A stretch of DNA of 50,259 nucleotides. It comes from an uncultured Planctomycetia bacterium (lineage in GTDB: Bacteria > Omnitrophota > Gorgyraeia > Pluralincolimonadales > CAZUZR01). Below the pieces are notes generated by a model. That model was not told the DNA's origin, made no database searches, and saw nothing but the letters and a program-made list of their open reading frames with translations. The stretch spans positions 1 to 50,259 of the forward strand of contig CAZXJX010000001.1 in NCBI GenBank assembly GCA_964641235.1, given 5' to 3'. Below are positions 1 to 50,259 of the stretch, piece by piece (position 1 is the first letter of the stretch; each line of letters begins with the position of its first letter). The position numbers were made by a program, and so were the translations under genes.

Positions 1-1
1 A

Positions 2-343
2 CATCCCTCGATACAGAAATTAGAAGGAATAACCTCCCTGGATTCAAAGGGGTTGCGCCCCGTGCCTCCCTCGTATGCTCAGGCGGTCCGTAACAAAATA
101 AGGAAAAATCTAGGCCCTACAACATCGGGAATTGAAGGCGATATCTTCGTGCGATTTATGATCGATTCTAATGGTGAAATACACGAACTTAGCATAATCG
201 ATGAAAAATCTACGAAAAACGGTTTTTTGAGGGAGGCGGTATTCGAAGCCATAAAAAATTCTTCTCCCTTTCCCAGTTTTCCCAGGGATTTTCTAGCTCC
301 AGCCGTAACGTTTACCTGCCAAATATCATTCGAACTTAAGTAA
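2..343 (+). CDS. TonB C-terminal-domain-like protein, 5' end outside window
   Basis: The frame is open from base 2 to TAA 341-343; the TTG at 53 is only the ORF-caller start. The tail NSSPFPSFPRDF...TFTCQISFEL resembles TonB_C-type domains. Confidence 0.45.
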   Translation, partial: HPSIQKLEGITSLDSKGLRPVPPSYAQAVRNKIRKNLGPTTSGIEGDIFVRFMIDSNGEIHELSIIDEKSTKNGFLREAVFEAIKNSSPFPSFPRDFLAPAVTFTCQISFELK

Positions 344-355
344 CCTTCATTTTCC

Positions 356-384
356 TTGACAATTTTATAACTCTTTGATATATT
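356..384 (+). promoter_or_regulatory. sigma-70-like promoter upstream of rpsU
   Basis: TTGACA (356-361), 17 nt spacer, TATATT (379-384), about 40 nt before the rpsU ATG. Confidence 0.45.
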
Positions 385-424
385 GAAAGTAACGAAAATC
401 CATTATAAAGGGGATGATTAAGTA

Positions 425-610
425 ATGCCGATGGTAGAAGTTGGACAAAATGAGCCTTTAGAAAGAGCCCTAAGGCGATTCAAAAAGAAGATAGAACGAG
501 AAGGGATATTAAAGGCGATAAGGGCAAGAAAACATTACGAGAAGCCCAGCGTGAAGAAGAAAAGAAAACAGATGGAAGCCAAAAGGAAAAATAGGTTCAG
601 CAGATTCTGA
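425..610 (+). CDS. rpsU: 30S ribosomal protein S21
   Basis: 61-aa very basic protein. LERALRRFKKK..EREGIL...RKHYEKPS..KKRK is the typical bS21 pattern. Confidence 0.9.
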   Translation: MPMVEVGQNEPLERALRRFKKKIEREGILKAIRARKHYEKPSVKKKRKQMEAKRKNRFSRF

Positions 611-614
611 TGTA

Positions 615-3257
615 ATGAGGATTTTTTATTTTTTCATTTTTTTATGTCTTATAGCTTCCGTCGGATTTGTATTCCATAACTCAGGCCCGCCAACATTAGA
701 AGAGGAGCAAACTCCCCAGAAGCACACCTTAGATAACGGCCTCACGGTAATCATAAAAAGTTCCAACAAGGTTCCTCTCGTCGCAGTCCAGCTCGTCGTA
801 AAGGCCGGTTCGGCTACGGAGGGAAAGTTCGCCGGCTCCGGAATTTCCCATTTTGTCGAGCATATGATTTTTAAAGGCACGCCTACTTATGGCGTTGGCG
901 AGATAGAGAAACGGATAACATCCTACGGCGGAGACATTAATGCCTCGACCTCTCACGATACGACTCAATTTCACCTTATCGTAAAGAGCGAGCATATTAA
1001 TGAGGCACTGGAACTTTTGTCGGATTATATTTTTGATCCGGCCTTTGACGAAGTCGAATTCGAGAAAGAAAAGCAGGTAATCTTAAACGAGATAAGGATG
1101 AATCGCGATGAGCCGTCGCGTCGTGCCTCCGTACTTCTATGGGAAAATGCCTATCTTTCCCACATCTACAAATATCCCGTGATAGGTTATGAGGATTTAT
1201 TTAAGCGGATAAAAAGGCAGGATCTCATAGAATATCATGAGGCGAATTATATCCCGAATAACATCGTCCTTTCTATAGTGGGCGATATCGAAAGCGTTTC
1301 GGCAATGCGTAGCGTAGAAGAGATATTCGGGAAAAAGCATCGTGAAATAGCCGTTCGGGCATTTACTCCACAGGAACCTTTGCAGATGTCGATGCGGGAA
1401 GCAAGAGAACAAGTTACGGACCTTAAACTGTCGCATCTTTTTCTCGCGTTTCATTCTACCCCTTTAGCAGATAAGGACCTCTATTCTCTCGACCTGCTTG
1501 CGGCGGCATTGGGTCAAGGAGAAAGTTCACGGCTGTATCGTAAATTAGTCAGGGACAAAAAACTTGCCTATTCAGTAGCGGCATTTAATTATACTCCGAA
1601 GGATCCGGGCTTATTTGTGATAGGGTTGACTTTGGAAGAAGATAAGATAGAACGGGCATCGGAGGAAGTTTTAAAGGAATTAGAGAGGATAAAAGCTCGT
1701 TGTGTATCGACGGCTGAACTGAAGAAAGTCAAGAACTCCACATTAAGCGGTTATATTTACGGACGGGAATCTATCGAGGCGCAAGCGGGTGATTATGCGA
1801 TGAATTACGCATTAACAGGGGATTATGATTTTTCAAAGAGGTATATCGAAGGGATAGGTTCGGTCAAAAAACCTGACGTCTTACGGGCTGCGGTTAAATA
1901 TTTCAACCTTAACAATTTGACAATTGTAACGCTTACGCCAAAAAAGGAAAAGGCTGTAAGCGCAGAACCGATTTCAAAAAGGGGCAAGGAGTTCGATATA
2001 AAGAGATTAACTTTACCCAACGGAGCAACGGTTTTGCTGTACGAAGATAATTCCGCGCCGATTGTCTCGATGCACGTTTTATTTAAAGGCGGCGTACGGG
2101 TAGAAGACGAAAAAATAAACGGCATATCTTATCTTACGTCAAATATGCTTCTAAAAGGGACAAAATCCCATCCGGCGGAATGGATATCCGAAGAGGCGGA
2201 ATCCAGAGGGATTATCTTATCGGGCTTTAGCGGAAATAATTCATTTGGTATTTCATTTAAGTGCTTAAAGGACGAATTAGATTTTTCTTTGGGATTAGTC
2301 GCAGACATCTTAAATAACCCGGCTTTCCCTGAAAAGGAAATTAAGATTTCGAAGGAACTTCAGCTTGCGCAACTCAAAGCGCAAGAGGATGACATATTTG
2401 CGACCACATCAAAAACATTACTGAAGACAATTTTTACGACGCATCCTTATAGGATGAATTACGTCGGGACAAAAGAATCTCTTGAAAATCTTGAAAGGGA
2501 AGACCTGTTTAAATTTTATAGGCGATTTGTGGCGCCGGATAACATGGTCGTCGTATTATTCGGCGATATAGATAACGAAAAAATAGAACCTAAGTTAATG
2601 AAGATTTTCGGCAGCATGCGAAGCAACAACTTAGGAGAATTTAAGATATTAAATGAACCTGAACAGAAAGGACCGCGCCAGTCAACCAAAGAGATGCAGA
2701 AGGAACAGGCAGTTTTGATGATAGGATATCCGGGCGTAGACGTTAAAAATCCGGATAAGTACGCCCTCGAGATTATAAATTCCATACTTGGCCGCAACGG
2801 CGGCAGGATATATATGGACATCAGGGAGAAAATCGGACTTTCTTATACCCTCGGTTCTTTTTCGGTATTGGGCCTCGATCCCGGTTATATTGCGTTTTAC
2901 GTAGCCACAAGCGATGAGAAGATGGATTTGGTTAAGGAGGCGCTCTTAAAAGAAATAGAACTTTTTAAAAGAGAAGGCCCTACGGAAGAGGAACTAAATA
3001 TCGCGAAGGCGGATTTATTAGGAAGTTATTTCCGCGAGCTGGAGATAAATTCCGAGATAGGGTTTGAGGTGGGCCTGGATGAATTGTATGGATTAGGATA
3101 TAAAGATATTTTCAGATATCCCGACATAATAGCGTCCATAACTGCCGGCGACGTTATGGAAATTGCAAATAAGTATTTCGCGGATTCAAAATCAAACGTC
3201 GCGATAGTGTCTGCGAACTTAACTAATCGGCAAATTTTAAATAGCGGGGCAAAATAA
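615..3257 (+). CDS. Fused two-unit M16 (pitrilysin/insulinase) family zinc peptidase with N-terminal membrane anchor or signal
   Basis: 880 aa. The first half has the HxxEH motif (HFVEHMIFKGT). The second half is M16-like but lacks HxxEH. Hydrophobic N-terminus. Confidence 0.85.
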   Translation: MRIFYFFIFLCLIASVGFVFHNSGPPTLEEEQTPQKHTLDNGLTVIIKSSNKVPLVAVQLVVKAGSATEGKFAGSGISHFVEHMIFKGTPTYGVGEIEKRITSYGGDINASTSHDTTQFHLIVKSEHINEALELLSDYIFDPAFDEVEFEKEKQVILNEIRMNRDEPSRRASVLLWENAYLSHIYKYPVIGYEDLFKRIKRQDLIEYHEANYIPNNIVLSIVGDIESVSAMRSVEEIFGKKHREIAVRAFTPQEPLQMSMREAREQVTDLKLSHLFLAFHSTPLADKDLYSLDLLAAALGQGESSRLYRKLVRDKKLAYSVAAFNYTPKDPGLFVIGLTLEEDKIERASEEVLKELERIKARCVSTAELKKVKNSTLSGYIYGRESIEAQAGDYAMNYALTGDYDFSKRYIEGIGSVKKPDVLRAAVKYFNLNNLTIVTLTPKKEKAVSAEPISKRGKEFDIKRLTLPNGATVLLYEDNSAPIVSMHVLFKGGVRVEDEKINGISYLTSNMLLKGTKSHPAEWISEEAESRGIILSGFSGNNSFGISFKCLKDELDFSLGLVADILNNPAFPEKEIKISKELQLAQLKAQEDDIFATTSKTLLKTIFTTHPYRMNYVGTKESLENLEREDLFKFYRRFVAPDNMVVVLFGDIDNEKIEPKLMKIFGSMRSNNLGEFKILNEPEQKGPRQSTKEMQKEQAVLMIGYPGVDVKNPDKYALEIINSILGRNGGRIYMDIREKIGLSYTLGSFSVLGLDPGYIAFYVATSDEKMDLVKEALLKEIELFKREGPTEEELNIAKADLLGSYFRELEINSEIGFEVGLDELYGLGYKDIFRYPDIIASITAGDVMEIANKYFADSKSNVAIVSANLTNRQILNSGAK

Positions 3258-3258
3258 G

Positions 3259-4056
3259 ATGATTCGCAACCCCGCAGTTGCGGGACAGTTTTATTCGGGG
3301 ACAAAAACAGCGCTACAAAAAGAAGTTGAGAAGTGCCTGTCGAAAGGTGCGGATAAAATCAAGGCGGTTGGCGTAATGTCTCCTCATGCAGGTTATACGT
3401 ATTCCGGCCCTGTTGCGGGCGCTACGCTTTCCGTCGTCGAATTTGAGGATACGTGCATCATTTTGGGTCCGAATCACACCGGAGAGGGTAAGTCGTTTTC
3501 GATTATGACCGAGGGAACGTGGAGAACGCCGCTGGGCGATTGCGAAATAGATTCCCAATTAGCAAAGGCTATATTGGGAAATTCCGAATATCTTCAGGAA
3601 GATGACAGGGCCCATAGGTACGAACATTCCGTTGAGGTACAGGTCCCTTTTCTGCAGGTCCTGAAGAGCGCTATTAAGATTGTTCCGATAGTGTTGTCCG
3701 ACGCCAAAACCGAAGTTTATAAGGAAATCGGCAGGTGCATCGCTAAATCTCTAAAGGAAAAGCCGGCTACCATAATAGCCAGTTCAGATATGACCCATTA
3801 CGAACCGCAAGATATCGCAAAGGAAAAGGATGGAAAAGCAATTGAGGCAATTTTAAATCTTGATGAAGATGGCCTAATGGCGGTTATCAGGAAATACGGT
3901 ATTTCAATGTGCGGTTATGCGCCTTCCTGTGTTATGCTGGCTGCATCAAAAGAACTAGGCGCTAAAAGGGCGAAGCTCATTAAGTATCAAACCAGCGGCG
4001 ATATAACCGGCGATTACAATGGTGTTGTAGGTTATGCCGGTATTGTAGTTTATTAA
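3259..4056 (+). CDS. MEMO1 / AmmeMemoRadiSam system protein B family protein
   Basis: N-terminal RNPAVAGQFY plus the SPHAGY.YSG and DMTHYE blocks characteristic of the Memo-like family. Confidence 0.8.
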   Translation: MIRNPAVAGQFYSGTKTALQKEVEKCLSKGADKIKAVGVMSPHAGYTYSGPVAGATLSVVEFEDTCIILGPNHTGEGKSFSIMTEGTWRTPLGDCEIDSQLAKAILGNSEYLQEDDRAHRYEHSVEVQVPFLQVLKSAIKIVPIVLSDAKTEVYKEIGRCIAKSLKEKPATIIASSDMTHYEPQDIAKEKDGKAIEAILNLDEDGLMAVIRKYGISMCGYAPSCVMLAASKELGAKRAKLIKYQTSGDITGDYNGVVGYAGIVVY

Positions 4057-4060
4057 ATGG

Positions 4061-4089
4061 TTGACCTGTTACTTAAGTTGGGTTAATAT
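4061..4089 (+). promoter_or_regulatory. possible promoter of rmuC
   Basis: TTGACC (4061-4066), 17 nt spacer, TAATAT (4084-4089). Confidence 0.3.
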
Positions 4090-4142
4090 AATTCTGATGA
4101 TATGCTATATACCCTGAGGCTTAAATATGCAAAGAAGGCAAA

Positions 4143-5114
4143 GTGCTAATACTTAGTATAATATTTTTAATCGTTGCTTTTACTATAATCCTGATTGCGC
4201 TCCATTTGTTAAAAGAAGTGAGAAGGCTGCCAAAGGATATCTCCTTATCCGTAACCGATGCCTTACAGGTGACGACGGGCGCGATCGGCGATATAAATCG
4301 CAGCCTCGGAGAATTGGGCATCAGAGGAAAACAATTTGAGGATTTTGGGAAAGCAATAAATGAGATCGGCAGCCTTTTAAGGCCACCGCATATAAGGGGC
4401 ATGACGGGAGAAATCCTTCTCGAGAAGATATTATCCGATATGCTCCCTGCGGGAATATACGAAATGAAATATAGCTTTCAGTCCGGAGAACAGGTCGATG
4501 CCGTGATTAAATTTCGTGAGTATATTTTGCCGATAGACTCAAAATTTCCGTTGGATAACTTTAAGAGGATGCTCGAATGTGAGGCGGAGGATGACAAAAG
4601 ACGTTGTTATAGGGAGTTTGTGCAAGCGGTCAAGAAACAGATCGACAGCATTTCAAAAAAATATATTTTGCCCAACGAAAACACGTTCGAGTTCGCATTT
4701 ATGTATGTTCCCTCGGAAAGCGTATATTATGAGGCAATTGTGAGGGATAAGCAATACGGAGAAGAAAATGCATTGCTTTTTTACGCGACGAAGAACAGGG
4801 TTTATATCGTATCGCCGGCCACATTATACCCTTACATCTCAACCATCGTGCACGGGCTTAAAGCGCTTAGGATAGAAGAAAACGCCAAACAGATTTTAGA
4901 GAGGATAGGGGCCTTGCGAAAGGATTTCGAGGATTTCAAGGATGTTTTTGATATAATGGGCGGCCATTTAAGCGACGCATATAAAAAGTATGTCGTTGAG
5001 GCCGCCAGAAAGTTATCGAAAGTCGAGACGGACCTTTCCTCCCTTGAATTACACCACAAGGATGAGCCGGATTTGAAAAAATCGCCAGAAGAGAAAGGCG
5101 TTTTAATCAAGTGA
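4143..5114 (+). CDS. rmuC: DNA recombination protein RmuC
   Basis: N-terminal TM helix followed by RmuC-like blocks (VDAVIKF...PIDSKFPL, FAFMYVPSESVYYE). GTG start. Confidence 0.8.
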   Translation: MLILSIIFLIVAFTIILIALHLLKEVRRLPKDISLSVTDALQVTTGAIGDINRSLGELGIRGKQFEDFGKAINEIGSLLRPPHIRGMTGEILLEKILSDMLPAGIYEMKYSFQSGEQVDAVIKFREYILPIDSKFPLDNFKRMLECEAEDDKRRCYREFVQAVKKQIDSISKKYILPNENTFEFAFMYVPSESVYYEAIVRDKQYGEENALLFYATKNRVYIVSPATLYPYISTIVHGLKALRIEENAKQILERIGALRKDFEDFKDVFDIMGGHLSDAYKKYVVEAARKLSKVETDLSSLELHHKDEPDLKKSPEEKGVLIK

Positions 5115-6067
5115 AGGGTAGAATATTCTTTTTTTTAAGAATAGGGATTAGCCTTGGCTTCTTACTTCTTTTACTTTGGCTTGGGCGGAAAGACTTTCCT
5201 ACTATCGCCAAGGTTTTAAAAAATGCTAATGCTCTTCTTTTAGGCATAGCAGTGGTTTTGTACATTATTGCAATTTCCGTAATCGCTTTGAGGTTTAGGA
5301 AAATACTTTCGATACAGGGATTAAATTTAAAATTTAGGGAAGTGTTATATTTAAATTTCGTAGGGCTTTTTTTTAACAATTTTTTACCAACCTCGGTCGG
5401 CGGAGATTTGGTCAAGGCTTATTATACTACAAAGAAGACGACAAAAAAACTGGAGTCTTTTTCATCGGTATTTTTCGATCGATTCTTCGGATTCCTTTCT
5501 ATCGGGTTTTTGGCTCTCTTTGGAATTTTATTTTTAAAGGGGAAAATCGAAGACAAGTCGTTACTTTGGGGGTCGATATTATTTTTGGTTGTGGTTTTTT
5601 CATTTTTTATTATTTTTTTCAGTAAGGCCTTAGCAAAGAAGTTGTTTTCCAGATTTCTGGATTTACCGTTTTTAAAGGATGGCTCGAAACTAAGGCGCCT
5701 TTACAATGCTATTAATGCATACAAAAAACACAAGGTCGTCATAGCCCAACTCATAGGCATCTCCTTGGCAGCCCAAATGATATCCGTGGTTGCGATATAT
5801 ATTATAATAAAAAGTTTATCTCAGGATATATCGCTATTATATTTGTTTTTGATAATGCCGTTGGTTTCTATTGCCTCGATGATGCCATCAATAAATGGCC
5901 TTGGAATACGGGAGGGGGCTTATGTCTTTTTTTTAAGCGAGTTCATTAGCAGAGAGAGTGCCTTTGCTGTTTCTATTTTATCGCTGGCGCTTATTTTTAT
6001 CACAAGCTTAATCGGCGGAGTACTATATCTATTTTCTGGAAAATTATATAAAATTGCTTTGGAATAA
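5111..6067 (+). CDS. Flippase-like (UPF0104 / lysylphosphatidylglycerol synthase TM region) membrane protein
   Basis: Polytopic membrane protein with FLPTSVGGDLVKAYY and NGLGIREG blocks. The GTG start overlaps the rmuC stop. Confidence 0.65.
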   Translation: MKGRIFFFLRIGISLGFLLLLLWLGRKDFPTIAKVLKNANALLLGIAVVLYIIAISVIALRFRKILSIQGLNLKFREVLYLNFVGLFFNNFLPTSVGGDLVKAYYTTKKTTKKLESFSSVFFDRFFGFLSIGFLALFGILFLKGKIEDKSLLWGSILFLVVVFSFFIIFFSKALAKKLFSRFLDLPFLKDGSKLRRLYNAINAYKKHKVVIAQLIGISLAAQMISVVAIYIIIKSLSQDISLLYLFLIMPLVSIASMMPSINGLGIREGAYVFFLSEFISRESAFAVSILSLALIFITSLIGGVLYLFSGKLYKIALE

Positions 6068-6082
6068 AGGGAGGAAATTTAA

Positions 6083-6244
6083 ATGATCGATGAAGAACTG
6101 CTTAAGATATTAGCGTGTCCCAAATGTAAATCCGACGTTGAGTTGAAAGAAAATAGGATAGTTTGTAAAAATCCCGATTGCGGTTTAAAATACCATATCA
6201 GGGACGGAATACCCATTATGTTAATCGATGAGGCGGAGAAATAA
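6083..6244 (+). CDS. Trm112 family (UPF0434) small zinc-ribbon protein
   Basis: 53-aa ORF absent from the ORF track: [61 protein letters not shown] lies upstream. Classic Trm112 pattern. Confidence 0.75.
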
Positions 6245-6245
6245 T

Positions 6246-6692
6246 ATGCCAAAGATATTGGTCATACACGGCCCGAATCTAAACCTGTTGGGCGAACGGG
6301 AACCGAATATCTACGGCAAGTTTACCTTGGATGCGATCAATAAAGAACTTAAAAAAATCGCAAAGGACGAAGGGATAACCCTTGAGACTTTTCAGTCCAA
6401 TCACGAAGGCGAAATCGTGGAAAAGATAGGCAGGGCAAAGGGTAAATTCGATTCTTTATTGATCAACCCCGCCGCTTATACGCATACTTCGGTCGCCATT
6501 AGAGACGCAATACAGGCCACGGGGATTCCGACGGTAGAGGTTCATATTTCAAACATTTATGCCCGTGAAGAATTCCGTCATACTTCCTTGATTGCTCCGG
6601 TTGCCGTCGGGCAGGTAAGCGGCTTCGGGATAAACAGTTACAAACTGGGCCTTAAGGCCGCTATCGATATAGCGAAAAAAAGAAAGCGATAA
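6246..6692 (+). CDS. aroQ: Type II 3-dehydroquinate dehydratase
   Basis: [24 protein letters not shown]...[13 protein letters not shown]...EVHISNI. The ATG at 6246 is preferred to the track start at 6228. Confidence 0.9.
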
Positions 6693-6701
6693 AAATACTT
6701 T

Positions 6702-6750
6702 AGCGGGCAAGTGCTATTTTACGATTCAAAAATAGAACTGCCCGCTTTTT
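6702..6750 (+). terminator. Rho-independent terminator after aroQ
   Basis: AGCGGGCA (6702-6709) pairs with TGCCCGCT (6739-6746). There is an inner CTATTTT/AAAATAG stem, followed by TTTT. Confidence 0.7.
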
Positions 6751-6767
6751 ACCCAATTCAAAGAGTT

Positions 6768-7844
6768 ATGAGAACCAGAGAAACTAAATTAATATCGAAG
6801 CGTATAGATAAAATTATGAATAGTTGCGAGGGAGAGGCGATCGATGCGCTCCTGGTTACAAAACCCGCAAACGTGCGATACTTAAGCGGTTTTCAGGGCA
6901 ATGAGGCAAGTTTATTTTTAACCAAACAGAGATTTTTAATTACCGATTTCAGGTATGGATTACAGGCAAGGAAGGAAGTTAAAGGTTTTGAAATCAAATT
7001 AATAAACGGTTCATTCTTTGAATTAATAGGCGATTTGGCAAAAACTTTTAAGACCAAGCGGCTTGGATTCGAATATAAACACCTTTCTTACGGAGAGCAC
7101 GAGCATATAAAAAAGCATTTGAGCGGCATAGATTTTATACCGACTTTTGATGTCGTCGAGAAATTCAGGCAAATAAAAGATGCTTACGAGATAAAACTCA
7201 TAAAAGATTCAATTGGAATTTCGAATAAAGCAATAAACCATTTTAAATCTATATTAAAACCGCGTTCAACCGAAAATGATTTAGCCGCAGAAATGGAGCA
7301 TTTTATTAAGTCGATGAGCGGTGAAAGGAGTTCCTTTGAGGTAATGGTCGCTTCAGGGACTAATTCCGCGCTGCCGCATGCCAGGCCAAGCGTTCGTAAA
7401 GTTCAGTCTAACGATATGGTCTTATTGGACTTAGGCGCCAATTACAAGGGGTATAATTCCGACTTGACACGCATATTCTTTTTGGGTAAAATTAAAGCCA
7501 GAAATAAAAAGATTTATGATATCGTAAAAGAGGCCCAAAGACGTTCTGTGCGGGCGATCCGACCCGGCGCAGATATAGCGAAGGTCGACGGGGTCGCAAG
7601 GGATTTTATCCGACGGAATGGATTTGGAAAATCTTTCGGTCACGCGTTAGGCCACGGGATAGGGCTTGAGGTCCACGAGAGCCCTGCCATATCGCATAAG
7701 AATCACGCCATATTAAAACCGGGAATGGTCTTTACAGTTGAACCAGCCATCTATTTGCCTAATTGGGGTGGAATAAGGATCGAGGATATGGTTTTGGTTA
7801 CTCGAAACGGACACGAGGTATTGACTGATGATATCTACAAGTGA
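6768..7844 (+). CDS. pepP: Xaa-Pro aminopeptidase (M24B family)
   Basis: M24 metal-ligand blocks DLGANYKGYNSDLTR, HALGHGIGLEVHE and RIEDMV. ATG 6768 is chosen because the track start GTG 6711 lies inside the aroQ terminator. Confidence 0.85.
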   Translation: MRTRETKLISKRIDKIMNSCEGEAIDALLVTKPANVRYLSGFQGNEASLFLTKQRFLITDFRYGLQARKEVKGFEIKLINGSFFELIGDLAKTFKTKRLGFEYKHLSYGEHEHIKKHLSGIDFIPTFDVVEKFRQIKDAYEIKLIKDSIGISNKAINHFKSILKPRSTENDLAAEMEHFIKSMSGERSSFEVMVASGTNSALPHARPSVRKVQSNDMVLLDLGANYKGYNSDLTRIFFLGKIKARNKKIYDIVKEAQRRSVRAIRPGADIAKVDGVARDFIRRNGFGKSFGHALGHGIGLEVHESPAISHKNHAILKPGMVFTVEPAIYLPNWGGIRIEDMVLVTRNGHEVLTDDIYK

Positions 7845-8385
7845 GTTTAAAAACGGCCTTACTATAAAACTGGAAGGGCAGTTATTTCAGATTATAGAAT
7901 TTCAACATGTCAAACCCGGCAAGGGAGGGGCCTTTGTCAAGACGAAACTGCGTAGTTTAACCACGGGCAACGTCCTCGAAAAGACTTTTCGTGCCGGCGA
8001 GAAAGTCGAGGATGCTTTCATCGAATACAAGAAACTTCAATTCCTTTATTCCTCAGGCGATGATTATCATTTTATGGACCAAGAGACTTTCGAACAATTT
8101 GGGTTAAACGTTCAGCAGCTTGGGGACGTCGTACATTACCTAAAAGAGAACATAACAGTTACGGCTTCATTCTTCGAAGGCAAATTAATTGATCTCGAAC
8201 CGCCCATATTCGTTGAGCTTAAAGTCGTCGAAGCCGAGCCCGGATTAAAGGGCGATACCGCAAAGAGCGGGACAAAGTCCGTAAAGCTGGAAACAGGATA
8301 CATTATCCAGGCGCCGTTATTTATAGAAGCGGACGATGTCTTAAAGATAGATACCCGCACCGGCGAATATGCGGAGAGGGTATAA
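7828..8385 (+). CDS. efp: Elongation factor P
   Basis: STSEFKNGL.I...G....I.EFQHVKPGKGGAFVKTKL is the canonical EF-P N-terminus. Confidence 0.95.
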   Translation: MISTSEFKNGLTIKLEGQLFQIIEFQHVKPGKGGAFVKTKLRSLTTGNVLEKTFRAGEKVEDAFIEYKKLQFLYSSGDDYHFMDQETFEQFGLNVQQLGDVVHYLKENITVTASFFEGKLIDLEPPIFVELKVVEAEPGLKGDTAKSGTKSVKLETGYIIQAPLFIEADDVLKIDTRTGEYAERV

Positions 8386-8407
8386 GGGGCCTTAAAAGGG
8401 GGATGAT

Positions 8408-8860
8408 ATGAACCTTAAAGAACTCAAAGAGATGATATCCTTGATGAACGAGAACAACCTTGTTGAAATTGAGATCGAAAGAGAGGGTTTAAGGATCAGG
8501 ATTAAAAAAGGAATTTCAGGGATTCCGGAGATAACTGAGGAGAAATATATAATTCAACCATCTGCGGCTGCGATGGCAGCGACGCCGGCGAAAGAAGCAG
8601 AAGCTCCGACGATAAAACAAGTAGAAATAAAGTCGCCTATGGTCGGTACATTTTATAGGGCCCCGGCACCTGATGCCCCGCCATTTGTCGAGGTCGGCGA
8701 TGAAATAGAACCCGGCCAGGTGATTTGCATAATCGAGGCAATGAAATTAATGAACGAGATAAAGGCAGAGATAAAAGGCAGAGTCGTTGAGATACTTATT
8801 GAAAATGCGGCTCCCGTAGAATTTGGCCAGGTCCTCTTTTTTATTGAGCCCACACCGTAA
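8408..8860 (+). CDS. accB: Acetyl-CoA carboxylase biotin carboxyl carrier protein
   Basis: Ala/Pro-rich linker and biotinylation motif [10 protein letters not shown]. Confidence 0.9.
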
Positions 8861-8863
8861 AAG

Positions 8864-10222
8864 ATGTTTTCCAAAATATTAATCGCAAACAGAGGAGAGG
8901 TTGCCCTCAGGATTATAAGGGCGTGCAAGGAGCTTGGGATAAGAACGGTTGCTGTATATTCGAAAGCCGATTCTGATTCGTTGCATGTGAAGTTTGCGGA
9001 TGAAGCGGTTTGTATCGGCAGCGCTTCCCCACAGAACAGTTATCTTAATATTCCAAGCATTATTAGCGCAGCGGAGATAACCGATGTCGAGGCAATACAC
9101 CCGGGCTATGGATTTTTGGCCGAAAATGCGCATTTTGCCGAGATTTGCCAATCCTGTCAGATTAAATTCATCGGCCCGCCCCCTGAAGCTATGCGGCTGA
9201 TGGGCGACAAGATGGCGGCTAAAGAGACGATGAGGAAAGCAGGCCTTCCGATAATTCCGGGGAGCATGTCCGTCATAAAAAATAAAGATGAGGCATTAAA
9301 TACCGCCCACAGGATTAAATATCCCGTTATAATTAAAGCTGCCGCGGGCGGAGGAGGACGCGGAATGCGAGTGGCGCACAATGACGTCAGGCTCATCAGC
9401 GCGCTTATGACTTGCCAGGCGGAAGCGGAGGCCGCTTTCGGCAGTCCCGATGTTTATATAGAAAAATATATCGGTAATCCGCGTCACGTGGAATTTCAGA
9501 TAGTAGCGGATAATTACGGACATATCGTTCATCTCGGCGAAAGGGATTGTACCATACAAAGGCGCCATCAAAAATTGCTCGAGGAATCTCCTTCTCCCGC
9601 AGTGGATAATAAACTTAGAAAGAAAATGGGGGAAGCGGCAGTACGCGGAGCAAAGGCAGCTAATTATTCCAACGTCGGAACTATCGAATTCCTTTTAGTG
9701 GACAGCAGCAATTTCTATTTTATGGAGATGAATACCCGGATACAAGTTGAACATCCCGTCACGGAGATGGTAACTAATATAGATTTGATCAAAGAACAGA
9801 TAAAAATAGCCGCGGGCGAAAAATTATCTTTCGGCCAAGATGATATTAAAATAAACGGAGCGGCAATCGAATGCCGTATTAATGCCGAGGACCCGGATTG
9901 CGGTTTTATGCCTTCTCCTGGAAAGATAACTTTTTATCATCAACCGGGAGGGCCCGGCGTGCGAGTCGATTCTCATGTCTATCAGGGTTACGAGATAACG
10001 TCTCATTACGATTCGATGATCGCTAAGATTATAACGCACGGCAAGAATCGCGCAGAGGCGATTCAGATTATGCAACGGGCGTTATCGGAACTTACGATCG
10101 ACCCGATAAAAACGACGGTAGAATTTCACAGGCGCGTAATTTCAGACCCCGAGTTTTTGCGCGGGCAGATAACGACCGAGTTTGTTGAAAAATTTATGGG
10201 AGAGAAGGAGGCTACGCAATGA
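8864..10222 (+). CDS. accC: Acetyl-CoA carboxylase biotin carboxylase subunit
   Basis: [29 protein letters not shown] and [14 protein letters not shown] blocks. Confidence 0.95.
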
Positions 10223-10830
10223 AAATTTTAAGCAAAATCAGCATGCTATTTTTCTTGATATTGTTTATTTCTGTAGGGATATTTTTAATTGCCGTAGGAC
10301 TTAAGCTTATTCCGGCCGAATCCATATTAAATGCGATTGATTATATTTATGCTGCGAGGGATTTAAGGATAGGCATCTTTGGCGTAGGGGTTTTGTTGAT
10401 TTTAATTTCTTTTGCGGCCTATCAATTTACTATAGTGCGCATACATCAGCAGAAGAACATAGCCTTTAATAACCCTGACGGGCAGGTCTCTATTTCTCTG
10501 TCTGCCATCGAAGAATTTATAAAACGAATCGGCTCTTCGCTTCCTGAGGTTAAGGATTTAAAATCGGATTGCATAGCTACCAAAAAAGGCATAGATATTT
10601 CAACGAAGATAATATTTTGGTCGGATGCGAATATCCCGGAGGCAACGGAAAAGATTCAGAGCTTGGTTAAGGCTCGAGTCCAAGAGATGCTGGGAATCGA
10701 TGAGCCGATTATAGTAAAAATCCACGTCACAAAAATAGCGGCGCGGGAAGAAGAAAAAAAATCTAAAGCGGAAAAAGAGAAAGAAGATGTAAGTATTCCG
10801 TTTCGCGGCATGGAGTATAAAAACGATTGA
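10219..10830 (+). CDS. Membrane-anchored Asp23/Gls24-like protein (AmaP-like)
   Basis: Two N-terminal TM helices, an Asp23-like core ([14 protein letters not shown]...) and a Lys/Glu-rich tail. Sits directly after accBC, as the Asp23-family gene does in some Firmicutes. Confidence 0.45.
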
Positions 10831-10858
10831 GATTCGATAGCAAGGAGGCAAAATTAAT

Positions 10859-11887
10859 ATGAGAAGGATAGGCATTTTGACGGGCGGAGGCGACTGCCCC
10901 GGTTTAAATCCGGTAATTAGGGCGGCAGTGAGAAAGGCATTTGTCGAAGGTTATGAGGTGTTAGGCGTAAAATTTGGCTGGAAAGGGCTTATAGAAGACG
11001 ATGTTATGCCGTTAGATTTACATTCCGTCTCCGGCATATTACCAAAAGGCGGCACGATTTTAGGGACATCTCGGACTAATCCTTATAAAAAGGAAGGGGA
11101 TTTAAAGCGGCTTAAAGACAATTACAAGAAACACGAGTTAGATGCGCTCATTGCGGTAGGAGGAGAAGATACCTTAGGAGTCGCAAATAAATTAGCGAAA
11201 GAGGGCTTGAAGATAGTCGGCGTGCCAAAGACAATAGATAACGATCTATCCGAAACCGATTATACATTCGGTTTTGATACGGCGCTGAATATCGCTATGG
11301 AATGTATTGACAGGTTACATACAACCGCAGAAAGCCATAACAGGATTATGGTAGCCGAGGTGATGGGCCGACATGCCGGTTGGATTGCGGTTCATGCCGG
11401 AATTGCAGGCGGCGCCGACGTCATTTTAATTCCGGAAGTTCCGATCGATGTAGATGAGGTATGCAGTTTAATAAAGAAACGACACGAACGAGGCAAAAAT
11501 TTCTCAATCGTAGTCGTAGCTGAAGGTGCAAAATTTAAAGAGGGGCAAGAGGTATTAATGGCTGAAAAATTGGATGAGTTCGGCCATGTTAGGTTAGGCG
11601 GGATCGGTCAAATCCTCGGAGAATTGATAGAGAAGAAAACGGGATATGAGACGCGAGTTACGGTCTTAGGCCATATACAGCGCGGCGGTTCTCCGACGGC
11701 ATTCGACAGGGTTTTAGGCACTCGGTTCGGCGTTAAAGCGGTCGAATTAGTTAAAGACGGAAAATTCGCAGAGATGGTTAGCCTTCAAGGCAATAAGGTT
11801 GTCTCTGTTTCGATAGAAAAGGCAATCGGAAAATTGAAAACTGTAGATATGGATTTGTATAAAATAGCAAAGGTATTTTTTGGATAA
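10859..11887 (+). CDS. pfk: 6-phosphofructokinase (ATP- or PPi-dependent)
   Basis: RIGILTGGGDCPGLN, GGEDT, PKTIDND and MGRHAG blocks. Confidence 0.9.
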   Translation: MRRIGILTGGGDCPGLNPVIRAAVRKAFVEGYEVLGVKFGWKGLIEDDVMPLDLHSVSGILPKGGTILGTSRTNPYKKEGDLKRLKDNYKKHELDALIAVGGEDTLGVANKLAKEGLKIVGVPKTIDNDLSETDYTFGFDTALNIAMECIDRLHTTAESHNRIMVAEVMGRHAGWIAVHAGIAGGADVILIPEVPIDVDEVCSLIKKRHERGKNFSIVVVAEGAKFKEGQEVLMAEKLDEFGHVRLGGIGQILGELIEKKTGYETRVTVLGHIQRGGSPTAFDRVLGTRFGVKAVELVKDGKFAEMVSLQGNKVVSVSIEKAIGKLKTVDMDLYKIAKVFFG

Positions 11888-12455
11888 GATGAAAGACAAA
11901 ATTAAAAGTATAATCGAAGAAAGTATCGGCGTAAAAGAGGACGTTATAAAGTTGCAACTTGATGTTATACAGAAAGCAACAGAGACAGTTATATCGGCGC
12001 TAAAGGCCGGAGGAAAGGTGGTTTTGTTTGGAAATGGAGGCAGCGCCGCTGACAGCCAGCATATCGCGGCTGAGCTGGTTGGGAGATTTTCGAAAGAAAG
12101 AAAAGGTCTGCCGGCGTTCGCCCTGACAACAAATACCTCCATCTTAACGGCAATAGGCAATGATTATTCATATAGCAAGATATTCGCGCGCCAGTTGGAT
12201 GCCTTGGCGGATAAGAAAGATGTCGCAATAGGAATTTCTACGAGCGGCAAAGCCGCAAATGTTATCGAGGCGATAGAACTGGCAAACAAAAAAGGCATAA
12301 CGACTATTGCGTTGACAGGAGGCGATGGCGGAGAACTGGCTAAGGTTGCCAAGATATCGGTTATTGTTCCCTCCAAGTCGACACCGAGAATTCAAGAGGC
12401 CCACATTACAATCGGACATATCATATGCCAATTGATAGAGGACGAATTATTTTAA
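11880..12455 (+). CDS. gmhA: D-sedoheptulose-7-phosphate isomerase (SIS domain)
   Basis: GNGGSAADSQHIAAELVGRF and ISTSGKAANV blocks. Confidence 0.85.
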   Translation: MDKMKDKIKSIIEESIGVKEDVIKLQLDVIQKATETVISALKAGGKVVLFGNGGSAADSQHIAAELVGRFSKERKGLPAFALTTNTSILTAIGNDYSYSKIFARQLDALADKKDVAIGISTSGKAANVIEAIELANKKGITTIALTGGDGGELAKVAKISVIVPSKSTPRIQEAHITIGHIICQLIEDELF

Positions 12456-12459
12456 AAAT

Positions 12460-12942
12460 ATGAGCGAAGATAAAATCGTAGTTTTTTCAAAACTCAGAAC
12501 CGTAGTTTCCAAATTGAAGGCGAAGAATAAGAAAATTGTTTTTACTAACGGCTGCTTTGACCTCATCCATACAGGGCATGTAAAATATCTTGAGAAAGCG
12601 AGGTCCTTCGGAGATATCCTTATCGTCGGAATTAATAGCGATTCTTCGATGAAAAAAATAAAAGGGTCGAAACGTCCTATCATAGCGCAAGGCGATAGAG
12701 CCAGAATTATAGCCGGATTAGAATCGGTTGATTACGTTTCTATATTCGATGAGGCTACACCGCTTAGATTGATAAAAGCCGTTAAGCCGGATGTATTGGT
12801 TAAAGGCGCCGATTGGGAGTTAACTAAAATGGTAGGCGCCGATTATATCAAATCCTACGGTGGCAGCGCAATATCGATCCCCTTGGTCAAAGGAAGGTCT
12901 ACTTCGCATATAATACGCAAAATTGTCAGCAGATTTAAATGA
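12460..12942 (+). CDS. D-glycero-beta-D-manno-heptose-1-phosphate adenylyltransferase (RfaE/HldE domain II type)
   Basis: Cytidylyltransferase fold. FTNGCFDLIHTGHVKYL (HxGH) and a C-terminal STSHII block. Confidence 0.8.
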   Translation: MSEDKIVVFSKLRTVVSKLKAKNKKIVFTNGCFDLIHTGHVKYLEKARSFGDILIVGINSDSSMKKIKGSKRPIIAQGDRARIIAGLESVDYVSIFDEATPLRLIKAVKPDVLVKGADWELTKMVGADYIKSYGGSAISIPLVKGRSTSHIIRKIVSRFK

Positions 12943-13352
12943 AGCGCCAGATATACAGGATAATCGACGCAAATCTTAATAGGTCGCGGGAGGGACTGAG
13001 AGTTTGCGAAGAGATTTGCAGGTTCGTTCTTGAAGATAAATTGCTTACGGATGAACTTAAAAGATTACGGCATAAGATAACCGGCTGTATCCGATATTAT
13101 CCGGCGCAATTAAAGGGTATCGTCTCAGCGCGCGATTCAAAAAGAGATATCGCAAAAGCGGCGCATCCCTTAGAGCGCAAAAGACGCAACTGGAAAGAGA
13201 TTTCTTTAGCGAATATAGAACGCGTCAAAGAGTCATTGCGGGTTTTAGAAGAGTTCTCGAAGGTTATCGACGGTCAATCCGCGGATAGATTTAAGAGACT
13301 TCGGTTTAAGTCTTACGATATAGAAAAGAAATTAATTTCAAGATTTAAATGA
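12939..13352 (+). CDS. Free-standing homologue of the N-terminal extension seen on long ThiE proteins
   Basis: IYRIIDANLNRSREGLRVCEEICRF resembles the N-terminal domain fused to ThiE in cyanobacteria and others. ATGA overlaps on both sides. Confidence 0.5.
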   Translation: MKRQIYRIIDANLNRSREGLRVCEEICRFVLEDKLLTDELKRLRHKITGCIRYYPAQLKGIVSARDSKRDIAKAAHPLERKRRNWKEISLANIERVKESLRVLEEFSKVIDGQSADRFKRLRFKSYDIEKKLISRFK

Positions 13353-13972
13353 TAAATGGTTTCAAGCTCTATGTGATAGTCGATAGAAAAGCCTGCGGTC
13401 GACGAGAGCCGGTTTACGTCGCGAGGGAAGCGATAGCCGGCGGAGCAGATGTGATACAATTGCGCGATAAAGGAGCAAACGCAAAAGAGCTAGTAAAAGT
13501 CGGCCGCGCTATACGAAATTTAACTTACAGAAAAAAAGTCTTGTTTATTATAAACGATAGGCCTGATATCGCAAAGGCGATTGGCGCCGACGGCGTTCAT
13601 TTGGGGCAAGATGATTTGCCGATTGATGTTGCACGTTCAATCTTGGGCAGAAAAAAGATAATCGGTTTGTCTACACATTCCGTTTTGCAGGCTAGGCAGG
13701 CACAAAAAGGCGGCGCTGATTATATCGGAGTAGGCCCAATTTTTACCACTCCTACCAAACCCGAATATATAGCCGTGGGCGTAGATTTAATTAAGAAGGT
13801 CAGGAATAAAATTAGAATACCGTTTGTCGCCATCGGCGGAATAGACGAGTCAAATATCGATGAAATCTTGGCTGCCGGAGCAACTTCCGTCGCTGTCGTG
13901 CGGGCGGTTTGCGGCGCCAAAGATATTAAAGGCGTTGCAAAATATTTAAAAGAAAGATTTGAAAAAAGATGA
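13349..13972 (+). CDS. thiE: Thiamine-phosphate synthase
   Basis: VIQLRDK, GVHLGQDDLP, GLSTHS, GVGPIFTTPTK and VAIGGI blocks. Confidence 0.9.
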   Translation: MINGFKLYVIVDRKACGRREPVYVAREAIAGGADVIQLRDKGANAKELVKVGRAIRNLTYRKKVLFIINDRPDIAKAIGADGVHLGQDDLPIDVARSILGRKKIIGLSTHSVLQARQAQKGGADYIGVGPIFTTPTKPEYIAVGVDLIKKVRNKIRIPFVAIGGIDESNIDEILAAGATSVAVVRAVCGAKDIKGVAKYLKERFEKR

Positions 13973-15249
13973 CACAATTAGAATATGCAAAAAAGGGCAG
14001 GATAACGCCTGAAATGAAATATGTAGCAAAGCAGGAAGGTTTAGAGCCTAAAGAACTGCTTAAGAAAATAGCGCAAGGCAAAGTTGTGATACCGATTAAT
14101 CGCCTTAGAAAGGGAATCAAGCCGTGCGGTATCGGAGAAGGCCTAAGGACTAAAATAAATGCCAACATCGGAACCTCGCCGGATTCGAACAATATAAAAA
14201 ATGAATTAAAGAAACTGAAGGTAGCGATTGAAAACGGCGCAGATACGGTTATGGACCTTTCGATGGGAGGAGATTTAAAAAAGATACGGAATGCGATTCT
14301 AAGGGTTTCGTCGGTGCCGGTTGGGACGGTTCCGATTTACGAAGTTGCCGTAAATGCGGTGCGAAATAAAAAACCGATACCTTACGTTACCGAAGACGAA
14401 ATATTTAAGACGATAGAAGAGCAGGCAAAAGAGGGTGCATCTTTCTTTACGTTACATTGCGGCGTTACGACGGAAACGGTTGGGCGCCTGAAGAAGGAAG
14501 GAAGAATAGCCGATGTGGTAAGCAGAGGCGGGGCAATTTTAATTGAATGGATGGTCCATAACGGAAAGGAAAATCCGCTGTATGTAAGTTTTGATAGAAT
14601 TCTAGAGATCGCCAAGAAATACGATATCACTTTAAGCCTAGGCGACGGGATGAGGCCCGGTTCCATTGCCGATGCGACTGATAGGGCACAAATCCAAGAG
14701 CTGCTTTTATTGGGAGAGTTAACGAAAAGGGCATGGGAGGGCGGCGTTCAAGTTATGATTGAGGGGCCCGGCCATATGCCGCTCAATCAAATAGAATCGA
14801 ACGTATTGCTGGAAAAAAGGATTTGTCACGGGGCGCCTTTTTACGTCTTAGGGCCCTTAGTTACCGACGTTGCTCCCGGATACGATCATATTACATCTGC
14901 GATTGGCGGTGCTTTGGCAGCTGCTTATGGCGCAGATTTTCTATGTTATGTGACGCCTTCGGAGCACTTAAGCCTTCCTTCGGTCTCGGATGTTAAGACG
15001 GGAGTTATTTCTTCGAGGATCGCAGCTCACGCCGCCGATATCGCAAAAAATATCAAGGGCGCATTAGATTGGGATATCTCTATGTCCATCGCGCGAAAGA
15101 AGAGAGATTGGCGAAAACAATTCTTACTTGCAATAGATGCCGAACTCCCCAAAGAATACAGAAAGCGCTCAAATCCTAGCGCCAAAGATGTATGCACTAT
15201 GTGCAGTCAATATTGTTCGATGAAACTCGCGGATGAATACCTGAAATAA
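13969..15249 (+). CDS. thiC: Phosphomethylpyrimidine synthase
   Basis: Highly conserved ThiC blocks (TQLEYAKKG.ITPEM, DLSMGG, VMIEGPGH) and C-terminal Cys cluster CTMCSQYCSMK. Confidence 0.95.
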   Translation: MTQLEYAKKGRITPEMKYVAKQEGLEPKELLKKIAQGKVVIPINRLRKGIKPCGIGEGLRTKINANIGTSPDSNNIKNELKKLKVAIENGADTVMDLSMGGDLKKIRNAILRVSSVPVGTVPIYEVAVNAVRNKKPIPYVTEDEIFKTIEEQAKEGASFFTLHCGVTTETVGRLKKEGRIADVVSRGGAILIEWMVHNGKENPLYVSFDRILEIAKKYDITLSLGDGMRPGSIADATDRAQIQELLLLGELTKRAWEGGVQVMIEGPGHMPLNQIESNVLLEKRICHGAPFYVLGPLVTDVAPGYDHITSAIGGALAAAYGADFLCYVTPSEHLSLPSVSDVKTGVISSRIAAHAADIAKNIKGALDWDISMSIARKKRDWRKQFLLAIDAELPKEYRKRSNPSAKDVCTMCSQYCSMKLADEYLK

Positions 15250-15251
15250 AG

Positions 15252-16151
15252 ATGCCATTACTAGTCGTAGGTTCCATAGCGTTAGATTCGGTAAAAACGC
15301 CCTTCGGAAAAATTGAAGAAGCGCTTGGAGGTTCTGCCGTTTATTTCTCGCATGCGGCAAGTTTTTTTAACTCCGTTCGATTGATAGGAGTCGTCGGCTC
15401 AGATTTTTCAAAGGCCCATATCGCATTGCTTAAGAGGAGAGGCATAGACTTAAAAGGCCTCATGGTAGACGATGGCAGGACGTTTAGATGGAAGGGCGAA
15501 TACGGATATGATTTGAACGTCGCAAGGACGATTTATACTCATTTAAATGTATTTGCCAATTTCAGGCCTAAAATCCCGGCCGAGTATCAGGGGACCAAAT
15601 ATGTTTTTTTAGCGAACATCGACCCGGATTTACAAAGGGATGTTTTAAAACAAGTGGATAGTCCCGATTTAGTCGCTTGCGATTCTATGAATTATTGGAT
15701 CGAGAATAAACGCCCTGCGCTAAAGAGAACGCTTCAAAACGTCCATATATTCTTTGCGAACGATCAGGAGGCTAGGGAATTTTCTGGAGAGCATAATCTG
15801 CTTAAGGCTTCAAGATATATATTTTCTTGCGGACCTAAAATTGTTATAATAAAGAAAGGCGAACACGGAGCCTTATGCATTTCTCGCGATTATCTGTTTT
15901 CGTATCCCGCGTATATTTTAGAAGACCCCTTCGACCCGACCGGAGCAGGAGATACCTTCGCAGGCGGATTTATGGGATATTTGAGCAGAGTAAAAAGGTT
16001 GAATGAGATGGCATTGCGTAAAGCCACTGCTTACGGCACTATTTTGGCGTCTTACGTCGTTGAGGATTTTAGCGTAAGGCGTTTATTGCGTTTGAATTCA
16101 AGAGGCATAAAAAATAGATACAGGAAGTTTAAAAGATTAATGCATCTTTGA
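15252..16151 (+). CDS. PfkB-family carbohydrate kinase
   Basis: Ribokinase-like fold. N-terminal LVVGSIALD and the anion-hole motif DPTGAGDTFAGGF. Confidence 0.75.
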   Translation: MPLLVVGSIALDSVKTPFGKIEEALGGSAVYFSHAASFFNSVRLIGVVGSDFSKAHIALLKRRGIDLKGLMVDDGRTFRWKGEYGYDLNVARTIYTHLNVFANFRPKIPAEYQGTKYVFLANIDPDLQRDVLKQVDSPDLVACDSMNYWIENKRPALKRTLQNVHIFFANDQEAREFSGEHNLLKASRYIFSCGPKIVIIKKGEHGALCISRDYLFSYPAYILEDPFDPTGAGDTFAGGFMGYLSRVKRLNEMALRKATAYGTILASYVVEDFSVRRLLRLNSRGIKNRYRKFKRLMHL

Positions 16152-16193
16152 AACAATTAGCAGTATATTTCGGAGAAACTTCAGATCGTCTTA

Positions 16194-16269
16194 GCGGGTG
16201 TAGTTCAGTTGGTAGAACGTCAGCTTCCCAAGCTGAATATCGCGGGTTCGAGTCCCGTCACCCGCTCCA
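16194..16269 (+). tRNA. tRNA-Gly (anticodon CCC), CCA encoded
   Basis: Cloverleaf read by hand. Acceptor GCGGGTG/CACCCGC, D arm GTTC..GAAC, anticodon stem TCAGC/GCTGA with loop TTCCCAA, T arm GCGGG-TTCGAGT-CCCGT, then TCCA. Confidence 0.9.
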
Positions 16270-16275
16270 TGGGAC
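16249..16275 (+). repeat. 27-nt direct repeat, copy 1 (tRNA-Gly 3' end plus 6 nt)
   Basis: cgagtcccgtcacccgctccatgggac is identical to 16391-16417. Confidence 0.95.
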
Positions 16276-16315
16276 TCGAAGGGAGCGAGCGCCGACCTTA
16301 TGGGAGGAAAAGCAA

Positions 16316-16333
16316 GCGCCACTATAGTGGCGC
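16316..16333. repeat. Perfect 18-nt palindrome inside the GC-rich filler
   Basis: GCGCCACTATAGTGGCGC. Confidence 0.9.
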
Positions 16334-16390
16334 GAAGCGAAAGCCGAGCGGATGGCCGACCCGAGTTCGACGATAGGAGAGCGAGGGCGC

Positions 16391-16417
16391 CGAGTCCCGT
16401 CACCCGCTCCATGGGAC
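16391..16417 (+). repeat. 27-nt direct repeat, copy 2 (orphan tRNA 3' end)
   Basis: Identical to 16249-16275. It is not preceded by a matching T-stem 5' half, so it is not a second tRNA. Confidence 0.95.
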
Positions 16418-16452
16418 GAGAACCTAACGGGGCAGTCCTCTACGCTTTAAGG

Positions 16453-17136
16453 ATGAATTTTCGACGGATAATTCAGGTATCGTTTTTTATTTTAATTTTA
16501 GCGGGTTGCGCAAGAGCGCCTATAGTATCGCCGCCCAAAGAAATAGCGCCTCCTTTTAAAGAAAAACCGGGCATATACCATAAGGTAGTTAGGGGCGAGA
16601 CCCTGTGGCGGATATCGAAGACATACGGAGTTGAATTAGAGAAGATAGTTGCCGCGAATAGAATTAGCGACGCGGAACGCATAGCGGCGGGGCAAATGCT
16701 TTTCATTCCGTCGGCGACCAAACCCATAGCGACAAAATTAGCGACGCAGGAAAGTAACGTAAAGGAAGATTTTATCTGGCCGGTTAGGGGCAAAATAATC
16801 TTATATTTCGGAGCTCAAAAAGGGACTTCGCCGAATAAAGGCATAGATATCCAAACGAGGGAAGGAGCGACAGTCGTCGCTTCGCGCAGCGGCAAAGTTA
16901 TATTTTCCGACGACAAGGTAAAAGGTTACGGTAAGACTTTAATACTTGACCATGGCGATGAATTACAGACGCTCTACGCTCATAATTCAGAAATCTTAGT
17001 TAAAATCGGCGATGAGGTAAAGCAGTTTATCCCTATTGCGAAAGCAGGTACGACGGGAAGGGCAAGGGCGCCGTATTTACATTTCGAAATCAGAAAAAGG
17101 CATCAGCCCCAAAATCCATTTTATTATTTACCGTAG
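16453..17136 (+). CDS. LysM-domain M23 peptidase lipoprotein (NlpD-like)
   Basis: Lipobox ILAGC, LysM (YHKVVRGETLWRISKTYGV) and M23 blocks GIDI...DHG...YAH...HLHFEIR. ATG 16453 is preferred to the track start 16300, which runs through the tRNA-derived repeat. Confidence 0.85.
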   Translation: MNFRRIIQVSFFILILAGCARAPIVSPPKEIAPPFKEKPGIYHKVVRGETLWRISKTYGVELEKIVAANRISDAERIAAGQMLFIPSATKPIATKLATQESNVKEDFIWPVRGKIILYFGAQKGTSPNKGIDIQTREGATVVASRSGKVIFSDDKVKGYGKTLILDHGDELQTLYAHNSEILVKIGDEVKQFIPIAKAGTTGRARAPYLHFEIRKRHQPQNPFYYLP

Positions 17137-17156
17137 GACCATTTTAAGGCTTAATA

Positions 17157-18842
17157 ATGTTCTTAGATCCTGCTATAGGAAGTAATTTTTTCGGCAGAAG
17201 CGATATTTTGAATTTGCTTAAGAAACGCATAGACGGTTTACGCTATGGGTACCGGCAAAATATCGCCATAATCGGACCGCCTCATTACGGCAAGACCTCC
17301 GTTATTTACCGCTTCATAAATGATAACCCTTTTAATGACGTCGTTTTGATTTATATCGAAGTAAAATCACAAGGATTTTTAAATTTTGCAGAGAAGTTTA
17401 TTTCCGCTTTGCTTTTTCAATATTTGAAGAACGTCGAGCACAAGTTAGAGGATGCAATAGAATTATCTCTAATTGCGTATGATAGGATGCCTAAGACGGC
17501 AAAGGCCGTCAAAAAAATTGAGGCCTTTATAAAAGAGGATAATTTAGCCGAGGCGTATGCGGCGCTTTTTGAATTGCCGGCGATAGCATACGCGGAAATT
17601 AATTTACGGCCTATAATAATTATTGATGAGTTCCATAGAATAGAAGACTTCGGGATCAAGGATGCCTTTTCGGTATTGGGAAAAAATATAATGTTCCAGA
17701 AAGATACGATGTATATCGTCACTTCCTCTTATGTTAACCAGGCAAAGAAAATTCTCTCCGAAAAACTCTCGTTATTATTCGGCAATTTCGAGATCTATGA
17801 ACTTGGGACATTCGATGCTCCCACTACTTCTGATTTCATAGATTTCAGATTGGGACAAAAGAAGTTGTTAAAAGGCCTGAATGATTTTTTAGTCGCATTT
17901 ACGGATGGTCACCCGTTTTATTTGGACTGCATTCTGCTAAAATTAAAAGAATATCTTAACTTAAGGTCGGGAAACAACCAAACGGAAGCCATGACAATGA
18001 CATTTGCGGAACTTCTTTTTGATTCAAAAGGAATTTTGAATCAACATTTCGCAGGCTCAATTTCAGACCTCGAAACGGCAGATCGACGCCATATTCCTCT
18101 TTTACTTTCGATAGCGAACGGCAATAGGAAAATTCAAACGATGGCGGCCTCGTCGCATCTAAAACCCGGCGAGATAAGACCGGTATTGCAAAAATTGACA
18201 AGCGTTGGTTGGGCGTTAAAATACGGCGTTTTTTATGTGATCCGAGACAAGGTCTTCGAATTCTGGTTAAAAAATGTGCATCAGAATAAAGAATGCCGTT
18301 TGGATACGGATTACGAATCCAAGATATCGAGATTTAAGGTCGAGGTTAAAAATTATATCGAGGCTTTTCTGAATGCCTCAAAAGAAAATTATATTCAGAA
18401 ACTGACGGAATTATTCTCTTCGTTTAATGGCGAGCTGATTCAGTTAGATAAGAGGTATTTTGTCTTTCCTAATTTTAAGAAAGCCTTAACTAAGAATACA
18501 GAAAACCCGGATATCTCCTATCTTTTTTTATCGAACGATAGATGCGCATGGGCTTTCTTAATAACTTTGCAACCATTAACGGATAAACGCATAACGCATT
18601 TTCTAAATTACTGCCGAGAGCATAAACAAACGCTTAAGCGGAAGATTATAATTTCTCCATCCGAAATGGATCCCAATACAAAGTTGCTCGCCAAAAGGTC
18701 AGCGGCGTGGATTTGGACATCGATAGAATTAAACGAACTGCTCGACATCGCTGTTAAACAAAGGATGGTATTGCCGCATTTAAACAAGTCGGTATCGGAC
18801 GTGGCGCAAATTTTGGATACTCGCCATTTGGAGATGGCTTAA
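17157..18842 (+). CDS. P-loop ATPase of the archaeal-ATPase/ORC-like type with C-terminal extension
   Basis: F.GR...L..L, Walker A GPPHYGKTS and Walker B IIIIDEFHRIED. The C-terminal half is not recognisable. Confidence 0.55.
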   Translation: MFLDPAIGSNFFGRSDILNLLKKRIDGLRYGYRQNIAIIGPPHYGKTSVIYRFINDNPFNDVVLIYIEVKSQGFLNFAEKFISALLFQYLKNVEHKLEDAIELSLIAYDRMPKTAKAVKKIEAFIKEDNLAEAYAALFELPAIAYAEINLRPIIIIDEFHRIEDFGIKDAFSVLGKNIMFQKDTMYIVTSSYVNQAKKILSEKLSLLFGNFEIYELGTFDAPTTSDFIDFRLGQKKLLKGLNDFLVAFTDGHPFYLDCILLKLKEYLNLRSGNNQTEAMTMTFAELLFDSKGILNQHFAGSISDLETADRRHIPLLLSIANGNRKIQTMAASSHLKPGEIRPVLQKLTSVGWALKYGVFYVIRDKVFEFWLKNVHQNKECRLDTDYESKISRFKVEVKNYIEAFLNASKENYIQKLTELFSSFNGELIQLDKRYFVFPNFKKALTKNTENPDISYLFLSNDRCAWAFLITLQPLTDKRITHFLNYCREHKQTLKRKIIISPSEMDPNTKLLAKRSAAWIWTSIELNELLDIAVKQRMVLPHLNKSVSDVAQILDTRHLEMA

Positions 18843-18847
18843 AATAT

Positions 18848-19333
18848 ATGAGGATAGGAGTTATCTCAGATACGCATATACCGAAAATGGCCAAGGATAT
18901 ACCGAAGGCCGTATATAATGAATTCAAAAACGTCGATCTGATTCTCCACGCGGGCGATTTTGTCGAAGCGGATTTCCTCAAAAAACTAAAGGATTTTAAA
19001 AAGACAATAGGCGTCTACGGAAATTTGGATTCCAGCGAAGTGAGCAATATTCTTAACGCCAAGGAGATAATTGAAGTGGAGGGATTTCGGATAGGATTAA
19101 TCCACGGCTGGGGAGCGCCGGAAGGATTGACGGAACGTATCAGGATGGAATTTAAAGATGAGAAAATTGATTGCATAGTTTTCGGCCATTCCCACAGTCC
19201 TTTTAACGAAACTAAAAATGGAATTTTATTTTTCAATCCCGGCAGTCCAACCGATAAGATATTTGCGCCATATAATTCTTATGGGTCGCTTGAAATAACC
19301 GATAAGATCATAGGCAAGATAACGAAACTATAG
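18848..19333 (+). CDS. YfcE/MJ0936-family metallophosphoesterase
   Basis: ISDTHIP, HAGDF, GNLD and GHSHSP motifs. Confidence 0.85.
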   Translation: MRIGVISDTHIPKMAKDIPKAVYNEFKNVDLILHAGDFVEADFLKKLKDFKKTIGVYGNLDSSEVSNILNAKEIIEVEGFRIGLIHGWGAPEGLTERIRMEFKDEKIDCIVFGHSHSPFNETKNGILFFNPGSPTDKIFAPYNSYGSLEITDKIIGKITKL

Positions 19334-19343
19334 GGAGATTTAG

Positions 19344-19832
19344 ATGGATAAACTTTGGGCGCCTTGGAGGTCAAAATATACAAAAATGGTAAAATCGATA
19401 AAAGGATGCATTTTTTGCTCCAAGCCGAAAGAAAAAAAAGATAAATCGAATTATATCGTAACCCGAAGCCGCCATTCTTTTCTAATGCTGAATCTCTATC
19501 CGTACAATAACGGGCATATAATGGTCGCTCCGTATAGGCATGTAAAAGATTTTAGCAAATTAACCGAAGAGGAGATGCTCGATTTGCTTAAACTTATGAA
19601 GGTTTCGCAGGCGCTTCTCTCGAAGACGCTAAAACCGGAGGGGTATAATATCGGAATAAATATCGGAAAGGCCGCCGGGGCTGGTTATAAAGGCCATTTG
19701 CATATCCATATAGTTCCGCGGTGGGTAGGCGATGTTAATTTTATGCCGGTCTTTAGTTCGACAAAAGTAGTTTCAGAATCATTGGATGCATTATATTCTA
19801 ACTTAAAAAGATGCTCGGCCGTCAAGAGATAG
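19344..19832 (+). CDS. HIT (histidine triad) family nucleotide hydrolase/transferase
   Basis: CIFC near the N-terminus and the histidine triad GHLHIHIVPR. Confidence 0.85.
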   Translation: MDKLWAPWRSKYTKMVKSIKGCIFCSKPKEKKDKSNYIVTRSRHSFLMLNLYPYNNGHIMVAPYRHVKDFSKLTEEEMLDLLKLMKVSQALLSKTLKPEGYNIGINIGKAAGAGYKGHLHIHIVPRWVGDVNFMPVFSSTKVVSESLDALYSNLKRCSAVKR

Positions 19833-20965
19833 AAGAATTAGAAATTGAGACTTTAGCTCCTTATGCCATGAAGGCGAGAGGTTCGAGAGGCAGGGCTCAT
19901 AAAGAAGAAGAGCACCCTTACAGGAGTTGTTATCAGCGGGACAGGGACAGGATTATCCATTCGACCGCATTCCGGCGCCTTGAATACAAAACCCAGGTCT
20001 TCGTAAATCACGAAGGCGATTATTATCGCACGCGCCTTACTCATACCCTTGAGGTCACGCAGATTGCTACCTCAATCGCCCGGGCTCTAAAATTAAATGC
20101 GGATTTAGTCGAGGCCATAGCGCTTGCCCACGATATCGGGCATCCTCCCTTCGGCCATTCCGGAGAGGATGAGCTTCATGATTTAATGAAGGACCACGGA
20201 GGGTTTGACCATAATCTTCAGGGGCTTAGAGTCGTAGATTTTCTAGAGGAGCGATATCCGAATTTTAAGGGGCTAAATTTAACCTGGGAAGTAAGGGAAG
20301 GCATTAATAAACATACGACACCGTTCGACCATCCGCATAGGTTGATAGAGTTAGAGCCGGAGAAGTCCCCGACCTTAGAGGCGCAAGTTGTGGATTTAGC
20401 GGATGAAATCGCTTATGACAATCATGATTTAGACGACGGCATAACATCAGGGTTAATTAAAGAGGAAGAGTTGTCCGAAATTCCTTTGTGGAAAAAGATG
20501 CGCGACAGAATAATCAGTTCATATTCAAATTTAAAAGACGAAATAAGAAAATATCAGATTGTAAGAGCGCTTATAAATAAAGAAGTAACCGACCTTATCG
20601 CCGAATCTGAAAATAGGATAAAGAAATTTAATATCAGGACGTCGGAAGATGCCAGGAAAATATCCGAACGAATCATGGCATTTTCTCCGGCGTTAATAGA
20701 AGAAAGAGCACCACTTAAGAAATTTCTATTGGAAAATTTGTATATGCATCATAAAGTAATCAGGATGGCAGATAAATCGCGCAGATTCATTCGCGAACTT
20801 TTCAATGTCTACTTGTCAAAACCCGAACAGCTTCCTCCTACGAGCAGAGAACGCCTAAAAGTCGAGGAGCCGCGGCGAGTGATTTGCGATTATCTCGCAG
20901 GCATGACCGATAGATACGCCTTGGACGAATATATAAAATTATTCCATCCTTATGAGAAGACATGA
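19811..20965 (+). CDS. dgt: dGTPase-like deoxynucleoside triphosphate triphosphohydrolase (HD domain)
   Basis: RDRDRIIHS.AFRRL..KTQVF, RLTHTLEV and LAHDIGHPPFGH blocks. Confidence 0.85.
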   Translation: MLGRQEIEELEIETLAPYAMKARGSRGRAHKEEEHPYRSCYQRDRDRIIHSTAFRRLEYKTQVFVNHEGDYYRTRLTHTLEVTQIATSIARALKLNADLVEAIALAHDIGHPPFGHSGEDELHDLMKDHGGFDHNLQGLRVVDFLEERYPNFKGLNLTWEVREGINKHTTPFDHPHRLIELEPEKSPTLEAQVVDLADEIAYDNHDLDDGITSGLIKEEELSEIPLWKKMRDRIISSYSNLKDEIRKYQIVRALINKEVTDLIAESENRIKKFNIRTSEDARKISERIMAFSPALIEERAPLKKFLLENLYMHHKVIRMADKSRRFIRELFNVYLSKPEQLPPTSRERLKVEEPRRVICDYLAGMTDRYALDEYIKLFHPYEKT

Positions 20966-21656
20966 CAAAGTAATTTATATTCTGCTTTTTGTTTTTATGC
21001 TCATAGCCCTTTTATTCTCACCCTTAACTTCTTATTTATTAAAGGACTTAATAATTTCGAAATTGGAAAAGAGCCTTGATATGAACATCGTATTGGGCAA
21101 GACCGAACTTAACTTTCCTTCCAGGCTTAACATATATAGTATCAAGGTCGTGGGTAAATATGGGCCGGCCTTCGTTGCGGAAAACGCAGATCTTCAATTC
21201 AATATCTCACAACTTCTCAGGGCGAAAGTAGTCTTAAATTGTAATTTTCAAAAAGTAAGACTGGAATCTGAACTGCGGGGACGTTTAAACAGCATCCTAA
21301 CACCGTTTGGGGTCGAGCCGCAGGATCTTTACGTCTTTGATGATGTAAAAGGAGCGATAACGATAACGAAAGGCGTTTTCGTTATCGACGATTTAAAGGC
21401 GCAGGGTCCCGATTTTAAACTTTCTGGAAATTTTTTGCGCACAAAAAGTAAAGAGGTCAATTATGATATCGAATTTAATATAAACAAGCGAGTTATAAAT
21501 ATCGCGGAAAAACAAACAATCCCCCTTTTGATAGATGAAGACGGCGATGGCTGGTCTACAATTAAACTTTCGATAAAAGGCGATCCGCGCAATCCCTCCA
21601 GCATATTTTTCTCGACGGGCGGTATAAAATTGCAGGTCAAGCCCGATGAACAATAA
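20952..21656 (+). CDS. Hypothetical membrane-anchored protein
   Basis: Single N-terminal TM helix and a beta-rich remainder. No motif I recognise. Confidence 0.4.
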   Translation: MRRHDKVIYILLFVFMLIALLFSPLTSYLLKDLIISKLEKSLDMNIVLGKTELNFPSRLNIYSIKVVGKYGPAFVAENADLQFNISQLLRAKVVLNCNFQKVRLESELRGRLNSILTPFGVEPQDLYVFDDVKGAITITKGVFVIDDLKAQGPDFKLSGNFLRTKSKEVNYDIEFNINKRVINIAEKQTIPLLIDEDGDGWSTIKLSIKGDPRNPSSIFFSTGGIKLQVKPDEQ

Positions 21657-24600
21657 AATTCTTCGAGATTTGAATACTGAGCAACTTGAAGCGGTAACGA
21701 CCGCAGGGGGTCCGATATTAATAGTTGCCGGAGCGGGCACAGGCAAAACGAGGGTGATAACGCATAGGCTCGCATATCTAATTGAACGTTATTCCTTGAG
21801 CCCCTCGCAGGTCTTGGCAGTGACTTTTTCCAAAAAGGCAGCTTCGGAAATGTTGGATAGAGTCGAATCGTTGATAGAAGAGCACAAAGATGAGATGTGG
21901 GTTATGACCTTCCATTCGTTTTGCAATAGGATTTTAAGGGACTGGGGGTTCGAAATAGGGCTGCCTTCAAAATTTCGATTATTGGATCGAATAGAGCAAT
22001 GGATCTTCTTCAAAGGCATCCTGGGAGATTTAAACCTCAAACATTATCTTAAACTTGCGGACCCGGCAGACTGCATACACGGTTTCTTGAGGTTCATAGG
22101 TCGGGCAAAAGATGAACTCATTTTTCCGGAGGAATACGTTGCCTATGCGAAATCGATAGAAGATGAAGCCGAACGGGAAAAGCAGGCGGAAACAGCAAGG
22201 GTCTATGAGATATATCAACGTAAGATGAAAGATTCCGGTTGTTTAGATTTCGGGGATTTAATATTGAACACCATTCGGCTTTTTAAGGAACATCCCGATA
22301 TACTGGATAAATACCGCACTCAATTTCAACATATCTTGGTGGACGAATTTCAGGATACCAATATTGCGCAGATAGAGTTAATCGCTTTGTTGGCTAATGA
22401 AGGAAGGAATATCTGCGCCGTAGGGGATGACGATCAGGGCATATATAGATTTAGGGGGGCTTCTTATGCCAGTTTCCTGAAATTCAAGGAGAAATTTCCG
22501 GACGTAAAATCGTTGCGCCTTACCCAAAATTACCGTTCCACTAAAAAAATTTTACAAGTCGCAGGTAGGTTAATAAAATACAACGACCCTGATAGATACG
22601 ACGCGGATAAAGCACTTTGGACAAAAAGCCCATCCGGCGCGGATGTTGAATTGATAAATGTCTCAAGCTATGCCCAAGAGGCGAGGATAGTGGTCGATAA
22701 AATAAAATCCATTTATGCCTCGTTGCCGGAAAAAGAGCGCTCCTATTCGGATTTTGCGATTTTGTATAGGGCCCATTCTCATAGGGCCGAAGCGATAAAG
22801 AGATTAACGGTTGAGAAGATCCCTCATATCGTAATCGGCGGTTTAAGCCTATTTGAGGAGGAGGAGGTCAAAGATATAATTTCATATTTACGCCTTATGG
22901 ATAATCCGAAGGATTCTTTAAGTTTCTTTAGGGCATGCTCTATCCCTCATCATGCGATCGACTTTGCCGAAATGATTAAATTAAATACATTCGCTAAAGA
23001 TTACGGCATATCGTTATACGATGCGTTGGATAAATTGGACCAAATTAACATAAGCGAAAATGCCAAGTCGAAATTATCGTCATTTAAGCATATGTTAGAC
23101 GATTTAATACATACCGCTCATAAAGGCGAATTAGGAGAAATCGTTACTAAATTATTCGATGAGACCCGATATGTTTTGAATTTGACTTCGAATTTGGTAA
23201 GGGAAAACGAAGCAAGGGTTTTAAATATTGCGCGATTTCAGAGATTTATGAATCAATATTTAGAAGAACACCAAGACCATGGCCTGACTTCCTTTTTGGG
23301 ATATCTTAATTCATATATAGAAGCCGGCGGCAGTTTAGAAGAGAGCGAACTCATCGAGGGGGCGCAGGGCGTTTGGCTTATGACCGTTCATCAAGCGAAG
23401 GGCCTTGAGTTTAAATACGTCTTTGTCATCAGCCTGGTTCAAAACCGTTTCCCCACGAGAAGGAGGCCTGAACAGATATCTTTTCCGGAAGAGCTGATGA
23501 AGGAAAAATTGCCACGAGGTGATTATCAAACGCAGGAGGAACGCCGCTTATGCTACGTTTCTATAACGAGGGCAAAGGAGAAACTTCACCTATCCTTCGT
23601 CGATAAGCCTCATCAGAAAGCCTCGCGGTTTATCAACGAGATCATAAAACCGAAAGACAAAGCTATCAAGGTAATCGATGCCGATGAATTAGAAGAGGAT
23701 TTAACGGACGTGCTCGATGTAGGGCTTACCACATCCGATATAGCAAGATTTAAGCGTCAACAAAAAATTTCCGATATTATCGCCGCCTTTCTAAAAAGCC
23801 CGAGCAAAGACGCGATCCCGGGATACCTGAAGAGGTTAGAAGGCGAATTACATAAGATGACCGAAGACGAAAAACCGGTCCTCGAGTCCGGCGCCCATAT
23901 CTTATTGGGAACGACCCATATAACTATACCTAAAGTATTAAGATTAAGTTATACTCAAATAAGCACTTATAAAATCTGCCCCCTAAAATATAAATTTGCT
24001 TATATTTATAATATCCCCGGCAAGCCCAGCGCCGCAAGGCAATTCGGTACCGATATTCATAATGTCTTAAAGGAATTTTATGGCAAATGTAAGGAGGGCG
24101 TAATCTTAAGCCTCGATGAACTACTGGAGGTCTTTGAGAGATATTGGACGCCCGCAGGTTATCCGAATAAAATCCAGGCGCATTCTTACAAATCAGAAGG
24201 CGAGCGCATCCTTCGGGAATTCTACAAAAATAACGAGGGTAACTTTAAGGCGCCGCTTTATGTTGAGGAAGAATTTCTATTTAAAGTCGACGGTCACGGA
24301 GTAAAGGGGTTCATAGACCGCATAGACCAATTATCCGACGGAACTGTCGAGATAGTAGATTATAAAACAGGCGAACCACGGGAGAATTCCAATTACAGTA
24401 AAAGGGAGATACAGTTAGACATTTACGCGATGGCGACCGAAGAGGTGCTAAAATTACGCCCAAGCAAATTAAGTTTATATTATTTGAAGACGAACGAAAT
24501 TGTCTCAAAAGTCCGTAACGAGGACGATCTAACTGCCGCAAAGGAACTGATAGAGGAGGTTATGAAGAGTATCGTCGAGAAGAATTTTGAACCTACGCCT

Positions 24601-24660
24601 GGGTTCGTCTGTAGTTGGTGCGATTATCCCATTGTTTGCCCTGCCTATAAAAAAATTTAA
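21646..24660 (+). CDS. UvrD/PcrA-type SF1 helicase fused to a C-terminal PD-(D/E)XK, Cas4/AddB-like Fe-S nuclease domain
   Basis: Helicase motifs AGAGTGKT, VDEFQDTN, QNYRS, TVHQAKGLEF and VSITRAK. The C-terminus has KICPLKY...IDRID...VDYKTG...QLDIYA...CSWCDYPIVCP (four Cys). Confidence 0.85.
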   Translation: MNNKILRDLNTEQLEAVTTAGGPILIVAGAGTGKTRVITHRLAYLIERYSLSPSQVLAVTFSKKAASEMLDRVESLIEEHKDEMWVMTFHSFCNRILRDWGFEIGLPSKFRLLDRIEQWIFFKGILGDLNLKHYLKLADPADCIHGFLRFIGRAKDELIFPEEYVAYAKSIEDEAEREKQAETARVYEIYQRKMKDSGCLDFGDLILNTIRLFKEHPDILDKYRTQFQHILVDEFQDTNIAQIELIALLANEGRNICAVGDDDQGIYRFRGASYASFLKFKEKFPDVKSLRLTQNYRSTKKILQVAGRLIKYNDPDRYDADKALWTKSPSGADVELINVSSYAQEARIVVDKIKSIYASLPEKERSYSDFAILYRAHSHRAEAIKRLTVEKIPHIVIGGLSLFEEEEVKDIISYLRLMDNPKDSLSFFRACSIPHHAIDFAEMIKLNTFAKDYGISLYDALDKLDQINISENAKSKLSSFKHMLDDLIHTAHKGELGEIVTKLFDETRYVLNLTSNLVRENEARVLNIARFQRFMNQYLEEHQDHGLTSFLGYLNSYIEAGGSLEESELIEGAQGVWLMTVHQAKGLEFKYVFVISLVQNRFPTRRRPEQISFPEELMKEKLPRGDYQTQEERRLCYVSITRAKEKLHLSFVDKPHQKASRFINEIIKPKDKAIKVIDADELEEDLTDVLDVGLTTSDIARFKRQQKISDIIAAFLKSPSKDAIPGYLKRLEGELHKMTEDEKPVLESGAHILLGTTHITIPKVLRLSYTQISTYKICPLKYKFAYIYNIPGKPSAARQFGTDIHNVLKEFYGKCKEGVILSLDELLEVFERYWTPAGYPNKIQAHSYKSEGERILREFYKNNEGNFKAPLYVEEEFLFKVDGHGVKGFIDRIDQLSDGTVEIVDYKTGEPRENSNYSKREIQLDIYAMATEEVLKLRPSKLSLYYLKTNEIVSKVRNEDDLTAAKELIEEVMKSIVEKNFEPTPGFVCSWCDYPIVCPAYKKI

Positions 24661-24720
24661 AAAAGTCTTTGTATTTTTACGGCAGTTATGTTATAATTAA
24701 AATTCCACGGAGTTAATTTT

Positions 24721-25335
24721 ATGATACCGGCGAACTTACAAAAGCAACAAGAGCTTTTCGAAGAATTCGTAATCAGGGAAAAGAGAAAAGGTAGATTTCT
24801 GGGCGCATTCAGGTTTAAAAAACCTCTCTTCCCGCAACATCGATTAAATATAGCTATTTCGTACGAAGCGTTAATAATCGGTTTGATAGGCTTGGTTTTG
24901 ACTGCGAGCGTCGTCTTTTCATTAGGCGTGGAAAGAGGCAGGAATTTAGAATTCGTCGAATTGCCTTTAAAGGATAAGGGCTTGCAACCGGTGACCGAGA
25001 CCAAAATTAATGAGGTTCAAGTCCAGCCTGCGGAAAAGGCCTCGGAAGGACAGAAGCAACCCGAAGTTAAACCCAAGGAACAAGAAATAGAAAAGACGGT
25101 TCCGGTTGCGCCCATAGAGAAGCCGTTCACTATTCAGGTGGCAACATTTAAAACGCGTACTTTAGCAGAAAGGGAATCTTCGCGCCTAAAAAATATAGGA
25201 TATTCTTCCGACGTGCTTAAGAAGAAGGAATTCTTTATCGTTTGTGTCGGCGCGTATGCAAAAAAAGAATTAGCGCAGCAGACTTTAAGGGATTTAAAGC
25301 GAATATATAAAGATTGTTACCTCAGAATACGTTAA
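24721..25335 (+). CDS. SPOR-domain membrane protein
   Basis: One TM helix, a Pro/Glu/Lys linker and a C-terminal SPOR-like FTIQVATFKTRTLAE...LKNIGY...VCVGAY. Confidence 0.7.
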   Translation: MIPANLQKQQELFEEFVIREKRKGRFLGAFRFKKPLFPQHRLNIAISYEALIIGLIGLVLTASVVFSLGVERGRNLEFVELPLKDKGLQPVTETKINEVQVQPAEKASEGQKQPEVKPKEQEIEKTVPVAPIEKPFTIQVATFKTRTLAERESSRLKNIGYSSDVLKKKEFFIVCVGAYAKKELAQQTLRDLKRIYKDCYLRIR

Positions 25336-25353
25336 AGAGAGGAGAGTAAGGTA

Positions 25354-25674
25354 ATGTCGATTCATCCGAGTTTGCGTCCCTCAAAAGGGAGGGGACATAG
25401 ATCCGTATTTAAGAGATTTGAACGTATAAAGATGCTATCCGAAAAAGATAAATGGCGTGAAGGGGAATCTGTATTTGGCTTGCCTAAAGTGAAATCCATT
25501 AAGATAAGAGTCAAGAAAGAAAAAGCCGCGGAAGCAAAACCCGCAACCGAAGCAGTTGCGACATCGACTTCGGAAACAGCGCAAGCTGCGCCGACCCAAG
25601 CCGCAGCAAAACCTCAAGCAACTCCGACCAAGAAAGAGAAGCCAGAACAGGGAAAAGCTAAGGAAACCAAGTGA
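25354..25674 (+). CDS. Small basic protein family member with Ala/Thr/Pro/Lys-rich tail
   Basis: MSIHPSLRPSKGRGHRSVFKRFERI resembles the 'small basic protein' family common in PVC-group bacteria. Low-complexity C-terminus. Confidence 0.5.
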   Translation: MSIHPSLRPSKGRGHRSVFKRFERIKMLSEKDKWREGESVFGLPKVKSIKIRVKKEKAAEAKPATEAVATSTSETAQAAPTQAAAKPQATPTKKEKPEQGKAKETK

Positions 25675-25675
25675 G

Positions 25676-25745
25676 CCCCGTTAGAAATCTTAACAGACGC
25701 AATATCGTTACTAATAATCAAAGTTTGGAGGATTTCTAAACGGGG
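25676..25745 (+). promoter_or_regulatory. Long hairpin spanning the SD-to-start region of the SH3 gene
   Basis: CCCCGTTAGAAATC (25676-25689) pairs with GATTTCTAAACGGGG (25731-25745): 14 bp with one bulge. The 3' arm lies between the GGAG SD and the GTG start at 25745. Confidence 0.5.
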
Positions 25746-26728
25746 TGAAATTATTTTTTGGGGCCAGGCTTATATTTACGATATGCTGTCTGGCCTTTTT
25801 ATTTATTCCATGTTATGCCGTCCAAGGCGCCCTTAAAGGTGAATCCTTTATCGGAACAATTGCCGGCAATCGCGTTAATATACGAGCATCGGATGATATT
25901 TCTTCCGAAGTGCTCTGCCAATTAAACGACGCGGAAGAAGTAAGGGTCGTCGGAGAAGATAAGATGTGGTATAAAGTCGAGCTTCCGAAGAAGGCGTTAG
26001 TTTATATTCATAAAACAAACGTCGAAAGAAAAGACGGCACGGGAATTATAAACGAAGACAAGTCTAACGTCAGGACAGCGGCGACTCAATCTTCAACCAT
26101 TGTGGGGCGGTTAAAGAAAGGCGAAACTATAAAAATCGTCAAAGAATATCTGGATTGGTATGAGATAGAAGCGCCGAAGAATAGCTTCGGTTGGGTCCGT
26201 TCAGACTACGTGAAGAAAAAGGGAAGCAGCGAACCGCATAAGACAGATTTGGTTAAAAATAAGTTGGCAGAATTAAATGAAGCGTATAATCTAGAGTTAA
26301 AGAAACCGTTGCGGCAGATCGATCTTGATGGCGTATTAGAAGAGTACCAAAAATTTATAGTTCAATTTCAAGGTTCTAATGAGGCGCAAGAGGCGACTGA
26401 AAGGATAGCGGAACTTAAGTTGAAGAGAGCCGAATTAGAGCACTTAAAAGCGAAGGAAGAATATGAGGCAAAATTAAAGGGCATCGAATCGCCGCGGCCG
26501 GGGGAGGAACCTCTTGCTACCGGTATAATTGAGGATGTCGGGAAAATTTATCACAGGCGCAGCCAATTTAAATTGGTCAAAGACGGTGAAACGATATGGT
26601 ATCTCGCCAGCAAGAAAGTCGATTTAAATAAATATATAAATTTAAAAGTAAATGTGTGGGGCGTTAAAAAAGAAGCTAAGTCGGTTATGCCATTGATAGA
26701 AGTGGATGCCGTCCAGGTAATTCAATAA
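25745..26728 (+). CDS. Secreted protein with two bacterial SH3 domains and a coiled-coil region
   Basis: Signal peptide. Two repeats of the SH3_3 pattern (VNIRAS........L......V......WYKVELP and SNVRTA....S.IVGRLKKGE.I.IV.E..DWYEIEAP). Confidence 0.6.
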   Translation: MKLFFGARLIFTICCLAFLFIPCYAVQGALKGESFIGTIAGNRVNIRASDDISSEVLCQLNDAEEVRVVGEDKMWYKVELPKKALVYIHKTNVERKDGTGIINEDKSNVRTAATQSSTIVGRLKKGETIKIVKEYLDWYEIEAPKNSFGWVRSDYVKKKGSSEPHKTDLVKNKLAELNEAYNLELKKPLRQIDLDGVLEEYQKFIVQFQGSNEAQEATERIAELKLKRAELEHLKAKEEYEAKLKGIESPRPGEEPLATGIIEDVGKIYHRRSQFKLVKDGETIWYLASKKVDLNKYINLKVNVWGVKKEAKSVMPLIEVDAVQVIQ

Positions 26729-26776
26729 TATTTCAAGGTGCGTAATGAAGGAACTTAAAACCGGCAGCCAAGTTTC

Positions 26777-27409
26777 ATGAGCGATGCCCCTTTGATAGGC
26801 CTTTCAATTTCCATCGCAATATTTGCAGTCGCAATTACAGTTCACGAGTTCGCGCACGGTTGGGTTGCGCATAAATTAGGTGATTCGACTGCAAAATATA
26901 TGGGCAGGCTTACCTTAAACCCATTGGCGCACATCGACCCTATAGGGACGGTTATTTTGCCCATACTGTTAATAATGATGCGCTCGCCCGTAATATTCGG
27001 TTGGGCTAAACCTGTGCCGATAAATTTTTTTAACCTGCGCCATCCGAAGCGCGATATGATTTGGGTGGGACTAGCGGGACCGGTAGCGAATATTACGCTT
27101 GCATTTCTTATGGCCGCATTATTTCGTTTCTTTCCGATTCCGAACGATTCTTTGTTGCAGCAGCTTATCGTAACGGCAATACTTATAAATTTGGTTTTAG
27201 CCGCATTTAATTTAATCCCTGTCCCTCCGCTTGATGGCTCAAGGATACTTTTCGGAGTTTTGCCGCGAAGATATGCGTTCGAATATATACGTTTAGAAAA
27301 TTACGGTTTTTTAGTCATATTAATTTTGCTCTATTTCGGGTTGGTGGATAGGTTTATTTGGCCTACGGTCCTGATATTAGCTAAAATTATCGGGATTGAA
27401 ATTTCTTGA
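26777..27409 (+). CDS. Site-2 protease (M50) family membrane metalloprotease
   Basis: HEFAHG (HExxH) in the first TM region and NLIPVPPLDGSR later. Confidence 0.8.
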   Translation: MSDAPLIGLSISIAIFAVAITVHEFAHGWVAHKLGDSTAKYMGRLTLNPLAHIDPIGTVILPILLIMMRSPVIFGWAKPVPINFFNLRHPKRDMIWVGLAGPVANITLAFLMAALFRFFPIPNDSLLQQLIVTAILINLVLAAFNLIPVPPLDGSRILFGVLPRRYAFEYIRLENYGFLVILILLYFGLVDRFIWPTVLILAKIIGIEIS

Positions 27410-27434
27410 CATCATTAATTTACGGTGATAGGCT
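27406..27434 (+). promoter_or_regulatory. possible cspA promoter
   Basis: TTGACA (27406-27411), 17 nt spacer, TAGGCT (27429-27434). Leaves a ~55-nt leader, as is common for csp genes. Confidence 0.35.
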
Positions 27435-27492
27435 TATTTTAAATCTTAACGGTTTAAGTCTAAAAGAGTAAGGAGGTGAAAAAATAGAAGTA

Positions 27493-27705
27493 ATGGCAGA
27501 AGAAGTTACCGGGGTAGTGAAGTGGTTTTCCAATCAAAAGGGATACGGCTTCATTACGAGAGAGAACAGTGGCAAGGATGTATTTGTTCATCATACAGCG
27601 ATTGCAGGAGATGGATATAAGACCTTGGCGGAAGGCCAAAGGGTCAAGTTCCAGATAGCTCACACCGAGAAGGGTGATCAGGCATCCAACGTAGTTAAAT
27701 TGTAA
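27493..27705 (+). CDS. cspA: Cold-shock protein (CspA family)
   Basis: [15 protein letters not shown] (RNP-1) and DVFVHH (RNP-2). Strong SD AAGGAGGTG. Confidence 0.9.
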
Positions 27706-27733
27706 ACGCGCGTTTATAATTTGGCAACCTCTA

Positions 27734-27774
27734 AGGCCCGAAAGGACTTGCGGCTTTTCGGGCCTTTATTTTTT
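27734..27774 (+). terminator. Rho-independent terminator after cspA
   Basis: AGGCCCGAAAG pairs with CTTTTCGGGCCT, followed by a TTTATTTTTT run. Confidence 0.8.
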
Positions 27775-27779
27775 CGTGC

Positions 27780-27808
27780 TTGACTTTTTTGCGACGGTAT
27801 TTTATACT
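27780..27808 (+). promoter_or_regulatory. aroB promoter
   Basis: TTGACT (27780-27785), 17 nt spacer, TATACT (27803-27808). It lies inside the N-terminal extension of the track ORF. Confidence 0.45.
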
Positions 27809-27829
27809 TATCCCAAACAAGGCAATAGA

Positions 27830-28921
27830 ATGAAAACGATAACAATCCATTTGAAAGAACGAAGCTACCGCATCCTTATACAAAAGAACCTTGACAAATT
27901 ATCTAGTCAACTGAAAGCCCTTCGATTAGGGACAGACGCAGTAATAGTAACAAATCTTCTCATTAACTCCTTATTTGGCAATAGGTTACGGAAATGCCTT
28001 ACAAGAGCGGGTTTAAGAATTAATTTGGCAATTGTGCCGGATTCTGAAAAGGCGAAATCTATCAAAGAAGCAGTAAGGCTCCTGGGTATCGTCTCTAAGC
28101 TTGACGGCAAAAAGAAAAAACTTTTTATTGTTGCTTTTGGGGGCGGCGTTGTCGGGGATTTGGCCGGTTTCGTCGCTTCGATATATAAACGCGGCGTTCC
28201 GTATATCCAGGTTCCGACGACCCTCCTTGCGCAGGTCGATTCCGCAATCGGGGGCAAAACCGCTGTAGATTTGCCGACTGGCAAGAATCTCGTCGGCTCT
28301 TTTTATCAGCCAAAGCTTGTCTATATAAATACATCCTTCCTTGAACGGTTACCCAGACGGGATTTTGTCTCAGGTTTAGCCGAGGTAATAAAATATAGCG
28401 TAATAAAGGATATAGGGCTATTTCATTATCTTGAAAATAATCGGGATGCGATTTTGAAGCGCAAAAAGAGTTGTCTCGTTGAAATTATAGGAAGATGCGC
28501 AAGAATAAAGGCGGATATCGTGTCAGGAGACGAAAAGGAAGAAAAAGCGATACGGACGATATTGAATTTCGGGCATACGATAGGTCACGCCATAGAAACG
28601 GCGGCGGAGTATTCAGATATATATTCTCACGGGGAGGCGATAGCAATTGGAATGATCGCCGTTTCGCGAATATCGAATCAAATGGGTTTTTTGCCCAAGG
28701 GCGATCTATTGCGGATTGAAAATATGATAGGCAGTTTCGGATTGCCGACCAGGTTAAAAAAAATAGGCATCAAAAGAATCTTGGCGGCTTTAGCCTACGA
28801 CAAAAAATTTATTCATGGCGTAACGAGATTCGTCTTGCCGATTAGGATCGGAGAAGTTATTATAAAAGAACGAATACCTGAAGCCGTTATTCGTCAGGAA
28901 TTGAAACGCTCGGGCGATTAG
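27830..28921 (+). CDS. aroB: 3-dehydroquinate synthase
   Basis: GGGVVGDLAGF, QVPTTLLAQVDSAIGGKT, NFGHTIGHAIE and HGEAIAIGM blocks. ATG 27830 is preferred to GTG 27776. Confidence 0.9.
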   Translation: MKTITIHLKERSYRILIQKNLDKLSSQLKALRLGTDAVIVTNLLINSLFGNRLRKCLTRAGLRINLAIVPDSEKAKSIKEAVRLLGIVSKLDGKKKKLFIVAFGGGVVGDLAGFVASIYKRGVPYIQVPTTLLAQVDSAIGGKTAVDLPTGKNLVGSFYQPKLVYINTSFLERLPRRDFVSGLAEVIKYSVIKDIGLFHYLENNRDAILKRKKSCLVEIIGRCARIKADIVSGDEKEEKAIRTILNFGHTIGHAIETAAEYSDIYSHGEAIAIGMIAVSRISNQMGFLPKGDLLRIENMIGSFGLPTRLKKIGIKRILAALAYDKKFIHGVTRFVLPIRIGEVIIKERIPEAVIRQELKRSGD

Positions 28922-28928
28922 CATCTCC

Positions 28929-29063
28929 GTGAAAAAAATTAACGTCCAAACTCATTCAATTGCCCACATAAAGTCGTCTATAATGGGGCCTTCAAAATCG
29001 ATAATAGTAGAAGATGGCAAGTTGTTGCTGGGGACTTGGCAATCAGATAATACCCGCGAATGA
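28929..29063 (+). pseudogene. Remnant of a YjbQ/UPF0047-family gene (internal-to-C-terminal fragment only)
   Basis: The 44-codon frame reads ...HSIAHIKSSIMGPSKSIIVEDGKLLLGTWQSDNTRE. It matches the ..H.K..L.G.S..IPV..G.L.LGTWQ block of ~135-aa YjbQ proteins but lacks the N-terminal two-thirds and the C-terminal tail. Confidence 0.5.
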
Positions 29064-29791
29064 TAGATAGAACTAGGCTGTCAACTCTCAAAGATTTTCA
29101 GCGCTTAATTCGCTATAGGTTCAGAAATAACGATTTATTGAATCAAGCGCTGACCCATAAGTCTTACTCGTATGAACGTCCAAAAGCAAGAGCGGCGGAT
29201 AACGAACGGTTGGAATTTTTGGGAGATACGATATTAGGTTTGGCAATAAGCGATTATATATATAAACATTTTCCGGATTATCAAGAAGGCGATATGACGC
29301 AACTTAAATCTACGCTGGTTAGCAGAACCACTTTGGAGAACCTTGCCCGTAAAATTGAGATCGGAAAACCGCTTTTATTAGGAAAGGGCGAGGTCTTAAG
29401 CGGCGGGGCTGACCAACCAAGCAATCTTGTCGGGGCGTTTGAGGCGGTCATAGGAGCGATTTATCTCGACGGCGGCTTCAAAAAAGCATGTGAATTTATC
29501 GGGTCACAGTTTAAGGACGAGCTAAAAAATGCATTAGAGGACGGCGCAAAAAAAGATTATAAATCTATTTTGCAAGAATATACGTTAAGGGTATATAAGT
29601 TGACCCCGATTTATAAAGTCATATCAGAGGTTGGGCCTGAACACAGAAAACATTTTGAAGTAGCCGTTTTCTTTGGAAATGAATTACAAGGCAAGGGGAA
29701 GGGGAAAAACAAAAAATCCGCCGAGCAGCGTGCCGCTCATGATGCCCTCTTTAAGATCGGCTTGCTTGACAAACTTGAAGAAGGGAAGTAA
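29060..29791 (+). CDS. rnc: Ribonuclease III
   Basis: Signature NERLEFLGDTILG, and a C-terminal dsRBD with KKSAEQRAA. Confidence 0.9.
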   Translation: MIDRTRLSTLKDFQRLIRYRFRNNDLLNQALTHKSYSYERPKARAADNERLEFLGDTILGLAISDYIYKHFPDYQEGDMTQLKSTLVSRTTLENLARKIEIGKPLLLGKGEVLSGGADQPSNLVGAFEAVIGAIYLDGGFKKACEFIGSQFKDELKNALEDGAKKDYKSILQEYTLRVYKLTPIYKVISEVGPEHRKHFEVAVFFGNELQGKGKGKNKKSAEQRAAHDALFKIGLLDKLEEGK

Positions 29792-29798
29792 AATCAAA

Positions 29799-30257
29799 AT
29801 GATGCAGATAAGGCGTTTTAATCTCAAGGATCAAGAACAAGTTAAAAAAATTATTACCGATATCCTTAAAAATGAATTCGCTATCGATCAAAAGGCATAT
29901 CCTCATTCCGATTTGGAATCCATACCGCAGGTATATGGTGGAAAAAGGGAAGCTTTTTTTGTCGGAGAGGAAAGCGGAAATATCGTCGGCACGGTTGCCG
30001 TAAAAGAGGAGTCCAAAAAGGTCGCTATTTTAAGGCGCCTTTTCGTCAATCCGAATTTCAGAGGGAAGGATTACGGCCTGGCTTTAATAGATAAGGCATT
30101 AGATTACTGCAGGAAGAATGGTTATCACGAAATTATTTTTCATTCTTCTGCGAGAATGAAAGCCGCTATAGGACTTTGTTTAAAGAAGGGGTTTAAGGAG
30201 AAGCAGGGATTGAATTTAGACGGCATCGATATAATAAAATTTGCTTTGACGCTTTGA
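29799..30257 (+). CDS. GNAT family N-acetyltransferase
   Basis: RRLFVNPNFRGKDYGLALI (acetyl-CoA binding motif A). ATG 29799 is preferred to the track start 29673, which overlaps rnc. Confidence 0.8.
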   Translation: MMQIRRFNLKDQEQVKKIITDILKNEFAIDQKAYPHSDLESIPQVYGGKREAFFVGEESGNIVGTVAVKEESKKVAILRRLFVNPNFRGKDYGLALIDKALDYCRKNGYHEIIFHSSARMKAAIGLCLKKGFKEKQGLNLDGIDIIKFALTL

Positions 30258-30266
30258 GCATGACCG

Positions 30267-30665
30267 ATGCGAGTACATTCGATTAACCTAAGGGTCCGAT
30301 ATCAAGAAACAGACCAGATGGGCATAGTTTATTATGCCAATTATTACGTGTGGTTCGAGGTGGGGCGGACCGAATATTTCAGGGACCTAGGCTTTCCTTA
30401 CCGTGACTTCGAAAGGGACAAGGCATTTCTGGTTGTAGTAAATTCTTCTTGTCAATACAAAAAGCCGGCGCATTATGATGATTTGATTACCGTGAGTTCC
30501 TGGATTTCGTCGATAAAAAATTCCAGTTTTATATTTGACTATGAAGTCAAAAGAGGCAAAGAGGTATTGGCTAACGGAAAAACAGTCCATGTCTTCATAA
30601 GTAAACATGGCAGGCCCGTTAGAATTCCTCCTAAAGTAAGAGAACTCATCGAGAGGCAGATCTAA
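30267..30665 (+). CDS. YbgC/4HBT-family acyl-CoA thioesterase
   Basis: RVRYQETDQMGIVYYANY is the hot-dog fold N-terminus. Confidence 0.8.
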   Translation: MRVHSINLRVRYQETDQMGIVYYANYYVWFEVGRTEYFRDLGFPYRDFERDKAFLVVVNSSCQYKKPAHYDDLITVSSWISSIKNSSFIFDYEVKRGKEVLANGKTVHVFISKHGRPVRIPPKVRELIERQI

Positions 30666-30667
30666 AG

Positions 30668-31360
30668 ATGTTTTGGAGAAAATCTAAAGAGAAGGAAAAA
30701 GAGTTAAAGGCGCTCTCCGAAAAGGAGATTCAAAAGCAATTATACGGCGAATACTTGGGTAAAAAGGAGCAGCCGTTCGAAGTTATGGATTCCTCCGCTA
30801 TACTCGAAAGTAAAAATGAACGCCCGATCGAAGAAAAATATGATGCGAAGATAAAGCAAGAACTCGGCGAAGAACTGGATAACTTACGGGGGGAATTTAA
30901 ACGCCTTAAAGATGAGGTAACGAGGTTGAAGAAAAAGAGGGAAGCGCTGGAGCGCACGGAAACAGCCCTTAAATTGCCGTTTTTAAAAACGCAGCATCTC
31001 ATCATAATCGGTTCGGCAGTTGTTTTATTATTGATAGTAATTACCTCTATTTTGGTAATAAAATTTATGTTCACAAAAGTCACTTTCAAAAAAGCAAAAG
31101 TAGCTGTAGTCGAAAGATCTTCAAAACGTTATACAATTCAAGCCTATACAACAACGAAGAAAGAAGACCTGGATAAAGTAATTCAACTTTTGTATTCTAA
31201 AGGGGTTCCAACAACCGTGAAAGAAAGCAAATCTTCTTCTGGTAAAAATCAATATGTAATTTATGTCGGAGAATATTTCAGTAAAAAGGAAGCGAGCGAA
31301 ACGATTCAGAGGTTAAAGAAGGACAAAGAATTTAAAGATTCTTTCGTGCGGACAAAATAG
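30668..31360 (+). CDS. Coiled-coil membrane protein with C-terminal SPOR-like domain
   Basis: Charged coiled-coil N-terminus, one TM helix, and a C-terminal YTIQAYTT....L..V...L..KG........YVIYVGEY...EA pattern. Confidence 0.55.
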   Translation: MFWRKSKEKEKELKALSEKEIQKQLYGEYLGKKEQPFEVMDSSAILESKNERPIEEKYDAKIKQELGEELDNLRGEFKRLKDEVTRLKKKREALERTETALKLPFLKTQHLIIIGSAVVLLLIVITSILVIKFMFTKVTFKKAKVAVVERSSKRYTIQAYTTTKKEDLDKVIQLLYSKGVPTTVKESKSSSGKNQYVIYVGEYFSKKEASETIQRLKKDKEFKDSFVRTK

Positions 31361-31365
31361 GTTTA

Positions 31366-31396
31366 CCCCGTTAGAGAATGTTGTTCTTTAACGGGG
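31366..31396. terminator. Hairpin between convergent genes
   Basis: CCCCGTTA (31366-31373) pairs with TAACGGGG (31389-31396). The flanking T/A runs are weak. Confidence 0.4.
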
Positions 31397-31397
31397 C

Positions 31398-31916
31398 TTA
31401 CCGGACTTTTAGGATAAAAATCTCACCTGAAGATTCGTTTAATAACTCCACGCGGTCGGCATAAATCTTAACCACTTTAGCGCCCTTTACCGATTCACCT
31501 TCTTCGACTATCTTATTTTCGATAATCGCGGCGGGTTTACCTATTCCGTATATTATGCCGCTGAGAGAAAGCCTGCGGTTCGAAATCATGGGTTTGAAAA
31601 TAGTGACCAGTTGTGGTTCTTGTTTCGGAACCGGTTGAGGCGAAACATATCCTTCTGCCGCCGATTTCACCGTTGTCGTCACCATCGAGGCAGGGACTTT
31701 AATTTCTTGGAGAGGAGATTTTTTTGAAGCAGCATCGTCTCCTTTAAATGTAAAAAGGAATAAAGACCCCAGGCCTAAAATTATTAGCAAAGTTGTTATG
31801 GCAGTCCTATTTAGATATAAAATGTCCGGCCTTGTAATCTCAGCCTCTCGGTTTTTTTCCTCGGGCTCTAATACCTCCGCGGTTACTTTTTTTAATGCTT
31901 CGAAGATAATGCTCAT
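31398..31916 (-). CDS. GspB/ExeB-like protein (partner of ExeA)
   Basis: One TM helix and a C-terminal ...IIENKIVEEGESVKGAKVVKI..DRVEL... pattern. The start overlaps the stop of the upstream ExeA-like gene. Confidence 0.4.
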   Translation of the reverse strand: MSIIFEALKKVTAEVLEPEEKNREAEITRPDILYLNRTAITTLLIILGLGSLFLFTFKGDDAASKKSPLQEIKVPASMVTTTVKSAAEGYVSPQPVPKQEPQLVTIFKPMISNRRLSLSGIIYGIGKPAAIIENKIVEEGESVKGAKVVKIYADRVELLNESSGEIFILKVR

Positions 31917-32728
31917 ATTTTTACGTACCCCTCAATTTCTTCGATCGAGCGCTTTATCATATCCGCAGAAATAGCCTTAGTCTCGAGCACAAATCCTAAT
32001 AACAGCGCCTTATCGCAAACCACATTTATTAATCTCGGTATTCCGCCGGAATAATCATATATTTCACTTATGGCATCGGGCTCAAATTGAACGTTGCCGT
32101 CACAACCGGCCACATGCAAACGATGGTAAATATAATCATCGACCTCTTCTTTTTCGAGAGGGAGGATGTGATACCTGACGGCTATTCTCTGCCTTAGTTG
32201 TTCTAAGCCCGGCGAATCCAATTTTGTTTTTAGCTCTGGTTGGCCTACTAGTACTATTTGGATCAATTTCTCCTTATCCGTTTCGAGGTTTGACAAGAGC
32301 CTTATTTGTTCCAATTGAGTCGCCTTAAGGTTTTGAGCCTCGTCTATGATCAGGACCACATTATAACCCAGCTTTAGTTGCTCGATTAAAAATTTATTCA
32401 ATTCCGAAAGGATGTTTATTTTAGTTTTTGGTTTTATTAAAAGGCCGAAGTCGGTCGCGATCGCTAACAGAAGTTGAACGTCGGGAAGATTTGAATTGAA
32501 AATGAAAGCGGTCCTCCGCTTTTCATCCAGCTGATTTAGGAGGGCCCGGCATAACGTGGTTTTGCCGGTTCCGATTTCCCCGGTGATCTCAATGAAACCC
32601 TTCCGTTCTTTTATGCCGTAGATTAAGTGGTCGAATGCCTCGCGATGTTTCTTGCTGAAAAATAGAAAATTTGGGTCGGCTGTTACATTGAATGGTTTTT
32701 CTTTAAGGCCAAAGAAATTTTTATACAC
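31913..32728 (-). CDS. ExeA/GspA/MshM-family AAA ATPase
   Basis: FFGLKEKPF N-terminus, Walker A GEIGTGKTT and Walker B LIIDEAQNL. GTG 32728 (SD GGGAGG 8 nt upstream) is preferred to TTG 32761. Confidence 0.8.
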   Translation of the reverse strand: MYKNFFGLKEKPFNVTADPNFLFFSKKHREAFDHLIYGIKERKGFIEITGEIGTGKTTLCRALLNQLDEKRRTAFIFNSNLPDVQLLLAIATDFGLLIKPKTKINILSELNKFLIEQLKLGYNVVLIIDEAQNLKATQLEQIRLLSNLETDKEKLIQIVLVGQPELKTKLDSPGLEQLRQRIAVRYHILPLEKEEVDDYIYHRLHVAGCDGNVQFEPDAISEIYDYSGGIPRLINVVCDKALLLGFVLETKAISADMIKRSIEEIEGYVKI

Positions 32729-32808
32729 GAATGAGGCCTCCCGCAAAATGCAGATGAACAAATATATTCTAACATTTTAAGCATATATTTGTCAAAGTAA
32801 ATTTCATA

Positions 32809-32836
32809 TTGTAAAATTTTATTTACGCTGTATAAT
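32809..32836 (+). promoter_or_regulatory. promoter of the first PilZ gene
   Basis: TTGTAA (32809-32814), 16 nt spacer, TATAAT (32831-32836). Confidence 0.4.
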
Positions 32837-32858
32837 ATAATTAAAAGGTAGAGTTAAG

Positions 32859-33221
32859 GTGGTCTGGAGCGGAGCCGATAAAAGAAAATTTGTAAGGGTT
32901 TCTTTTGAGTGTACCATTACAGTTAAAAAAAGGGGGACCCCTCTTGTCTTTCATACACAGACGAAGAATATCTCTTTAGGCGGTATCTGCGTCATTCTGG
33001 AAAAAGAATTATCTAAATATACACCTGTAGAACTGGAACTTTTCCTGCCCGATGATCTCCCGCCAGTAAAATGCCAAGGCACTGTGATTTGGTCTATAAA
33101 GAGCTCTGAATATTTGAAGAAAAAACCATTGCAACATGGTATGGGAATCGAGTTTGTAGAACTTTTTGATGAGGATAAAGCGCGCATTGAACATATAGTC
33201 AACGAACTCTTAGAGTATTAG
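32859..33221 (+). CDS. PilZ domain protein 1
   Basis: RKFVR (RxxxR) and NISLGG (D/NxSxxG) c-di-GMP-binding motifs. GTG start. Confidence 0.8.
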   Translation: MVWSGADKRKFVRVSFECTITVKKRGTPLVFHTQTKNISLGGICVILEKELSKYTPVELELFLPDDLPPVKCQGTVIWSIKSSEYLKKKPLQHGMGIEFVELFDEDKARIEHIVNELLEY

Positions 33222-33246
33222 CTTTATAAAAAATTTAATAAAATAA

Positions 33247-33275
33247 TTGACTTTTCATTTTCGTAGGAGGATAAT
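33247..33275 (+). promoter_or_regulatory. promoter of the second PilZ gene
   Basis: TTGACT (33247-33252), 17 nt spacer, GATAAT (33270-33275). Confidence 0.45.
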
Positions 33276-33331
33276 AAAACAAAAAGGGAGGATGATGACG
33301 AAGTTTTAATATAAAATAGGGGGGTGAGGGG

Positions 33332-33718
33332 ATGATTGAAAAAAGGAAGTATATGCGGTTCGAAGTAGCCGTTGATGTTGAGTATATGGTCCCCGGAAAC
33401 AGCATCCCAATAGAGGGAATCTCCGTTACAAAGAATTTGAGTCGCGAAGGCATGCAAGTCGCATTAAATAAAAGGCTGGTGCCCGGAACGGAACTGGAGA
33501 TTAAATTGCGAATTTCAGGAGATGCTGCGCCGATCTATGCTAAAGGCGATATAGTTTGGATAAATAAGGCGGAGACGAAAGGCGAACCAAACGCCGGAAT
33601 AAAATTTACCCAGATAAGCCCCTTCGATAGGAATCGTATATTAGAACACGTATACAGAGAATGGGTCGAGAAGAAGCTCGGGACAGAAGCCGAAACAAAC
33701 GCAATGAATAGTCAATAA
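33332..33718 (+). CDS. PilZ domain protein 2
   Basis: RKYMR and NLSREG motifs. Confidence 0.8.
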   Translation: MIEKRKYMRFEVAVDVEYMVPGNSIPIEGISVTKNLSREGMQVALNKRLVPGTELEIKLRISGDAAPIYAKGDIVWINKAETKGEPNAGIKFTQISPFDRNRILEHVYREWVEKKLGTEAETNAMNSQ

Positions 33719-33719
33719 T

Positions 33720-34100
33720 ATGACACGGCCCAAGAGCGAAAGAAGAAAATATCCTCGCGTCGAAGAGAAGATACCTCTCAAATTAAAAGACGCAGAATTT
33801 GACGCAATAACCATAACAAAGAATATAAGCTGTGCCGGCGTGTTTTGTCAGATAGATAAATATTTTCCGTTGTTATCCAAAGTAAAGGTTGTATTATTAT
33901 TGCCTGCCGAAGGTAAGGGAAAGGCCACGCCTATATATATAGACGCTGTTGTGGTCCGTTCAGAGCCGGTTAAATCCGCTTCAAAACCTAATTGTCGCAA
34001 CATCGCTCTTTTCTTCAATAAGATTAAAAGACAAGACAGGGCAAGAATTTCCAACTATATAAATTCCATCCTCGCCAAAAGGATGGCCATCATATATTAG
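33720..34100 (+). CDS. PilZ domain protein 3
   Basis: RKYPR and NISCAG motifs. Confidence 0.75.
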   Translation: MTRPKSERRKYPRVEEKIPLKLKDAEFDAITITKNISCAGVFCQIDKYFPLLSKVKVVLLLPAEGKGKATPIYIDAVVVRSEPVKSASKPNCRNIALFFNKIKRQDRARISNYINSILAKRMAIIY

Positions 34101-34106
34101 GCCACC

Positions 34107-34697
34107 GTGTCGTATTATATTTTACGGGCCGTTGGCGCTATCATATGTAAGGTATTATTTCGGATTAAGTCAGAGGGCCTTCTAAACCTCCCCTTAAATG
34201 GCAATGCGATTATAGCCGCTAATCATTCAAGCTATTTGGATCCCGTCGTCGTAAGCGTTGTCATACCCCGAAGAATAAAATGGATTATTCAGAAACCCAT
34301 TTATCATTTGTGGTGGCTTAAATGGCTTTTTATTTTAACTAAAATGATCCCTGAGAACGGCGCTATCGAGAAATCGTTATCTTCATTGAAAAACGGCGAG
34401 GTCTTAGGCATATTCCCGGAGGCAGGCAGGAGCAGAGACGGGAGCCTCCGTCCGGGGCAAAAGGGAATCGCTATACTGGCTTTAAAAACCGCGGTCCCAG
34501 TTATTCCCTGTGCAATTCACGGCGCTTTTGAAGCATACCCTCCCACTGCGTTATTTCCCAGACCATATGATATCAAGATATCGATAGGCAAGCCTATTGA
34601 ATTTGAAGCGCTTGAGACGCCGGATGAATTAGCCATAACATCCGCCTTAGAAAAAATAATGTCAGCGATTAAAACTTTGATGGAGAAAAGAACTTGA
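34107..34697 (+). CDS. plsC: 1-acyl-sn-glycerol-3-phosphate acyltransferase
   Basis: NHSSYLDP (HX4D), FPEAGRS and IPCAIHG blocks. Confidence 0.85.
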   Translation: MSYYILRAVGAIICKVLFRIKSEGLLNLPLNGNAIIAANHSSYLDPVVVSVVIPRRIKWIIQKPIYHLWWLKWLFILTKMIPENGAIEKSLSSLKNGEVLGIFPEAGRSRDGSLRPGQKGIAILALKTAVPVIPCAIHGAFEAYPPTALFPRPYDIKISIGKPIEFEALETPDELAITSALEKIMSAIKTLMEKRT

Positions 34698-35917
34698 GAA
34701 CTCCGCAGGCGTTTCGCGTTATATCCTGGGCATTATATGATTTTGCTAATACGATCTTCGCTATAAATATAATATCGCTGCATTTCGCTCTTTGGGTTAC
34801 GGTGGATATGAAGGGGGAAGATTTGTCCTACAGCGTTGCCCTGTCATCTTCGATGTTCTTGGCAGCATTATTTATGCCGTTATTAGGCGGTTTATCTGAT
34901 AGAAAATACGGAAAAAAGAACTTTTTGATTATTTTCACTTTGTTGACAGTGGCGTTTACCGCTTTGATCGGACTGGCAAAAGGGTTAGTAGAAGGATTGT
35001 TATTTTTTGCGGTTGCGAACTTCTGTTATCAATTAGCAGCTGTATTCTACGGTGCGCTCTTGCCTTCGGTTTCGAAAGAGGACAGCATTGGCAGAATATC
35101 CGGGTTAGGCGTAGGATTTGGCTATCTCGGAGCTGTTATAGGCATAACGATGGTAAGGCCGTTTGTTGAGCGCTACGGGCGAAGCGCCGCTTTTATTCCG
35201 ACGGCAATTTTATTCTTAATTTTTGCTTTGCCTTGTATTTTCTTCGTTAAAGAAAGAGCGGTTAAAGCCCCTGCCTTGGAGAAAGCTAAAAGAAGCAATA
35301 TCTTTAAATATATTTACGCTGCTTTTAACGATATAAAAGGCGAGCCGCACCTAAAAAAATTTATTCTTTCGGCATTCATCTATTTAAACGCAGTTTCTGC
35401 CATTTTAGTTTTTGTATCGGTTTACGCTAAAAAAGCTTTAGCGTTAACCGATTTGGAACTTCATAGTTTCTTTTTTGCCTCCGCGGTTTTCGCTATTATT
35501 TCGGCGTTTAGTTACGGCTTTATCACGGACTCCTTCGGCGCGAAACGGGCCTTATCCTCGGTGCTTATAATTTGGTCTTTAGTTCTAATATTGAGCCTGT
35601 TGAGTTTTAATAAAAATTATTTTCTGATAATCGGCCCTTTGGCAGGCATTGCCTTGGCGGCTACCTGGACCGTAGGAAGGGCATTGCTCGTAAAACTTGT
35701 GCCCAAAGAAAAAATAGGCATTGCTTTCGGTATGGGGGGATTAGTAGGTAACCTCTCGGCTATTACGGGCCCTCTAGTTTGGGGAATTATCGTTTGGGGC
35801 TTTGGGTCGTTTGGCATTTTAAAATACCGAATCGCTATATTCGCATTATTGTTATTTATCTTTATCGGTTATATTATATTGCAGTCCGTTTATCTTGACA
35901 ATGATAAGAAACTTTGA
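34694..35917 (+). CDS. MFS-type transporter
   Basis: About 12 predicted TM helices and the loop motif GGLSDRKYGKK. Confidence 0.7.
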   Translation: MRTPQAFRVISWALYDFANTIFAINIISLHFALWVTVDMKGEDLSYSVALSSSMFLAALFMPLLGGLSDRKYGKKNFLIIFTLLTVAFTALIGLAKGLVEGLLFFAVANFCYQLAAVFYGALLPSVSKEDSIGRISGLGVGFGYLGAVIGITMVRPFVERYGRSAAFIPTAILFLIFALPCIFFVKERAVKAPALEKAKRSNIFKYIYAAFNDIKGEPHLKKFILSAFIYLNAVSAILVFVSVYAKKALALTDLELHSFFFASAVFAIISAFSYGFITDSFGAKRALSSVLIIWSLVLILSLLSFNKNYFLIIGPLAGIALAATWTVGRALLVKLVPKEKIGIAFGMGGLVGNLSAITGPLVWGIIVWGFGSFGILKYRIAIFALLLFIFIGYIILQSVYLDNDKKL

Positions 35918-35923
35918 TATAAT
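35895..35923 (+). promoter_or_regulatory. Perfect consensus sigma-70 promoter overlapping the end of the MFS gene
   Basis: TTGACA (35895-35900), 17 nt spacer, TATAAT (35918-35923). Confidence 0.6.
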
Positions 35924-35929
35924 TAAATT

Positions 35930-36150
35930 GAAAATAGATACCTGCCCTATACGTGTGGCAAGTTTGGGCACTGACCAGCAAGAAGTGCATAGGGATTTGG
36001 AGTTCGGGTATTGTGATGATAGCCGACAGGATCCCACTTACGATTTGGATCAAGTGACCAAACAGCGCACGGTAGGGTGGGAGATTAAAAGCGGTAACGG
36101 CGATAAGGGAAAGCGGCTTAGAGAAGAAAAAAATCTCTAAGCCATTTTTT
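35930..36150 (+). ncRNA. Candidate ~220-nt structured RNA (rod-like, 6S-like or novel sRNA)
   Basis: Bounded by the consensus promoter and a strong terminator. 35941-36081 folds by hand into a long interrupted hairpin, e.g. CCTGCCCTA/TAGGGTGGG, CGTG/CACG, GTTTGG/CCAAAC, AAGTG/CACTT. Locally GC-richer than the flanks. Confidence 0.5.
36115..36150 (+). terminator. Rho-independent terminator
   Basis: GGCTTAGAGA (36115-36124) pairs with TCTCTAAGCC (36134-36143), then ATTTTTT. Confidence 0.8.
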
Positions 36151-36183
36151 ATGCCATTTTTTCCTTAAAAGGGCTAAGTTGAT

Positions 36184-37902
36184 ATGAGGAATTTTGAAGT
36201 GGCGGCAATTTTTAATGAAATCGCTGATTTGCTGGAGATAAAAAATGAAAATCCCTTCCGCATAAGGGCCTACAGGAAAGCCGCTCAAAACATAGAAAGC
36301 CTGACCCAAGACGTCGAAGAGATGGCCAAAAAAGGCGCGCTCGAAGATATCCCTGGCATAGGAAAAGACTTAGCCGGAAAAATTCAAGAGATAGTTGCAA
36401 CCGGACGATTGAAATACTATGAAAAATTAAAAAGCCAAATACCAACCGTCATTTTAGAGATGATGTCCATACCCGGCATCGGCCCCAAGACGGCGAAACT
36501 CCTTTACGATAAGTTAAAGATAAAATCGATAGGCCAGTTGGAGAAATTAGCCAGGACGCATAAGATTTGCGTACTTCCCGGAATCAAGGAAAAAAGCGAA
36601 GAGAATATCCTGCGCGGGATAGGATTATTTAGAAAGGGTAAGGAGCGGATGCCGTTAGGGACGGCATTGCCTATCGCTATGGAGATAATAAATAAACTTA
36701 AAGCCCTACCCGAAGTCAATAAAATAAGTTATGCGGGCTCTCTTCGCAGGATGAAGGAAACGATAAGAGACATAGATATACTGATTACTTCGACTAGACC
36801 TAAGCGCATAATGGATACCTTCGTCTCGCTTCCGAGGGTAAAAGAGATATTAGCCAATGGCGAGACTAAATCGAGCATACTTTTAAAAGATGGGATACAG
36901 GTTGATTTAAGAGTTGTTGAGCCGGAATCTTTTGGTGCGGCGCTATTATACTTTACCGGCTCAAAGGCGCATAACATTCATTTACGGAGATTGGCGAATG
37001 AGATGGGCTACAAGATAAGCGAATATGGAATCTTTAAAGAGGCGACCGAAAGGAGAATCGCGGGCAAGGAGGAAGCCGATGTTTACAAGATTTTAGGGCT
37101 TGTCTATATTCCGCCGGAGTTAAGGGAGGATACAGGAGAGATTGAAATAGCGAAGAAAGACAAACTGCCTCGTCTCGTTAAATTAGGAGATATTTTAGGG
37201 GATCTTCACGTCCATAGCAAATGGAGCGACGGCGCACATTCGTTTGAAGAATTAGCAGAGGCAGCTAAAAAGAGAGGATATCAATATATCGCGATTACAG
37301 ACCATAGCAAGTCCTTGCCCGTTGCCGGCGGCTTAAGCGAATCCGAATTAAGGAAGCAGATAAAAGAGATTCGCAAATTAAATAAAAAATTAAGAGGAAT
37401 CCCTCTCCTGACCGGGGCTGAAATGGATATTCTGCCCGACGGAAGATTGGATATTCCAGACGATATTTTGGCACAGCTGGATATCGTCATTGCGGCAATT
37501 CACTCCGGCTTTAAACAGAGTAAAGGGCAGTTGACTAAACGGATAGTTAATGCGATGAAGAATAGATATGTCCGTATAATTGCGCATCCTACAGGCAGAT
37601 TGATGGGAACCAGGGATGCTTATGAATTAGACTTCGAGGAAATATTTAAAGTCGCCAAAGATACGAATACGGCATTAGAGATAAACGCCTTCCCCCAACG
37701 GCTTGACTTAAACGATATAAATTCAAAGAGGGCGAAGGAACTGGGCGCCTTCATTGCCATTGCCACCGATGCGCATACAATAGATCAATTGGATAATATG
37801 AGCTTGGGCGTATCCGTTGCGCGAAGAGGCTGGCTTGAGAAAAAAGATATTCTGAATACTTCACCTTTGCAGACTCTCCTTAAAAGGATAACAAAGAAAT
37901 GA
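36184..37902 (+). CDS. polX: Family X DNA polymerase with C-terminal PHP domain (PolX)
   Basis: N-terminal HhH repeats (IPGIGKDLA, IPGIGPKTA), the PolX palm (GSLRR..ET..DIDIL) and PHP motifs HVHSKWSDG and ITDHS. Confidence 0.9.
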   Translation: MRNFEVAAIFNEIADLLEIKNENPFRIRAYRKAAQNIESLTQDVEEMAKKGALEDIPGIGKDLAGKIQEIVATGRLKYYEKLKSQIPTVILEMMSIPGIGPKTAKLLYDKLKIKSIGQLEKLARTHKICVLPGIKEKSEENILRGIGLFRKGKERMPLGTALPIAMEIINKLKALPEVNKISYAGSLRRMKETIRDIDILITSTRPKRIMDTFVSLPRVKEILANGETKSSILLKDGIQVDLRVVEPESFGAALLYFTGSKAHNIHLRRLANEMGYKISEYGIFKEATERRIAGKEEADVYKILGLVYIPPELREDTGEIEIAKKDKLPRLVKLGDILGDLHVHSKWSDGAHSFEELAEAAKKRGYQYIAITDHSKSLPVAGGLSESELRKQIKEIRKLNKKLRGIPLLTGAEMDILPDGRLDIPDDILAQLDIVIAAIHSGFKQSKGQLTKRIVNAMKNRYVRIIAHPTGRLMGTRDAYELDFEEIFKVAKDTNTALEINAFPQRLDLNDINSKRAKELGAFIAIATDAHTIDQLDNMSLGVSVARRGWLEKKDILNTSPLQTLLKRITKK

Positions 37903-38681
37903 AAATAACCAGAGACAAAATCTATTTTCACGCCCCGTATAGGATGCTTTTAAAGAACTTGGATACTCTTGCCGAAAACCGGATAAACTGTGAGATATAT
38001 ATCGATGGGAAGGAGCTTGATAAATATAATCAGGTTGAAATAGATGAGATAAACTCCACTTTCGAAAAATATGGCCTTTTAAAAATCGCCCACGGCCCTT
38101 TTTTAGATTTGAATCCGGGCAGTAGGGACCCTAAAATACGAGAGTTTACGTCGCAGCGCTTTATTGCGGCGCTGGAATTTTGCAAGGCGGTCAAAACAAA
38201 TCATATCGTCTTACACAGCGGCTTTCAGCCGATATTTTACAGAGATTCACATGAACTCTTTCTGGATTTAAGCATTAAAGTTTGGGGAGAAATTTTAGAT
38301 TTAGCCATTAAAAGCAACGTTATTATATCTATCGAGAATTCGATCGACCCAAGCCCGGAGATAATCGTTAAGCTGCTGGCGAGGTTAAAATCCCCGAATT
38401 TAAACGCATGTTTTGATATAGGCCACTTTAATGTTTTCGGGCAGGAATCTATTCTCGACTGCCTTAAGGAATACCCGCCCGATTCGATAGGAGAAATTCA
38501 TCTTTCCGATAACAACGGAGATTTTGATTCGCATCTGGCTTTGGGGGAAGGAAAGATAGACTTCGTAAAATTTTTTAAGGAAATGGATAAAATGGGCATA
38601 GAGCCGATACTTACTTCCGAACCGCATTCGATAGAAGATATCGAAAAAAATTTTAGATTTCTTCTATCCATAGGAAAATAG
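37899..38681 (+). CDS. Xylose-isomerase-like TIM-barrel protein (sugar phosphate isomerase/epimerase or AP endonuclease 2 family)
   Basis: HIVLHSG...SIEN...FDIGH...IHLSDN pattern. ATGA overlap with polX. Confidence 0.65.
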   Translation: MKITRDKIYFHAPYRMLLKNLDTLAENRINCEIYIDGKELDKYNQVEIDEINSTFEKYGLLKIAHGPFLDLNPGSRDPKIREFTSQRFIAALEFCKAVKTNHIVLHSGFQPIFYRDSHELFLDLSIKVWGEILDLAIKSNVIISIENSIDPSPEIIVKLLARLKSPNLNACFDIGHFNVFGQESILDCLKEYPPDSIGEIHLSDNNGDFDSHLALGEGKIDFVKFFKEMDKMGIEPILTSEPHSIEDIEKNFRFLLSIGK

Positions 38682-39371
38682 ATGGGGAAGAACAGGGTTT
38701 ATAATAGGGATTTTTTAAGAAAGGTTTATCATAAATTATATAAGGCCTTTGGCCCGAGAAATTGGTGGCCCGGCAAAACGCCGTTTGAGGTAATGGTGGG
38801 CGCCATATTAACTCAAAATACCGCTTGGTCCAATGTCGAAAAAGCTATTTCGAATTTAAAAAAAGAAGGCCTGCTTACGCCCAAACGTTTAAATGAAATA
38901 AATATTTCAGGACTCGCTAAACTTATCAAGCCAGCAGGATATTTCAACGTCAAGGCAAAGCGGCTAAAAAATTTCCTCGATTTCTTATTTAAGGAGTATA
39001 ATGGAAATATACGGCTTATGGGCAAGGAGAGCACAGCGGCATTGAGAAACAGGTTGCTTAATGTCAACGGAATAGGGCCCGAGACCTGCGATAGCATTTT
39101 ATTGTATGCCCTCAACAGGCCGATATTCGTAATAGATGCTTATACGAGGCGAATATTTTCAAGGTGCGGGTTGGCGAAAGATGATATCCCATATGAAAGA
39201 TTGCAATCCATCTTTATGGAAAACCTGCCGCGGAGTAAAAAACTTTATAACGAATATCACGCCTTGATTGTTCAGATGGGAAAAGATATATGTAAAAAAA
39301 GGCCTAATTGTAACCTATGTGTCATCAATGAGTTATGTAAAAAGAAGGGTCTAAGTAAGGCAAGTATATAG
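38682..39371 (+). CDS. Endonuclease III-related HhH-GPD base-excision repair protein with Fe-S cluster
   Basis: ILTQNT.W.NV, HhH LLNVNGIGPETCDSILLYAL, and the C-terminal Cys cluster CKKRPNCNLCVINELC. Confidence 0.8.
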   Translation: MGKNRVYNRDFLRKVYHKLYKAFGPRNWWPGKTPFEVMVGAILTQNTAWSNVEKAISNLKKEGLLTPKRLNEINISGLAKLIKPAGYFNVKAKRLKNFLDFLFKEYNGNIRLMGKESTAALRNRLLNVNGIGPETCDSILLYALNRPIFVIDAYTRRIFSRCGLAKDDIPYERLQSIFMENLPRSKKLYNEYHALIVQMGKDICKKRPNCNLCVINELCKKKGLSKASI

Positions 39372-39382
39372 GGAGGTAAGGT

Positions 39383-39946
39383 ATGGCAAAAACAGAAATC
39401 GGGCAAAAAAGAGCGTTGTTCCCATTACCGGTAATTCTCGTAACTTGTGTAGATAAGGAAGGAAAGCCCAATATCATAACTTTATCTTGGGCGGGTATAG
39501 TCTGTTCGGAGCCGCCAACGCTTTCAATTTCGGTCAGGCCGCATCGATATTCATATAATTTAATAAAAGAACAGGGAGAATTCGTAGTTAATATCGCTAC
39601 GATAGACATAATGAAAGAAACCGATATTTGCGGAACGGTCTCGGGGCGGAATGTGGACAAATTTGGTTTGACAAAACTTACGCCCGAAAAGGCAAAATTG
39701 GTTAAGCCGCCTTTGATTAAAGAATCTCCTGTTAACTTAGAATGCAGAGTAAAAAGTTCTATGAAACTGGGAACTCACGAGATGTTTATCGGCGAGATTT
39801 TAGCGGTCCACATCGACGAATCAGTCGCTACTTCGTCGGGAAACGTCGATTATACTAAAGCAAAGCCATTTGCTTATAATCAAGGCGAATATTGGAGTTT
39901 AAAGGAGAAGATAGGTTTTTACGGGTATACCAAAAAAGAAGAATAA
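39383..39946 (+). CDS. Flavin reductase-like (FMN-binding split-barrel) protein
   Basis: PLPVILVTC.D.EGKPNIITLSW.G...S.PP..SISVRP.R.S pattern. Confidence 0.75.
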   Translation: MAKTEIGQKRALFPLPVILVTCVDKEGKPNIITLSWAGIVCSEPPTLSISVRPHRYSYNLIKEQGEFVVNIATIDIMKETDICGTVSGRNVDKFGLTKLTPEKAKLVKPPLIKESPVNLECRVKSSMKLGTHEMFIGEILAVHIDESVATSSGNVDYTKAKPFAYNQGEYWSLKEKIGFYGYTKKEE

Positions 39947-39984
39947 GCGATCGATTAGCCAAACGACGAAAGGGGGTGTTGTAA

Positions 39985-40236
39985 ATGTTCCATACAGGAG
40001 TTAGCGTAGCGGCGCTTTTGGTAGCTTTGGGTGTAGGTTACATTATTCGCTTAAAGGCAGAAGAGGTAAAAGGCGGGCTCAGAACATTAGGCGTTGTGAT
40101 TAGCTATATTATCATTATAGTAAGTATCCTCGCCGGGGCATGTCAACTTTATCTTACGCATTATAAGGTAGTTGGCGGCAAGGCAATTAGCTGTCCTATG
40201 CCTCATGTTATGATGCAAGAGCCGATGAAAAAATAG
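39985..40236 (+). CDS. Hypothetical small membrane protein
   Basis: 83 aa, two predicted TM helices, SD GGGGG upstream. Confidence 0.4.
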   Translation: MFHTGVSVAALLVALGVGYIIRLKAEEVKGGLRTLGVVISYIIIIVSILAGACQLYLTHYKVVGGKAISCPMPHVMMQEPMKK

Positions 40237-40246
40237 GTTGCGGCAC

Positions 40247-40274
40247 TTGAAAATCGCTAGTATTGTGCTATACT
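40247..40274 (+). promoter_or_regulatory. Extended -10 promoter of the structured leader
   Basis: TTGAAA (40247-40252), 16 nt spacer, TGC-TATACT (40266-40274). Confidence 0.5.
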
Positions 40275-40280
40275 TATCTT

Positions 40281-40401
40281 GAAGCCAAACAGAGGGCTGC
40301 AAGCCGTTCCGTAAGGAATGGGGCGCAAACTCTGGCGTTCATTTGACAAAAAGAGGTTGTTTTGACCCCATCCGTGGTAGGTTTGCAGGGTGGGGTTTTT
40401 T
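40281..40401 (+). promoter_or_regulatory. Riboswitch-like structured leader ending in an intrinsic terminator (possible GEMM-I / c-di-GMP-I relative)
   Basis: GNRA hairpin CCGTTCC-GTAA-GGAATGG (40304-40321). Blocks GCCAAAC...GGGGCGCAAACTCTGG...CCGTGGTAGGT resemble GGCAAACC...GGGACGCAAAGCCUCCGG...CCGGUAGGU of the Vc2 aptamer. Terminator ACCCCATCC/GGGTGGGGT plus T6 overlaps the putative 3' aptamer strand. Confidence 0.35.
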
Positions 40402-40455
40402 ATTTGAGGCCAGTTTTAAGGCCTGCAAATCCCCTGGAGAGGGAGGTGAAAAAAG

Positions 40456-40599
40456 ATGAAACGGTTCCTTGAAATCTTGACAGGGATTCTAATAGGAGCC
40501 TTGGTCGGAATATTCTATCGCGATGCTTTGGCGCCATATCTTCCTCTGTTAGTCATCCTAGCAATCGTGCTGTTCATCCGACACGTAGAAGTCAAGTAA
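40456..40599 (+). CDS. 47-aa hydrophobic peptide downstream of the structured leader
   Basis: MKRFLEILTGILIGALVGIFYRDALAPYLPLLVILAIVLFIRHVEVK. SD GGGAGGTG 7 nt upstream. Absent from the ORF track. Confidence 0.45.
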   Translation: MKRFLEILTGILIGALVGIFYRDALAPYLPLLVILAIVLFIRHVEVK

Positions 40600-40626
40600 C
40601 CTCATCGCTCCTTAAAAGAGAATCCG

Positions 40627-40662
40627 AAAAAGCTAAGGCAGTCAATGCCTTAGCTTTTTTTT
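40627..40662 (+). terminator. Strong (bidirectional-looking) terminator
   Basis: AGCTAAGGCA (40631-40640) pairs with TGCCTTAGCT (40646-40655). Flanked by AAAA upstream and T8 downstream. Confidence 0.85.
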
Positions 40663-40666
40663 AATA

Positions 40667-40695
40667 TTGACTCCTTCCGCTACTTATTTTATAAT
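40667..40695 (+). promoter_or_regulatory. Near-consensus promoter
   Basis: TTGACT (40667-40672), 17 nt spacer, TATAAT (40690-40695). Confidence 0.55.
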
Positions 40696-40730
40696 AAGTC
40701 ATCTGGACACAAGCGAGCGGAGGAAGAGAA

Positions 40731-40844
40731 GTGTCGCTGAGATTTAATCCTTTTTTCGATTTCAAACCTAGCCCATATCTTTTCTGTGGGGTAATAATCG
40801 GCATCTTTTTAGCAGCCGTTATACGCGCCATTCTTAAGATTTAA
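40731..40844 (+). CDS. 37-aa hydrophobic peptide
   Basis: VSLRFNPFFDFKPSPYLFCGVIIGIFLAAVIRAILKI. GTG start with SD GGAGGAAG upstream. Absent from the ORF track. Confidence 0.35.
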   Translation: MSLRFNPFFDFKPSPYLFCGVIIGIFLAAVIRAILKI

Positions 40845-40853
40845 CCCCCATTT

Positions 40854-41630
40854 ATGAGATTAAGCGAAAAGATAATATTTCTACTTGAGAAGATATTGTC
40901 AAAGATAGGTTCTCTTTTTGATTTATTGGGAGAACGTATCAAAGGCTTATTCTTTGGCCAATTCGGTATAAAACTCACCTATAGAAGAGAGATAATCATA
41001 ATTTTACTTATCATTTCAGCCGTATTAATCTTCGCCGCCTCGCTTAATTGGCTGATATGGTTAGGCATATTTTTAATGACGGTCAATATCTTACTGTGGA
41101 TTATCGTAATTTTTTCTTGGACGCTGGACCCCCTATTAGAAGCCTCCGCATGGGGAAGGTTAGCTTATTTTCACGAACTAAAAAACGAAGTAATAAATTT
41201 TTCAAAAATAAATTTACTGCAGAAATTTTTAGCCAGATTTTTTTCGACTTTTATAATATTAATCTTAGGCTACGCTTTTATATATTTCGGCTTGCAGAAG
41301 ATAACGAATCCTTCTTTTGTTTTTGGCGCAGAACAGCAGGGATTGACGGCGCCCGTTTCAATTCTCGATTTCGTGTATTACAGCGCCATAACTATCGCGA
41401 CCGTCGGTTACGGCGACATTTATCCGATTCATCCTTTCGCCAAGATTTTCGTGCTTACGGAAGTTATTTGCGGCGCCCTTATAGTCATATTTTTAATTTC
41501 ATCCTTTACTTCCATTTCTATACATCTCTCCAGCGAGAGACAACAGGCATTAGTCGGTGAAATCGAGAAAGAGATTAAAGACATAGACGCAATCTTTTCA
41601 GAGTTAAAACAGCTATATAAGGAGAGCTAA
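40854..41630 (+). CDS. Potassium channel family protein (2-TM pore type with extra N-terminal helices)
   Basis: Selectivity filter TVGYGD within ITIATVGYGDIYP. Confidence 0.8.
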   Translation: MRLSEKIIFLLEKILSKIGSLFDLLGERIKGLFFGQFGIKLTYRREIIIILLIISAVLIFAASLNWLIWLGIFLMTVNILLWIIVIFSWTLDPLLEASAWGRLAYFHELKNEVINFSKINLLQKFLARFFSTFIILILGYAFIYFGLQKITNPSFVFGAEQQGLTAPVSILDFVYYSAITIATVGYGDIYPIHPFAKIFVLTEVICGALIVIFLISSFTSISIHLSSERQQALVGEIEKEIKDIDAIFSELKQLYKES

Positions 41631-42163
41631 TGAGAAGGCAACTGATATTCGCTGCATTTACAGCGGCTATTTTCGGTTATTTTTGGCTCGAATCGGCCTG
41701 CTTTTCAGAACAGCCGAACGAAAAAGTATTGAGTTTGGAAAATATCTTCAGGACGAGTTATGCGTTGTCGGGAGATACAAAAGGTGTCACGCAAAAAGGC
41801 GAAGCTGTATATTTATCAAAAGGAAACATTCAGAAGGCGCTTTCAACGTTAAAAAATATAATTATCGAGGAAAAACGCCCGGAGCGGTCTTTCAGCAAAA
41901 GGGACTCAATCAATATAATCGTCTTCAGGGGCATAATGCTTACACAAGGAAAAATAGAGATAGCCAAAGTAGTTTCTAAAGGCAATGACTTTGAAATATA
42001 CGCCAAATATATCGATTTTTCCGAACTGAATATTCCTTCCGAACCGGCTGCTATAATTCCCCTCGGAAAATTGCCGAGAGGGAAATATACGGTGTCCTTA
42101 TATATAAACGATAAATTGCATAAAAAGGCGGAATTTAAAGTAAGGGGATATATACATATTTAA
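41630..42163 (+). CDS. Hypothetical secreted protein
   Basis: N-terminal signal-like helix. No recognisable motif. TAATG overlap with the channel gene. Confidence 0.4.
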   Translation: MRRQLIFAAFTAAIFGYFWLESACFSEQPNEKVLSLENIFRTSYALSGDTKGVTQKGEAVYLSKGNIQKALSTLKNIIIEEKRPERSFSKRDSINIIVFRGIMLTQGKIEIAKVVSKGNDFEIYAKYIDFSELNIPSEPAAIIPLGKLPRGKYTVSLYINDKLHKKAEFKVRGYIHI

Positions 42164-42181
42164 AAGATAACAAGGACACTA

Positions 42182-42646
42182 ATGAAGAGATTGCCGCTTA
42201 ATGTAGCCAATTTTTTACATAAACAGAATTTTATTATCGTTTCCACTCTTGACAGAAGAGGCAGTTTGCATAACTCTTGTAAGGGAATAGTGAAGATAAA
42301 TAGAAACGGCGAGATTCATTTGCTCGATCTTTATAGAGGCGGCACATTCAACAATTTAAAACATAATCCGAACATAAGCATCACCGCCGTAGATGAACAT
42401 AAATTCGAGGGTTATTCGCTTAAGGGCAAAGCAAAAATAATAAAAATAGAAGAAATAAAATCCCATCTTTTAAAAGCATGGGAAGAAAAAATCGCCGGCA
42501 GAATAACCCATAGGATTATTAAAAATATTCACGGGGAAACAGGCCATCCACGGCACCCGGAAGCGCTTTTGCCGAAGCCGAAATATCTGATTACTATGAA
42601 AGTGAGCGAGATAATAAATCTTACTCCAAGAGTCTATAATGCGTAA
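42182..42646 (+). CDS. Pyridoxamine 5'-phosphate oxidase-like (FMN-binding split barrel) protein
   Basis: The pattern N....VSTLD..G..H.S..G.....N.........GG.T..NL..NP.ISI..VD is typical of the family. Confidence 0.55.
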   Translation: MKRLPLNVANFLHKQNFIIVSTLDRRGSLHNSCKGIVKINRNGEIHLLDLYRGGTFNNLKHNPNISITAVDEHKFEGYSLKGKAKIIKIEEIKSHLLKAWEEKIAGRITHRIIKNIHGETGHPRHPEALLPKPKYLITMKVSEIINLTPRVYNA

Positions 42647-43349
42647 GCAGAATATCGTCTATATTTTGATATTAACCATAACAGCCCTATTTAGTTATAA
42701 TGCCTACGCAAAAAATCTGCCCAAATGGTTTCCCTTCAATAGAAAAGACGCCCTCAAGGAATGGGAAGAAAAAATATTCAAGGGCAAAGTCCTCTATACC
42801 GTCGAATTAGGGCAGGAGGGCGGATACCTTTCGGCTAAAAGCGAAAGCACCTGTTCGGGTTTGTTGTATAAAATAAGCTTTAATCCCGAGAAATTACCGA
42901 TGATAAGCTGGGAATGGATGGTGATGAAGTTTCCCGAAAAAACCAAAGTCAGTGAGGTAGTCCCCGATAAAAATAAGGGTAAAAATAAGGGGTGGATAGA
43001 ACAGGATGATTATGCCGCAAGGGTATATGTGATATTTCCAAGCAGTAATTTTAAGAAGACAAAGAGCATCGAATATATCTGGGACGAGGATTTGGCCGAA
43101 GGGACGATATTAACAAGCCCTTATTTTAAAAACATCAAGCTCATAGTAGTGAAGTCGGGGAAAAATATCGGTCAGTGGATGCTTGAGAAACGCAATATCT
43201 ACGAGGACTATAAAAAGGCCTTTGGCAAGGCACCTACTGCCTGGGTTGGCGCAATAGCGCTGATGACCGACACGGACAATACGCTGTCTACCGCTGAGGC
43301 ATTGTACAAAAACATAAAAGTGGGGTACAAAGATGAATCGAAAGAATAG
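42639..43349 (+). CDS. Secreted DUF3047-like protein
   Basis: Signal peptide. W.E..F.G...Y, ISW.W.V and DDYAARVYV blocks recalled from DUF3047 proteins. Confidence 0.4.
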   Translation: MRKQNIVYILILTITALFSYNAYAKNLPKWFPFNRKDALKEWEEKIFKGKVLYTVELGQEGGYLSAKSESTCSGLLYKISFNPEKLPMISWEWMVMKFPEKTKVSEVVPDKNKGKNKGWIEQDDYAARVYVIFPSSNFKKTKSIEYIWDEDLAEGTILTSPYFKNIKLIVVKSGKNIGQWMLEKRNIYEDYKKAFGKAPTAWVGAIALMTDTDNTLSTAEALYKNIKVGYKDESKE

Positions 43350-43749
43350 AAGGAGAAGAGTTTTCGCGAATAAGATACACAGGGAAATATTCTTAGCTAT
43401 CTTTTTGCCTGTCTTTTTGACGGCGGCCATCGTTTCGGTTGCCATTTATTATTTAATCTTCGGCATTACGGCCGAACAGGTCGCTATCCCCGAGGCCATC
43501 GCCTATAATCTCATTCCCGCCTCTGAAAAAGTAACGGTTATTTTATTATTTTCTGCTTTGCCCATCATCCTCGCCATACTGATTTTCGCCTACAAGGTCT
43601 CTCATAAAATAGTCGGCCCTTTTGATAGGATAGTAAGGGAGCTGGATGAACGCATAAAAGGCGAAAATCGCAACCACATAACGGTAAGGAAGGGCGATAA
43701 ATTCAAGCCTTTGGTAGACAATATTAATAAATTATTGGATAAGATTTAG
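43333..43749 (+). CDS. Hypothetical two-TM membrane protein with short cytoplasmic helix
   Basis: Two hydrophobic helices followed by an HK.VGPF.RI.REL segment (HAMP-like start). Confidence 0.4.
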   Translation: MNRKNRRRRVFANKIHREIFLAIFLPVFLTAAIVSVAIYYLIFGITAEQVAIPEAIAYNLIPASEKVTVILLFSALPIILAILIFAYKVSHKIVGPFDRIVRELDERIKGENRNHITVRKGDKFKPLVDNINKLLDKI

Positions 43750-43768
43750 CGGCAGACCTTCAAAAGGA

Positions 43769-44089
43769 ATGAAAATGTTAAAAGAAAAGATTGCCAGCCT
43801 GAGCGCTTTGGTGGATTATCAAGAAGGCTCAATCGTAAGCAAGGAGATAATAAAAAAGGATAAAGGTACGGTGACACTCTTCGCCTTTGATAAAGGGCAA
43901 GGATTAAGCGAGCATACCGCGCCGTTCGACGCCTTGGTTTACGTCTTTGTCGGTAAGGCGGAGATCGTTATCTCGGGCAATCCCCATTATTTAAAAGCAG
44001 GCGAAATCATCATAATGCCGGCGAACAAGCCGCATGCCTTAAAGGCGACGGAACGTTTCAAGATGATGCTGGTGATGGTAAGGGCTTGA
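43769..44089 (+). CDS. Cupin domain protein
   Basis: Cupin_2 pattern G..L.EH.AP.DALVYV..G.AEI.I.G.....AGE.I.MPAN.PHAL. Confidence 0.8.
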   Translation: MKMLKEKIASLSALVDYQEGSIVSKEIIKKDKGTVTLFAFDKGQGLSEHTAPFDALVYVFVGKAEIVISGNPHYLKAGEIIIMPANKPHALKATERFKMMLVMVRA

Positions 44090-44096
44090 AATCACG

Positions 44097-44156
44097 ATCA
44101 AGCCCTCCTCAAAAGACCCGGAGTTGCGTAATAAGTACGAAGGAATTAGTAAATAG
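44097..44156 (+). pseudogene. Startless C-terminal remnant of the 43-aa Zn-ribbon ORF
   Basis: Reads IKPSSKDPELRNKYEGISK* against IKPSEKDPELCNKCEEK* in the intact copy (48613-48744). Both Cys are replaced (R, Y), and a stop lies 6 codons upstream with no start. Confidence 0.7.
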
Positions 44157-44167
44157 TGGTATAATAT
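44097..44167 (+). repeat. Direct repeat DR1a (Zn-ribbon gene 3' remnant plus extended -10 promoter)
   Basis: Hand alignment to 48691-48762 gives 7 substitutions and one 1-nt indel over 71 nt. Contains TGGTATAAT (44157-44165). Confidence 0.9.
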
Positions 44168-44221
44168 GACCAAAGCCACAAAGAGGCGGTCAATGAGGTC
44201 TAAATCAGGTTAAATCTAAAA

Positions 44222-44255
44222 GGCAACCCCTAGTTAGAGAGTTGCCTTTTATTTT
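44222..44255. terminator. Hairpin plus T-run; inverted copy of the hairpin at 48557-48583
   Basis: GGCAAC-ccctagttagaga-GTTGCC then TTTTATTTT. The inner asymmetric bases (cccct...agaga) are the reverse complement of those in the 48.56-kb copy. Confidence 0.55.
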
Positions 44256-44274
44256 ATAAGGAAAGGAGGGAGAT

Positions 44275-44379
44275 ATGAAAAAACAAATTGATAAAATAAT
44301 ATGGTTGGTCGGAATTTTATTTGCTCCTATTATTTTAATTTTTAGATTTATATTTAAAACAAAAGAGCAAGGAGGATGA
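44275..44379 (+). CDS. 34-aa hydrophobic peptide
   Basis: MKKQIDKIIWLVGILFAPIILIFRFIFKTKEQGG. Strong SD AAAGGAGGGAG. The stop is 1 nt before the PEGA gene ATG. Absent from the ORF track. Confidence 0.4.
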   Translation: MKKQIDKIIWLVGILFAPIILIFRFIFKTKEQGG

Positions 44380-44380
44380 A

Positions 44381-44848
44381 ATGAGGAATAGCTTTTGGGT
44401 AATTATTATTTTCTTAATGATGGTTTTCGCATCGGGATGTGCAACTATTACGACGGGTCGGTATCAAAGAGTTCCTATAGATTCTAATCCTCAAGAAGCA
44501 AATGTTAGTGTGAGTTCTGGATATCGAGGCGTGACGCCATGTTCGTTTGATTTGCAGAGAAACAAGGATCACGTTATTAAAATAGCGAAGAAAGGATATC
44601 AAACAGCACAGGTTACATTAAAGAAAACAATATGTGGCTCAACGGCTGGAAACTTAATAATCGGCGGAGTAATAGGGCTTGGAGTGGACGCAATAAGCGG
44701 CGCTATGTTTAAATTAGTACCGGAAAATGTTTATGTCGATTTAGTGCCGGGCGAAGAGAGTCAAGTTGTTGTAATTGAGCCTCCAAAACAAAAGCCGGAA
44801 GAAACAAAAAAAGAGACAGCAGAACCAACAACGAATATAAGTAAGTAA
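44381..44848 (+). CDS. PEGA-domain lipoprotein with C-terminal glycine-zipper-like helix
   Basis: Lipobox FASGC. PEGA-like ...IDSNPQEANVSV.....GVTPC.FDL......VIKIAKKGYQ. GxxxG-rich hydrophobic segment. Confidence 0.65.
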   Translation: MRNSFWVIIIFLMMVFASGCATITTGRYQRVPIDSNPQEANVSVSSGYRGVTPCSFDLQRNKDHVIKIAKKGYQTAQVTLKKTICGSTAGNLIIGGVIGLGVDAISGAMFKLVPENVYVDLVPGEESQVVVIEPPKQKPEETKKETAEPTTNISK

Positions 44849-44875
44849 AATTTTATATTTTTGATGCAATTTTTG

Positions 44876-44945
44876 GTGCCATCCTACAAGGCGCCACCCT
44901 ACGAGATTAAAATTTAGATTATATAGGGTGCCCCCAAATAGGATG
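44876..44945. repeat. Four-site nested inverted-repeat array (A-B...B'-A') upstream of the radical SAM gene
   Basis: Tandem 15-mers gtgCCATCCTAcaag and gcgCCACCCTAcgag (cores at 44880-44886 and 44895-44901). Mirrored by TAGGGTG (44924-44930) and TAGGATG (44939-44945), also 15 nt apart, around a 22-nt AT-rich centre. Confidence 0.7.
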
Positions 44946-45024
44946 ACTCCTAAGAGTTATCTCCTGAAAGTTATTGAAGGAGCAAAAGGGGAAAATAGAG
45001 CGATAAGAAGTAAAAACCCTTTCT

Positions 45025-45861
45025 ATGCTGAAAATCCGCGAAATCCATTGCAAAACCCTCCTTAATAAATCAAGTATTTGCGATTTCACCATTAATTGTT
45101 ATGTCGGCTGTACCCACCGGTGTCTGTATTGCTATGCCCGCTATATGAAGAAATTCAAAGAAAGGCCTGAGGATTGGGGTGAATTTGTAGATGTTAAGAT
45201 AAACGCCCCTGAAATCCTGGCAAAACAAATTAAAAAGATAAAGCTACCCAAAGAGGTGTATATGAGCACTGTCTGCGATGGCTGGCAACCTGTTGAGGAA
45301 AAATATCGGCTCTCAAGAGATTGCCTTAAGATACTTTTAGAAGCGGGCCTTAATGTCTCCATACTTACAAAAAGCAGTCTTGTAAGGCGCGATTTTGACC
45401 TTTTAGGGGCTTATAATAAAGCATCTAGCTTAGGTGTGACTATTACCACCCTCGACCCCAAACTAAAGGAAACCCTAGAGCCCTACGCTTCAGACCCTCA
45501 AGATAGAATAAATGTCCTTAAAGAAGCTCAAGAAAAGGGCATAAAAACCTGGGTTTTTTTAGGGCCACTTGTGCCGGTATTTACGGATACCGAAGCCAAT
45601 TTAGAAGCTATTTTCAGCAGTTTAAAAAACCTTGACCTGGAAGAAATCTATATTGATAGATTAAATCCTCGCTGGGGTGTCTCAGAAAGCCTTAAAAAGG
45701 GATTAGAGAGAAGGGGAGAGGATTATAATAAAGTTAGCTCGTTACTTAGTCACTACACCAGCCGTACCAAATACCAGAATTACAGCCGCAGATTAAAGCA
45801 CAATGCCTTAAAATTCGCCTCCAAATACGGCCTCTCCGATGAGCTTAGGTTTTGCTTTTAA
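45025..45861 (+). CDS. Radical SAM protein of the SplB-like / DNA-repair-photolyase (COG1533) type
   Basis: KTLLNKSSICDFTINCYVGCTHRCLYCYARYM is the CX3CX2C cluster in the context typical of COG1533. No SPASM-type extra Cys clusters. Confidence 0.75.
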   Translation: MLKIREIHCKTLLNKSSICDFTINCYVGCTHRCLYCYARYMKKFKERPEDWGEFVDVKINAPEILAKQIKKIKLPKEVYMSTVCDGWQPVEEKYRLSRDCLKILLEAGLNVSILTKSSLVRRDFDLLGAYNKASSLGVTITTLDPKLKETLEPYASDPQDRINVLKEAQEKGIKTWVFLGPLVPVFTDTEANLEAIFSSLKNLDLEEIYIDRLNPRWGVSESLKKGLERRGEDYNKVSSLLSHYTSRTKYQNYSRRLKHNALKFASKYGLSDELRFCF

Positions 45862-45874
45862 GCCTTTAAAAGAG

Positions 45875-45894
45875 GTGGTATAATATAACCGATG
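45875..45894 (+). promoter_or_regulatory. Third copy of the GTGGTATAATATAAyCGATG promoter element
   Basis: 19 of 20 nt identical to 48751-48770. Extended -10 TGGTATAAT. Confidence 0.55.
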
Positions 45895-45908
45895 TAGATA
45901 GAAAATGA

Positions 45909-45937
45909 TTGACAAAGATAAGGTTTCATGATAATAT
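45909..45937 (+). promoter_or_regulatory. Second promoter in the radical SAM / methyltransferase spacer
   Basis: TTGACA (45909-45914), 17 nt spacer, TAATAT (45932-45937). Confidence 0.45.
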
Positions 45938-46005
45938 TCTTTTTAGAATTAATGATAAATAAAAGTGGTATGTTTCGAAGGGGGAACTGCCACGTAAAAA
46001 TAATT

Positions 46006-46036
46006 AAAACCTTCGCTTGAAAGGCGAAGGTTTTTT
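46006..46036 (+). terminator. Rho-independent terminator closing a short orphan transcript
   Basis: CCTTCGC (46010-46016) pairs with GCGAAGG (46024-46030), preceded by AAAA and followed by TTTTTT. Confidence 0.75.
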
Positions 46037-46200
46037 ATTTAGAGATTATGCAAACAATTACGTCTGTCTCTTGTTTATGTGTAGGTTTTAAAATAATCAA
46101 GAAATTTTTATTAGATTTCGCGAGCCTTTACGTCTATTATAATAATAGAAGGAAAGAAGAGATTAATAAGGTATAATATTGGAGACTAACGAAAAATACT

Positions 46201-47616
46201 ATGAATAAGTCTTTAATAGATAAAGAATTTATTGAAAATATCAAAAATGATTCTAGAAATCTTTCTTCTTTTGTGAAAGGACAAAACGAAGGAAATGTTA
46301 TTCATTTGCTCAACAAAATCGGAAGACTGGATGACAATTTTAATAAAGATTCCTTAATGCCTTTACTTGATAGTGAAAATGAAGATATCAGAGCCCTTGC
46401 AATAAAAAATTTGGCAAAACTCGAAGACATCCGCTTATTAACTATTTTCTTGGCTAAAGCTAAAGAAGATAAAGGTACAACAGTCAGGCGTGAAGCAGTT
46501 TCAGCGATAGGTAGACTGCGTAATCAAAAAGCAATACCATTTTTAATAGAATTATTGCATGATTCTGATCCTAAGGTTGTTATGCAGGCAATAAGGGGCC
46601 TGCTTGTTTTTAAATATAATCAAGAAGTCAGACTGAGACTAAAGAAGCTTCTAGCGCATCCCAACGAGATGATCAAAGAGGTAATAAATAAAGAATTGAA
46701 CGGTTCCAATCATATTAGCAAGAGCAGTTTAAAGCACAATGAATCGCCAGTATTTTTACAGAATGTGGTTGTTCATGCTGATGTATTAGAGGTTCTTAAA
46801 TACTTAGAAGAAGAATCTGTGCATCTAACTTTTACTTCACCACCATATTATAATGCGCGAGACTACTCAATTTATCAGAGTTATGAAGAGTACTTAAATT
46901 TCCTGGAGCGTGTCTTTAAGGAAGTTCATAGGGTAACAAAAGAAGGTAGATTTTTTATATTGAATACGTCCCCAATTATAATCCCTCGCGTCAGTCGTCA
47001 ACATTCAAGCAGGCGGTATCCTATCCCATTTGATATACATCCACGGTTAGTAAATATGGGGTGGGAGTTTATTGACGATATTGTTTGGGTAAAGCCAGAG
47101 GCATGTGTTAAAAATAGGAATGCAGGATTTCTCCAGCATAGGAAACCTTTAGCATATAAGCCAAATTCCGTTTCTGAGATGTTGATGGTTTACAGAAAGA
47201 AAACAGATAAGTTAATAGATTGGAATATTGAGCAGTATGATTGGGAGACGATAAAGAAAAGCAAAGTTGCGGATAAATATGAAACAACCAACGTATGGAA
47301 GATTGATCCGACTTTCGATAAAACACACACAGCCGTATTCCCTATTGAGTTATGTAATAGAGTCATAAAGTTCTATTCTTATGAAGGAGATCTAGTTTTT
47401 GATCCCTTTGCTGGTAGCGGAACGCTCGGTAGGGCAGCCATAAATCTTAAAAGGTATTTTTTCTTGGTAGATAAAGAAGAGAGATATTTCTCGAGAATGA
47501 AAGAAACATTAAATAAAAGCGGCAGTTTATTTCTGAAGAATAAATTGCCACAATTTTTTGATATAAAAACTTTTATTGCGAGGGCTAAAAATGACGCTAA
47601 CGGAAAAAGTAACTAA
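46201..47616 (+). CDS. HEAT-repeat domain fused to a beta-class N4-cytosine/N6-adenine DNA methyltransferase
   Basis: The N-terminal ~150 aa have PBS-lyase-type HEAT repeats (DSENEDIRALAIKNLAKL, TVRREAVSAIGRL, DSDPKVVMQAIRGL). Motif IV FTSPPYY then precedes motif I FDPFAGSGT. Confidence 0.8.
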   Translation: MNKSLIDKEFIENIKNDSRNLSSFVKGQNEGNVIHLLNKIGRLDDNFNKDSLMPLLDSENEDIRALAIKNLAKLEDIRLLTIFLAKAKEDKGTTVRREAVSAIGRLRNQKAIPFLIELLHDSDPKVVMQAIRGLLVFKYNQEVRLRLKKLLAHPNEMIKEVINKELNGSNHISKSSLKHNESPVFLQNVVVHADVLEVLKYLEEESVHLTFTSPPYYNARDYSIYQSYEEYLNFLERVFKEVHRVTKEGRFFILNTSPIIIPRVSRQHSSRRYPIPFDIHPRLVNMGWEFIDDIVWVKPEACVKNRNAGFLQHRKPLAYKPNSVSEMLMVYRKKTDKLIDWNIEQYDWETIKKSKVADKYETTNVWKIDPTFDKTHTAVFPIELCNRVIKFYSYEGDLVFDPFAGSGTLGRAAINLKRYFFLVDKEERYFSRMKETLNKSGSLFLKNKLPQFFDIKTFIARAKNDANGKSN

Positions 47617-48508
47617 AAACATTATAATTAAACTTGTCAAAGGACAGGATTATCGCATTGAAATTGTCACTCTTATAAATGCCGCATTTTTACAATATGC
47701 GATAGACTTTTTCAAGCGAGTCGTCGATGCTAAATTAAAAAATGAAAAAATTACAACAGATTGGTATAAAAAAGAATTTCTTAATCCTGATCTGCCATCG
47801 AACGAAATCGCGATTCATTCCGGTCTTAATAAAAAGACTATAATGAATATGTATAACTCTGCGAAGAAAGAAATAGTTATTGATGCGGCAAACGAGCATT
47901 ATGATGCGCTATATGAGGCAATACAAAGCTTAGTAGACACCGATGGAGAAATAGATATAACTCTTACGATTAAACTTCGGGGAGTGAGCGTAGATCTGAA
48001 TGTTAGCGAGAGTTTAATAGCGATAAATACACTTGCTGTTAAAAGAGCTGAATTAAGGGGTGGTTTATGGAGTACTGCTGGTAAAAGAGTAGAAAAACCT
48101 TTAATGATTACGTTATGCAAAATTTATGGAGTTGCAGATGAGTTCTATAAGATAAAAGTTGCTAATCAAGAAGTTGATAATGACATTGATTTTGAGCGAG
48201 AAATCGATTTTTATCTTGTTGATCCAAAGGTAAGTAAAGAATATAAATGTGAAGTTAAACTAATGGGAAGAGGCAACCCGGAAAGTGCGGACGCCGTTAT
48301 AGCAAGAGATAGTAAAGTATTCATTGCAGATAAATTGTCGGATACTAACAAGAAGCAATTAAATAAGCTAAAAATAGAATGGGTCGAATTGCATGATGGA
48401 TATCAGCGATTCGAAAAAGTACTTTCGAATTTGAAAATTCCGCATAATAATTTTGAAGGAGATATTGATTATAAGCTCGAAGAAATATTTAAAGAAATTT
48501 TTAAATAG
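47591..48508 (+). CDS. Probable type II restriction endonuclease (PD-(D/E)XK-like)
   Basis: Overlaps the methyltransferase by 26 nt, with SD GAGGG before ATG 47591. Candidate catalytic pattern EREIDFYLVD...CEVKLMG (D...ExK). No other recognisable family. Confidence 0.5.
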   Translation: MTLTEKVTKNIIIKLVKGQDYRIEIVTLINAAFLQYAIDFFKRVVDAKLKNEKITTDWYKKEFLNPDLPSNEIAIHSGLNKKTIMNMYNSAKKEIVIDAANEHYDALYEAIQSLVDTDGEIDITLTIKLRGVSVDLNVSESLIAINTLAVKRAELRGGLWSTAGKRVEKPLMITLCKIYGVADEFYKIKVANQEVDNDIDFEREIDFYLVDPKVSKEYKCEVKLMGRGNPESADAVIARDSKVFIADKLSDTNKKQLNKLKIEWVELHDGYQRFEKVLSNLKIPHNNFEGDIDYKLEEIFKEIFK

Positions 48509-48556
48509 AAAGTTAGAGATTAATAAAGAGTGGATAGAAAGTAGAAAATGTTATAA

Positions 48557-48588
48557 GGCAACTCTCTAAAAGATAGGGGTTGCTTTTT
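48557..48588 (+). terminator. Terminator after the endonuclease gene; inverted copy of the 44222 hairpin
   Basis: GGCAACTCT...AGGGGTTGC followed by TTTTT. Confidence 0.6.
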
Positions 48589-48612
48589 AGTTTGTGAAGG
48601 GGAGCATAAAAG

Positions 48613-48744
48613 ATGCTTAAAAGATGCAAAAAGTGCAAGGTTCCGCTGGAAGGATTTATGTATAAATGGATAGCGTCCAAGATATTTAAAATCAAACCCT
48701 CCGAAAAAGATCCGGAGTTGTGTAATAAGTGCGAAGAGAAGTAG
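48613..48744 (+). CDS. 43-aa Zn-ribbon-like protein
   Basis: MLKRCKKCKVPLEGFMYKWIASKIFKIKPSEKDPELCNKCEEK has two CxxC pairs. SD GGGGAG. Absent from the ORF track. The opposite-strand 87-aa track ORF here is rejected. Confidence 0.5.
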   Translation: MLKRCKKCKVPLEGFMYKWIASKIFKIKPSEKDPELCNKCEEK

Positions 48745-48762
48745 TAAATAGTGGTATAATAT
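48691..48762 (+). repeat. Direct repeat DR1b (3' end of the intact Zn-ribbon gene plus extended -10 promoter)
   Basis: Partner of 44097-44167. TGGTATAAT at 48752-48760 drives the following operon. Confidence 0.9.
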
Positions 48763-48789
48763 AATCGATGCCGCAAAAGGAGGTGTTAA

Positions 48790-49053
48790 ATGAAATCAAA
48801 TAATGAAGAAGATAATGAAGAAGATAATGAATGGCTTGCAGTAATTGGTCGATCGCTAGCTTTTCTATGTTTAGTTCAAGCAGATCTTCGCAATAAAGAT
48901 TTAGCTACTCAAGGTCGGTTTCTTGAACTACTCGGTCTCGCGCGAAAGGAAGCAGCTGCGCTACTCGGAACATCTCCCGCATCGCTAACAGAATTGATTC
49001 GTCTAGCTACAAAGAAAAAAAGAAGGAAACGTGGATATGAAAAAAAAGGTTGA
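48790..49053 (+). CDS. Small HTH protein A (sigma-70 region-4/LuxR-like HTH, acidic head, basic tail)
   Basis: SD AAAGGAGG. NNEEDNEEDNE head, hydrophobic helix IGRSLAFLCLV, HTH LGLARKEAAALLGTSPASLTELIRLA, tail KKKRRKRG. Confidence 0.55.
   Translation: MKSNNEEDNEEDNEWLAVIGRSLAFLCLVQADLRNKDLATQGRFLELLGLARKEAAALLGTSPASLTELIRLATKKKRRKRGYEKKG
48802..48831 (+). repeat. 12-nt tandem repeat (2.5 copies) inside small HTH gene A
   Basis: aatgaagaagat aatgaagaagat aatgaa, encoding NEEDNEEDNE. Confidence 0.9.
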
Positions 49054-49273
49054 TATATCATCGGATAGTAAAAGCCTCAGTAGCATCAACGTAGGGCAGC
49101 TAGAAAAACTAACCCGTCTTCTTGCATTGCTAGTTGTAAAAGGTGAATCTCAGCCGGAGAAGATAAAGGTACTTGCTGGTGCGGGTTTTACGAATACCGA
49201 AATAGCCGAATTGTTAGAAATTACGGCCAATGCAGTCAACATAGTGCTACATCGTCTTCGGACCAAGAAGTAA
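49037..49273 (+). CDS. Small HTH protein B (paralogue of A; sigma-70 region-4-like)
   Basis: LTRLLALLVV helix followed by AGFTNTEIAELLEITANAVNIVLHRLRTKK. ATG 49037 (AAGGA 8 nt upstream) is preferred to GTG 49031. Overlaps gene A by 17 nt. Confidence 0.55.
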   Translation: MKKKVDISSDSKSLSSINVGQLEKLTRLLALLVVKGESQPEKIKVLAGAGFTNTEIAELLEITANAVNIVLHRLRTKK

Positions 49274-49295
49274 AATGAATTAACAATAAAGAACA

Positions 49296-50162
49296 ATGGC
49301 CAGAATTAATCAAAAGTTATTTAACCGACTAAAAGAGAAACTTGATTTAAAACCAGCTAGGATATATGAACTTATTGACGCTAAGGTACGAAGTGCATCG
49401 CTTCCGCGTCATCTCGCAGCAATTGCTGTTGCTGCCGAACAAGGAATAAATATTTCAAAATATGCAAGCGGTGAAGACTTGTCTGCAATTCGACAGTCAG
49501 CAATTAGTGCTGCACCTACCCCCATAGTGTTAAAAACGAGTACTTTATCTGATAGGAGTATCTCGCGGTTTCCAGCGAAAGCAAAACGGACTGCTGATAC
49601 TCAAAAGCGACGGGGAACTACTGTTTTTGTTGTACACGGTAGAGACTTAGCAGCACGCGATGCGGTTTTTTCTTTTCTTCGGGCTCTCGGTCTCAGACCT
49701 CTTGAATGGACGCAGGCACTCAAGTTAACAAAAAAGGGAACACCCTATGTTGGTGAAGTGTTGGATGCAGCTTTTGGCGAAGCTGCCGCCATAATTGTTC
49801 TACTTACACCTGATGACGAAGCCAGATTGAAGTCCGAGTTGACTTTTCCACACGATTCTAAAGATGAATGTAAACTGACTGGACAAGCACGTCCCAACGT
49901 TCTGTTTGAAGCCGGTATGGCATTCGGGAAAAATCCGAACTCAACAGTTCTTATACAACTTGGCAACATGCGTCCTTTTAGCGATATTGGCGGTAGACAT
50001 GTTCTACAACTAAATAATAGTGCCACAAGTCGTCAAGAGTTTGTAGTTAAACTAGCTAATGCCGGTTGCAATGTAGATAACTCTGGATTGGACTGGTTGA
50101 AGGAAGGTGATTTTCAGGCGAATCCTGTAAGAGTCAATTCAGTACGTAGGCGTCTTAAGTAG
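49296..50162 (+). CDS. TIR-like (CAP12/PycTIR, COG4271 type) effector-domain protein with uncharacterised N-terminal domain
   Basis: The C-terminal ~180 aa carry TVFVVHGRD, IIVLLTPDDE, ARPNVLFEAGMAFG and RPFSDIGGRHV blocks. The N-terminal ~105 aa are helical then basic, with no known sensor motif. Confidence 0.7.
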   Translation: MARINQKLFNRLKEKLDLKPARIYELIDAKVRSASLPRHLAAIAVAAEQGINISKYASGEDLSAIRQSAISAAPTPIVLKTSTLSDRSISRFPAKAKRTADTQKRRGTTVFVVHGRDLAARDAVFSFLRALGLRPLEWTQALKLTKKGTPYVGEVLDAAFGEAAAIIVLLTPDDEARLKSELTFPHDSKDECKLTGQARPNVLFEAGMAFGKNPNSTVLIQLGNMRPFSDIGGRHVLQLNNSATSRQEFVVKLANAGCNVDNSGLDWLKEGDFQANPVRVNSVRRRLK

Positions 50163-50181
50163 TTTTTAGTGCCATCCTAAA
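50163..50181 (+). repeat. Second copy of the TTTTTrGTGCCATCCTAmA motif
   Basis: 17 of 19 nt identical to 44870-44888. Both copies begin within ~22 nt after the stop codon of the last gene of a DR1-driven unit. Statistical support is weak (see findings). Confidence 0.4.
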
Positions 50182-50210
50182 CTATAAGTTCGAGATGTGC
50201 CATCGAAAAA

Positions 50211-50256
50211 CCCGCCAATTGACCCCCCGAATGCCCAAAATCAGGGCATTGGCGGG
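50211..50256 (+). other. Two-tier hairpin at the window edge
   Basis: Outer CCCGCC/GGCGGG and inner AATGCCC/GGGCATT stems. The window ends before any T-run can be seen. Confidence 0.4.
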
Positions 50257-50259
50257 GGA

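Follow-up and report, generated by a model that had tools for sequence, protein, structure and literature searches.

Diverged direct repeats in a strain-variable, defence-rich region of an uncultured Omnitrophota genome as probable remains of two tandem Zn-ribbon mini-genes

The locus described here raises the question of how two short direct repeats came to flank some 4.6 kb of unrelated genes, and whether the enclosed DNA entered as a single unit. The first-pass annotation of the window (the whole 50,259-nt stretch of DNA that was analysed) had reported 71-nt direct repeats with seven substitutions and one indel, and comparison of the window with itself and with the whole genome recovered the same pair, at this locus only (blastn, 88.9% identity over 72 nt, 7 mismatches, 1 gap, E 4e-14). 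No third copy was found by blastn across the genome's 141 contigs. The significant repeat, whose sole occurrence in the 1.1-Mb genome is at this locus, extends over 44097-44182 and 48691-48777, with 87% identity in its first half (44097-44142 versus 48691-48736) and 85% in its second (44143-44182 versus 48738-48777); extension by local alignment to approximately 44206/48802 is weak, since equally good scores were reached in 47 of 2000 shuffles. The longest exact match between the copies, of about 22 nt, lies inside the putative promoter. Both repeats are real, and consist of one intact and one broken copy of a tiny, very conserved Zn-ribbon gene. The features of the locus are as follows.

43769-44089, + strand: Cupin_2 gene, 106 aa (Pfam Cupin_2, E 2e-9)
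44092-44143, + strand: pseudogene, 3' tail of Zn-ribbon copy A (repeat comparison, blastn, diagnostic bases)
44144-44182, + strand: duplicated flank with stop codons and predicted extended -10 element TGGTATAAT at 44157-44165 (repeat comparison)
44175-44251, + strand: short leader and hairpin A, an inverted copy of hairpin B, terminator-like on both strands
44275-44848, + strand: 34-aa hydrophobic peptide ORF (44275-44379) and PEGA-domain lipoprotein gene (44381-44848; PEGA E 3e-7)
44874-44945, no strand assigned: four-site palindromic array containing GTGCCATCCTA (motif search)
45025-45861, + strand: radical SAM gene, PA0069/Rv2578c/SplB-like (domain search; common to related contigs)
45875-45894, + strand: putative promoter core, third copy (sequence match; kept in sister contig L150)
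45965-46041, + strand: conserved small-RNA-like unit, 5' hairpin followed by an intrinsic terminator (conservation, fold z-score)
46201-48508, + strand: AT-rich type II restriction-modification (R-M) pair, a HEAT-repeat N6/N4 methyltransferase and a CfrBI-like endonuclease (Pfam, GC)
48552-48593, + strand: hairpin B, the terminator behind the R-M pair (sequence comparison)
48613-48744, + strand: intact Zn-ribbon gene copy B, 43 aa, CxxC...CxxC (ORF list, family alignment)
48745-48777, + strand: copy B flank with stop codons and predicted extended -10 element (48752-48760), ahead of the HTH operon (repeat comparison)
48790-50162, + strand: HTH, HTH (sigma-70 region-4-like) and CAP12/Pycsar-type TIR-domain genes (domain search)

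The downstream repeat is, as had been proposed, the 3'-terminal part of an intact ORF of 43 aa, which carries every invariant residue of its family, namely the CxxC...CxxC cysteines together with conserved PLEG and NKC motifs. Relatives were found at 41 genome loci and in 39 protein clusters, with C5, C8, C37 and C40 invariant and a variable Ser/Glu codon in the tail, and the gene is conserved at 85-95% nucleotide identity over many groundwater contigs. The mini-protein has no match in Pfam or NCBIfam, a literature search returned nothing on the family, and no relatives of the gene were found in IMG/VR viral contigs. An AF2 model (pLDDT 81) predicts a helix flanked by two knuckles, for which a fold search found no PDB analogue. 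At the 41 loci the neighbouring genes are mutually unrelated and often defence-associated (HsdM and trypsin-like, four each, and RadC, ResIII, AbiEii, HerA and Schlafen). Among 21 large contigs, 11 have the Zn gene within 10 kb of a contig end as against 5.3 expected, a modest excess (KS p 0.04). Four further 5'-truncated tails were found on other contigs, cut at differing codons; the truncation point is codon 19 in L153, codon 30 in L155 and codon 10 in L058, and codon 27 in the window.

The upstream repeat was described initially as a decayed duplicate close to the cupin stop codon, and its reading frame agrees. The tail begins 3-8 nt past the cupin stop (44089) and reads in frame IKPSSKDPELRNKYE, with no start, with codons 1-26 missing, and with Cys37 and Cys40, both invariant in 47 family members, replaced by Arg and Tyr respectively. 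L155 has the same junction between cupin stop and Zn tail. The two tails of the window differ at six positions, comprising AAG, two bases of TCA, GAT and the two changes that destroy the cysteines. Three of these six (the AAG and both TCA bases) are shared by the remnant with copy A (Zn-A) of relative G018, and also occur in L019; GAT is confined to the window's copy B (Zn-B), G018 Zn-B and L153, and is not found in the remnant. Over just 47 comparable nucleotides, the remnant is 89.4% identical to G018 copy A, with the three shared diagnostic bases, and 87% identical to window copy B. The flank behind the broken tail resembles that of Zn-B and is missing from G018 Zn-A and from L155. Because tail and flank are of these different types, the broken copy appears to be chimeric, which would constitute direct evidence of recombination within the module.

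The gene order in G018 is cupin, Zn-A, a 296-aa gene, Zn-B and a trypsin-like gene. Here an intact 48-aa Zn gene lies 122 nt behind the orthologous cupin gene and a second intact copy lies 1 kb further on, the pair bracketing a 0.9-kb gene that differs from the cargo in the window; the 296-aa product has no homology to the window's TIR protein. Two intact copies are found in G018 only, and 40 of the 41 genome loci have a single copy. The window cupin shares 90% amino acid and 88% nucleotide identity with that of G018 and only 68% with that of the same-family genome G002, whereas the opposite is the case for ThiC (87-88% with G002, versus 74% with G018). The cupin and Zn genes form a block common to the window and G018, and Zn-B is 90% identical to G018 copy B at the nucleotide level. 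Thus the upstream copy has an intact G018 homologue in the same position and has itself lost its start and essential residues. Given the two intact Zn genes of G018 and the one-to-one pairing of the window copies with them, the repeats are probably the remains of two tandem paralogous Zn-ribbon copies, in a mosaic whose parts have been exchanged at short homology anchors. Weighing against this reading, G018 is alone in having two intact copies, the search for an exact empty site found none, the pairing of the tails depends on 4 of 47 positions, and duplication at the moment of insertion would equally give a shared flank of stop codons and promoter.

Further short conserved sequences accompany the repeats. 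The promoter core GTGGTATAATAT has exactly three occurrences in the genome, at 44156, 45875 and 48751, all at this locus; the annotated third copy at 45875-45894 thus stands up to a genome-wide count, with 19 of 20 positions identical between the 20-mers at 45875 and 48751. The shorter TGGTATAAT occurs 18 times genome-wide, such that the extended -10 element is common and the longer core is not. The three core sites were missing from a consensus promoter scan because they have no good -35 element, and function as promoters is suggested by sequence resemblance. As annotated, the two copies in the repeats face different cargo, the 34-aa peptide and PEGA genes in one case and the HTH-HTH-TIR operon in the other. 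The reported inverted recurrence of the terminator hairpin was also recovered, with 33 identities in 37 aligned positions and a 3-nt indel between 48552-48593 and the reverse-complemented 44213-44251. Part of the hairpin A unit (44175-44227) is found again, at approximately 92% identity and differently flanked, on other groundwater contigs, and the whole unit is 74% identical to a sequence in G005:C7. The hairpin B element lies directly 5' of the truncated Zn gene in L153, and is present also in L036, G037, G029 and G038. In groundwater runs X4, X5 and X7, homology breaks off at the boundaries of both Zn gene and hairpin.

The 4.6 kb between the repeats appears to be a mosaic, its component units each having a history of their own. 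The radical SAM gene and its downstream unit, third promoter copy included, occupy matching positions in L150, L151, L152 and L153, which speaks against the earlier view of the radical SAM gene as inserted cargo. These contigs have no R-M pair and no PEGA, cupin or TIR genes, and the genes upstream of radical SAM differ among them; in L153 a truncated Zn tail precedes it. The radical SAM gene is 89-92% identical in L150 and L151, and the peptide and PEGA genes were not found in sister contigs L153 and L150. The small-RNA-like unit, preceded by a predicted TTGACA-17-TAATAT promoter at 45909-45937, is 88-91% identical in class-level relatives and has a fold z-score of -6.1; it has no Rfam match, and Rfam and tRNA scans over the region returned nothing significant. 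The overlapping ORFs of the R-M pair (N6_N4_Mtase, E 2e-41; RE_CfrBI, E 2e-22; Pfam), classed as type II, have a GC content of 0.28-0.38 compared with 0.436 for the genome, and the TIR protein was not found in any of 40 relatives searched; both the low GC and this absence also fit the explanation by tandem paralogs and anchors. The four-site array at 44874-44945 is attC-like in its geometry.

An exact empty site was not found among the relatives. The cupin gene was discarded as a stable anchor for such a comparison, its neighbours differing in every relative; indeed, none of 80 metagenome loci holding cupin has the Zn gene or another window gene nearby. Joints in run X4, from 48735/48741 to 50229/50230 (TIR operon) and from 46040 to 48555 (R-M pair), were considered as empty sites and rejected because the matching sides consist of 25-31 nt of hairpin-like sequence; that no X4 sequence matched solely within 50060-50259 also counts against them. 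The proposal that the segment was acquired by recombination stands in part: the DNA around and between the repeats varies among relatives, conserved modules lie at the junctions and one copy appears chimeric, but a single 4.6-kb insertion is not indicated.

According to the preferred explanation, copies of a 43-48-aa Zn-ribbon gene would have stood in tandem in groundwater Omnitrophota genomes, within a region that varies between strains and is rich in defence genes. Copy A, directly behind cupin as in G018, would have become a pseudogene through loss of codons 1-26 and of its cysteine codons, with copy B remaining intact. The parts of the mosaic would be the peptide and PEGA genes, the resident radical SAM gene with the small-RNA-like unit, the low-GC R-M pair and the TIR operon. 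Neighbourhoods that are otherwise unrelated have a few short conserved sequences in common, namely the Zn gene, the hairpin that belongs to it and the promoter core. These may have served as homology anchors, at which homologous or homology-facilitated illegitimate recombination could swap, insert or delete neighbouring genes. The scars left would be 5'-truncated Zn tails and chimeric flanks, and a dedicated recombinase would not be needed.

A rather unlikely alternative, although the most substantial, is that a segment running from hairpin through cargo and second hairpin to Zn-B and its promoter entered in one step, by a single crossover of Campbell type or by homology-facilitated illegitimate recombination, duplicating an anchor in the Zn tail and promoter region and being reversible by recombination between the repeats. 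Such an event would account for the repetition of tail, stop and promoter as one unit, for a promoter flank common only within this genome and for the chimeric upstream copy, and the weak extension of the repeat does reach the start of the HTH gene. However, 44175-44227 is conserved in other contexts, which weakens the argument from the extension, and the radical SAM gene and downstream unit, inside the segment, sit at matching positions in sister contigs. Moreover, G018 indicates that two copies predate any such insertion, and the 13% divergence appears to lie mostly between the two older copies as opposed to reflecting decay after insertion. Deletion between the repeats had been suggested as possible; no deletion or excision joint was seen in source-sample contigs X1-X3, low-depth assemblies from which rare variants could escape. 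It is very improbable, in turn, that the contig was joined across the Zn repeat from two co-existing strains, leaving the right-hand 1.5 kb (HTH-HTH-TIR) perhaps unlinked to the left. Depth in independent source-sample assemblies falls from approximately 8-11 to 1.4 at 48566-48807 before recovering to 3.7-5, but these are rough whole-contig means, and while no long contig spans 48250-48928, independent contigs do cover the upstream repeat and the cupin and peptide junctions (X1, 44030-44489; X2, 44141-44489). The repeat itself, furthermore, would remain under this explanation.

Site-specific integration, with the Zn tail and promoter as attachment site for a recombinase whose gene would lie past the end of the contig or at another genomic location, is considered very improbable. 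A gene 3' end directly repeated around acquired DNA does resemble attL/attR, the contig stops 1.5 kb past Zn-B, and a separate 11-20-nt motif containing GTGCCATCCTA lies at two gene ends here and at two places on C121 (C1:44876, C1:50169, C121:905 and C121:2214 being its only genomic occurrences); no link of C121 to the sister contigs was found. Against this, the remnant (44097) precedes the intact gene (48613), whereas integration into a 3' end produces the opposite order, the copies are just 87% identical with no identical core, truncation points vary between loci, and the absence of Zn relatives from IMG/VR viral contigs noted above also tells against such an element. The window has no integrase gene, although it ends together with the contig at 50259 and a gene further on would escape notice; of tyrosine recombinase genes (PF00589) the genome has two in all, on C14 and C30. 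The absence of a visible recombinase, remarked upon earlier, was upheld in a domain scan of ten ORFs between 43769 and 50162, which also contain no transposase domain. An integrase island with att duplication was rejected on the grounds of gene order, core and missing end recombinase, and a transposon or IS with target-site duplication because there is no transposase domain, the 86-nt direct repeat is diverged, and the hairpins are terminator-like and single elsewhere. The likeness to a cassette system drawn at first fares poorly, with truncations at different codons, no recombinase in the window and tyrosine recombinase genes on other contigs. There is little expectation that the Zn gene, hairpin and promoter core form a portable module dedicated to the junctions of a cassette-exchange system that assembles and reshuffles defence genes in Omnitrophota and other groundwater lineages, whether recombinase-free or with an unrecognised recombinase, possibly the Zn-ribbon protein itself.

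The locus is best read as a further example of an already known kind, a strain-variable, defence-rich region with recombination scars. Its value lies in showing how such a region may be constructed in a small uncultured Omnitrophota genome, with short conserved modules at the junctions of unrelated genes. Two of its components are easily missed, namely an unannotated family of 43-aa Zn-ribbon genes beside unrelated, often defence, genes, and a small-RNA-like gene, also conserved. Should the Zn gene truly mark points of exchange, Omnitrophota, CPR and DPANN metagenomes could be searched with it for variable islands.

Several known systems invite comparison. Integron gene cassettes likewise comprise same-strand units punctuated by short repeats, with a promoter-bearing module before unrelated genes; in the present locus, however, there is no IntI or attI, the units have their own predicted promoters and terminators, and it is a coding gene that is repeated. 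Islands targeted by tyrosine integrases to the 3' ends of tRNA, tmRNA or protein genes duplicate attL/attR, and here too a direct repeat of a gene 3' end brackets DNA absent from relatives, but with the displaced tail upstream of the intact gene, 87% identity without an exact core, no integrase in the window and truncation points that vary between genomes. Homology-facilitated illegitimate recombination, which uses a one-sided homology anchor and has been described in Acinetobacter and Streptococcus pneumoniae, would account without a recombinase for gene truncation at one of the junctions and for chimerism of the conserved sequence at the second, and is suggested at this locus by the scars. 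A further parallel is offered by variable islands and defence hotspots that lie between conserved genes and exchange their cargo through homologous recombination in the flanks, such as the pneumococcal cps locus between dexB and aliA and the defence hotspots of E. coli, which share with this locus conserved flanks, cargo unrelated between strains and rich in R-M and defence genes, and one low-GC module. The anchors in those systems are large core genes, whereas here they would be a tandem mini-gene of 130 nt, a hairpin of 40 nt and a promoter core of 20 nt, and the truncated anchor copies left behind as scars are a feature of this locus.

The window is the complete contig C1 of a Candidatus Omnitrophota genome (1.1 Mb, 141 contigs) from a groundwater assembly, and the first-pass annotation had described 71-nt direct repeats in it, bracketing a 4.6-kb insertion. 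GC content in the restriction-modification (R-M) stretch is 0.28-0.38, vs 0.436 for the genome. The genes and elements of the locus are as follows.

Features of the locus, in plus-strand order
43769-44089, +, Cupin_2 gene
44092-44143, +, broken tail of a zinc-ribbon (Zn) mini-gene
44157-44165, +, promoter core (putative)
44213-44251, +, hairpin A
44275-44379, +, 34-aa peptide ORF
44381-44848, +, PEGA lipoprotein gene
44874-44945, four-site palindromic array
45025-45861, +, radical SAM gene, PA0069/Rv2578c/SplB-like
45875-45894, +, promoter core, copy 3 (putative)
45965-46041, +, short hairpin-terminated unit
46201-47616, +, HEAT-repeat N6/N4 methyltransferase
47576-48508, +, CfrBI-like endonuclease
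48552-48593, +, hairpin B
48613-48744, +, intact Zn gene
48752-48760, +, promoter (putative)
48790-49273, +, two small HTH proteins
49296-50162, +, TIR-domain protein, CAP12/Pycsar-type

The HEAT-repeat domain at the N-terminus of the R-M methyltransferase (HEAT_2, E 2e-24) is unusual for a type II methyltransferase. The TIR-domain protein comes after the two mini HTH proteins; no cyclase gene is visible, and none of the 40 related genomes searched has a relative of it.

The direct repeat is real, with 87% identity between 44097-44142 and 48691-48736 and 85% between 44143-44182 and 48738-48777; blastn against the whole genome (141 contigs) aligned the copies at 88.9% over 72 nt (E 4e-14) and revealed no further copies. 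As had been reported, the downstream copy forms the 3' end of an intact 43-aa CxxC...CxxC ORF, while the upstream copy, which starts a few bases past the cupin stop and reads in frame as IKPSSKDPELRNKYE, is decayed, with no start and both Cys codons destroyed. The promoter core GTGGTATAATAT has three occurrences in the genome, all of them here; between the 20-mer copies at 45875 and 48751, 19 of 20 nt are identical. Hairpin 48552-48593 aligns with reverse-complemented 44213-44251, the two sharing 33 of 37 aligned positions besides a 3-nt indel. All of the sequence features seen in the first pass are confirmed as present, beyond chance. The promoter function of these elements is putative, judged from the TGGTATAAT consensus alone; a -35/-10 consensus scan did not include the TGGTATAAT elements at this locus among its listed promoters. 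The segment 44150-44262, comprising promoter A, a 50-nt leader and hairpin A ahead of the peptide and PEGA genes, resembles a self-contained short transcription unit or attenuator. Positions 44175-44227 reappear at ~92% identity, between different flanking sequences, on further groundwater contigs; over its full length the unit shares 74% identity with G005:C7:26700-26796, in a related genome.

In G018 (JAUYOH010000109), a genome of the same order and a different family, the same cupin gene precedes two intact Zn genes, the first (copy A) of 48 aa, which are separated by an unrelated 296-aa gene; a trypsin-like gene follows the second (copy B). The cupin genes of the window and G018 share 88% nt and 90% aa identity, and their Zn copies B 90% nt identity. 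A tandem Zn pair behind this cupin therefore exists independently of the 4.6 kb in the window, the DNA between the copies being different. The two Zn tails of the window differ at six positions: AAG (vs AAA) and TCA (vs GAA, two bases) are common to the broken tail, G018 copy A and L019, another Zn locus; GAT (vs GAC) occurs only in the window's intact gene, G018 copy B and sister contig L153; and the last two are the Cys-destroying changes. Given these shared diagnostic bases, the broken tail most plausibly corresponds to copy A and the intact gene to copy B, in which case the 13% divergence of the tails would mostly be an older copy A/B difference rather than decay after duplication. From ~44144 on (stop codons and promoter), the broken copy matches the copy B flank of its own genome, and its flank has no match to those of G018 copy A or L155, a further Zn locus. 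With an A-like tail and a B-like flank, the broken copy appears to be chimeric, the signature of a crossover between paralogs.

The cupin gene itself is phylogenetically discordant. For ThiC, identity is 87-88% with G001 and G002, both of the same family, and 74% with G018, whereas the cupin reverses this pattern (68% to G002, 90% to G018). Homology with G018 begins at the cupin start codon, and the discordance indicates that the acquired block begins there rather than at 44097, the cupin/Zn block itself probably being mobile. Cupin and Zn genes are associated in four places only, namely the window, G018, L155 (both as remnants) and L030 (Zn then cupin), and none of 80 metagenome loci carrying this cupin gene has a Zn gene near it.

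The interior was compared with sister contigs. In L153, 95% nt identity to the window across the two genes upstream of the cupin is followed by a 182-aa gene, a hairpin-B-like hairpin, a Zn gene whose truncation falls at codon 19 and which shares 91% identity with 48667-48736, and, after 33 nt, the radical SAM start. L150 is syntenic with 40195-42646, then carries six unrelated genes, and then matches 45025-45994 at 89%, a stretch that runs from the radical SAM gene through promoter copy 3 and a second promoter into the beginning of the short RNA-like unit. In L151 a transglutaminase-like gene precedes the radical SAM gene (92%), directly after which lies an ORF of at least 220 aa opening with the 5' half of the Zn gene; L152 has the radical SAM gene at 80% and no Zn gene nearby. 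L150 and L153, which both end before the R-M and TIR positions, lack the cupin gene, the broken tail and the PEGA genes. The sister contigs thus show that the radical SAM gene, with the unit that follows it, is resident in the lineage, and that the 4.6 kb is a mosaic.

The resident unit (45965-46041, plus strand, ~77 nt, promoter at 45909-45937) consists of a 5' hairpin with an invariant loop GUUUCGAAGGGGGAAC and an intrinsic terminator. Class-level relatives have it at 88-91% identity, far above protein conservation, with two copies each in G037 and G036; its fold z-score is -6.1, and its summed depth in the groundwater run X4 is very high. There is no Rfam match, and the unit is a candidate new small RNA of Omnitrophota. 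The motif GTGCCATCCTA(CAAAGTGCC), which could be an operator or recombination site, occurs at four genomic places only: within the palindromic array before the radical SAM gene, at 50169-50179 just past the TIR gene, and at positions 905 and 2214 of contig C121 of the same genome, one separating a -10 box from a cation-efflux gene, the other at the contig end just past a STAS gene. The sister contigs lack the motif.

The Zn mini-gene belongs to a family with 41 loci in species-representative genomes, mostly Omnitrophota but including bins labelled Elusimicrobia, CPR, Deltaproteobacteria and DPANN archaea. Its 39 protein clusters have neither name nor Pfam domain, and the mini-protein gave no Pfam or NCBIfam match. 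Residues C5, C8, P11, L12, E13, G14, C37, N38 and C40 are invariant, and an AF2 model (pLDDT 81), for which a fold search returned no PDB analogue, predicts a central amphipathic helix clamped by two knuckles. Some genomes carry the domain at the N-terminal end of longer proteins (L151 3029-3730; L018 8224-8712; L008, L009), including a 162-aa membrane protein and 109-136-aa double-zinc proteins. The genes next to it at one locus bear no relation to those at another, and defence and mobile-element genes are frequent among them; viral contigs yielded no copy. Three other groundwater metagenomes contain many contigs with 85-95% matches to the Zn gene (48612-48743) and, separately, to the hairpin (48546-48589), homology ending at the element edges. 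Of 21 large contigs, 11 carry the gene no more than 10 kb from an end, vs 5.3 expected (KS p 0.04), a weak indication that Zn genes sit near assembly-breaking regions.

Broken copies recur elsewhere. L155 has an intact Zn gene and, 1.4 kb downstream, a cupin-stop/Zn-tail junction of the window type; two cupin 3'-end remnants (2011-2052 and 2944-2967) flank a 292-aa gene there. These remnants are nested between the intact gene and the tail, the same scar type in another organism. In L058, from an Elusimicrobia-labelled bin, an exact 33-nt direct repeat (7957-7989 and 8261-8293) surrounds a 5'-truncated Zn gene. The cut points, at codons 27 (window), 19 (L153), 30 (L155) and 10 (L058), are all different, a pattern that points to illegitimate joints, and not to a recombinase site, as the probable source of the truncated tails.

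Two paralogous Zn copies, one of them broken, a chimeric flank and a mosaic interior are established for the locus, together with recurrent truncated tails with variable cut points and short conserved modules amid non-conserved surroundings. We infer that the short modules serve as homology anchors, at which homologous or homology-facilitated illegitimate recombination would exchange neighbouring genes, the truncated Zn tails being scars of such exchange. The earlier proposal of insertion by recombination is partly supported: the chimeric flank and its crossover signature favour it, but the tandem Zn pair in G018 and the resident radical SAM gene do not. A one-step insertion that duplicated its own anchor, for which the same observations count on either side, is accordingly unlikely. 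A site-specific system is highly improbable given the differing cut points; no recombinase gene was found in the window, as had been noted.

Strain heterogeneity, or a chimeric or uncertain join at the intact Zn gene, may also contribute, and is kept as a possibility because source-run depth over 48566-50259 is about half that over 43000-48300 in independent assemblies, no independent contig spans the intact Zn gene, and no long contig crosses 48250-48928. No deletion joints between the repeats were found in the source-sample assemblies, which are of low depth and consist of contigs only. Exchange at short anchors is the preferred reading, and the analysis yields two by-products, a Zn mini-gene family that had gone unannotated and the conserved unit resembling a small RNA. 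The locus itself is a further variable island of a type already known, with recombination scars in its conserved flanks.
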